A stretch of 64,000 nucleotides of DNA from positions 146,878,001-146,942,000 of the forward strand of contig OX597816.1 of assembly GCA_951406725.2 (NCBI GenBank). The letters are read 5' to 3'. Below, piece after piece: positions 1 through 64,000 of this stretch. This DNA comes from Octopus vulgaris. Lineage: Eukaryota. The position numbers and the translations under genes are program-made. Below the pieces are notes generated by a model that did no database searches, was not told the DNA's origin, and was given only the letters and a program-made list of their open reading frames with translations. How positions within the stretch are numbered: position 1 is the first letter of the stretch; each line of letters starts with the position of its first letter.

Positions 1-1299
1 TTATTTTTTTTTTTTGGCAAAAGCATTGCCCACGCTACTCTACTTACTTTTCTTACATCAGGTTCATAACATTTTACTAGGGACAAATAATTCAGACGTG
101 TTATGTAACCGTCTCTGATTAAATTAATAATAATGACAATGCTTATAAACGAAAGTCGTGATTATCTACAATATATTCACTAAAACCATGGAGGCTTATA
201 AATTTCCTGGTTTGCAGAAGGAAAAAATATATAATAAAAGTTTGATAGAATCTTGCAAGCTCTTGTTGAGAATGTTGCTAATGTTCGTGAACTTTTCACT
301 GAATTACGCGAGATATTTTAACTGCAGAAGGACACGATTTAAATTCAGTACCTACTAATCAGTGAACATAAAATCGATCAGGAACATCAAAAATTAGCTT
401 TCATCCTATTCTGTTCCGGCATGATAAAAGCGAATAATCGCCTCTCCAATCCAAGTTTCCGAAAAACATTACGATGCTATGCGCATTGATTCTAACCATA
501 GTAAATCTTATATAAAACAAAGGAAATTTATTATTGACTATGTGTACGAAACGTTGGTATCATGGCAAATTAAGTACATGATTCAGGTTTCTGCTTATAG
601 CAGATGATTTCATTGCGTTTCTAGGGCGCTTATGCCTAATAAAGTGCAAACATAAATATCGAATATCTCTCTTGCTCCTTCTAGTAGTGCAGTTTCTATT
701 GTTAGTGCAACAAGAAATTAATATAAATAACAAAGAAAGAAGCATAATGAGACAGAGGATGAGGAATATGCAGTGGAATCGCTTGATGAGGAATAAGTAT
801 TCGGTTCGAAGAACCATTTATTATATGCAGAAAGCAAAATCAATGAGGCGTGTGCCTGAAGCTAGAGAAAATGTGGATATGTGTGCGTGTATATGCCTGT
901 ATGAACATGTATTTATCTTTGTATGTATGCGCATATGGTTGCAGGATTGTATTTGTCTGTAAAGTTAAATACATACACAAAGACACACACACAAACACAC
1001 GCACATATATACATGTGTGTATGTTTGTGTATGTGTCTGATAGAGATAGAGAGCGTGTGTGTATCTGTAGGAGAGAAATATTTAATCTATGCAAGATTAA
1101 TTGGTAGAAATTGTGATATAAAATATAAGACCAAATACTGACGCCAACTCGTGAATATACAAAGGTCATAATGATAATTTGTATTCTGGCTGCGGGGAAA
1201 TTTAGAGACAGAATGTATGCACATACAGACTTGGCTGATAGACTTACCAGTAATAAGTATGGCTTTCAGCTTAAAAACACAAAAATATTTGTGTATGTG

Positions 1300-1385
<86 letters not shown>

Positions 1386-1408
1386 GTGTGTGTGTGTGAG
1401 TTTATAAA

Positions 1409-2097
1409 ATGCTTGATAAAAATATAAATCATCTCATTTACATGGGTGATATAAAGCTCTCAGCAAAAAATTACCAGCAACTAGATGGCTTTATAGCGAT
1501 TGTTAAACAATTAAATGATGACATCAGGATGCAATTTGGCCACGATAAATATGCAAAAGCTCCCTTTATGAAAAGAAAAATGACAGAAATATCCACAATT
1601 AATCTTGACAAGCAGAATGTCCTATAGGAATTAGAACCAGCGGAGAGCTACAAGCATATTTGAAGGTCACGGAATCAGGCATTCAGTGATGCGAGAAAGG
1701 ATCAGTAGAGGATGTTATCGCAGGGTAAGAGCGATACTCAAGACAGAGCTGAATGCAAGAAACAGAATCGAAGCGAACAACACTTTAGCCATACCAGTCG
1801 TGATTTACAGTTTCAATACCATTAACTTGTCAATTACTGAAGTATGTAATCTTGACAGGAAAATACGAAAATTGTTGACAATGTATAGAGTTCATCACCC
1901 TAAGACAAATATAGAACGACTTTACCTGCCAAAAAAAGAGGGTGACCATGGACTTTACAAATGGAATTAACAATGATGATTGCCTCAATTGGCCTAGACA
2001 CCTATCTGAAAATCTCTGATGACTGAATGTTAAAACTTGTCGCAAACAATGAAAACAAGAAAGCATCATACTCAGTGACAAAACAGACAAAGTACTA
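1409..2097 (+). pseudogene. Decayed reverse transcriptase fragment of an R4/Dong-like non-LTR retrotransposon
   Basis: NHLIYMGDIKL (cf. HLLYMDDIKL), DIRMQFGHDKYAK, RVRAILKTELNARNRIEANNTLAIPV and RLYLPKKEG, broken by stops and frameshifts. Clade assignment is from remembered motifs. Confidence 0.8.
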
Positions 2098-2263
2098 GTG
2101 GGTTAAAATATTCCCAGTGCTAAACTGTTACTTAATTGATCAACCCCTAAAGGAGGACAGACTAAGTCGACTCCAGCGGAATTTGAAATCTGAACGTTAG
2201 GATGGACTAAATGCCGCTCAGCATTTTGCCCGGCGTGATAACGATTCTGCCAGCTCACCGCCT
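2098..2263 (-). mobile_element. SINE family B copy
   Basis: Head gattctgccagctcaccgcc and body aagtcgactccagcggaatttgaa in reverse orientation. Confidence 0.75.
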
Positions 2264-2265
2264 TA

Positions 2266-2279
2266 GTAATAATGATGAA

Positions 2280-2363
<84 letters not shown>

Positions 2364-2403
2364 TATAATAATAATGATGATGATGATGATAGTAATAATA
2401 ATA
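2266..2403. repeat. (AAT)n/(GAT)n microsatellite
   Basis: Directly visible. Confidence 0.97.
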
Positions 2404-3029
2404 GATTATGTCGTGTATGTATTTTTCTTAAATAATGCAAGTGATAATAATCATTTTGATTTTTTGTGTTCTACCAAATTTCGAATGATATCTGACGCAA
2501 AACGCCTACAAATCACGTGTTATCATAATATCGTGCTGCAGCAATTAAGACTGTTTGTATAAATTCTTTTCGTATCTTTCTTATAGATTGCTGCACTTCT
2601 TTCACTACTTTCCCTTTAATCTATATCTCCTTTTATGAGAAATATATCTAATAATGTACAAATCAATAAAAGTACAAAAACATACACCTATAATCTATTT
2701 ACTCGCTCACTAACACTTAATTATAAATATCTTAAAACAGTATCATAGTAAAGTACTTAGATTTGCTTTTTAAAAATGTCAGTGTACATAAAGAAAAGAT
2801 GACTGCGACAGACACATGAACAAATATTAAAGATTATGAAAAGAAACCTAGCAATATTAGAAATAAAATTAATAGCAATAACGTCATTAATATTCTGACT
2901 ACTTGTAGAAAAGTGACAATTAATAAGTGAGTTGATATCTCTATAGGCACGAAGCCTAGATTTAGAAGTCGAAATATTGTTTGCAGTGTTTAGCCGTAGT
3001 ATAGTGGTTAAGATATTTCGATGTTTAGA

Positions 3030-3785
<756 letters not shown>

Positions 3786-4875
3786 TATTATATATGATTG
3801 TGTGTGTGTATTATGTACATACATAATTTTATATACTCATACATATGTGTGGAATTTTGAGGACATTTATAAAGAGAAACTTAGACTTACAGCTCTTTCT
3901 GTCATATAAGGCATATCCCTTCATCAGAGAAGATGTGAGATGGCAATTAGAGGAAAATAGGTGGGTTCAATATAAGGAGTTAGTTTGGAAAAGGATGGAA
4001 ATAAGAAGTATAAAAGAAAAAAATATCACCCACTATCCCATTAGACACTACATTGAACACCGTCTATATTTAGAAACTTGACCATTATATCTTATTCTTC
4101 TCTTCCCTGTAAAGGCGTACTTGTAACTTTAGTAAACCCCCTGTATAATTTTCTGTACCCATCCCTCTACCTTAGTGCCATTGAAACATAGCACACTACC
4201 TCCCACTCCTCACACATATTCATTCCATACATTCTTATCTGTTTCTATACCTCCCCTACTCCTCTCCCATCCCTCTCATAATATCTTGATCACCAACTAA
4301 CACTCCATTTTCCTTTTCGCTTCCACGTTTTTCTTTCTTCTTTCCTCACCTATTTCTTTAGGCCATTCCCCTCATTTTAACATACATATCTTTTCTCTCG
4401 TCTCTTAATACTACCACTATATACTCAAAATTTCATTCACACCACAAAACCCCTTTCAATGAACAGCACATGGAACCCACGTCTCTACATTTCCCTTTGT
4501 AATGACAAAATATAAACCCCTATCAGAATTCATATAGCATGGAGAAGAAGCATTTCAACAGCTTCTACACAACACTTTCCTTGGATAATGCAACTTCAGC
4601 TATAACTTCCTACATATAATTTTAGACTTGCATTTATTCTCTTGTTTCCCTTCTTATTTCCATCCTTTTCCAGAAAACTCCTTAATTTGAACTTTCCCTG
4701 TATGTATACACGTATACATAACCGCACATACACACACGTACGTGCACATACCCATATGCGCACAATTATATTCAAATACAAGTCTAAAATACGCACATGT
4801 TACATAGGCATATATATATATATATGTGTGTGTGTGTATATGTATATATATATAAATATATACATATATATATAT

Positions 4876-4941
<66 letters not shown>

Positions 4942-5344
4942 AAGCTTTATGAAAATAGACAAAAGACGAAGGCAGGTGGAAAACAAACAAACAATTGTAT
5001 TAATATGGCGCTCAGGAAATATAAATATATATATATATATGTAAAGTTTGAAAAGTAGCGCATTAGTTGATATGTATAAGGAAAATAAGACAAGATAGAA
5101 AATGCTAAAGTAATGTTATCGTGAAATAATTTTGTAACGGTTCTTAGTTGAAAACGTCGAAAGGACTTTAAATTCCACACACACTTGGTTTTGCTCTCTC
5201 ATGTTATTTAACATATACATGCTGACACAAGTCTCACATTAGACTCCTCGTTCATATTATTATCTAACCGAGCGTCTAGCTACGGTTCTGTCGTAACACT
5301 TAGATAGTGTTACCTACTATTAGGGTCTTCTGGCTACCAATACA

Positions 5345-5385
<41 letters not shown>

Positions 5386-7065
5386 CTAGCATTATGACCT
5401 GTCGTTGTTGGGTCATAGTGCTAGTGCATGTATATATGTGTATATATATGTGTACATATTACATGTACATCTATATATATAGATCTACACATAAAATGCA
5501 AAATACAAAGTTATATCTTGATATCGCTAGTGATAACAATACTCAAAATATATAACAGACTGGAATTGTAGGCTCGTGTTTTGCAATTTCGATCAATTGT
5601 ATCTTGTCCTCCCTCTTGTCTAGATGTGTGGCTACAATCCAGCCTACCTCAACTTCTGATATCAGATATAAAGGTAAAAATAAAATATTACCACTTTGCA
5701 AGGTTCGAGTCGAGTACTCTCTTGCACGCTCCGTTGACTCGAACCTTGCTTCTATTGTGCCTCTGGTTAGATATCTTTCATAGTCGCACCAAGACACTTT
5801 TCGATGGTGCTTTCCTCCAGGTGTTCAAATCTTTTTTTTTCTCTACATTGCATACTTTATAGACAATAGTCTTTTCTTTAATTTAATTTTTTTATTTCGT
5901 TTGGTGGTGTTATTCTAGATTCACCGTCTTTGTCGGTGATCAATCAGTATTTCTTCCATTTTTATTTCGATGCGTTCGCGCCCGCCGACGGCTGCAGCGA
6001 AATTCATTTTTGGACTTTCTTCTATCGAAGGCATTCTAACAAAAATGCTTCCGTGTAAACGGTGAAAATATTGTCAATTTCCCCAAACAGGGACACAATT
6101 CAATTTTTAAACAATAACCAAAGCTCCTTCTCCCAAAGGGGGAGGGTTACGGTTTACACTTATTTAACAAATGCAACACAACAATGTTTCTTTTACGAGG
6201 AACCAACAAACGTGATAACAATAGTTAAACAGTAATAATAATAACAACAAACCTTACGATGAGTCAGAAAGCAGTAAGCAGTGGAAGCTTTAGTCCTTTA
6301 TGTAGAAGAAATAAACCAACAGCAGTACTCTGTAGGGGCGGCTATTCGAGAAAACAGGTATTACATACAGCCAAAGTTCATATAGATATTTAATGCTAGC
6401 TAATTAGCAGATAATTTAATGTAAAAGCACAGCTCCATCTGGACTATTCCATTTCTGCACGCTAATTTTATTTTTAATTCATTCCCATTCATGTGAAACC
6501 ACTTATTCAAGTTCAAGTCATTGATGCAATTTTATACCAATTGCTATTTTTACTTTTGTTATGTTACGATTATATCATACTTTAGTTTGATTTTAATTAC
6601 TACTTACTACATATAATTCAATTGTTATTATTATCTCTAATTTTTATTGTTAAAATGAAAGCATCTGATATAAAACAGAAAAATGTTTTTGTTTCACTTT
6701 TAACACGTAATACTGAAATAGTGGAGAAGATATGATATTGCTATGGGCTCGCTCTAGGCAGGAATTTGAACATTTTTTTCGCCCATGAATCTACATGAAT
6801 CTAAGTAAGGCATGTGTAAAATTTGAATGAAATTGGTTGTGTAGTTCTCAAGTTTTAGGGAATCGTAGTGGAGAAGATATGATATTGCTGTGGGCTCGCC
6901 CTAGGCAAAAAGTTAAAAATTATTTTTGCCGATGACACTCCCCGTACCCTAAGTAAGGCATGTGTAAAATATGAATGAAATTGGTTGTGTAGTTCTCAAG
7001 TTTTAGGGAAACACACAGACAGACAGACAGACAGACACACATTCTCAGTTTTATATAGAGAGAGA
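5386..7065 (-). mobile_element. Non-autonomous Helitron-like element with an internal ~147-bp tandem duplication
   Basis: Minus-strand head TCTCTCTCTATATAAAACTGAGAATGTGTGTCTGTCTGTC and an AACCAATTTCATTCAAATTT motif. Terminal hairpin and CTAG|T at 5385-5425. Duplicated unit at 6719-6862 and 6866-7010. That both ends belong to one element is inferred. Confidence 0.6.
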
Positions 7066-7869
7066 TATATATTCTTACACTAGTAGAATTGAACGAATCA
7101 AAAAAAGCAACTGTTGTCTTTACATTGCAAGTTGTTTTCTATAGCAATGCACGTTCTGAATGATATCATATTTTGTGGTTGTGTTTTGGCCAGTAAAGTA
7201 TGAACTTACGCACGAGTTGTACTACTAATTATTAGTAGTATTATTACAGATAGCTACTTTTACTCTCCATTGAAAGTACAGAATAATAGTAGTTTTACTA
7301 TTATATTTTCTTAAAATATGTACTATCATTGCAGCGCACTTTTCATTGCTATGTTTGTTACATTGTCAAACATTACCTACCTATACATGTAAGATCTGTT
7401 TGGGAGAGAGAGAGAGTTGTTTAGCTTTTGTTGTGATTTCATTGTGTCTAATGTTAAGCTTTTCCATTTGATTTTGTCAATATAAAAGCGTATTTATGAG
7501 GCATGTGACAGTGTGTGCATTCCTTTTGTTCTTTGTGTATAAGTAGAGTTTTTTCTTAATGTTTGTTTTCGTTTAGTTCTTCTGAATTTATGCACGTGGA
7601 ACACTTCTTTTTAGTAGATATTAATATCTACTGCTCGAAGATTTTTAAATTTTTCTCTTCTTTTTTTTGCAAAATATATCTTTTTGGTAGCAATGAATTA
7701 CATCTAATCCATGAATGAGATAATACCTGATCCCTGTTAATGCAGTACGCTCGAAACGATTTTGACAACAAGCTGGAGTCATTCGTGTTTCATGAAGTGA
7801 ATGAGTGGATGTGCTGGTTATATCGTTATTTGTTTTGAATTTATTCAAAGTCGCTGCTTCACTTGCCCT

Positions 7870-8118
7870 TATCATTCCAACACCCCCCCTCACCGGTACC
7901 CATCATCCATCCTATCATATCACTGGCTCCTTCACCTGCACTTCTACCAATGTCATCTACTGCATCTCCTGCTCTCTCTCTCTCTCTTTCTCTATCTCTA
8001 TCTTTCTTTCTCTCTCTCTCTCTGCCCTTCTCTATACATTGGACAAACTGGACGCCACATGGCTGACCGGTTCGCAGAACACCTCCGGGACATTCGACTC
8101 GGCAATGACACCCCGGTC

Positions 8119-8120
<2 letters not shown>
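7870..8120 (+). pseudogene. Penelope-like element GIY-YIG endonuclease fragment interrupted by a (CT)n expansion
   Basis: ITGSFTCTSTNVIYCISCS, then the (CT)n tract, then LCPSLYIGQTGRHMADRFAEHLRDIR. Confidence 0.85.
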
Positions 8121-8158
<38 letters not shown>

Positions 8159-8161
<3 letters not shown>

Positions 8162-8462
8162 CTTGACAACTGATGTTGGTGTGTTTACGTCCCTGCAACT
8201 TAGAGGTTCGGCAAAACAGGCCGATAGTATATGTACTAGGCTTACAAAGAATAATTGCTGGGGTTGATTTTTTCGACGAAATATCATTTAAGGTGGTGCT
8301 CCAGCATGGCCACAGTGAAATGGCTGAAACAAGTAAAATAGTAAAAGAAAGAATAAAAGAATATACAGATATATATTCTTTTATTCTTTTCCGTGTTTCA
8401 GTCATTTGACTGCAGCCATGCTGGAGCACCGCCTGCTAGTTGAATAAATCGGCCTCAAGACC
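8159..8462. mobile_element. Two SINE family A 3' halves arranged tail-to-tail
   Basis: ggtggtgctccagcatggc at about 8292 and its reverse complement gccatgctggagcaccgcc at about 8415-8433. Confidence 0.8.
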
Positions 8463-8474
8463 TATTTGCTTATA

Positions 8475-8909
8475 GGTGCAGTAGTGGCTGTGAGATAAAT
8501 TCCGGGTTCAGTCCCACTGTGTGGCACTTTGGGCCAGTGTCTTCTACTATAGCCTTGGAACGACGAAAGCTTTGTGATTGGATTTTGTAAACGGTAATCG
8601 AAAGAAGCCCGTTGTATATATATATGTGTGTATGTGTGTGTATCTGTGTGCGTGCGTATGTGTGTCTGTGTTTGTGTGCCTGTGTCTGTGTTTGTGTGTC
8701 TGTGTGTCTGTGTCTGTCTCCTCACTATCGCTTGACAACATATGCTGTTGTGTCTACGTCCCCGTAACATAGCGGTTCGGCAAAAGAGACCGACAGAATA
8801 AATACTAGACTTACGAAGAGTAATTCATGGGGTCTATTTATTCGACTAAAGGATGTTCTCCAGCCTGGACGCAATCAAATGACTGAAACAAACAAAAGAA
8901 TAAAAGAAG
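8475..8909 (+). mobile_element. SINE family A copy
   Basis: Colinear similarity to 10982-11390. Confidence 0.85.
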
Positions 8910-10084
8910 AGAAAATATATAGGATAAAGGCTCCCTTCGATCATGAATTATCATGGGATTGCACCAAAAAGTTTCCCCTCCGAGGCACAACTCCGGGCAA
9001 GATTGTTTATGGAAGATCAGCAGCCGTCCATGCATACCAACCTCCCATCTCCACGCCACTGATGTTATTCACGGGAAAGGCAAATATGTGACACTAGTGA
9101 CCCTTAACTCATTTCTACAGCTCAGTGGACAGGAGTCACATGAAATAAAATGTCTATATACCCATGTATGTATATTGGTGTATGTAGTGTGCGAGTTCTT
9201 GTTTGTTATTTAAATTGTGAGTTCCATATGTATGTCTTCCATATTGCATTAAATGCTTCTTCTGCAGAAAAAAAGTATCGTGGTATTATTTTTGGATTTA
9301 CTTATTTGCTATATATATATATACTGATAGGAGTTTGGGGGAAAGATCGATATATAAATTGATGGACACAAAGCCATAGGAACATACATCTGATGATGAC
9401 TACCTATCTGGATGTGAATATGTCACTGTACAGATACAGCTATCACCATATAGAATTGGTGAACATCCTATTATCAGCTTTGTGCAGTTCAGCATAATAA
9501 CATAGTAGGTAGTTTCATGCACAGCAATACACATTGATTAGAGAACAGGTTGTCTTAGAATAAGTTACATATAAAGGAAAATAAAACAGGTAATCGTGAC
9601 CGTTTGTATATGAAAGAAGTCCTATAGATATGTAAGCAGAGGGAGGTAGAAACGGATCACTAGAGCAAAAAATAAGATACAGGTTAGCCAAGTTAGTTTT
9701 CACACTAGAGATTAGAGAGAGAGAAAGTGGGGGGGCGCAAATACTGAAGTAGTAATACCGGAAAGTGAATGGAGAAAAGTTTTGTCGCGGAAATATAGAG
9801 ATCAATGAATATACATAGATCGATTGGTGAATAGAAATGTATATATGATATGTGAATGTGATACATAACTTAGATGCAAATACACGAATACTGGCGAACG
9901 AATACGTGTATGAGTATTGCTATATATATGTGTGTGTGCTTATGTGTGTGCTTGTGTGTGTGTGTGTGCATTTGTGGTTGAATATTCATACACACACACA
10001 AACACACAACACTACACTATATATACATATATTAATTTGTTATATTATATTTGTCTGCATCTATTTGATTTATGCGTATTTCAG

Positions 10085-10475
10085 TATTATGTCGTGGCAC
10101 TCTGTCGGTTACAGTGGCTAGGGTTCTAGTTTATGCGATCAACGGAACAGCCTGATCGCGAAATTAACGTGCAAGTAATTGAGCTCTCCACAGAGACGTG
10201 TACCCTGAACGTAGTTCTCGGGGAGATTCAGCGTGACACAGAATGTTACAAAGCTGGCCTTTTAAGATGCAGATGCAACAACAGAAACAGGAAGAAAGAG
10301 TGAGAGAAAGTTGTGGGGAAAATGTACATCAGGGTTCGCCTCCAACCCCTGCCGGAGCCTCGTGGAGATTTAGGTGTTTTCGGTTAATAAACACTAACAA
10401 CTCTCGGTGTGAGTATCGTACTACGATCCTACGACCGCAAATCCGCTGCCCTAACTGCTGGGCCATTGCGCCTCC
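10085..10475 (-). mobile_element. tRNA-derived SINE, family C
   Basis: Minus-strand head GGAGGCGCAATGGCCCAGCAGTTAGGGCAGCGGA is tRNA-like. Related fragments lie near 20040-20155, 42660-42770 and 62470-62720. Confidence 0.7.
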
Positions 10476-10530
10476 AGTATTATGTATACCTGTCATGTAT
10501 TTGTGTACGTCATTAATATATAAGTGCATG

Positions 10531-10574
<44 letters not shown>

Positions 10575-10734
10575 TGGTTCCTCCTTCAGTGAACAACCTG
10601 GCACGTTGGGCAATTGTTTTTGCTATGGATTTGGTCCGACCAAAATCCTGTTGGGAGATTTCGTACAGAGAACCTGAAAAGTCATGGCTTAAATTATCCT
10701 TGTCTTCCATTCAATTTTTACTTTTCATTCATGC

Positions 10735-10913
10735 TGGACTTAGCAGTATTTCGTCTGGTTTTACGTTCTGAGTTCAAATTCCACCGAGGTCGACTTTGCC
10801 TTTCATCCTTACGGGGTCGATGAATTAAGTGCCAGTTGCGTACTGGGATTGATCAAATCGATTGGCCCTCTCCAACCAAATTTCAGGCCTTGTGCTTATA
10901 GTAGAAAGGATTA
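10735..10913 (+). mobile_element. SINE family B copy (5' truncated)
   Basis: Matches 63035-63210. Confidence 0.8.
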
Positions 10914-10981
10914 ATTGTATTATTGTTTTTTCGTAATTTTATTTTTCACTATTTCTTTGTATCATTATTTTTATATTCCTA

Positions 10982-11390
10982 GGCGCAGGAGTGGCTGTGT
11001 GGTAAGTAGCTTGCTTACCAGCCACATGGTTCCGGGTTCAGTCCCACAGCGTGGCATCTTGGGCAAGTGTCTTCTACTATAGCCTCGGGCCGACCAAAGC
11101 CTTGTGAGTGGATTTGGTAGATGGAAACCGAAAGAAGCCCGTCGTATATATGTATATATATATATATGTGTGTGTGTATATTTGTGTGTCTGCCTTTGTT
11201 CCCCTAGCATTGCTTGACAACCGATGCTGGTGTGTTTATGTCCCCGTTACTTAGCGGTTCGGCAAAAGATACCAATAGAATAAGTACTGGGCTTACAAAG
11301 AATAAGTCCCGGGGTCGATTTGCTCGACTAAAGGCGGTGCTCCAGCATGGCCGCAGTCAAATAACTGATACAAGTAAAAGAGTAAAGAGA
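10982..11390 (+). mobile_element. tRNA-derived SINE, family A (near-complete)
   Basis: A box TGGCTGTGTGG, B box GGTTCAGTCCC, CORE-like CTTGGGCAAGTG, internal (TA)/(TG) tract and a GTAAAAGA-type tail. Several copies occur in the window. Confidence 0.85.
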
Positions 11391-12391
11391 TTACACACCA
11401 CACACAATGTCGCACGCGCACTCACATATACTCGCCCACACGTATTCACACACCACACATCATCGCGCGCGGACACACGTGGACACATGCTACAGACACA
11501 TCCACGCGCACATGCACACACGCCTGCGCGCGTATTCTCACACACACATACACTCATACACACATATACGTCCGCACACATAATACCCACACCCTGGGCT
11601 ACACCAAAGGCACCTACACACACTCCTTCTCACCCTTTCAAGCCAGAGTCACCCATATTCACACCTCCTGTCTGCCTTTGACCCATATTGACCCTCCCAA
11701 CTACGCACACATGCAAACGTGCATACAGACATAGGGCCACACCCACCCATTCACACATCCGTCACTATAGCTGCTGATCACTCAAACCGACATTAATACA
11801 CACGTATACAGATCCTACTACAGACAAAGTGTTAATATCATTTAAACATACACTACCAGACGCATGCACGCTACCACGCACATACACATACAGTCATTTG
11901 CGACCACACACACTAGCTGCCATACATACACACGCTACCACATATACACACACACATACAACACGCTGATACACTCACCACACGCTCTTACACACGCGGG
12001 AGCGCGCACACACGCTCATACAGGCCATTTTCGCATTTTCATCTTCCAGAAAGCAATTTCCCTTCATCTCTACTTCCGGTCACTTATTTCCAAAATATAA
12101 CCGCTCGTGACTGTTGGCGGTCTTCTTCCTCCTTCCTTTAGAGCATTCCTGTTTCTTCCTTTTTCAGAAGATCTATGCTCCAAACGTAAAACTTACACAC
12201 TTTTCCATCTCTGAGCATCTTATTAATACATTGCTTCTGTCGCATCCAAACGTTTTTGCCTTCTTCTCTGTAGTCTTTTGAATTGACTATATATATATAG
12301 AATGGTTGTATACTGTCAATCTAACACGACCATTCTATCGCCCCACCACCGTATGTGTCTCTACGAGAGATTTACAAATATAGTATTTCTG

Positions 12392-12451
<60 letters not shown>

Positions 12452-13461
12452 GTGTGTGTATGTATACATATTTATTTATATATTTATAATGGAATGGGAC
12501 CTTTATTTGCATATTCAAAACGTGACCCGTAAAAATGTATATATATATATGCGTGTGCGTGTGAGTGCGTATGCGTGCGTGCGCGCGCTTGTGTGTATAT
12601 GTGAGTGTCTGTGCGTGTATGAATATGTGTGTGTCGTTGAGTTCGTGTTTGCACCCGTAGCCGGTTTACTAGCGATGTTCATGTGGTCACGTCTCCGTAA
12701 CATGAGAGCTCGGAAAAAGAGACCTTACATATATATATATATGTATGTATGCATATATCATTTATGTTTATATATATTTATATAACTACTGGGGTGGTGA
12801 GTAATCGTTCAACTGTAAAATTCTTCAATGTGGTGCTTCATCATGTCTGCAGTCTAATGAATGAAACAAATACATATATAAATACTGAAAGATATATTGC
12901 TATATTTGGAGAGGGCTACATTTTTTGCCAGTTAACCATACGCAGTATATACTTGGTCTTCGCTTCAACTTTATCGTTATTCTTACTTTAGTATGATTTG
13001 TTTCAATTCTGCATTTTCTGAAGTGGTCACAGGTTGTGCGAAGGAATCTTTCCGACAAAGGATATTAAAGTAAAAACAATCATAAAGCTGGAGTGAGAAA
13101 CAAAATCTAAACCATGGTACCACTCCTTAATAATGTAATATAAATTTGTTTGGTAAAATTAAATACCTTTTCAAGGGCCACATTGAGGTTTATTAGTAAC
13201 CAGAGAGAACATATGGTTATATGTATCTGTCTATCTGGCCGAGACAGAATAATTGAGTCAGTTGTAGCACAGCAAATTAATTCTTTTAGTGAAACGGAGA
13301 TCCCATGATGACTCACCTGGCCGAAAATTCGAAGACACTGTCAATATTATTCTTGTTTAAGAATCATAAATCTGTTTATAACGAAAGGAAGAGTAACCCA
13401 TCAGATTAATGCAGAACTGTTTTCCATATAACTAATGTATATATATATATATATATATATA

Positions 13462-13666
13462 TGCTTCTTTTATTTGCTTCAGTCATTTGACTGCGGCCAT
13501 GCTGGAGCGCCGTCTTTAGTCGAGCAAATCGACCCCATGACTTATTCTTTGTAAGCCTAGTACTTATTCTATCTGTCCGTTTTGCCGAACCACTAAGTTA
13601 CGAGGACGTAAACACACCAGCATCGGTTGTCAAGCGATGTTGGGGGGACAAACATATATATATATA

Positions 13667-13697
<31 letters not shown>

Positions 13698-13859
13698 GAC
13701 AGGCTTCTTTCAGTTTCCGTCTACCAAATCCACTCACAAGGCTTTGGTCGGCCCGAGGCTATAGTAGAAGACACTTGCTGAAGGTGTCACGCAGTGGGAC
13801 AAAACCCAGAACCATGTGGTTGGTAAACAAGCTACTTACCACACAGCCACTCCTGCGCC
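13462..13859 (-). mobile_element. SINE family A copy
   Basis: Reverse-complement similarity to 10982-11390 from head to tail. Confidence 0.85.
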
Positions 13860-13961
<102 letters not shown>

Positions 13962-15862
13962 TTGTGTGTGTGTGTATATGTTGCGTGTGTGTGTGTGTGT
14001 GTGTGTATGAACATTTGTAGAGATGAGCCAATGAGCCACATTTGGAATAGAAATTGCAAATCTTCCGCTTTACAGAACTACAGTACGTATTGTATACCAA
14101 ATATAACTCAAAGAGGAGAAAAGAAAAGAAAGAGGAAAAAAGAAAGAAAAGGGAAGATAGAAAGAATACAAAATGACCTCCAGTGATGACCAAACCGCAC
14201 CTGTACCTTTTTTTATTGTTTTTTAAGAGGTCACCATCCTTTTAAGCCATTCTAATACAATGGTTAAGGACTAAATAAATAAATGAACGGTGAATAGGAA
14301 TATTCTCGCTCTCCCTCCCTCTACCTATCTTTCTTTCTGTCTGTCTGTCTCACTATCTATCTATCTATCTATCTTTCATGTAGCAAGGATGGCACGTATG
14401 AATGACGAAGCCACCTTGAGCATAATCCTATGAACCCAGAAATTGAAAACAGAGGTTTACCCACTTGCAAACAAATGTTGTAACATATAACAATATTGAC
14501 CAAAGTTACCGTGGTCTTTTTCGTAGGGTTTTCTTCCCACGGATAAACCTTACTTGCTTTCCCCTTTACACCATACATCATAACACTGTGATACACGATC
14601 CCTATTGATCGTTTTTTTTCCCCTTTTTTCTTCTTTTTTCATTTCTCTTTTCTTTTGTTCCTTTTCCTTTTTTTTTTTCTTTTTTGTTCTTTTTTTCCCT
14701 TTTACGATCCCTTTTGATCGAAAACCTACGCCACCTTTTTTTTTTGTTTTTTTGTTTTTTTTCATCCACCAAAAGAAAAGCTCTACCTTGTAACCCATCC
14801 CATCTGTGTGCAGCCCTGTGTGGCCAATAAAGAAAATTATCTATCTTTCAGCTTATCTACCTACTCATATTTCTATCTATCCATCACCATTGTCACGGAA
14901 CCTTACCCAAAAAAACAAAAAACAATGTTTTCTTCTAAACAAAATCCCCCCAAAACATATGTTTTATATAAATGAACAAGCTGTTTGTACATTCACAAAA
15001 TTTTATTTCACAAGTTGTAGACAGAAAGGAAAGCGCTAATAGTAATGAATAAATAAAAGGATTTTTTTTTCCAAAATTGTGACGACTTTTTTTTCTCAGT
15101 ATTCAATTTCTGTACATCACACCTGACACTCTGTACACCCACACACAAGCACACACACACACATACATATATATATACACAGACATATGTAGGGAGAGAG
15201 GGGAGGAGAGAGAGAAAGGGAGAGAGGGAGAAAGAGGCAAATCTGTGAATAACAGCGAATTCAAGAACAATGGTAAAAACAAGAAAATTCGAATTGCCGT
15301 ACACCGCGTATATTACTTTGGCGCTGAGTGAGAGTTTCGAAGGACGAAGTAAAATTATAACGTTTTAAGCATGCCACATTGCAGATGAGAGAAAGAAGTT
15401 TCAAGGAGAAGCCAAAGGTGGAAGGAACAGAATAACACATGGGTTTCTATGTATATATGATAATACGCACTCACACACACATACATAGATCGATTTCTTT
15501 ATAATATATTATATTATATATTATATATACATGAACACGACCGCGTCTACTCATGCATATATGCATGCATACATACATACGTTCACCCATGCATACATGC
15601 AGTACAAATTGTTTCAACTAGTGATTGCATGCAACGTTCCACTTAAATGCGCCATCTTCCTTCCCTTACGTTAAGATAAAAAAAAAACACTATCCATTGT
15701 ATGAGTCTTACAAGATAAATATAGTGAAGGGGTTAAAAACTTTCAGGCCGAAAATAATAAATGGTAAAAAAATGTTTAAACCATTTCCATAGAATGACTA
15801 CAGTCCAGTGACGAAAATCAAAGAAAAAAAGGAAAGAATACAAGTGCAAAATAATATGTATG

Positions 15863-15922
<60 letters not shown>

Positions 15923-16162
15923 GAAAGTATGTATATGCATGTGTGTGCGAGTGTATACATGCATACATATGTATGTCTGTTTTTTTTTTTTTCGTGTGGG
16001 CGTGCTATAGAAAAATGAGTCACCCCGTGGCTACTCTCAGTTTTTCACCATGAAAGTTCAATGAGGCCTGAATCATCGCAAGTGGCGCGGAAGTTCAGAA
16101 AGGAAGAGTGAATTATCAACGTCGAAACCATAAATAAATTCTAGGTTAGAACATATACATAC

Positions 16163-16220
<58 letters not shown>

Positions 16221-16325
16221 TGCGAGTGTGCATATATATATATATGTATATAATGTATATGCGTGCGTCGTGTGTGTGAGTGTATATATACACGCACATA
16301 ATATATATATACTTATAGATATACA

Positions 16326-16397
<72 letters not shown>

Positions 16398-16956
16398 CAC
16401 ATATATATATCAGTGTGTATGTGTCTATATATGTATGTATAGTCATACATATAAATATAGTTACATGCATATATGCATTTCCCACAAACATATAGGCATA
16501 TAGTAATGTGCGTATATGTTTGTGCATGTGTGTGTGTGCGTATGTTTGAATATACCCATACACATTGTTATGCACATAAATTAATGTCCGACTTCTATGC
16601 ATACAAAAAATTTGGGTATTGGACATTGCCATTCATCATTATTCACTGACGCTGCCCTTTCCACTTTTTGAGCAGAATCTGTATGTACTATTATTTTCAG
16701 AAATATCATCACTATGAAAATGTGTATGCTTGTATACATGTGTGTATATCTATAGAAACTAGTTTCCTACTAATTGTGTATCTTACATGTATTGGGAACT
16801 TTTGCTTATATTATGAACCTTTGCAAAAATGTACATGAAAATATTCAATATGTACTGCATATAAAGTTTTTACTTTTAATAACGATGTGCTCATTCGAGT
16901 GCCAGTCTGATCACCTTGTGCATGTATATATCATGTTATACGTATTCATATATATA

Positions 16957-17866
16957 GTCTTGTACTCATATATGCATGTATATATACATGTAGAGGTAGG
17001 TACGTACATATATGTATGTATATATGCATATGTTTTATTTATTTATTAATTTATTATATGACGGAACGCACGCATCCATTTCTAAGTAAGATTGTTCCTA
17101 ATATTAATAATGATGCAAACTCTTAACCTTTCTCTCCCCCTCCCTTTCTCAGCCTTCATTCTTTTGGCTTTCCTTTTCTTCTACCTTACTGTCTTTCCCC
17201 CCTCTTTCTGAAATTCTTCATTCTTTTCTCTACAACCATTACCTTTTTTCTCTCCTTTTCTCTTACTCCTCCTCCTCCCTCCCGTCGTTGACCCGCGACG
17301 AGAACTCTGCTACTGTCTTTCTTCTCCTGGCTACCTTCAAGTAGAGACGGCACATCTGTTGCTCTCTCGCCGTTCTCAAAAAATAGCGTTCGTAAAAATT
17401 TTTTATCTCGTTCGGCTTAACAGCCCTTCTTGTTTGTATTACTGTTATTCTCCTTTTCCTGTCTTTTACTGTTTACATTTTGTACTGTCGTTACTGTCCT
17501 GTTTTTGTTACCATTTTTACCCCTCTGTAAAAAAATCTCAAATTTCATTTAATTTGATTTTCGCGGGAAGGATTGTTTCATTAAAGTCATGTATCGCCTT
17601 TACCTTCGAAACGTGGAGTAGATGAAACAAAGGCGACTGAAGAAGGGGAATCTTCCTTGTTTAGTATGTCCTGTACTCTATTTTTTCGTTGTTTGAGAAA
17701 AATGTCCATTTCCTTGGTTTTGTGTTTATGTTTTCGTTTCTCATTGTGTTCGACGTTTTTCTTTTTTGGTGTCCTGTACTCATATATGCATGTATATATA
17801 CATGTAGAGGTAGGTACGTACGTATATGTATGTATATATGCATATGTTTTATTTATTTATTAATTT
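16957..17866. repeat. 96-bp direct repeats (16957-17052 and 17771-17866) flanking a ~720-bp pyrimidine-rich insertion
   Basis: tgtactcatatatgcatgtatatatacatgtagaggtaggtacgtac...ttattaattt is present twice with about two mismatches. Confidence 0.88.
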
Positions 17867-17940
<74 letters not shown>

Positions 17941-18792
17941 TAATTCATAATGGAAAATGTGTTGTTAAAAATGCACCTAAATTGCAAAAACTCGTAAAAG
18001 CTTCAAATTAGAAAATCATCTTTAAATGTTTCAATGTTGACCAATTAAAATCTTTCAATGTTGATAAATTAAAATGTTCAATACAGAAGGTCATTTCGTT
18101 GTATTGGCTGAAGATCAATTTTGATTGGTCTGGAGTTTGGTGACGTAAGCAACTTGTGTTTGTATGGTGATTTGGAGTTACGGTTTCGGAACGCGGGTGA
18201 AAGATTGTTACTAAAGTTTAAGATATTAAAAAAAATTGTTGTTCCTTCTTGTTTTTTTTTCTTGTGTGTTGAAATTGATTCTTTTTCTTTTCTTTTTACT
18301 GCTTTTTCTAATTTCTAAAAGATATTTAGCTGTGGTTTATATTCTTTAATCAGTATGTTTTCCTTATTTAAACGGAATTCGGTTGAAGTGTTTCCAGTGC
18401 ATTGATAGAGAAAGAATTGGTCTAGATGCTTGCTTACGGGAATTTTCCTAGTAGTCTAGGTGTTTGCTTACGGGAATTTTCCTAGTAGTGGGGTCCCTGA
18501 TTTATTGCCTGTGCACCGTAAGTCTATCCCTCAAAGTTTAGCTAGTTTGACCAATGTAGTCACCACCACAACCTCCACAAAAAATATTGTTGAAATTAGT
18601 TCGGCATATATGTAAATAACTGTGTTTTAAACATTTACACGTTTTTGAAATTTAGGTGCCTTTTCAACAACACACTTACCTATACTTTTTCCTGCGTGGA
18701 AAAAAACACCTCCTCTTTTGTTATATATATATATATTTGTGTGTGTGTGTGTGCGTGTGCGTGTGTTTATATATACGTATGCATACATGTGT

Positions 18793-19615
18793 ATAATAAA
18801 TGAAAACATATATGGTAAACAAACAAACGATATAACGTATGGCGCATGTAAAAACGAGGGGGAAACATACAAAAGGTCCATAATCATCAGTTATCGACCA
18901 ATTGCCAATATTCAAATTTGTACCTTTAACGATAAGACTGAACGCTTCCCATTTGGCGGTGCCTGCAGAAATTTTTCTTGCAGAATATTAGGGACGTGAG
19001 AAAACAAAACGAAACAAAACAAAGCAAGCAAAACGACGCAGGGTGTGATTTTGGACGGTGGGCAAGGAAGAACAGTCGAACAAAATACGGCCCTGGGGCC
19101 AAGGGGACGGCAATAGTGGGTAAGGCTCAGAAAATGTCTCCTTCACTTCATCTCTTTCATCTTATTCTCTGTAGATCTCTCTTTTGCTGTTTTTCTCCTC
19201 TGCCTGTGGCCACTTCTTTTCCTTACTTCCTTACACTGGTCCCATAGCTGGCCAGTCACAAATTTTCTGTCTCTCCGTTCTCCATCCTTGAATACATTTT
19301 CTAAGCGTTACCCACTATTGTCGTCTCCTTGGCAACAAGGCCGTATTTTGTTCGACTGTTCGTGATTGTCCACCGTCCTAAATCACCCTCTGTGTCGTTT
19401 GCTTCTTTTGTTTTGTTTTATTTGCTCACGTGCCCAATTCTCTGCAAGAAAACTTTATTGCCAATTAGGAAGCGCTCAATCAGGTGCCAAATAGAATATT
19501 ACCAATTGGTCGATAACTGATGAAGCATTATGGACCTTCTGTTTTTCTCCCGTTCGTTTTTACATTCAACATACGTTATGTGGTTTGTTTATTTATCATA
19601 CATTTTTCATTTATT
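18793..19615. repeat. Long imperfect inverted repeat (arms about 18793-19138 and 19294-19615)
   Basis: Examples: catcagttatcgaccaattg / caattggtcgataactgatg and gaacagtcgaacaaaatacggcc / ggccgtattttgttcgactgttc. The arms are colinear over more than 300 bp. Confidence 0.9.
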
Positions 19616-19793
19616 AAGTAACGGAACGCAACATACACCGAATTTGTATTATCGATTGTTTTTCATATATGTATGTGCGTGTACATATATATCCGCTCAC
19701 AGGGCTTTAGTAGGCTCATGGCTATAAAAGAAGACACTAGCTCAAGGTGCCACGCAGTGGTACTGAATCCGGAACCATGTGGTTCCACACACC

Positions 19794-19888
<95 letters not shown>

Positions 19889-21106
19889 CGGGATCGACCA
19901 GATAACGTACATTAATATTCATCGCTGGCCACAATACTCTTTATATTGTTTTAGTTTTCGAGTAATCTCACCCGCTGGTTAGGTGAGAAGCTAACATCCC
20001 CCACCCCCTTATCGGAATTATTTACAGGCGATTGGATTGGATAAGGTGAACTGAAGTGTTTTGCTCAAGAATAGAACGCGCAGCTCGTGCAGGAAATCGA
20101 TCCCGCCATCTAGCGATCGTAAGTGCAGCACCTTCACAACTAAATCAGGCGCTTTCATGTATGTCTTTGTGTTTAAGTCTGCATGTATTCTCATATAACG
20201 TCTGAGAATTTTCGTATGTTTTTATTTCTACTATTCTACCAAATGCTATCGATTAGTAACGATGTATATATGAGTGTTTGTATATGTGTGTATGTTTGTG
20301 CAGATGCGTTTTGTGCGTGTGTGAATGTTATCCACACACAATCTGTTAATTAATCATATGATCTGAAGCTATTGCACAGCAAACGTTTTTAAATTGATAC
20401 GATATCACAAACTACAAAGAGATGTGTTCCCAACACAGACATGCACGTGTCGACTACCTTAAGACTGGTTCTCCTCTTCTTTTAGTTTAGTCAACAGTTC
20501 CTGAAGAATGACCTGTTATTTGGAAGGTTCTAACATTTGTGAACTTTTAAATGTCAAACAGTAATTCGTAATTTAGGTGCTTAGAAAACTAAACTACTGA
20601 TTGAAATGAATATGAGTAAAATGCGTAATAATAGAATTAGCATGAGCAAAAATAGTTACTGAAACTAAACATTTCAGGCTCATTTTCATAGATTTTAACT
20701 TTATATTTGATGGGTTTTTTTAACTATCAAAGAAAATGTAAGTTATACATGTAAACATAATAATACTACGTTTCATAAAATATACAGTGATCTCCTTGTA
20801 TATTGATATAGGGGGAAATATTCGGTATATACATGACTATAATGCAATATTTCGTAATGTATCCGTCTAGATTTCTATTTCCCACAGACAAACAAAATGA
20901 AACATTCATACGCACTCACACAAACTCTCTCTCTTCCTCTCTCCTCTCTCATATTTTCTCTCTCTCTCTCTCTCTCTGTCTCTGTCTCTTTCTCTCTGTC
21001 AGGCACATACTCATTCACACCTTCATGGACACAAGACCACACACACACGCATACACATATGATTACATACACACACACACGTATATTTATACACACACAC
21101 ACACAG

Positions 21107-21142
<36 letters not shown>

Positions 21143-21158
21143 CATGTATGTATGTATG

Positions 21159-21214
<56 letters not shown>

Positions 21215-21391
21215 TGCAATTGTGTGAGAGTTTGCGCATATATGTTTGTGTAGTTGCGGATGTGTGAGCCTGCGTCCGTAAGAGACACAGATTCACTCGT
21301 AATACACTAGTGAACACTGACTTTGCATATATGTATGTGTGTATGTACGTATGCATATATGTATGCATGCGTGCATGCATGCATATATGTA

Positions 21392-21441
<50 letters not shown>

Positions 21442-21506
21442 AATAGATTGACAGATTGACAGACAAACAGGCGGGTAGGCATGTATACATACATGTATAC
21501 ATACAT

Positions 21507-21587
<81 letters not shown>

Positions 21588-24028
21588 AACACACTTATAT
21601 TATTTTTTAACAAGAATAGTACTGCGACTTCCCAACTACGCACCGTCAGACTTTAAATCATGTTTATACACTAATTATCTAGTGCTAAAGTAACCACAAA
21701 TACAACACCAACTACTACATCTCTATATATAGGATCTAGAGCAATGTGTGGAAGACACAATACAAATACACACACACACTTTCGCAACTCAAGCAGAAAA
21801 ATCTAAAATTAATGGACATTAAAGTGAAGAAGTAATAATTTCAATTAAACAGGAATATATTGTCATACGCACACACTTATAAACAACAAACCTTGCTAAC
21901 TCTGTTCAAACGAATCGTATCACGTCCTAACACTGAAGGCAAAACTGAACCGAAATTCTGAATTAGTCTCCTTGTGTAAATAGAAAAATTTTTAAACACT
22001 AAAGCATTTCGAGCCTATGATTTTGTCTTACGGCAAATATAAAAACATATCACAACCCTACAACCTCCACACCTATACCTTCATCACAAAACAAATCAGG
22101 CAGAAACTACTTACGAATTCTCAAATTTTCAAAAAATTCCCACATATTCTAAAATAATTCCACACACCTACAAAAAACACAAACTTACATTTATGTAAGA
22201 AGAGAGAGGAATGACCCGGCTTAGATTTCATTGCGCATTCTTTACAATGCACACATTTTAATAAATACAAATAATATGTCACATTATAAAAAAGTTTCCA
22301 TGCATGAAATGTGATATAAGAAATATAAAAATGGCCTACAAACTTCACCCCCTTTAACACATACGTTAAACATCATGTACAGCAATCAAATATTTTCCAC
22401 ATCGATGACTCTTATGGAGAAATAGGCTGTTCAACACCCTTCAAACCTACCGACATATTATTGTGAACATTAAAATACTTGTTTAACAAATACTCCATAC
22501 TAATACCAGTCTTACGTACTTAAGTAATAACTAAGACACTCTAAATATAAACTACAAAAAACATAAATAATACCAACGTGCTAACCAAATAAACCTCACC
22601 CCCTACCTATACTTTTTGTGAACCATATAAGGAAAAACCAATTGCATACAAAATTGAAGACACTAGACTGAACACAAGCATTTAACCGTCACATTATCAA
22701 AACAAAATGTAAACATTCCATTAATATCTCAATAAAACGAAACCATGTTAGGACTAACAACCTTGCTATTTCTTGTATCAAATCCTTTGACCTGAAGATG
22801 ACTCACCTATACAAACACACCTAATTTTTTTTTTAAACTGTATATATATGAATAAATTGTAACCAATAGCACCTTCCCACGTTTAATCAGTAGAAATTCT
22901 ACATCCCATCTTACCAACACAAACTAACATACCGTATTATTATCATTCAATATATCTCCGGGTAGCCTACAAGTCCTTAGCCTAACAGATGCTGTATAGA
23001 TCTAAGATGAGCGCAAATAGTTTACAGTTCGATGATGGGTCAGATGGTCGAAACTTCGAAGTCACTGTCAATAACAATAATATACTTGTTAATGTAAAAT
23101 AAATTACTACTCTACCAAATGTTTTGAGTAATCCTTCAGCTGCAAGCAAAATTGCTCTTATAACATTAAAACAAACAATAGTAGATATATAGATAGATAC
23201 ATAGATATATGCATACATACACGTACATATATACACACCTTCATATATTCATACATACGTACACACGTACATGCGTACACACGTACATACATACATAGAC
23301 ATGCATATATTTCGTTCGGTAGAGTAGTTGTTGCTCACTAAAATATGGTAAAAATAACAGTAAACAAATAAGTAAAAAAAAAATCACTGGAGCTTTGCAC
23401 TATAATAACTATGAAAACTTCAGTGAACGGATGGTGTCATATGTTCTTTATTTGTGATCAACAGAGGCCAGTTGATATAATCGCTGGTTTTATGAAAGCT
23501 CGAAAAACTGAATAGATAAAAAAATATGCACATACATACGCTAACAAATTTGGATGGCGTGGGAAAAAAACGAAATGAGCATGAAAACAAAGTGACGTGT
23601 GATGCTAAGCTAAAATGAGCACTGATCCCTAACTGAGGATAGATGCAGTATAATTTACAACAGATCAGATGTAGATCAACCAGGAATTCTGATGTATGTC
23701 CGCACATCATTTCTATAATGATTTCTTCTTTTCTTTCTTTTATATTTTATTGAGCAGTAGGTTTTTTTCTTTTGTTTTTATCTCTGATCAATCTTAACCA
23801 GCGTTTTCCCTATTTGTTCCAGAGCTATCGATTTACATACACACAAACACATACACACACAAATACACACACACATGTATATATAAACAAACAAACAAAT
23901 AGCTATATATAATAGATACACATATACACAAATACACACACATATACATATACTCAAAAATATATACAATATATGTGTTTATATTTGTATATACGCATAT
24001 TCATATAAATATATATACGTACATATAC

Positions 24029-24088
<60 letters not shown>

Positions 24089-25358
24089 ATACGTATGTAT
24101 GTATTTCTACACAAACACTAACGCAAGCACGCATATGAATACATAAGTTTATGCGTGTGTACTTGTGTGTGAGTGGGTGTGTTTTGTGTTTTGTTTAGAA
24201 ACACAATTTTCTTTTCTCCAATGGAAATATGAATATATCACCATCATAATCATCATGATCGTCGTCGTCATCATCATCATCATCATCGTCGTCGTCGTTG
24301 CAGTCGTCGTCGTCATCGCAATCCCTTCATCGTTATTACTTGTGTGTGTTTCTACGTTTATACTAACAAATTCGATAAACTCTGAATACTGTGCCACTGA
24401 TAACTCCATTTCAGTCGGTTTGTTCTCCACATGTCTAACTCGTAAACTATAAATATTTATAGGTCCCTCTCCCCCCCCCCGTCTCTTCCTATCTGTCTCC
24501 CACACACACAATGCATATATATTACAAAGCTACGTGGGAAACTTTTATGTTTATCACAACTTAGTAATTGAAAAATGACACGCACATCACATGAAGATAC
24601 AGACACTGGTACATTCACGCACTCATAAGAATGCACACAATCTCTCTATCTCTCGCATATACAAACACACATACACACTCTCTCTCTATCACACGTACAC
24701 ACATACACACGCACACACACACCCGCGCGGGCACACACACACACACACATACACACAAGCAGATTTTCCTGTTCAGTCAAAATCGTAGTGGATATAAGGA
24801 TATAAACTCCTTAAATTGAAGATCACATCAATTTTCGAGAGGATTATTGTTGTTCTACTAACCAATTTCACACTAATTATGTCATTGAATCTTTCTACAT
24901 ACTCCTTCTTTTTATACAGATTTCGACGTATAAAAATGTAACCGAAAGTTTTCAGTACCTGTATCTTCATCTCTTCATTTTTCTTTATTTTCTTCTTTTG
25001 CTTTTTTTTTTTTCTATAACTGTAAAATTCTGATGTGCAGTTCTGTTTTGTACGGATTATAAGTACGGCATCTTAGAAATAGCAGTCAAATCATCCTATA
25101 AAAATGTTGACATTGAGTAATGCAGCCTGGGTAAAACAAATTTTCTAAATAATTATGGGTTGGTAATAATCTTGATATCTAGTGATTGCTGATCAATATG
25201 GTTAGCACTAAGTGTGTGTTAATTAATAAAAAGTAAACACTCGAGTAATTATAAAAAATTTTTATATAGCAACGAGCCTATGAATTTGCGAGAGCGGTTA
25301 GTCGATTAAATCCATCGAGGTATTTGAAAGGCATATGATTTTAACCACACCCAATGTC

Positions 25359-25412
<54 letters not shown>

Positions 25413-27396
25413 TATCTGGGATTTGAACTCGGCCTTCCTTAAAGAATTCAGAAATATACCGCATAGTATTTTATCCAACTTCCAAATGATTTTCCCCATC
25501 TGCCAGAGTTGAAGTAAAACAAGAGTGTTATTTTTTAATTTGAATAGAGGAGGGCAAACCATTTTATTGACCCAGCACTGGTACTTTATTGCATTAAGCT
25601 GCAAAGGATGTAAAGCATATTTAACTGTTACGAGATTTGGACTCAAATCGAAACAGATAATGTCCTGTAATTTCTCCACAAACTAACGACACTCCTGTCC
25701 AGGAACTATGGGGTAATAGAAATTGTAACTGACATATTTCCCAAATCTCGAACAATGAAATTAGTAATAATGTGTTAATGGCTTAAAGCCAAACCCTTGA
25801 AGTGGGCTGGCGCAGCTGAATGCTTCACTCACTTCATTAATCTCAGTAAGGTTTCTCTTTTCCACTGTAATCACACAAAGGGTAGAAACTCGATAGTAGC
25901 TGTAGTGATTAAATTATCTCATGTTAGTAAATTTCAAGCCATTAATATCTAAACCTAAAGAAACCGCCAATATGATCATGTTGATTGCACATGAGACGAC
26001 TATGGGGAGCAATCACGAATACATTTCATTAGATATATTTAGTTTCTTACGATTATTCTGAGTAATAAAAAAAAGAAATGGGACTCATAAAACTAAATCA
26101 GACCGACGTTTGTTTCCAATATTGATCATAAAACTATCAGTGGAACACTATATAGTATTTGGCAACGATAAATCTCCACTTAGACATTAAGCAAACTATC
26201 TTATCAGAGAATACCGGACAATCCTACACTATAATCTTTATAATGAATGTAGGATCGCACGATAAGAATACTTAACTTCTAACCTGATCACGTTTGAAAT
26301 ATTTCTTCAAGATACCCACAATCTAAATGGTTTCAAATGGCTTCAAATTTTGGCAAAGGACAAGAAAATTTGCTGAAAGTGTAAGACGATCACATCAATC
26401 AGACTGCTCGGCTTTTACTTATTTTATAGACGCCATAATGCTAAATTTATACCATAGCCGCATTTGAACTTTGAACCCGTAATCTAAAATGGAAATATAA
26501 AGTTCAGAAGGCAGAGAACTAGTAAAATTCGCAAACATGCATTAAAACAATGCTTGGACTGTAATAATTACTGCACCGACTCTTGTTTAATATCTCTGAG
26601 TAGTATTATCTTATCACTGGTATCTTGAGTGTGGGTAGTATTGTAGCAAATGTAAAGCCTGACAAACCCTTACGTAATATTATGTACATTACCCTGCGCA
26701 CATTCCAAAGTTCTTGTCCGCCAATCATTAATTTCAAGTGCCTACGATTGCCAATTCTGAGGATGGAGATTTGTAGCTGACATGCATATTAACATATTAA
26801 TATATCCATTATTACTTGCTTGAGAAATATATCAATTACCGCATTATTCTTTATGTTTTAAGTGTGATGGATTGGTAGAATATTTGATATACTGGTGTTT
26901 AATATACTTAGCGCAGCCATCGGTTCAATTTTATAAATATTTGAAAAATGAACATTCTTTTCATTAAATTATAAATTTTTCAGTAAAATAAAGATCGCTA
27001 ACGTGCCATGAGTGTCTTTGCCTAGGATCGTGATAAATATTGGTACTCGTTAGCATCCGCAGCAAAAACATTGCTAACTTTCTATAAAGTACAGGTCTTC
27101 TAAAGAACTGTATATGTTTATTGAATCATATTTGTCAACGTGCTAAATGAAATGACTCTTACGAAATAGAACAGCATATACACCAAACGCCTGAGATTTT
27201 ATTTCACGCATTTCTCAGATTTTGCAAACAATTCACATTCTATTCTTTTTTATTGCTAATAAAAGTGCTATAAGATATCGAATCAGCCGAAATTGCGAGC
27301 ATGATCCGGTTCTTGACTGAAGATTAAAAGCTTCGAATGACCCGTCCGTGTTTTTTGTATCGTCTTCTGGATGTTTTGCGTTCTTGTCCCATTTTG

Positions 27397-27467
<71 letters not shown>

Positions 27468-29236
27468 TTTATTTAAAGCAGCAGAAAATTCAACAAAACC
27501 TGTTACTCTGAGTTTCCCGTTGCCGTTCAATATATATATTGACACATTTATACAAGTAAATTTGAGTTACAATAGGGCTGGATAATTTATGTATATATTT
27601 TTAGGAATAATTACCAAACTTCAACTCGTCTGATCTACTTTATTCATTAATCCTACCCAGGAAACAAAGTGAAGGTCGTGTTCTTGACATACATTGCCTT
27701 GCGGGGATTTACAATGTTTCCAAATCGCACCTACTGTAAATTTGCATTTCTTCTTTTCATAAAGAAAAATAAAGTACTAAAAATAGTCTAATGAGATACA
27801 AACCTGCATCCAAATTTCATGGTTTGTTCAACAGCTGAACGCATAAAATATATAATGACAAATAACTTCCCCTATTATAACTACTATCCACAACAGCTAA
27901 GTTTTCGAATCTGCTGTCGTTAAAAATATTAGCAGTTAAATCAATGTTAGTATCATAGTCTATTTTACGTTGTATGTATTTGTCCTTTTGCCCATTTTCT
28001 GTACGTGATTTACTATTAATAAAAAGTTCATGGATTATTCTATGCTGTATTACTGTGCTTTTTTAATGAATATTTTTTGACATTCATAGCCTAAGGACGA
28101 GATTTCATATCTTGTATGAAATATTAATTATTTTCCGGTTGTTTAAAGTACATTCTGTAGTAAGAGGTTTGTCGTTCCATATAAAACTTTTAATAGAAAT
28201 TCCCTAGTTAAATAGTACCTTTGGAAAGCAATCATCTCATAACATCAAAGTACTGGAATTGCTGAATGTAAACTATTCTAATGATAGTATACACATCGTA
28301 AGAACGATGAAATTTTGCCTACACAATTCATATTTCTTCATCCCTCAACCCACACTGGCTCTAGATGAAGTTACATCTCCGAATTTCCATCAAAGTGAAA
28401 TTATTTCCAAAACAGACATGGAGCTGAACACAAATTCATGTTTATGTTTCTGATGTGCCTCAGCGATAATCGAATCACAAAGATAGACGAGAAAATACGA
28501 GGCATATTCAGATGGGAAAGCAATTATCCAATATATAAACACAACAGAGACATACAGAAGAATTTTAAAGAAACTCTAAGTAGAAGTTATAATGTCCAAA
28601 AGGTTAATCAGCTTGTTACGGTCAAAGCCTGAAACACAACATAAATAAAGAAATTATCACATGCTAACAGCAAACTTATTGAAATCATGGAAGTTAAGGC
28701 AGCAATACTAAAACATATAAATAAAAATAAATGTTCGTGAATTAATTAGCGTCGAACCCACAAAGAAAACCCATAGCCTCTCTACATGTATGACAGTTGC
28801 ATCTACAGTGCGGTGAAATACATCTATAGTACGGTGAAATCTCAAAAGTCGAATAGCAATTACAGATGCACAATCTTCCAAATCAACACATCAGCTAATA
28901 GAATCGTTAAACAGTTGACATATAAGACAGAAAGACATAGCAAGCTTTTATTGGATGAGTACATAGAATATTTACCAAATGTTGGGAATGTTGACAAAAT
29001 CTCCACTAAAATGTTAGGTAAACTTTTTCTGTAATGTGAACTATAGGATTACTATTATACCTATAATTTAATTAACAGTCATCATTACAAAATGCTTCTT
29101 CATGCAAGGAAAAAACTCCATTGATAGCTATGATCTTTTCGCTAGCTGCAATACAAACTATAAATACAAAAAAGACTTGTTCACAGATTCTTCATATGGG
29201 TTTTGCAATTCAGTATATTTATCAAGAATGATGTTT

Positions 29237-29269
<33 letters not shown>

Positions 29270-29480
29270 TTGCTTGCAGACAAAGTCACTCTTACTCATA
29301 AACCCCGTCAGATATACCGCATAAGAGTATTCATTTCGTTGGCGCTCGATGAACTGTAAGAGTAATTTAAAGAGTAATTCGAAAATGATTCCTTTCAAAA
29401 ATATGTGAACAAAAAAGAAAGTAAATAGTTATAGTAATGCTATATATGTCGCAAATTACAACCGTTTACACGCGCGCGCG

Positions 29481-29521
<41 letters not shown>

Positions 29522-29567
29522 TGGAAATTTTCAGAAAAACAAAAAAACGACGGGGAGGTGAGAAAGT

Positions 29568-29603
29568 CTTTTACGTTTCGATCCTACGCTCTTCAACAGA
29601 AAG
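29568..29603 (-). ncRNA. Minimal hammerhead-like motif (CUGUUGA variant)
   Basis: CUUU-CUGUUGA-A-GAGC(GUAG)GAUC-GAA-ACGU-A-AAAG. Confidence 0.5.
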
Positions 29604-29777
29604 GAACACGAAGAAATAAACAGAGAGAAAATAAAAATAAAAACATCTGGATTTAGCGGCCAGTAGTTTCCAAAATGATATGTATAATAGTGGTTGACAA
29701 CTCCCGTTGAACAAACCATTTTTATTTTGTTATCCATGCACTAGGTAATGTATGGTAATATAAGTAGTATATTGTTT

Positions 29778-29930
29778 ACATTATTTACATTTGACAGATA
29801 TTTGTCCCCATCGTGTTTGTTGTTAACACAAAGTTTCGGCAACGTTTCGGCTGGTATACCCTCAGCCGAAACGTTGTGTTAACAACAAATAAAAGATGTG
29901 GACAAATATCCGTCAAATGTAAATAATGTA
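29778..29930. repeat. Fold-back inverted repeat with ~70-bp arms
   Basis: tacattatttacatttgac...tgttaacacaa...aacgtttcggctg versus cagccgaaacgttgtgttaacaaca...gtcaaatgtaaataatgta. Confidence 0.9.
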
Positions 29931-31261
29931 TATAATTCCTCTTCTCTTAAATATAGAACTGCAATATAAGTAGTAATACGCCCGAACAGAACCCGCCACA
30001 GTCCAAACATGTGACATTTTACATGAAATAATGGACAGGAAGTACGAATGCAATATTATAAAAATAACATCCTAAAAGTTTATACAAAATATATTAATCA
30101 TATTTACAAACTAGTAATACCGATGTAGTACAAGCTAGAAAGCTAAATGCACAAACATTAGTTCAGGCAAACAGATAGAAATTTCAATATAAATACCAAG
30201 TTCGTAAATTTCAGGTCTACCTTCTTTTTTCCCCTTAATCTAAGCACGGAAACACAGCGCTTTCTCGTTGACCAATCATACATTTACGTTGTAAATTTCA
30301 CGGCAACGACGTAAAAAACGTTAGTTAATAACAATAACATCTTATATAGAATTCCAGAAAACTTCATTATGAGTGAGATGCAAATTGCACAAAAGAAACC
30401 CAGTGGCGGTCGATGTGAAATTTATGTCTTAGTTAAATAACAAACAATTTTTTTATTAATCTGGGGATAACATCGAATATGACATCATTTTCTTAATGCC
30501 TTGCTTCTTAGTACGACACTCAGCAGCAACACATGATTCACACGTATTCATTTTGAATATCAGGCGGGAGAAGGTATGCAATAATAAAATTTAGAAACGT
30601 TAGTATTCCAAACAAAATATTAGACATGAGAAAATATCAAAGAAAGAGATTAAATCCCAGCAATTCCCTGTATGAAATGTGTGAGTGTCTGGAGAATATG
30701 TGTATATGTGGGTATGTGATTGTTTGTGTGTATGCGTGTTTGTGTGTTTGTGTGTGTAACCGCACACAACATTCGCATTATAAACACGTTAAGGATTGCC
30801 TGAGTAAAATCAGATACTAAATTTCATAGTTATAAATTCAGAGGATAAATCTTTTCGCATTTCCAATAATCAGACATCACTAACAACATCTGCGTTGATC
30901 TTAGGAAAATAAAACACCAGATAAATTAAGTCAAAATAAGATGAACCAAAGCCAATGAATATACACATTACCTTTAACATCAGCAAAACTATTTAGGATG
31001 CTTACATCATCACACCATTATCGATCACATCATTATGATCAATCAAAGGAATTTCAAAGTCATACAAATAAAATCAGACCCAGAAGCTAATATTAATCAT
31101 CGGTCAATTCTATGACTAATTTTGAGCATGTATACATAAATACATGTATATAAAACTTAGACTTAGATAAAACTTAGATATGTTTCGACCAGAGATTGGT
31201 CCAGGCCATGTCTAACTTAATAGCACCACCTGATAGGATTATTCGAATCCTGTTTAAGTCA

Positions 31262-31347
31262 AGTTTTGTTCAAGTAGTGAGTTCTTGTTGGGTGAGTTGT
31301 ATCCAGTTTTGTTCAAGTAGTGAGTTCTTGTTGGGTGAGTTGTATCC
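31262..31347. repeat. Perfect 43-bp tandem duplication at the ORF2 3' end
   Basis: agttttgttcaagtagtgagttcttgttgggtgagttgtatcc occurs at 31262-31304 and 31305-31347. Confidence 0.95.
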
Positions 31348-34278
31348 AATTATGGGTGGCTTGTCTGGTATTCTTTGAAGGAATCTATCCAGACTCTGTT
31401 TGAAGTTGATGGGATCCTTTTCCTCTTTGATCTCCCTCGGGACAATGTTAAATAGGGCAGGGCCTGTTGAGGAAAAGAAATTATGTTGCAGTGTACATGT
31501 ATGTTGTGATCTTGAATTTGGCAGCGGACGTATAGCCCGTGGTCCAAGTCTCGGATGAACCTTGAAGCTAATGTTTAGGTCGTTTGGGCAAAGTTGGCGG
31601 TATATTTTCCACATCGTACAAATGATGTACCGCTCACGGCGACGCTGGAGGGAGTAAAGTTTCAAGGCTTTAAGGCGATCCCAATAGTCGAGAGCAGCCA
31701 TGCCTTCAATTTGTTTAGTGAGAGCCCTCTGGGGTGACTCAATTCTGGAGATGTTTTGTCTTGTGTGAGGAGACCACAGTGGGCAGCAGTATTCAAGGTG
31801 TGGCCGTACAAAGGATGAAAAAAGTGGTATGATGACACCTTGTTCTCTGGACCGGAAAGTTCTTAAGATCCAGGAACTCATCCTACGAGCTGTATCGACC
31901 TTCTTGTTGATGTGTGCACTCCAACTGAGATCGTCATCAACAATTACACCCAGGTCTCTGATATTGTTAGAGGCTGTGAGCGGTTCCCCTGAAGGAAGAG
32001 AGTATGGTTGTTTTAGTGAGGAATTTCTTCCAAAATGCATCAGCTCAAATTTTCCCTCATTCAGTTGCATTTTGTTTCTGTCTGCCCATTGACTCACAGC
32101 ATATAGGTCAGACTGGAGTTGAGTTCGGTCTGCTTCTTCATTGACGATTTGCTGGAGCTTAGTGTCATCAGCGAATATTTTCACTTTGCAGTGATGTACG
32201 ACACTGGAAAGGTCGTTTACATAAATTATGAAGAGTAGCGGACCCAAAACAGTTCCCTGGGGAACACCGCTGGTGACTTTTGCTGGGTTTGAGTGGACTC
32301 CATCAACTACAACATGTTGTGTTCTATTCGCTAGGAAATACTGAATCCAGTGTAGAACTTTTCCACGGATTCCAACATTTGCCAATTTTGAGAGTAGGAT
32401 GTTATGGTCTACCCTGTCGAACGCTTTACTGAAGTCAAGGTATATGACGTCAGAGTTCGAACCTGTTCCCAAGGCTTTGAGTACATCTTCAATGTGGTGT
32501 AAGAGCTGTGTTAGACAGTCCCTGCCACAGCGAAAGCCATGTTGATTTGAATTTAGGAGTTTGTGGGTCTCCAGGAAGTCAGCTATCCTTGATCTTAACA
32601 CTCTTTCAAACACTTTAATGATGTGGGAGGTGAGTGAGATTGGGCGATAGTTGACTGCGAGGGATCTGTTTCCCTGTTTGAAAACCGGGATGACCGACTG
32701 GGATAGAAACTTTTTCGGTATATAACCTGCGTCTAACGAGTTTCTCCAGAGGTTGGTCAGAGGGACTGCAAGTTGATATCTACATTCCTTCAGGAGACTG
32801 GCGGGAAATCTATCAGGGCCTACAGCGGAGTAATGTTTGACCTCATTTATTGCTGCTACGATGTCGGTGGCAGTGAAGGATATGTCTGCGATTTTGTGTT
32901 GGGAGTCAGCTTCGTTCGTTTCCCTCACATCAATATCAGTGGGAACACTGAAGACAGAGCAATATTGTTTCTGCAGTATTTCTGCCATTTCTTTAGCATC
33001 GTGTTGGGGAATGCCGTTTTCATCAATCAATGGCCCAATAGGTGAGACAGTGGTTCTATGCTTATTTGCATAAGAATAGAACACTTTTGGGTTCTGTTTG
33101 ATGTTTTTGATTACCCATTGTTCCTCCACAGCTCTTTGATTTTCAATGGAGGTTTTCATGTTAGTCTGCAGATGAAGTTTTTCCAGCTCTAGTCTTTTCA
33201 TTGTTGTTGAATGTGGATGTTGCGTGTGGGAATATTTTAATTGGTTGATTTTTTTGTTGAGTCTTTTGATGCGCCTGATGAGTGTTTTTTTCTTTTTAGG
33301 GAGCCGGTTTCTGTTTGTGTTAGTAGATTTCTTGGGAGCGTGTTTAGAGCATGTGTCGGTGACAATGGTTTCAAAGTGCTGCCACGCGGTCTCAATATGA
33401 GGGGAATTGAGAGTAAAAGACCAGTCGATGGAAGACAGATCCTTTCTGATTGTTCTCCAGTCCGCTTTGTGGAAATTTATGTTGTCAAATGGGTGCCATG
33501 GAGTGGGATTGGCTGGTTTGGTTTTTATACGTCGGGAATTAAGATTGCAAAGTACCATGTCGTGGTCTGAGAGGAGAGTTTTTTCGACTGAAATGCTGTG
33601 AACGTAGCTAGAGTGATTGGTCAGTACCAGATCCAAGATCGTTTTATTCTGTCTCGTTGGTTCAAGCACTAGCTGAGTCAGGAAATACTCATCCATCAGA
33701 TTAAAGAGCAGTTCTGCTGCTGCCCTATCTGATGTAGAGCACTTGCCTAACTTCGGAGTATTTGTGGGCCAGTTCACATGAGGGAGGTTAAAATCACCCA
33801 TCACTATTATGTTTCCGGAGTGGTACTTCCGAAGGAAGGACTTGACTTTGCTAAGGCACTCTTCAAAGTACTTTAGAGGTGCCTGGGGAGGCCTGTAAAG
33901 ACCAACAATGGTTATGTCCTTGGCTTTGTTGTATACTGATACCGATTCACAGTAGCCATTGGAAAATGTGTCCTTGGCATCAAGTGAAAAGGAGTCATGG
34001 ATAAAGATGGCTGTCCCACCCTTATTTCGGTCTGTGCGATCCGCACGAACAATGGTGAAATCTTTTATTTTCACCTCTGCGTCCATATGGGTGTTGTTCA
34101 GGTGAGTCTCGGTAAGGATAAAGAAAGGGAAGCAATGTGCCATTTCGGCAAGCCAACTCTCTATATATGGGATCTTCCATTTTTGGGCAATAATTGATGG
34201 GTTGATGCCACGTACATTTAACAGGAATGTCGAGGTAAGGGAAGTTGGTAATGGGTGAGTGGTCCTTGTGATTTGCAT
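31270..34278 (-). CDS. LINE ORF2: APE endonuclease + reverse transcriptase (1002 aa)
   Basis: APE motifs LNVRG, LTETHL, GLYRPP, MGDFNLP, LDLVLTN, SDHD. RT motifs NYRPISLTS, QHGFR, YLDFSKAFDRVDH, GVPQGTVLGPLLF, FADDTK, RDLGV. CR1/L2-like C-terminal motifs RPHLEYCCPLWSP and LYSLQRRRER. Confidence 0.97.
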   Translation of the reverse strand: MQITRTTHPLPTSLTSTFLLNVRGINPSIIAQKWKIPYIESWLAEMAHCFPFFILTETHLNNTHMDAEVKIKDFTIVRADRTDRNKGGTAIFIHDSFSLDAKDTFSNGYCESVSVYNKAKDITIVGLYRPPQAPLKYFEECLSKVKSFLRKYHSGNIIVMGDFNLPHVNWPTNTPKLGKCSTSDRAAAELLFNLMDEYFLTQLVLEPTRQNKTILDLVLTNHSSYVHSISVEKTLLSDHDMVLCNLNSRRIKTKPANPTPWHPFDNINFHKADWRTIRKDLSSIDWSFTLNSPHIETAWQHFETIVTDTCSKHAPKKSTNTNRNRLPKKKKTLIRRIKRLNKKINQLKYSHTQHPHSTTMKRLELEKLHLQTNMKTSIENQRAVEEQWVIKNIKQNPKVFYSYANKHRTTVSPIGPLIDENGIPQHDAKEMAEILQKQYCSVFSVPTDIDVRETNEADSQHKIADISFTATDIVAAINEVKHYSAVGPDRFPASLLKECRYQLAVPLTNLWRNSLDAGYIPKKFLSQSVIPVFKQGNRSLAVNYRPISLTSHIIKVFERVLRSRIADFLETHKLLNSNQHGFRCGRDCLTQLLHHIEDVLKALGTGSNSDVIYLDFSKAFDRVDHNILLSKLANVGIRGKVLHWIQYFLANRTQHVVVDGVHSNPAKVTSGVPQGTVLGPLLFIIYVNDLSSVVHHCKVKIFADDTKLQQIVNEEADRTQLQSDLYAVSQWADRNKMQLNEGKFELMHFGRNSSLKQPYSLPSGEPLTASNNIRDLGVIVDDDLSWSAHINKKVDTARRMSSWILRTFRSREQGVIIPLFSSFVRPHLEYCCPLWSPHTRQNISRIESPQRALTKQIEGMAALDYWDRLKALKLYSLQRRRERYIICTMWKIYRQLCPNDLNISFKVHPRLGPRAIRPLPNSRSQHTCTLQHNFFSSTGPALFNIVPREIKEEKDPINFKQSLDRFLQRIPDKPPIIGYNSPNKNSLLEQNWIQLTQQELTT

Positions 34279-35489
34279 AGATGGTTGGTGATGGCTCGCT
34301 GGATCTCCTGGCTTAGGTCGGCCTTCATATTTTCCAGGTATGTCAGTAAAAAAGAGTTACTTGTTTGGTTTGCCACTTGGTCAGAGGATACATATTTCAA
34401 GTTGGCGTTATTTGGTGTTTTTTCCTGGTTCTGTCTACGTAGTTTGATTGTAGGAGGGGAAACGTGGTTGTATGTTGTTCTTGTTGTTGTCCTAGATTTC
34501 CTCTGTTCCTGTTCATATCTATTCTGTGATCGTTTTGTGCCCTTCAGATGGTGGTTGTTGCATTCTGGGTTCAGGCACATCCTTTGTGAGACAGAAGTTT
34601 GGCACAGTTTAGGATGGAATAAGGTGCATTCATTGCCTCTTATGCATCCGTATTTAGGGTCAGAACCATAGATTCTGTATTTAGGACAGTATTTGGGGTG
34701 GAGGTGGGGGCAATTTTTTCCTGTTATACCGTATGGACAGGTGCCCATAGCAAGTCTACGACATAAGGTCGGGTGGGGAAAAGCACAGCGTCCATTTTTG
34801 TTTGTGCCGCTGGGGCCAAATCTACAAGTGCCTTTAGAATAGTAACGGCAGGGGGTTTTATTTGGTTGTAGTAGTGGTTTTTCTATTTTGGCAGTAGTAG
34901 TAGTGGTGGTGGTGGTGGTGGTGTTAGAAGCAGCTTGTTGATTTTGTGATGGTGGGTTCTGGCTTGCCAGTATGTGGTCAAATCTGCAGCTGCCTTGAGA
35001 GTAGTAGTGGCAGATGGTTTTACGCGGATGTAGTAGTGATTTTCCTATTGTGGCAGTAGTGGGGAGTTGTAGCAGCATTGGAACTTGACTAGTGGTAGTA
35101 TTAGAGTGTTGTTGTTGTTGTTTTTGTTGCTGTAGCGAAGGTGAGACTTGACTTGGTTCATCAGGTGCTGTTGTCAATGGAAGTAGGTCAGTTGATTGTT
35201 GCTGTTGAAGTGACCACTGACCTGTTGGGATTTGGTCATTTGTTGTACTGGATTCGTTGGCAAGAATGGATTTTAGTGTAGCCATGGGCGCGTGAAAAAT
35301 AGGGAATATCCTAACAATTTCTTTTAATTTATTTTCTATCTGTTTTACAGATCTGTGAAAGGATTTTTTCGTTAAATCCTCAGTTATTTTGCTATAAACA
35401 TTAGCTTCGTTGTGATGGATGAACCAAGCGTTAATCATTGCAGTAATTTCATTTTCAACCCAGCGGCGTTTTTGAAAATTATTGGCCAT
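34218..35489 (-). CDS. LINE ORF1 (423 aa): N-terminal Myb/SANT-like (trihelix) domain, Q/T-rich linker, four complete and one truncated CCCH zinc fingers
   Basis: N-terminus RRWVENEITAMINAW...VYSKITEDL...RSVKQIENKLKEI fits the trihelix pattern by eye. Finger spacings are C-x7-C-x12-C-x3-H, C-x7-C-x8-C-x3-H, C-x13-C-x5-C-x3-H and C-x8-C-x4-C-x3-H. It lies directly upstream of and overlaps ORF2. Confidence 0.88.
   Translation of the reverse strand: MANNFQKRRWVENEITAMINAWFIHHNEANVYSKITEDLTKKSFHRSVKQIENKLKEIVRIFPIFHAPMATLKSILANESSTTNDQIPTGQWSLQQQQSTDLLPLTTAPDEPSQVSPSLQQQKQQQQHSNTTTSQVPMLLQLPTTATIGKSLLHPRKTICHYYSQGSCRFDHILASQNPPSQNQQAASNTTTTTTTTTTAKIEKPLLQPNKTPCRYYSKGTCRFGPSGTNKNGRCAFPHPTLCRRLAMGTCPYGITGKNCPHLHPKYCPKYRIYGSDPKYGCIRGNECTLFHPKLCQTSVSQRMCLNPECNNHHLKGTKRSQNRYEQEQRKSRTTTRTTYNHVSPPTIKLRRQNQEKTPNNANLKYVSSDQVANQTSNSFLLTYLENMKADLSQEIQRAITNHLCKSQGPLTHYQLPLPRHSC
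34307..34359 (-). promoter_or_regulatory. Candidate -1 programmed ribosomal frameshift signal joining ORF1 to ORF2
   Basis: Minus strand reads TAA CTC TTT TTT A in the ORF2 frame. The heptamer T TTT TTA (34353-34347) is phased on ORF1 codons and is followed by an 8-nt spacer and a CCTGG...CCAGG stem. The -1 frame has no stop from here into ORF2. Confidence 0.6.
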
Positions 35490-36036
35490 ATTCAGTGGGG
35501 TAGTGTTGTGTAATATCTATATGTATGTATGTGTATGCGTGTGTATGTATGTGTACACCAGTTATTGATGGCTTGATGTAAAATAGTGAACTCAGTAAAT
35601 AGTGAATACACCGTTGGAAAGTTTGTGTCGATATACTCGGAAATTCGTGGCTTGTGTGTGAGAGTTCAGTGTAATTAGTACAATCTAATTAGTACAATCG
35701 GGATGAGCGGTGTGTTTGATACAGACCAAGAAAAAGAATTGTACTCACGGGACTAGTTTTAGAACTAGTCTTGGGTTTAGTATTTAGTTTTGGGTTGTTC
35801 CTCTTTCTTCAGGTTGTATATAGATTTGTATAAATTTATCCTCCGATGGTAGTAAAAGAGTAGTATAGTAGGATTGTAGAGTTCAAAAGTCTTGAGATTA
35901 AAGACAAGGAGAGATTATGTTAGCTTGAGTTGAGTTGAGTTGAGTTAAATTGAGTTGAAAAATGCTTCTTTGGTTAGTTACTGACGGGAGCTATAAAAAG
36001 TACGTCTTGTCACGACGACTGCCTGCACACCTATCA

Positions 36037-36102
<66 letters not shown>

Positions 36103-36221
36103 CACACGTATTTATGCTTATAAATGCATACACGCACAAACACACATACATATATATTCGTAGACATCTATCTATCTATCTACCTACCTATCTATGTATC
36201 TCCTCACTCTCCCACTCTGTT

Positions 36222-36383
<162 letters not shown>

Positions 36384-37112
36384 TAAGGTAGTAGAATCGA
36401 TTAAACGAGTACGGTGAACATGCCGCAAGAATACGAAAATCTAACATTTCGTCACCGTCTAGCTTCAGGGGAAAAGTTGAAAAGAGAGAGATTACTGAGA
36501 TACTGCAGACATTTAGATCCTCTAACTTAAGAAAAAAGTGCATACAGCTAATAACGAACGCAGGGCTACTTGAGATTTATACCTGAACAAGAAGTATGTG
36601 AAAAAAATGTAAGAGCGAAGTATGAATGTGGAGGTTCAGAGTCCAGCATTTAGACGTTAAAGTTAAAGTCCCGTATATCAGATGTAAGTTCATAATGCTT
36701 TTAAGAAGATTTTACCAGTTTATTTGGGGAAGGTACTGGTTATCAAGCAGATAGGCCATGGTTCAGGTTACTGTAGAAATGTATCGTATGCTTTCACGTT
36801 CACAAAATTATGTAGGCATGTGTGAAGGCTGGTTATTAGCAGCAAAATTCTCTCTAGTTATTAAATATACTAGAATTTATTTGACCTTTGTGTATTAGTG
36901 ATGTATAGTTTATTGACATTCTTTTACAAATGTCTTTGCTATCCCGTTTCGAACGTGAGTATTTTATGCATAATTATTAAGTTATGAATATATGCAGATA
37001 TGAAGCAATATAAAATGTGTCTTGTTATGTATAAAAATAAATTTCACACTAAAGATAAAATCTCCTCAACCAGGTTAAACCACCTTGCTTCTTGTATATA
37101 TGTCTGATTGCG

Positions 37113-37400
<288 letters not shown>

Positions 37401-39069
37401 TAAGCCAGATTTTACTCTACATTTGATACAGAAAACAGTGGTATTCCTAATAGATATCATTGTTCAGTATCCATGCATAAATGTTAGCTCTAAGTGTATT
37501 TTCTGATCCATTCATTTTCAATTTCATTTGAATGTTATTTTAGCAACTTAAGCATGTTTCAGAGATCATCGGTCATAATTACTGTATCAATTATCAGGAA
37601 GTTTGAACGATGTGGGAACGGAAATTAAATGAAGCATGTTTCCTCTCATTGTTACATGAAATAATATTGATAGTCTTGCTTTTGGGAGACAAATAGAATA
37701 ATAAAGAAACATACTGTAATTGAAGAGGCTCCTGGATAAATACTGGAATTTATTTTCTTGCGTAATGAATTGCAAATTGACTCCCACAAGCATTTCAAAT
37801 GGAAGCCTAAACCTATATACCAAATACGGTACGGACTTTTTTCTGGTTTTCATCGAAATCCACTGAACAATTTATTGAAATCCTATTAAATGTAACATAG
37901 TTACAACGGTGCATTTAGGAGCAAAAACAGTCAAGCAGAAAGATCCCACCAGTATTTGAACGATATGTATTTTTTTGATCATGAAATATTAAATACATAG
38001 GTAATATTGAAATAGTATTTCGATATTTATGTTTGAAGTGATTTTAAATACAATGACGTGTTCATTCTATCAGTCTTCATATTGTTTATCATTTAATAGA
38101 GTTTAAGTCAAATAACGTATTTTACTCGCATTTATAACACATATCACATCTAATGCGTGAAAACAAATCGGCACTATTTAGGATTAATTATGAATAATAA
38201 CGATGTACATATATATAGTGAAAGGATATGGTGCCGTTATAATCAAGGTGGGTTTATGGAAATAATGATGTACGGTAATTATCCCGTAAATATACTACAG
38301 ATGAAGATTACTTTAATAATGGGTACGAAGAATTATGCTCGGTTTAAATGAGAAAGATGTAAAAAATAAAATAAAAGAAGTGATTCTATTAATGCTTATT
38401 AAGTCAAAATCTCGACGGCAAAGTGTCTGATTATATATCTCATTAAATAAATACAATTAAACTATGAAGAATGGAAACGTTTTCGTTAAGACTTCCAAAC
38501 ATTTAGTCCGAAGACAATCATTAGTGTTGAACTGTTATCCTTTATACCACTACCAGTACCAACACCAACCAACCTTACAGATTAATATTGATCAAATAGG
38601 ATAATTAAATATTTCTTTATTGCTGTCCAAATTGATAGCACATCCAGAAGTTGCAAAGTTACACCGTATTTTAGAAAGCCGGTTCGTGTAGACAGAAATA
38701 TTCACCACAAGATCAATAAAAATATTTCAATCCTAAGATAAGAATGCAATACTAATGTTTCATCAGCGACTACCAATAATGATTTTAGTCTGCCAAACCT
38801 GTCCCTTCGCAGTGTGCCCTATAGCTAAATTATTTCAGTTGTATTATGATTCACCTCTAATTTTCATAGTTTTCAGGTGATAAGAAATATGTCTCTTAAA
38901 TGATAATTCGTTACCCTTCTACAATTAGATTTCTTGGCGAAGAAATTCATCTTAAGCACAGCAAGTTCACAAAAGATTGATTAACTGCATAATCTTTCTC
39001 TAAATTAGAAACTACAACTATGTGTGTCTTTCTTCATTGCCTATTCTCGATATTCAAAGACTGGAAAAC

Positions 39070-39465
39070 TAATATTGGTTTGAAATTTTGGCACAAGGCC
39101 AGCAATTTGGTGAAAAGAATAAATCGATTACATCGACCCCAGTCCTCGACTGATACTTGTTTTATCGACCCCGAAAAAATGAAAGGAATTTGCACACAGA
39201 GCGAAAAGATGGACGAAATGCAGTCAAGAATTTTGCCCGGCGTTTTAAAAATTCTGCGATCTCGCCACCCGAATTGGAAAGGTAATGTTGCTTTCACTTT
39301 TGGCACACGGTCAGGAAGTTTGAGAAGTAGAGTACAGTATTTCACTGGTATTATTTCATCGACCCGGAAAGGATTAAAGGTGAAGTAGACCTCGGTGGAA
39401 TTTGAAATCAGAACGAGATGACGGACGAATTTCAGTTAAGCATTCTGCCCGGTGTTTTAACGATA
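39070..39465 (-). mobile_element. Two tandem diverged SINE family B copies
   Basis: atcgaccc...gaaag and gacctcggtggaatttgaaatcagaacg motifs in reverse orientation. Confidence 0.75.
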
Positions 39466-40127
39466 TTTGTAATGTATAAAATACCCCACCACCTTATATT
39501 TATAAAGTAACAAAAACGAAACGTTGTGCATGATTTAGCGATAAAGTCACCACAACGAGAGGATACGAATGAGTTCAGAGTATTTCGTCAATGCTATGAA
39601 TGTTTCGTATTAACTAGAATAAATAATAATAATTTAAGAAAAAGAAAATAAAGAATAGCACAGGTATTAGATATTCTAAACTTAGCGGAGGTATAAATAT
39701 ACTTCTTACAAGTTAAACGAAAAAGAAAACTGTAAGCCAGCGGATGCAAACTAGAGAAAAAAGGGAAATATCTATAAAACTAGATGTGGTCTGTATTCAC
39801 GGAGTACACTATTCACATGATGTCTAAAATCGTAGTACAAAACGCCTATAGCATAACAGCGGTAAGACATTTAGTATTCGTTAATTTTTCGAAAAACAAT
39901 TGAGAGAGTGCTGCTGCGCTCTAAAGTATCCAAGTAATACTCAGTGCTCTGTGAGCCACGTTTAAGCATCTTAATGCCAGGTTTGCTACTTCCGTTGCAT
40001 GGCTTCGCTCCTCATTTGATATAACTTCGTTTCACTTATAGCGAAATATTACCGGAAATAAAATAAAAATTGTTTTTGAATTTACACGTATATATACAAA
40101 TAAACAAAAACACAAACACGCATGCAT

Positions 40128-40160
<33 letters not shown>

Positions 40161-40175
40161 CCAAAATAAGAAAGC

Positions 40176-40215
<40 letters not shown>

Positions 40216-41100
40216 CGAGAGAGAGTGAAAGAAGGAATGAGTGAGAGCATGAGAGAGAGAAAGAGACATGAATAGGCAGATATATAGATATTCATAGCTA
40301 CAGATATTTATATATGCATATATACACTCACACACAGACACATGTATGCAATGTACGTGTATATGAATATACATAAAGATATATATATATATATATATAT
40401 ACAGATGTACATATGCACATATATGTATACATATATATACAGATGTATACAGATGTGTACATATGTATATATAAGTTTGCTACTGTATATAGTTGTTTCT
40501 ATTATGAGCACAAGAAATGAGGTTTTAGAGAATGATGTAATCGATCACTTCGACCCTAATGTTCTGGTACTTATTTTATCGAGCGCGCAGTATGTAAAAC
40601 TATGTCTACCGCGGCGAAATATGAAATTATTAACATAGGTGATAGGTTGAGTCTACATCCTGGGATTGGTGGCAAGCAATGAGTAAAAGATAACTACATA
40701 CACAGCGAAAAAGACAAATAATGGGAGAGAAGAAAAACAAAGAGCTAATCGCGGGGAAATTTGTAATTACGGTTAAGTAATTACAGGAAAAGTATAAATG
40801 ACTAATTTGCGGTATGTAATTATATTCGTGATTAATAAATATTTTTCTTTCAAAATATAAAATGTGATAAAATTAAAATTATGATAACCATGTATTCCTT
40901 ATTTCTTTGTATTACCCAGTTGTAAAGTGTACCTCAGATAGTATTAGGTATATGGCGAGGGTACAAATTTGAATTGAAAACGATATTAATAATTCTGATA
41001 ATCGTGATGCTATGATAATTAGAGTAATTAAAAGCCAATTTACTGGATCACTGAAATCGACAAGTTTTTTTCATTGTATCTCTATATATTTTCATTTATT

Positions 41101-41137
41101 CTCTTCTGATGAAGAGTCTAGGTTCGAAACATAAAAG
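41101..41137 (+). ncRNA. Degenerate minimal hammerhead motif
   Basis: CUGAUGA-A-GAGU(CUAG)GUUC-GAAAC-AUA-AAAG. Same repeat family as the 41516 and 41695 motifs, opposite strand. Confidence 0.5.
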
Positions 41138-41367
41138 TTTTTTCTTTCATTTACCAGAAGGTCAAACTTATACACTCGCTTGTTGTTCGTACACCTGTCT
41201 TGTTTTTTTGGTTTACTATAAATTTCAGCTATATTTATATGTATATATATATATAATTGAGAGAGTTGGTATGTGAAAGCACGTGGTTGGACGTATAAAG
41301 GAGAAAAAAGAGTGAAAACAGCTTTCTGTAGCTTGTAGTTTTTTCACTCTTTTTTGTCTTATATATA

Positions 41368-41417
<50 letters not shown>

Positions 41418-41438
41418 ACGGGAAGCTTTATGAAAATA

Positions 41439-41794
41439 AACAAAAGACGAAGGCAGGTGGAAAACAAACGAACAATTGTATTAGTATGGCGCTCAGGAAA
41501 TATAAATAAAACAAGTCTTTAACGTTTCGAGCCTACGCTCTTCAACAGAAAGATACACAGAGAGAGAAAAACACAGAAAGAAGGAGAGAAAAAAATGCGT
41601 GCAGTAGCTAACGAATCAACAAAAGACGAAGGCAGGTGGAAAACAAACGAACAATTGTATTAGTATGGCGCTCAGGAAATATAAATAAAACAAGTCTTTA
41701 ACGTTTCGAGCCTACGCTCTTCAACAGAAAGATACACAGAGAGAGAAAACACAGAAAGAAGGAGAGAAAAAAATGCGTGCAGTAGCTAACGAAT

Positions 41795-41795
<1 letters not shown>
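41439..41795 (-). repeat. 179/178-bp tandem duplication, each unit carrying a minimal hammerhead-like motif
   Basis: Units 41439-41617 and 41618-41795 are identical except for one A in a homopolymer. Motifs lie at 41516-41553 and 41695-41732. Confidence 0.9.
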
Positions 41796-41863
<68 letters not shown>

Positions 41864-44004
41864 TATACATATATATACATATATATGTATACATGTATGC
41901 ATATACACATTGCACGCAGGTATACATATGCATTGAAACATAATACATACATTAATACATACACTCATACGCACACACATACTGACGCAATTGAGAAAGG
42001 GAATACATTTGAGAGTGACTATCGAAAATATAGTAGATAAAACAGAAAAAGTCTATTGTATGAATATTGCTCGGAGTACTACACATATGAAAAATTAAGC
42101 AAGTAAACATTCAGTTATTCATTCCAAATTTTGCTACTGCTTTCCAAATCAAGTTGATTCCTCAGAAAAAAATATCATTGATTGAATTAATTCCATCCAC
42201 ATCAAGTTATTGATAACTTCACAATGTACACATCTTGTATCAATATAATTACAGTGAAACATACATTCTTCAACAAAGTTGTGCTTTAAATACATAGCAT
42301 TTCAGCATGTTTAAATCTCCCCTGCGTATCAACGAACAACAATGCTACCACAAACTGTTTGATCATCGCCTAGAAAAAGGATAAATATCTCCCTCAATAC
42401 AGATGCTACAATGTTGATAAAGGAAGGATACAGTGGATATTGTTATGGCAGATTCATTGTGGTTGAAGTAAAAGACTACATGCTCACAGCTGGTAAGCCA
42501 TTAATCATAGATAACGCAATAAAGGGCTAGTTCTGGATAAGCAACAGTGCCCAAACGCAGATATTCTAATAGCCACAACCCCTCCTCTATTTCTCTCTCT
42601 CATTCATACACATACAGCTGTGTGTTATGTGTGTGTGCATATGTGTGTATACAGATGATCGTCCACATCACGGTAAGTTTACAAATGTAACCTGAACGTT
42701 GTCCCCAGATATAATCAGTGACATACTATGTGGCAAGGATGGCCTTTAGAATTACAGTTGCACACTATCCAAAATATTATCGGTTTATATAGGATTCTGT
42801 TTACGTGATTTCAGTTGACCTGAGGCTACCGTAAACTCTGCGAAGAAGGATGAAATTCGGATAAATCATGATTAGGAATGCGTCATGTAGGGACTGCCGT
42901 ATTTTCAATTAATTAGAATTTCCCTCTTAGAGATAGATATCACACATCTAGGGTTATTGTTTGCGAATTGCAAATAACGGAAGGTAATTTAAGACATTTA
43001 CAATTATACATTATTCTATTATTTAATTTATACTCAAAGGAGAAAAGAAATTTAATATTTGAGTACAGATACAACTTGTGTTTATCAGATCTTATACGTG
43101 TATTGTATTGTATTGAAGGCTGCTTGATGTGACGACATATTGTTTGTCACATATAGAAAAATTGCTATTTATCGAAATTTATGCTACAACTTCATAAGAA
43201 GAATTTTTCTTAACATTATTTTTTAATTAACCAAATTTTTCTTGCCATAAATTATTCGTAACCCCTTTTCTATATGTATCATCTTTTCACCTTGTCAAGC
43301 CTGAGTTGTCACAAAGATTATGAGCTTTAATAGACCGGAAAATGTCCATCGCAGCTGTCATTCATGCAGATAAATATCAGACTTCTCTTCCCAAAAGCAT
43401 CTAAATTAACTTCGCAAGTTAATCCATTATTTTTCGAAATTATCGCTCCCGTCCATCAATGTTCACTAACAATTACAATCTCTCACTCTCTCCTATTAAA
43501 AAGAGGCAATATATATATACTTTATACACTTTTATTTGAACATAACAGCTTGCCTTGTTCAATTTTTCAAGCTTTTATTTTAATACAAATTATTCTGCTC
43601 AGCTATTATTCGTTTTTTTCACCCCCAAATACAGAATGTTGTCAACTCACCAATTATGCGTCACCAATTTATACTATGTTAATAATATATAATATGTCCA
43701 TACTGAAGTACTGCCACTACAGAAAAAGAAAAATCAAATTATTTTTCTGCTAAAAGTGTCAAATAATTTTGATTAAAACAGCTTTTATTTTTCGCAATTA
43801 TTTCCATTTTATTTCGGACACACTAATAAGTCCTGCGGGCTTTTGAGTTCTTTTTCTTCGTCTGAAGGAAATTAATGATATGTTATACACACATCATTCA
43901 CTACATCCTGTCTTAGTGATACGTGCGAGTGTGGCTGTACTAGACTGTGGTTGTCTAATACAGATTCTAATCTAAACAATATATATACCGTGATATAGTC
44001 TTAG

Positions 44005-44043
<39 letters not shown>

Positions 44044-45755
44044 GAAGACACATGCAAATGCTAATTCCTGAAATATATACTGAATTTAAACACAAATATA
44101 ATTTCCTAAATAAAACGGTCACGTAGGCACCGTTTCGGCCGGTCGTTATTCCTTTCTTAAAAGAAACATAAACACGTTAAATGCAAGTAAAGCTACTGGA
44201 CTCATCTTACGTCTGTTGTTGATATTAAATGGCGCCATAGGCGGAAAGCAAGACGGGTAATAAACATGCCGGTTCACTCCAATTGAATAATGCAAATGTA
44301 ATTGATATGCCATTATCCACATAGAACAATTTCAAGAGTAGGATGGATTGTAAAAACAAATGACATGGATATGACATGTTTTATTTTGTTAAACAAAATT
44401 CTTATTACACTATGAAGAAATATGTTTAGTTTCGCTTTCCTAACGATTTAATTCCCGTATGTATTCATTAAAACGAATTCGCAGATAGTTTGAATCTCAT
44501 TTCATACGGCACTGTAGTTGCTTAAGAATTTACCTTATGTTTTAACGCGGAAGCATATACCACATTATGTTGTGGAGCTTCTTATTTATCTAACAGTTAC
44601 TCTTCAGCGAACACACACACGCACACACACACACACGCACACACACACACACACGCACACACACACACACACGCACACACGCACACACACGCACACACAC
44701 ACACACACGTATATATATACTATAAAATAATTCTATTAGAGACCACCTTGTTATTATAGCACTAATCACAACATTATCTAATGCATTCTACTAATACATA
44801 TATTTGTAGAACACACAAATATATATACACACACACACACTAATATAGACACACACATACATATATATATAGTTTGGAAAAATGCAAACTCCAAGAATAT
44901 TGTAGGGTTGCCAATATAAAATCCCTCTACAAGAGAAGAGGAAGCATTACGAACGTTGAAAATCTCGCCATGCTTTAAATTTATGCAGCAGAAATTCAGA
45001 AAAGCTAAAGCTGGTATCTAAAAAAATACCGTATAATGTTTTCCTACAGACCAAAATGTTTGCACTTTCTTCTGACACACGTGCCCCAACAAGGATAAAT
45101 AATCTCAAATCATTTATTTTAAGTTCGCATCGCATCAAATTGGTGTTGGAGGATGTTCTGGAAACTTAATCTGACACCAAGGAATAGAAGTAACAGGAAG
45201 TATTAAACTCGTGTTCTTTTGAAGATGCTTGCTGTTATTATTTATCTTGATCTATATCCCTGCTCTCATCAACATCTGCAACATGATAATGCAGGAAGTG
45301 CTGCTATTGTTGATAGTGACATGATAAACATTGAATTGTTCGTCGAAAATCATCAGCATTTGATAATCAAGGCCCTGCTGACAGACTCAAGACATGTCTC
45401 TGAATGTCTGCAAATTCTAGGGTTATTAAATTAGGAGCAAATGAGTGAAATGGAACGAAATTTGTCGATGGAGACCTGTCAAGTGTAGAAATTCAACGGT
45501 TTACACGTGCAGAATCATTATTTGTCTAGCTGTTTTTTATGCTATGGTCATTTCTGTAATTAGAAATTTCACTTGGCGATTTGAAGCTGAAAAAAAAAAA
45601 TTCTGAAGCCGTTTCATTTCAATAGCAATATATTTCAATGTAACGAGCCATTTAAAAAAATTGCAATGCAGAAGGAAATAGCAATGAATTTTATATACAT
45701 AAATTCACCTGAAATTTATACTACATTCGAGTAATATTAGGCATTTTCAGCTCAA

Positions 45756-45821
<66 letters not shown>

Positions 45822-47805
45822 GTGTGTGTGTCTGTGTGTCTGTGTGTGTGTATACTCAACAAACTTTATTAATACCAACTAGAAGACATCTTTCCAATTC
45901 GGTGTAATTCACTTCTGGTCTTTCTTACGATGGCAGCCACAATAGAAAAAAAAGTGAGTGCTAAAGAACAAACATGCCTCAGTATCAAAATCTGTATCTA
46001 ATAGACACATAGACTTCATACGTATAGGTTTAGCAAAACTTCGGAACAAAAATGCACGAAAGGCCATATCAAAAAATATATATTCTAATTGAGGCACCAG
46101 GCCAGCAAAATTTGAGGGGAGAGACTATTCGTTATTATCAAACCAGTATGTGCATGATGCTTTATATAATCGAGTCCGAAATGTGGAAAACCTAAGTTGA
46201 TTTCGTTGGGATTTGATCAGGAAGGTATTTACTGAGATGCTCTGTTAATTCTCATTCCAGTTCATCCCACTGAATGATTATTTCGTACTTAGGCACAAGA
46301 CATAAAGACATCGAATCCGAATTAATCGGAGCCCTGCAGTCTTTGAATTCAGAATATAAATGACCAAAATGGAAACGTTAAGTCATTTCTTACTAGCGAT
46401 ATAAAGATTTTGCAATAATAAGAAGGACTATCTTTAGATTGCACCAGGTATGGACATATATTTATAACAGGAAGATTATCGTAAGCTACAGAGAGCAGAA
46501 CAATGGAAGATTAATATATACAATTACAATACAATGAACCATTTTCTAAGAAGAATCCAACGAATACAATCAAATGCCGAAGCAACAGATAGTTTCAAGT
46601 AATGGAAGACACAGCAGGAACTGTTAAGAAAAGAATAAAATCTAAGTTAAATGAGCCCCACGAAATGCTAAGATGATAAAACAATAACCACAAAAGACCC
46701 CACATTGCGAATAACAGGAAAAAAAACTGAATAGGATAGAAGTAGACAAGAAATGATTACAGCACGTGCTAAGAAAGATGAGATGCAAATCGAAAAATAA
46801 ATGGGTATTCTTACGTCCCCTCCAAACACAACTGAAAGCATGTAAAGCAGCCGGATGCAGTAATAAGAAAAATACAATGCTTGCTGAACCTACTATAGAC
46901 GACGAAATGCGAGAACATCTTGTTCGTTCACTGTCCTGGAAATAGCAATGAAATTTTTCTTCAATTATACCATACCGTCCAACCTAAAGGACATGTTGTA
47001 TAATGTAGACCTGACTCCACATTACACAGAACTTAGAAAAAATGTGGAATAGTCATAGTTAGAAATTATTTGTAGGTTTGCTCGGCAAATGTAAACCTAC
47101 GGTTAAGTAATAAATAAATAATAACAGAAATAGAAAATATTTACCGAATACGATTCGAGGATACTTATATGAATCAGAGCTTAGACAAATGAACAAAGCT
47201 AGATTATTAGCAACGAAGAACTCCTAGCAGTAAAGGGTGATAGATGAAGAAATTCAAAACAATTAGAAGTGAATTTACCAAATTCTTACAGAAGTGTTAG
47301 TGTAAATTATCATTTCTTACAGTGAGTAGCATGACGTATTTCTGGTTAAGAAATATAATCAGCAAACTCTTGGTTTTATTTTCGATTCCATCCTACTAAA
47401 TATTGGACAAGTGTTTTCTAACAGTTGTCATAGCTTGATCACTAACCTGTGGGTGTATTTGGTTTGTGCGTGTATTTTAAGATTCTTTGAGAAATGATTA
47501 ATACCCAATTTAGCAAATCCAAAATTCCTGTTTACGGAAACTCGTGAATCACCGTGGAATGTGCAGTACTACTTATATAAACAATTAGCTTTCCACTTCA
47601 TAGTTTTAACATAAACCTCATGACTACGAGACCATTTTCTACTACAGACATTCATCTGATGTCTCTTATTGCCATTAGTCTATCCCGATAGCTAATGCTT
47701 TAAATACACTCTGACTGCACTGACTTACTACACTTACAATCTCTCGCTCGCTTTCTCTCTCTCCATCCATGCATACATACATACATACATACATACATAC
47801 ATACA

Positions 47806-47836
<31 letters not shown>

Positions 47837-48554
47837 GTACATACATGCATCTTATGCATCTTATCATACATACATGCATCTTGTGCATGCATACATACTT
47901 GCATACATACATGCCTACATAGATATAATACGTGTGAGTGTGTTTGCATATATCTTTCATGTGAGGAAGATGCAGATATTTTATTTCTACATTGTTAAGA
48001 CTTGTTTAAATGTTACTAGCGCACACTCACACGAATACACACGCTTTCGAAAAATTTTATACCGCATTTACAATATATCTGCAGATATGTAACCATAATA
48101 GTGTATCGAAATAACAAACTTTGGGAACTCTTTTCCGACTGTAAACGTAAAATATATTGACAGGATAATAAAGCAGTTTGAATACATCATGTATGACAAA
48201 TTAGTATCAAGTCGATATATATATTCTGGGGAGCAGTGCTTAAATTTTAAGCAGATTAATTAGAAATGACCTGGTTTTTCGCAATTTCTGTACATCCTAG
48301 GGACATAAATATCTGCCATGTGAATTCAGATGCAATTTATTAGGGTTCGTGTATCATGTTTAGAATATATAAGGCTAATTTTTCTTCTCATATATAAATA
48401 ACCCGAAGGTGAAATCAATATTCTGTTCTAATTTCATAAAGAGACAAACACAGACCATAAAAGGACGCGCAGACTTCTTTCGTTAAAACATCTTCCACAT
48501 ATTCATATATATAAAACAAGCATGTCTATCTATGGATAAATACACCTATGTATA

Positions 48555-48632
<78 letters not shown>

Positions 48633-48734
48633 GTATATACATATATTTCTGTGTATACCTAGCAATCTATCAATCACTCTCTCTATTTCCGACTGTCAGC
48701 CTCAGTCTCTGTCAATTCCACACACACACGCTCT

Positions 48735-48783
<49 letters not shown>

Positions 48784-48795
48784 GCCTGTATATTC

Positions 48796-48901
<106 letters not shown>

Positions 48902-49929
48902 ATGTATATGTACACAAAGACACACATTCACCAAACGCAGACATTTAAAAAGATATTCGTATAGATAAAACTACGCAATATTATTAATATCTTTTTAGTT
49001 ATTTTGTATGTTTGCATTACAGTAGATAAATAACCAGAAATACATAATTAAATTTACTATCCTGGATTTCTACATATAGTATTGATTTATGGGAAATATA
49101 AGCTACAATTTATATAGCCCAATATTTATACTATTCATCAATAGCAATTTTTAACATATACATATACATACAAGCACACATTCATTCATAACTATATATA
49201 TGTGTGTATGAGTTTCTTGTCTGTGTCTGTATGTGTCTCTGTGTGACTGTGTGTTTCTGTGTAACATAGATATATATGATGGTTCAAATATGACTATATG
49301 TGAAGGCAGAGAATAGGGCAGAGAAGGAGGGAGAGAGAAAGAAAGAGAGAGGGAGAAAAAGAATGAGAACGAAGACAAATATAGGCTATTTGATACACAT
49401 TGAAATATAGATAAAACTGCTTATTAAGAGATGCAAAGGAAGCCGGTAAAACATAAAGGGAAAAACAAAGCAAAATTAAATTCATTGTTCCAGTTATTAA
49501 GTTCAAATCTTTCCATAATCATCAGGAGAATCAGATTCATGATTTGCCTGTCATCATCGAATAGAGAAAGCTCCATGCACGCTTCCTTGGTCAAGTATCC
49601 TCAAATTGTAATATGAGTTTAAAGCTGCTTTTTAAATCTTCTAGACGTTCTTAACGGTCTGCTTTTCCATTTTCTGACAACTACTTCAGGATTTCAAAAC
49701 ATCAAGTATGAACCCCTCATTTACGGGTCATAAATACACCAACACGGATGGTGGGGGACCGTTTTTTTATTTTTCAGTCCCTTTCGAAATTACCCCTAAT
49801 AGTTGTTTGGATTTTCACAATTTTTTCTAGCGCGTTAGATGTCCTATTATGGCCATCTCTTATGTGTTTAAAGGTACACTGTATATATATACATATATAT
49901 ATATATATATGTTTTTATCTCTGTGTTTA

Positions 49930-50058
49930 TCCCCCCACTGTCGCTTGACAGCCGATGTCGGTGGGTTTATGTCCCCGATCTTAGAGACCAAGCGAATAAG
50001 TTGATCTGTTCGACTAAAGGCATTGCCGGAGTCAAATGACTGAAACACGTAAAAGAAT
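49930..50058 (+). mobile_element. SINE family A 3' fragment
   Basis: cgcttgacagccgatg...cgactaaagg...caaatgactgaaacacgtaaaaga. Confidence 0.7.
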
Positions 50059-50902
50059 AGTTAAACGGAACAAAGAGTTAAACGAAAAAAAAGGACGGGA
50101 TAGAAAAAGGATTGGAGAGAAAACGGAGCAGAGAGAAAAAAGAAAAGAAATAGAGAGCGATGGGGAAGAAAAAATGTAATTTGAAAATATATATATTAGC
50201 GGCAGATGTTGTATTAATACCTTGAGGTAATGTTTATGCCCACTTAAACATGGATAGTCTGTTAGAACAAACTGCACTGCGGTTGTTACCAAGCTTACTT
50301 GGCTAATTGCCTGTATAACACTGTTTATCAATATATCGCTGGCGGTGGGATGAGTCGCTGCTAGCAATAGAATGAACATTATTGACAAGGTCGAAAACAC
50401 GTGATCAGGTGCTCTCAGCGCTTGATGTAGAGGGGATTTATCTCCTCACTGGCGATATAAGCTAGAGTGCATTTAGCACCAAAGAGCTAAGATGAGTGTT
50501 TCTCTCATGGTAACAACCGTTGTACTGATTCTTCTAAAACAACATCCACGTTTAAGTGGACAGAAATATCACCCCACGGTGTTAATACAACCTCTGTCAC
50601 TGAAATGTAACTCTTACCACCAAAATGAATGTGCAGAAATATATATTTGACTATGAGCCATAACCCTACATAAGATAAACGTCTAAAGGTCACCTTTCAA
50701 AACATATTTCAAGGAAAAAATTATAAATTGACACAAAATAAAACACGTGCAGATGCGCATACACAACCGGATCCTGACACAAGCATCCCATATATATGTA
50801 TATACATACATTATATATATTCACATACATACATACATGCATACATACATACATACATACATACATACACACAAACACATATATATACACATATATAGAT
50901 AC

Positions 50903-50959
<57 letters not shown>

Positions 50960-50987
50960 CATATATATACATGTGTGTGTGTGTATA

Positions 50988-51819
50988 CAGAGTGCAATGT
51001 GTAAATTGTTGCCATTTTGTATTTTTGATTTTCCACATGTGCATTGTTTGTTTTTGACTTTAACGACTACACAGTACTGTAGGGCCAGTTGGGCACCGCC
51101 AGTGAGAAAAAAAGCACCATGACGCAATTCACTCTGCAAGAAATTTAGAAACGACATGCTTTACTGCATGGCATTCGCGCTGGAAGTCACAATACGAACT
51201 TTTCAAAGTGCTTCGGTGTCAATTTGAGGATAGTACATGTACCGAGAGTGATAAAAATCAAAAATCCAGTCAACATCATGGTATTTGGAGTGATCACTAG
51301 TGATGGCAATGCTATACCTCCATTCATCTTCCCACACAGCCTCAGACTCAACACGGAGGCCTACATCAAGTGCCTGGAGGAGGTAGTGCTGCCCTCGGTG
51401 AAGAGGGTGGCTGCTGGAAGACATTTTACCTGGCAACAGGAATCTACACCATGCCTCACAAGCTGGAGAAACTAGTCATGGCTGCCAGACAATTTCGGTG
51501 ACCATATCACCGCTACCATCTGGACATCTAACTCGCCAGACTGAAAACCCGTTGATTATTATGAGTGACACACAGTTGAGCGAGAGATGAACAAAACTGA
51601 TTGTGACACCAACGATGAAATGAAGGCAACGTTTATGGCAGTATTCACCAACTTAAACAAGGTGACCGTCCAAAAGAGGTGCCGGAGATTCGAAGTCGTC
51701 TGGAGGCCGTGGTTGAAGCCAATGGCGATTTTATCGAATAAATTTAATCTTTAGCATTTCAAGATATTTTTATGTAATTTTGGTAAATATCTCTGTGAAA
51801 ACGAGGTGTCATTATCACT

Positions 51820-51824
<5 letters not shown>
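50988..51824 (+). mobile_element. Internally deleted Tc1/mariner-superfamily DNA transposon with a decayed transposase C-terminus
   Basis: IMVFGVITSDG, YIKCLEEVVLP, FTWQQESTPCLTS (cf. QQDSAPCH), decayed W..NSPD..P.DY, and C-terminal RLEAVVEANGDFIE*. Ends are TA|CAGAGTG and CACTTTCTG|TA, i.e. short imperfect TIRs with TA flanks. Confidence 0.8.
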
Positions 51825-51886
<62 letters not shown>

Positions 51887-52586
51887 CACCGGCAAATGTA
51901 TGCATATACACAAATCAATATGTGCTTATATAAATACATGCATATACATATATGTAAAATATATGCTGTATACCGTATGCTTTCCGGAAGATAAAACAGA
52001 TATATATTTATGAATATTTCCAATTTTATTCTTGTTGTATAGGCCAATCTTACTGTAAAGAAAGCAGACAATGCTTGATTGACTTATAAAAGAAAATTTA
52101 TTAAGCATAAACATATGTGATATGTGAAATAGTCATTATCAATTGCTTATAGGAATACCTAAAGATAAGAATGGTAATGGTATTTGTTATGACCCAAGAT
52201 ATATCCAATAACTTGCATGCAGATAGTAAACAAGGAATCTTAAACACAATAAAGCATCATGCGGTAAATATCTATTTGATTTTCTACGTGTGAAATCGTA
52301 TACTGTGATATTTATTTGTTTCTCTTACACGGATGTATAGTTATTGGGCCCGAACAATCTGTATATCATTATAGCCAGTTTGCAACATCGTAATGATATT
52401 CTACATTCTACTAGAAGTAGAGCAATAATCAAAATATATCATCCGAATACTCATCGCAAATTCTATATTTCAACAAGCATTATTCTATTAAATAACGATT
52501 TGTAAGCAAGCAATCGGATTGAAATACGTGACGATATCTTATGAGATGAAATACATTTTCAGAATACGAATGCTGACAATATTATG

Positions 52587-52620
<34 letters not shown>

Positions 52621-52879
52621 CGTGTGTGCGTGTGTGTATATATGAGCGTTTGTATGCGAGCGAGTGCATATTTGCGCGTGTACGTGCATGTGCGCGTGTG
52701 CGTATGTGTGTGTGTATGTGCATGTATATGCATGTGTGTGCGTGTGTATAAGTATGTGTGTATATTCGCTTATCGATTTATGAATATTCCTCAAACACCG
52801 ACGTAAGAAAACAATGCAATATACTACGCAAATACAATGTCTCTGTTTACACCTAAACACACATGTGTGTGGGTATCAG

Positions 52880-52962
<83 letters not shown>

Positions 52963-53228
52963 ATATATGTATATATATGTATGTATATATACATATATAG
53001 GTAGATAGGTAGAGAGAGAGAGGGGGAGACAGAGAGAGACAATTAGAGAAAGGAACAGACACACACACAGATAGGGTTATACAAACATATATATAGATAT
53101 GTGTGTGTTTGTGTGCGTTTGATTGTCTCACTCTCCGTATCTATGTCTGTGTGTTTCACTCTGTGTGTGTGTGTGTTTGTATGCGTGTTTGTGTGTCTGA
53201 CTCACTGTGTCTGTGTCTCGTGTGTCTC

Positions 53229-53267
<39 letters not shown>

Positions 53268-53818
53268 ATCTTCTGTTCGTGGGGTGTACTTCTGAATTCA
53301 TGTACAGTGATTTTGTGTACATGTACATTTGAATATATAAATCTTGGTCGTTTGTATAAATATATACGTAGATGTGTTATGACTATCAGAGAATGTTAAA
53401 CAAAGCAGTGTCCTATATGATGACGTAACAAATGTATAATTCATAGAAATGTATTCCCTTCGTTCATTTTGTCTGCAAGATATGAAAGATTTTTTCAAGG
53501 AGAGGAAAATAAAGACATCAGAGATTAGTTCCATTTACATATAATATCTACATATAAGCAAGTAAGAAGTAAAAAAGAATAGGATAACAAAAAGTGAATC
53601 CACTCATATACAATAGCAAATGTCTTTTTGTTATAACATGTTTAAATACTCTTTAATTATTTCTTTTCGCACTCTTGTTATTTTCTTCACATATGTTGAT
53701 AGGTTTAAACTATCATATAAAGTATGACACCACACACACATATATATGTATGTAAGTATATTTATATGTACATTTATATATTTACACACACACATATATA
53801 TATATATACATATATATA

Positions 53819-53878
<60 letters not shown>

Positions 53879-53924
53879 TATGTGTGTATATATATATGTA
53901 TATATACATACATATATGTGTGTT

Positions 53925-53957
<33 letters not shown>

Positions 53958-53958
<1 letters not shown>

Positions 53959-54147
53959 TTCTTTTTATTCTTTGACTTGCTTCACCTTCGGCAGAACAAA
54001 TCGACCCCAGGTCTTATTCGTTCTAAACCTAATACATATTCTGCCGGTTTTCTACCGAACTGTTAAGTTACAGGGACGTAAACACAGTAACATCGGTTGT
54101 CAAGTAATAGAGTGGGACAGCAATACGCACTCACACACTGATATATG

Positions 54148-54219
<72 letters not shown>

Positions 54220-54354
54220 GATGGGTTTCTTTGAGTTTCCGTCTGCCGTATACACTCCCAAGGTTTGGTCGCCCCAAGATGCCGCGCAATGGGACTGAAC
54301 CCGGAGCCATGTGGTTGGAAGGCAAGTTTCTTACCACATAGCAACGCCAGCGCC
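53958..54354 (-). mobile_element. SINE family A copy (diverged)
   Basis: GGGACTGAACCCGGAGCCATGTGG head and CATCGGTTGTCAAG body match the family in reverse. Confidence 0.8.
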
Positions 54355-54707
54355 TGCTTCAAAGACTTTCCCTGTATACACGCTAGCCCAATTTGATTCG
54401 TCCTCATTAGTCGAAAGTCACGAGTTGTTATATTCTTCTAATTTGTATTTGTAATTGTGTACCATGTTCTCTGTTTTTTTTCTATGTTGTAGTACACATT
54501 CACTTGCTTCTAATGCTCTTCGCTTAGACATTAGCAGGAGGGAGCAACCAGATTTGAACAACCTGAAGTATAGTTACCCGAAACTCTTATGACAATTTGG
54601 AAACTTGTCTGACGAAATAAGACCACGAATGACCCATCCTTTTTCCTCTCTGCCTTTGAATCATCTATATATCCAGATGTTTTATTGTCCTCTATCTCGT
54701 TTTTGTT

Positions 54708-54782
<75 letters not shown>

Positions 54783-54851
54783 AATATTAGGGAATAAATC
54801 CAAACTTACAGGGAAAAATCAGATTTAGGATTGAATCCAATTTTATAGTAA

Positions 54852-55036
54852 AATATTATATTATATTAAATTAGAGACAAAACCACTATTATGCAAATCA
54901 AACAATGAAAGACTTAAGCCAATACATAAATTAATTTATATTATTTAGATATGTAACAATTGTTACATATCTAAATAATATAAATTAATTCATTGTTTGA
55001 TTTTCATTATAGTGGTTATGTCTCTAATTTAATTTA

Positions 55037-55045
<9 letters not shown>
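54852..55045. repeat. AT-rich palindrome with a 62-bp perfect spacer-less core (54929-54990)
   Basis: aattaatttatattatttagatatgtaacaa|ttgttacatatctaaataatataaattaatt, plus ~55-bp imperfect outer arms. Confidence 0.92.
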
Positions 55046-55072
<27 letters not shown>

Positions 55073-55074
55073 AT

Positions 55075-55118
<44 letters not shown>

Positions 55119-55170
55119 TATATATATATATGTATATGTATATGTATGTACATGTATATATGTATATATG

Positions 55171-55204
<34 letters not shown>

Positions 55205-58200
55205 AGTCTGTTTGTGGGTGTGTGTGTGAGTGTATGTTTATATAACAGAAATAAGTTTCAAAAGGAAAATAGAAACTACACGTGGAAAAGATATGGGGAA
55301 AGTAAGAAGAAAAAAAGCGAAAATGCACAATTAATATCTAAAAAATATTTCACCTCGTTTAAAGTGAAACTCCGTTAAGCCGACATCATTTTTTAAACTT
55401 TTGGTTCCGTTCTTAATGGATAAATGAGTTCGGTTGCGTTTTGCTCTTGATAATTTTGAGCGAGCCTAAAATTTTGTTCATTGTTTTATCTCCTGTGAGA
55501 ATGGGTAGATTTTGGGTGAGAACGGTTTGAATTTGAATATTTTTCACAATTCAAAATAATGAATTTATTTCTTCTTAATTCTGCCTCGGTTTATCTAATT
55601 GTATTTATTTATCGCTACTTTTCATTAAAAAGCCTTTCGTTTTTTTGTATTTAATGTGCATATTTGCTTCTTATTTTCCCCATATATGTATATATAAATG
55701 TAAGATCCAAGTATCGAGGTGTAGGAAGAAAGTGAGCTTCAAGAAATCTGCAGAAAGAATATTTTAAAAAAACAACTTTCAGGAAAATTAGTGGTCTGCT
55801 GGAACTGAAAGTTGTGAACATTTCCTTATCGAAGTACGATACACTGAAATAATTATTTTATATTTTACGATTGGCAGCCAGGGATGCCGGTATGCGAATA
55901 AAAATCCAAGAGTTAAGGAATTGAATCCTCCGTGTATTAACATAAGCCTTCTAACGACAAAGTAAACTTCGCATAATCAAGATAACCTTGACTTGAATAG
56001 TAGCCTGTGGTATACACCTCGCTTGGATATTTACTACATATGTAGCCCAGATTTTACCTACTCTATTCCGTAACTGTCTCGCTCTTTTCTTTCTTTCTCT
56101 CTCTCTGTCTCTTTCTCTCTCTCTCTCAATATATGCATACATACATACATTCGTACATACATACTTACATACATACAGGCATACATAAATGCATACATAC
56201 ATTAGTGTATGTGCCTTTAAATACACTTCCAACCCCACAGACATATGCGCAAAAAATGAAACAGGTGTGTGTGTGTGTTTGTCTATGCGTATAAGGGAAC
56301 AGCAGGGGCAATTTAAAACAAAGGCCAAATTACTGAGGGAATGAACGCAGGGATGATCATTTTTCTTTTTCTACTGTCTCTGATTCACATCGTATGGCAT
56401 GCTGAATGATATTTAGTTATATCATGAAATACTTTATACTTCTTACACATCGTATATAATTTATATTGACACTTTAATGGAAATCTTCGCTTCCATACAA
56501 AATAACTTGTTTCCACAGACTGATTTAATGTTCAATAGCTGATATCAACTGCATTTGATCAGCGATGAGTGAACGTCTCGCTGAAGTAGTTGTTTTTCAC
56601 TCTAATGATTTATCACAATATTTTACTCTACTTTTCTCTGTTCATTTTGTGTGTTATTTGTTTCAATTGTTTATTTAATTGTTCTTTAAATTATTATTTC
56701 TGTAGTTTTTTATTCTAATCTGTTATCAAGACACATATAGGACGAGACATAACCTATTCTATTTTAATACCATATGTATCAGTCTGTTTATTAAATCTCT
56801 AATATTATTTTCATACATTCAACCCCCTTTTGTTGAATGAAGCAAAGAAAATGAGGAAGAGGTGAGAATCTGAGAGAGACATAGGCCCAGACAATTTTTT
56901 TAAAAAATAACAACAGTAAAACTATAGAGCTTTATCTCAGTGTATCAGACAAAATCATTTGCTTGAAGGTACAAGATATATGCTTAGTAAAACTACTTGT
57001 GATACAATATCAACAACGTATTCATTTGATTAATTTTTTGTCTGCGGATTTGTTGTCACTGCTCATATAAAGCGAAGAAAAACTATATAAAACTATATAT
57101 GCAAAGAAAACAAATAATATAATATGGAACTTAGTGATGTTTGTATCCTCCCCAAATAATACATGTTTACAAAATATTTCTGCCCGAAATGCCAAAACAT
57201 ATCCCAATTCACAAAACAACCAGTTTTATTGCACAAAATAGTGAACATTGAGATGTGACTGATTTCGCTTCACAACATGAAAATTTCAACTCTACGGTTG
57301 AATAGTATACTTAAACTAATATATTATATCCATTGGTCAAAAATATATTGGTCTTCTATCTATTTAAATAATACTTATTAATCATAGATTCATAGACAAT
57401 CTTATATTGCTATTCCAAATTAAATCTGTGAATGGACAGGACACCTGCATGAAGATATGGACTAAAGAATAAAGTCTTATTCCACCGAGCATATATCTCT
57501 GGAGTTGGTGATCCGCACAAATCCAACCATATTTCCCTTTGAAGCTAATTGCAAGATTCCTTTAAGAGTTACTGGCTAGTGTAATTTACCATCGTCACTC
57601 TCTCGGACACCAATAGCGTTTTCTCACTGTCGAAATATATCAACACAGGTAAGAGATTTGCTTCCTGCAGAGTGGTAGTTCGAAATAAAAAAAAATAAAC
57701 ATTAGCCCTCAATTCTAAGGTGCAAAGTAGCAGATGATTTTCCTTTAGTCGTTGACTGCAATGAGAAATTATGTTGTACAACAGTGGTTTACCTAATATA
57801 AAGATGCCTCGTGACTTCCCAGGGATTCCAAGTAAGTTATGTATCAGCAAACCTGCATCTGCTAGAGAACATGCTCCACTCCCACAACCATTTTTACGAA
57901 AAGAATGTGAAAAATAGAAGTTCATTAAATATGACTGTTGTGATATGTAGATCAGCCTCACTTTCTAAATCTAACATTGGAAAGGTTAGATAATCAATAG
58001 AACGTTAAGTTAATCGATTATTTTGATATTTGTAATACTGCCTTAAACTAAAATACTTAATTCAAGCAAAATTTGCACCAAAATGAAATTTCTATTTACA
58101 TTATTCCTTAAGACCTCTATTGAAAATGAATTTTCTTGTAGGTTTATTTACATTTGCTATTACATTGTAAATAATACTTTCTGAATTTAACATATTTCAA

Positions 58201-58940
58201 ATCTAAACTATCAAATTAAGATATTAGTTTGTCAAATTAATAGGAAAATGATCGTAGAGTATAATTATTATAACTGCGAAATGAAATAATTTACATTGAA
58301 TAATAGCTGAAGGACTAGATTTTAAAAGCAATGAATCTACTTCGGATTATCTCAATGAATCCCATACTAAATGTAGAATCTGTAAACTTCCTTCGGTATG
58401 TACCCCCATGGATATATTTTGTATTGGCTCTTTTCATATGATCATACAGTTATGCATCTATATCAAACACCATAAAATATGAATTCTTGATTTCTTAAAA
58501 TTATCGACGTATCTAAAGGTATTTCAGACCAGCTCCGTATTGAATGGGAAGATAAACTAAGGAACAAAAAATAACCAAATTTGACACGCCATTAATGAAA
58601 GAAAACCTCTGCAGCCAGTTTTCTCTGGCTGCAGAGAAGAGGATTCTCGTGAACAGGCGTTTCTGACTCAACAGACCTTCAACAAAATATTTGTCCTGCA
58701 TTATCTCCAATAGCCAAAGGACACTGTCATGTACATAAAACCGGAGGACACATTTCTAGATTTGCAATTTGTATAGAACTTTTGGCGCGATAAATATAAA
58801 CTATGAAAAACATAGATTATAAATATCAGCTAGGCGGTTTCGGACTTAGTCCAACAGTATAGGACATTAAAAAATGTATTCCACTATAACACTGAGCGCA
58901 CCTCTGTGTTGGAGAGTCATGTGTGTATATACATCCTATG

Positions 58941-58985
<45 letters not shown>

Positions 58986-59028
58986 AAACAAGTCAAAATA
59001 GAAAATGCTAAAATAATTTTATAAAGAA

Positions 59029-59076
59029 CATTTCAGTACCGGTTTCGGTCATTTTGAGACCTTTTCAACTGTAACG
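59029..59076 (-). ncRNA. Minimal type I hammerhead ribozyme motif, U3-A8 core variant
   Basis: CGUUACAG-UUGAAAA-GGUC(UCAAAAU)GACC-GAA-ACCGGU-A-CUGAAAUG: stem I 7/8 bp, stem II 4 bp, palindromic stem III, GUA cleavage triplet. Confidence 0.65.
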
Positions 59077-59557
59077 ATTAAATAACTAAATTTAGAAAAA
59101 TTAGAAGAAACGTTTTTTTAAAGGAATATTTGTATAGTGTTCAGATATAAGTGGCATTCTGCCTTTCTCTGACTCCCTTGTTTGCACTTGTGTGTTCGAG
59201 GTATATATATCTATATATGTGTGTGTGTGTGTGTGAGAAAGATACACTCGAACACATATATATCTATGTATATATGTATATACACGCACACACATACACA
59301 TAAACATATGTCTGTATGTTTGTCCGTGTGTGCCTGTGTGTGTATATACACTCTACGTAGTTCAATGTCCGACAGCTTTCAAATTTCATTCCTCGTGTCA
59401 TTTCATAATATATAAGAGCAAATACTTTTAAAATCACAGCGAATACCATACAAAGACACATTCATCATAAAAATATTAATCTAAAAACAAATAAAATATA
59501 AATTGAACAATAAAAATTAATACAATAATATAATGTATAAAAGTAAGTACTTGTACA

Positions 59558-59678
59558 TCGACTACGCGCGTTTCATGGCTGAATTAGGACTATATAAAAT
59601 CATACAAGCAAACCATATCAAAGTTCATTAGAACGGGGAAATTATTTTATTCCTAACAGCAGTCAATCGTCAGGTCAA
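59558..59678 (-). ncRNA. Type I hammerhead ribozyme motif with canonical core and extended stem II
   Basis: UUGAC-CUGACGA-[UUGACUG..UUAGGA ... UCCUAA..CAGCCAU]-GAA-ACGCGCGU-A-GUCGA. Confidence 0.6.
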
Positions 59679-60149
59679 ATTCCTAAAAAACCTAAAACCT
59701 AAAAGTTTAACTTACCTCATAATATGATAAGGAATGAAAAAAGAAATAAGGAATAAAAATATATTTATAAAGAAACAAAACCTTTAATGTAATCCCTAAG
59801 TTAAAGACATTAATATTATTTAAAGTTACGAACTAAAATATTCAAAAAGAGTTTGATTGTGAACATGATTAATTCATTGTGGAGAAGGTAAATAAATGTA
59901 AATACGTGTTAGTGTATAAAGTTAACTATGTCGATATTGTTCAGAAAAAAAAAATTAAAAACATGACTTATCTGCCGGCGAATTACTGTAGATCCTACAG
60001 TGCGAAGTGGTGGGGTCGGAGTGGAGTCGCCAGAAGGCTCGGAGAATGGTGTGTTGAAAAGGTAGGGTGGTGGGTGGTAGGTGAGGGGAAACGGGAGAGG
60101 GAGACGGTGGGGCGAGGGCGGGGAGAGAGAGCAGATACACGATCTGCGT

Positions 60150-60448
60150 AACGAGCTCTAGCAAGGGCGGTGTGGATAGTGGTGTGGGGATATCCACGTA
60201 GGATGAAGTGGCGATTTGAGACTGAGTCTCAAAGTCATGGTCGTCACATCAGAGAATGTGTAGACGGAGGAATTGGGAATAGGGGATGGAAAGCTTAGTG
60301 TGTTTATGGTAGGAGGGGAGAAGTTGAGGTATGAGCGTGAGTCTCTGTGTTTGTAGTGGATGGAGGTGGTGAGAGTGGAGTGATGAATGCTGACCGAAAT
60401 GTCAAGAAACAAGACAGAGGTGTCAGAGACAGTGCAAGAAAAACGTAC
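60150..60448 (-). pseudogene. Penelope-like element reverse transcriptase C-terminal fragment
   Basis: FSCTVSDTSVLFLDISVSI...TTSIHYK..DSRSYLNFS, then after a frameshift HTKLSIPYSQFLRL, typical of the PLE RT thumb region. Confidence 0.8.
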
Positions 60449-60628
60449 CTCTGCGTGATTGTGTTTGTGATTGTGTGTATGCATGTATGTAACAACCACG
60501 CATCTCACTCTACATATTAAAGTTAAATGAGATAAAAAATATTTTCAAATATGTGGTGACATTACCTCATGCAGTGTATGTCTATCGCTCTGTACAATAT
60601 ACTCACATACTCCTGCAAACACACACAC

Positions 60629-60665
<37 letters not shown>

Positions 60666-60830
60666 TACGCAAGCATATATATGTGTCCGTATTGGTTTAG
60701 AGGATGTTGGTTTGTGTGTGTGTATATGTGCTTGCCAGTTACTTTATGCCTACAACCAGTTCAGCAATTTACAGAGCTAATTACATATTGATGAGAAACG
60801 TGAATACACATACACACACATACACTCACT

Positions 60831-60923
<93 letters not shown>

Positions 60924-61031
60924 CTCGAAACATTTGCATCTCATACGACCTTATTTTACATTCACGAAATAAGTTCAAAGTACTATCCTTCGATATAGAT
61001 GTTGCAGATTAATATTCTCTTTTGTGATGGA

Positions 61032-61452
61032 AGGCGATGAGCTAACAGAGTCATTAGAATGCTGAGCAAAATACATAGTGGCTTTTCGTCCGTCTTTACG
61101 TCTGAGTTGAAATTCCACCGAGGTCGACTTTACCTTTCTTCATTTTGGGGGCGAATAAAATAAGTGCCAGTTGAGCTTCGCGGGTTGATGAAATTGACTT
61201 CCCTTGACCCCAGCTTGCTTGCTATGTGCCAGAAATTTGTGGTAAGGGGAAGTCTTTTGGGATTTAGTGCGGTGAAGTGGCAAAGTGCTTAGCGTCATTT
61301 TGTTCTACTTTACGCCCGGTTTCAAATTCTGCCGAGGTCTACATTACCTATCGTTCCTTCAGGTCGATAAAATACTTACCAGTTGGACACTTAGAACGAT
61401 GTAATCGACTTACCCCCTCCTTCGAAAGTGCTTCCAAAATTTGAAGCCAATA
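61032..61452 (+). mobile_element. Two tandem diverged SINE family B copies
   Basis: The gaggtc(g/t)ac(t/a)ttacct...gataaaata core occurs twice (about 61120 and 61335). Confidence 0.75.
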
Positions 61453-62754
61453 TATCTTTGGGTTGTGTTACTCTTATTTCAAACGCATGAAAATTTGCAT
61501 ACCCATAACTTGAAAACATGATTTCAAATCTCTGTTTTGTAACATATTTATTTATATTTGCTATCATTGATTTATTGTCCTAGGTGAATATTACTCAAAC
61601 TGAATTTCCTGGTGATTATTAGATAGAATAACCAGAACTGTTGTAACCAGAACTTGCCTGTTATTGATTAATATAAATATGTTAAGTAAGAAAGATAAGC
61701 GACATGGTTGTGCCGAAATTATTCCTCTTGTTAATGATTTGTTTAGTAATTAAATGAAGATACAGGCTGCACCACCAACTAACTTTGCAAATTACCTTAT
61801 GAAAGTGGGTCTTCTGCTGATGCTCTTGAATTATAAATCAATGTCTGCCGGAAAATCTGGAGGAACAAGTTAATTGAGAGAATTGTGAATTTGGAGGATT
61901 AGACCAACAGCTGGTTGGAACACAGTAACGGAGAACAGAAAGTAGTGAGAAATGAAGGTAGTCGGGGACTGTCCTGTTAAAAGGAATACGCAATGAACTA
62001 ATTTAGAAAACTATTGGTGTCGATAAGTGATGCAAAAGTACAAAGCACTTCTATCAGCTGGTAGTTGTACCTGTTAAAGAACCGTCAGTAAGTGCCTTTG
62101 TATGCTTGACTCTAAATTATACGCACATGTATAGAAATTAGCATATCCATTCATGTAAAATTTTTACGCCGTATTATACATTTCTTTTTTTGGCTAATAC
62201 AAACTTGTTTATATATAACGGGGCTTCTTTTCAAAGTCATCGCATATCAATATAATCAACAAAGTACCACTACTGGAGTGTGTGTCATAAAATGTCTATC
62301 AACGTCATGCTGCTGCGTCAGTAATTAATCAAGGCTGAAATATTTGCTCCTGTTAAAGAGAAATTCTCACTTTTTAGATACAGATATACTGTTGATATAA
62401 CACTATAACCATTACTGAGTGGACGTAGTTTGGCTCAATAGTCAAGAAGATATTTTTACAGTAATAAGATCCAATAATCGATCCTACGAAAGTCGTTTAC
62501 CATAGCTTAGTGTCAGCTTAGATTTGTGAGAGAAACAAGGTAGGTAGAGGGTGTATACAATGCCATCGATTGGTTTCGACCCACAATTCAAAGATGTAAC
62601 TTTGTAAAACACTGTGTTAATCTATTTGAGGGTTACGTATCTGTGGAATGCTCAGCCAATCACCTGTTAATTCAGTGAACAGATAGTTCAGTCGATAGAA
62701 TAAATCGATCCGTATCACCAAAACTAAGAGTTATCCATTTATGACGATTACATT

Positions 62755-62952
62755 GACCCCCAGTGCTCAACTAGTCCTTATTTTATCGAATACGAAAGTA
62801 TTAAAGCTAGCTAAGTCAACCTCGGCGAAATTTGAATGCAGAACGGATGAAAGGCAAAGTCGACCTCGGCGGAGTTTGAACTCAGAACATAAAGACAGAC
62901 GAAATACAGAGATGCATTTTGCCCGGCGTGTAAATGATTGTGCTGGCTCGTT
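62755..62952 (-). mobile_element. SINE family B copy, head-to-head with 62992-63210
   Basis: Reverse-complement match to the adjacent copy. Confidence 0.8.
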
Positions 62953-62991
62953 GCATTGGTTCAATTTACTATCTATATTGAATTTAACCAA

Positions 62992-63210
62992 GACGGGGAG
63001 CTGACAGAAACGTTAGCTCGGCGGGCGAAATTCTTAGCTGTATTTCGTCTGTCTTTATGTTCAGAGTTCAAACTCCGCCGAGGTCGACTTTGCCTTTCAT
63101 CCTTTCGGGGTCGATAAATTAAGTACCAGTTGCGTACTAGGGTCGATTTAATTGACTGGTACCTCTCCCCCAAAATTTTGTGCCTTGTGCCTAGAGTAGA
63201 AAAGAATATT
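62992..63210 (+). mobile_element. tRNA-derived SINE, family B (near-complete)
   Basis: GAGCTGACAGAAACGTTAGC head, GAGTTCAAACTCC B-box-like motif, GCCTTTCATCCTTTCGGGGTCGATAAATTAAGTACCAG body. Confidence 0.85.
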
Positions 63211-64000
63211 GAATTTATCTGATACTTATTAATCATTGTGCTTGATATATATTTTAACAGCATGCTTTGTAAGGATAAGGAAATAAATGATAAAACCCAA
63301 ACAATATCATAACAAACGACGTTTCTATTCTATTATTATTCTCTAAAGCACAATGCACAAGCTAGCACGCGAGAGCGCACGAGTGCGCGCCTACGTATTC
63401 TGCATCCGCATAGACTCTGTGCTTAAAAGTCTCTTCTTCAATTTTTGTTGCTCAGATCCCTGCTTATGTTGTCGCAAAATAGGATCGAATTTGTGATAAC
63501 GCATTTCTGAAGGAAACCATTTAACTACAGGTTCAAATTATATACACATAGATAGATGTTTGGCTGTGTGTAAGTACGTGTACGTGTAAGTGCGCGCGCG
63601 GCTGTGTGTGTTTGCGCGCGTTTGTGTGTCTATCTGTGTGCGTGTGCGCGCTTATGTGTGTGCGTGCGTGTATATGTTTTTGCGTGTGTATATGAATGTT
63701 TTGTGGAATGATATTTGTGAATGTGAGAATAATGCAAGTAGAAATTTTGTGTACGAATTTACATCTTTCTATGAAAGAAAATTGAAGTTGAATGAATATA
63801 TCTTTGAAATACATGCGGATTAAGATAAGCATCCTATTAAATTAAGAAAAGAAAACTTACAAGTTGATGATAAGCAAGCATTAAATAAATTTATAAAATA
63901 CAAAAATAATTAAATTTTAAAAAATCAATAATATACAAAGAATTAGTTAAAAGTAAAATAAAAAGTCTCCACAAATTTATACATGTATAATGCCTGAAAT

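Follow-up and report, generated by a model that had tools for sequence, protein, structure and literature searches.

How the ORF2 protein is produced in LINEs with two open reading frames, and what role accessory domains of ORF1 such as PHD play, are open questions. Both are raised by a locus in the Octopus vulgaris assembly GCA_951406725.2 (contig OX597816.1, positions 146,878,001 to 146,942,000 of the forward strand). This whole stretch of 64,000 nucleotides is referred to as the window, and its first letter is position 1. According to an earlier sequence-only reading, the window contains a LINE ORF1 with a SANT/trihelix-like N-terminus, a low-complexity Q/T linker, four C-C-C-H fingers and a basic tail. 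It was regarded as a distinct ORF1 architecture, joining RNA packaging to DNA or chromatin targeting, that would be tethered to the RT if a frameshift between the frames is real, and profile searches and structure prediction with Foldseek were named as checks. The features of the element are listed in Table 1. Statements on published work refer to the accessible parts of the papers cited by PMC number.

Table 1. Features of the LINE copy in the window
Feature	Position	Strand	Remarks
Full-length CR1-clade LINE copy (family A)	31152..36025	-	~4.9 kb, both ORFs open; limits from the 5' start common to other full-length copies and the end of the 3' tail
(TA)n tract 5' of the element	36039..36098	no strand	
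5' untranslated region	35490..36025	-	Conserved upstream of the ORF1 AUG among full-length copies
ORF1, 423 aa	34218..35489	-	Open frame
Myb/SANT-like domain (trihelix-type, PF13837), residues about 6-66	35292..35474	-	
Q/T-rich low-complexity linker	34875..35234	-	Fast evolving
Degenerate partial duplicate of finger 1 (fifth finger)	34974..35012	-	C-x7-C-x3-H
CCCH finger 1	34773..34850	-	x7-x12-x3; low model confidence
Conserved three-finger CCCH core (fingers 2-4)	34524..34763	-	Ends H-x-K-G-T-x-R
Basic stretch after the fingers	34410..34547	-	12 K/R vs 3 D/E in 46 residues
Slippery heptamer T TTT TTA (Ser-Phe-Leu)	34347..34353	-	Predicted -1 frameshift site
Conserved amphipathic ORF1p helix downstream of the slip site	34275..34346	-	Missing from the predicted fusion
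ORF2 open frame, 1028 codons	31270..34356	-	-1 relative to ORF1; intact, overlaps ORF1
In-frame AUG of ORF2	34278	-	
ORF2 APE endonuclease motif I Asn	34218-34216	-	
ORF2 RT	32655-31942	-	
3' microsatellite tail, ATCTAAGT(T)n units	31152..31179	-	

Identity of the element

At least 119 matches to the ORF1 were counted in the 2.8-Gb genome. The genomic copies that were fetched are colinear with the window across ORF1 and ORF2 and 93-99.6% identical to it. The ORF1 thus belongs to a family that was active recently, designated family A. In a Pfam scan of ORF2, the APE endonuclease (Exo_endo_phos_2, E = 1.4e-16) and the RT (RVT_1, E = 2.7e-31) are both present. LTRs are absent, the 3' tail is a microsatellite, and 5'-truncated copies are dispersed in the genome; these are the features of a LINE. 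The RT is near-identical by eye to the cluster O.sinensis_156_LINE in the alignment of PMC10294476, and this cluster is classed there in the Jockey superfamily, CR1 clade (Table S7). We assign the element to the CR1 clade, a placement made via the near-identical catalogued RT and not via a tree with named references. Proto2 and the 'unknown I clade' were rejected as its identity according to the same published classification. The octopus brain LINE RTE-2_OV has a single ORF and is a different element. Contigs of four presumed RNA runs cover the element with a strong 3' bias and are given no weight here.

Domain organization of ORF1

It is virtually certain that this LINE ORF1 combines a Myb/SANT-like domain, a Q/T linker and CCCH fingers, as the sequence-only reading had it. 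Residues 86-205 of the linker contain 21 Q and 21 T among 120 residues, and the basic tail is present as described (Table 1). None of RRM, CCHC knuckle, transposase-22, PHD and esterase was found in the window ORF1 by Pfam at E<=10. Outside the assigned domains, only low-complexity sequence is found.

With PF13837 (cut-off 27 bits), the whole window protein scores 23.6 bits, below the cut-off, and residues 1-89 alone score 27.6 bits, above it. The corresponding domain of a second Myb family of the same genome, family B, scores 27.3 bits, and the scores rise to 42.1 bits for one older family A copy and up to 42.9 bits on older copies. The best match in the ESM Atlas is Myb_DNA-bind_4 at 0.90, with 168 shared features. 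The dN/dS of the domain is 0.16-0.17 against two older copies and is the lowest among five ORF1 segments; by this measure, the domain is under purifying selection. It also aligns with the host domains L053 and L054 of the same genome (pairwise BLAST, E = 4e-6). At the core Trp positions of GT-1, W10 is kept and Y32 and L55 differ, so that Trp is present at one of the three; the two host domains likewise have Y and M at the latter positions. The recognition-helix residues are diverged. The single-sequence model of the domain has a pLDDT of 67, and Foldseek/VIA gave no informative match with it. Among solved structures, a match to GT-1 (E = 2e-12) was obtained only when the profile included the host Myb domains. 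The profile of LINE-derived Myb domains alone matched no Myb structure, and when solved structures were searched by sequence, the domain by itself and the LINE-only profile retrieved only coiled-coil noise. No other Myb-bearing ORF1 was found outside this genome in a collection that is mostly prokaryotic and metagenomic, hence a weak negative.

The four C-C-C-H motifs are located at 34850-34773, 34763-34698, 34688-34614 and 34604-34548 (minus strand). Their spacings are x7-x12-x3, x7-x8-x3, x13-x5-x3 and x8-x4-x3, and none is canonical (C-x7/8-C-x5-C-x3-H). The zf-CCCH score is 16.6 bits on the whole ORF1 and 16.6-19 bits overall, below the cut-off of 20.5 bits. The profile searches bore out the Myb-like domain taken alone and left the fingers short of the threshold. 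Among the relatives, P0102 passes zf-CCCH_4. No Pfam family covering the three-finger core was found. Finger 1, by which the array comes to four, is found in family A and P0003 and missing from most relatives; we regard it as a local addition.

Fingers 2-4 form the conserved part, with 24 invariant columns across 7 families. The profile built from the 7 families retrieved 1,565 protein clusters (50% identity) at E<=1e-10, and the Cys3-His ligands are invariant or nearly so in 132 sequences. In the model built on the 132 sequences, the pLDDT exceeds 90 across the core, whereas finger 1 stays below 60. When the core model was searched with Foldseek, CCCH RNA-processing proteins or complexes, including CPSF30, ZAP, MBNL, Nab2 and the spliceosome, accounted for 24 of the 25 matches listed; all have E>=0.14 and are not significant. 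The best structural match of the core (Z 3.2) is not significant either. Thus, the structural check points almost uniformly to CCCH proteins at non-significant E-values for the core and gave no clear match for the Myb-like domain. The core profile matches the MBNL1 fingers with E = 0.0044. In all seven distinct metagenome DNA contexts with enough sequence, the core is located upstream of the APE-RT frame or its start, and no match was found in viral contigs. Judging from these profile and model comparisons, the fingers likely bind the RNA of the element.

Heads of the lineage and insertion sites

Among the best 150 relatives, 76 have at least 200 aa in front of the core, and a PHD-like pattern precedes the core in 74 of these 76. 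Of 53 long relatives that were scanned with Pfam, 18 have a confirmed PHD (E<=1e-3), and UCH, OTU and Rho_N occur as occasional extra heads. The Myb profile matches none of 155 other proteins. The same genome holds the PHD-type family C and the Myb-type family B, in which the Myb domain is combined with two separate copies of the last finger. In an ORF2 tree of nine rows, which contains no named references, A and B are sister families (support 100/100); their ORF2 sequences are 65% identical, whereas the identity of A/B to C is only 38%. Since the PHD-like head is found in 74/76 and Myb in 0/155, and since A and B are sisters, PHD plus the CCCH core is taken as the standard form and Myb as a derived replacement, seen once here in two sister families.

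The copies for the junction analysis were picked by protein match, not by their flanks, and copies without a recognisable 3' end were left out of the 3' counts (3/21 in A, 3/24 in B and 1/22 in C). Alternating A/T of at least 6 nt is present at the 3' junction in 12/18 copies of A, 15/21 of B and 4/21 of C, with a background of 5.6% (Fisher versus C: P = 0.004 for A and 0.002 for B). Family C itself is slightly above the background (4/21, P = 0.03), and at the 8-nt threshold the difference between A and C is not significant (P = 0.09). Near the 5' junction, alternating A/T of at least 8 nt is present in 10/21 copies of A, 18/24 of B and 2/19 of C, with a background of 6.8%; among the 19 of family C, four junctions are probably internal, and the count without them would be 2/15. 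The 3' flank of the window element starts with ATATA, its 5' side likewise carries a TA tract, and comparison of both flanks gave no clear target-site duplication. These results indicate that the (TA)n bias of the Myb families is real, strongest in B and incomplete in A.

The correlation makes the Myb domain a candidate cause of this targeting, a role that we consider possible but on the lower side of even. It is only a candidate because A and B are one lineage that also differs from C in the endonuclease and the tail. For the (TA)n link, the comparison amounts to one evolutionary contrast. The chance falls only a little short of even that the frameshift and the RNA-binding fingers are real but that (TA)n is chosen by the endonuclease or through base pairing between AT repeats and the 3' tail; the Myb domain would then bind a protein, chromatin in general or the promoter of the element itself. 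The ORF2 identities given above fit this explanation, as do the diverged recognition helix and the tail itself: 17 or more 3' junctions per Myb family start with AT directly after a tail unit that itself contains AT. The explanation fits less well with the TA-richness of both flanks, and the tail of family C also ends with AT yet seldom meets long tracts. The purifying selection on the Myb domain also argues against it, as does the case of R2, whose RT protein recognizes its target by means of a zinc-finger/Myb head at the N-terminus (PMC12503042).

Published records

According to the accessible text of PMC4120745, the known ORF1 types contain RRM, CCHC, transposase-22, PHD or esterase, and CCCH, Myb and SANT gave 0 matches in that part of its survey of 448 Jockey/CR1/L2 ORF1s. 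No CCCH-type LINE ORF1, Myb-headed CR1 ORF1 or conserved LINE ORF1-ORF2 shift site was found by full-text searches of the literature, outside which Repbase and Dfam lie, so that prior annotation there is possible. It is nevertheless unlikely that the architecture and the frameshift are already recorded in these databases for a named CR1 subgroup. The RT already figures in a catalogue as a CR1 cluster, the lineage is abundant, and the PHD-only subtypes IIIA and V of PMC4120745, as described in the available text, could hold such elements with the fingers overlooked. Such a record is, however, at odds with the silence of the survey, as far as accessible, on CCCH and Myb, with the full-text literature searches and with the missing Pfam family over the core. 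The ORF1 type and the recoding signal described below appear to be undescribed and widespread. The claim of a distinct architecture thus holds in so far as the combination is absent from the surveyed part of PMC4120745; the conserved unit, however, is the three-finger core with the slippery site, and the Myb domain is local.

The ORF1-ORF2 junction

The ORF1 frame extends 110 bases past the end of the region described in the sequence-only reading, to a Phe-Leu pair and a helix (34353-34275) with the slippery site. Phe380-Leu381 was invariant in the first protein alignment, which was made before the DNA of the relatives was seen. Phe-Leu followed by an amphipathic helix is present after the fingers in 127/131 relatives, compared with 24% of shuffled tails; this count took tails of at least 60 aa and left out 13 shorter tails and 6/150 without a regex match. 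The residue before Phe-Leu has no T-ending codon in 1/127 relatives, compared with 26/83 other Phe-Leu pairs. Ser, Asp or Asn ahead of a helix is also an N-cap preference, and therefore the codon test at the protein level is confounded.

At the DNA level, nine families were compared, namely the window family, B, C and six metagenome families, with ORF2 identities of 25-65%. L040, in which ORF1 is broken before Phe-Leu, and the near-duplicates L031, L035 and L036 were left out. Phe-Leu is encoded by T TTT TTA (U UUU UUA) in 8/9 families, and the ninth has G GAT TTT (G GAU UUU). Among 43 Phe-Leu pairs within ORF2 that served as controls, none uses this encoding. Both heptamers are shift sites described in the available text of PMC5009743, U UUU UUA in HIV and G GAU UUU in pea enation mosaic virus. 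Counting G GAT TTT, an X XXY YYZ heptamer with ORF2 in the -1 frame is present in 9/9 families. From the site to endonuclease motif I, the -1 frame runs without a stop for 45-112 codons, with a chance of 0.016 to 1.6e-5 per family; since the nine families are relatives, multiplying these chances exaggerates the case. In the same frame upstream, 6-12% of codons are stops, and the frame closes within 12 codons upstream of the site in 7/9 families. These comparisons lend strong support to the tethering proposed before, in the form of a predicted fusion: gag-pol-style -1 ribosomal frameshifting very probably joins ORF1 to ORF2.

A separate start of translation on ORF2 is improbable, either at an AUG belonging to it (in the window family, 34278) or, as in L1, by reinitiation close to where ORF1 stops; ORF1p would then never be joined to the RT, and Phe-Leu would be retained for the sake of the helix. 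In human L1, ORF2 is translated by AUG-independent reinitiation. In the window family, the AUG is in frame 25 codons past the site and ahead of the endonuclease, and therefore this family taken alone can do without a slip; an upstream AUG is also present in L034. The ORF1 stop is located 1-25 codons before motif I in all nine families, and a conserved 3' stimulator was not found (hairpins with folding z<-2 in 3/9 families; z 0.29 in the window), which would both suit separate translation. However, no AUG is present between the site and motif I in 8/9 families or anywhere before motif I in 7/9, so that a usable AUG is missing in the latter. Separate translation also leaves unexplained the codon choice at Phe-Leu and the open -1 frame through the overlap.

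The six T of the heptamer are kept in most young copies (20/21 in A, 17/24 in B and 21/22 in C), which would be expected if the RNA that is copied has not slipped. In family B, indels form a hot spot at the T run, which is shortened in 6/23 copies as compared with 0-2/23 at seven other A/T runs. A homopolymer assembly error is possible at such a run. Fused copies with ORF1 and ORF2 in frame exist (L010, L072 and L073); that they make up an active sub-lineage of their own is not supported, as they do not group in one clade and L072 and L073 are not the nearest relatives of each other. Cis-preference is a general rule; if it holds here, the retention of six T in most copies favours the ribosome over the polymerase as the slipping machine. 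That the T run works by slippage of RNA polymerase II or RT, with fused transcripts or copies supplying the RT, is very improbable: the hot spot, the fused copies and the slippage of HIV RT at the same heptamer (PMC5009743, accessible part) agree with it, but L072 and L073 are not closest to each other, six T would not be expected in most young copies if slipped RNA made the RT, and the ninth family with G GAT TTT has no long run.

Proposed mechanism

Taking the frameshift as the preferred reading, the overall picture is probable, with its last part the most tentative: an intact CR1 LINE ORF1 with a slip at U UUU UUA and RNA-binding fingers, in which a Myb domain has replaced PHD and may steer insertion to (TA)n. 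The usual product of translation would be ORF1p (423 aa), whose C-terminal helix is predicted to mediate self-association. In a smaller share of cases, the ribosome would slip by -1 at 34353-34347 and produce a Myb-CCCH-EN-RT fusion of 1406 aa without the terminal helix. The slip would set a high ratio of ORF1p to RT, as in retroviral Gag-Pol. The CCCH core and the basic tail would package or coat the RNA in place of RRM/CCHC modules. The N-terminal module, PHD in most families and Myb here, is proposed to be exchangeable as a targeting head because it is carried on the enzyme itself, and the Myb head would bias target-primed reverse transcription towards TA microsatellites. A wider reading, in which a large undescribed invertebrate CR1 sub-lineage has a Gag-Pol-like frameshift fusion, a new CCCH packaging module and a swappable targeting head at the ORF1 N-terminus, and a captured host trihelix-Myb has retargeted two of its families to (TA)n, is held only tentatively and is rather doubtful as a whole.

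If the mechanism is true, one large LINE group would provide a clear example of gag-pol-style recoding among non-LTR elements. The free swapping of ORF1 heads would also be explained, since the heads become part of the integrating enzyme. The natural swap from PHD to Myb coincides with a change of insertion site, and young copies of both types are present in one genome. This is relevant to target choice, to microsatellite-rich genomes and to the retargeting of retrotransposon proteins.

Comparison with known systems

The closest known elements are CR1 LINEs with PHD-containing ORF1s (types IIIA, IIIB and V in the scheme of Khazina and Weichenrieder, which PMC4120745 extends in its accessible text). 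An ORF2 with APE and RT, a CR1 RT, a microsatellite 3' tail and 5'-truncated copies are common to both, and most relatives of this ORF1 bear an N-terminal PHD-like finger. In contrast to them, the three-finger CCCH core is present here instead of RRM, CCHC or esterase, Myb-like domains replace PHD in A and B, and the ORFs overlap at a conserved slippery site. The junction resembles that of HIV-1 and of retroviral and LTR gag-pol elements, with the identical heptamer U UUU UUA, the enzyme in the -1 frame and, upstream, zinc fingers that bind nucleic acid or, here, probably do so. However, the element is non-LTR, no protease was detected in the Pfam scan, and folding revealed no conserved 3' structure. 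As non-LTR cases of frameshifting, the accessible part of PMC5009743 names only HeT-A, where the shift is inside gag, and TART, whose mechanism is given as unknown.

The CCCH arrays of CPSF30, MBNL, ZAP and Nab2 are similar in the C-C-C-H ligands, in the H-P linkers and in weak profile and fold matches, whereas the array here is a compact three-finger unit with non-canonical spacings and a best Z of 3.2. The head resembles trihelix/Myb_DNA-bind_4 domains (GT-1 and the animal MSANTD-type) by the PF13837 match and the alignment with L053 and L054. It differs from them in a shortened loop after helix 1 and in the core Trp positions, and its DNA binding is putative. R2 also has a Myb and zinc-finger head on the RT polypeptide, with target- and RNA-binding roles according to the accessible text of PMC12503042. 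R2, however, has a single ORF, C2H2-type fingers, an RLE and an rDNA target, whereas a trihelix-type Myb and CCCH fingers are joined here to APE-RT only via the predicted frameshift. Insertion into simple repeats is shared with the microsatellite-targeting elements of R1, Tx1, HERO and Togen (PMC4640811); in the available text of that paper, the specificity belongs to the early-branched, Tx1 and R1 groups, not to CR1. For the capture of a domain, a Copia element that has acquired a methyl-CpG-binding domain (PMC6673714, accessible part) provides an analogy.

Sister family and frame fusion

The sister of the window's CR1-clade LINE in the same genome, family B, is very young, with a mean pairwise difference of 0.6%, and identical copies are found among its members. 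Nearly all of these copies are surrounded by (TA)n. In the family B ORF1, the Myb-like head is followed by the last CCCH finger alone, which is present in two separated copies. A perfect hairpin of 6 bp directly follows the predicted -1 frameshift site, and the spacer is absent.

In the genomic copies L010/L091, L017, L072 and L073, ORF1 and ORF2 are joined in one frame by an indel in the T run. The fused frames span 1417-1468 codons, or part thereof.

Positions of family B copies and of short repeats
Feature	Copies	Position
Family B copies	L071-L074, L103-L122	example G000:C22:22884500-22891500
Dispersed short repeats, probable SINE-like fragments, with plentiful TA, TAGA and CA microsatellites		window 39000-39600 and 10200-11700

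In the window copy, the 3' end of ORF2 carries a short duplication/replacement at 31268-31312, which alters the final ORF2 residues relative to the other copies. No further long coding frame besides those of the LINE was found in the window.

Host genes and protein relatives

PF13837 (trihelix) domains are present in the host genes L051-L055, among which L053/L054 are nearest to the LINE head in pattern and are candidate kin of the Myb-head donor.

Among proteins related through the CCCH core, many of P0008-P0157, together with the loci L035, L039 and L042, have a conserved helical region N-terminal to the PHD finger. This region ends roughly in I-x-x-K/R-I-Q/E-N/S-L-L-P-x-x-C, and Pfam gives no match to it. 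A conserved short N-terminal peptide, MG(I/V)SxxQ(Y/W)R, is common to several relatives. Additional N-terminal modules precede the PHD/CCCH part in P0056, P0065 and P0084; the modules in this set are a ubiquitin C-terminal hydrolase (E=4.6e-38), an OTU-like protease and a Rho_N-like domain. P0102 starts with a motif similar to a 2A-like NPGP peptide.
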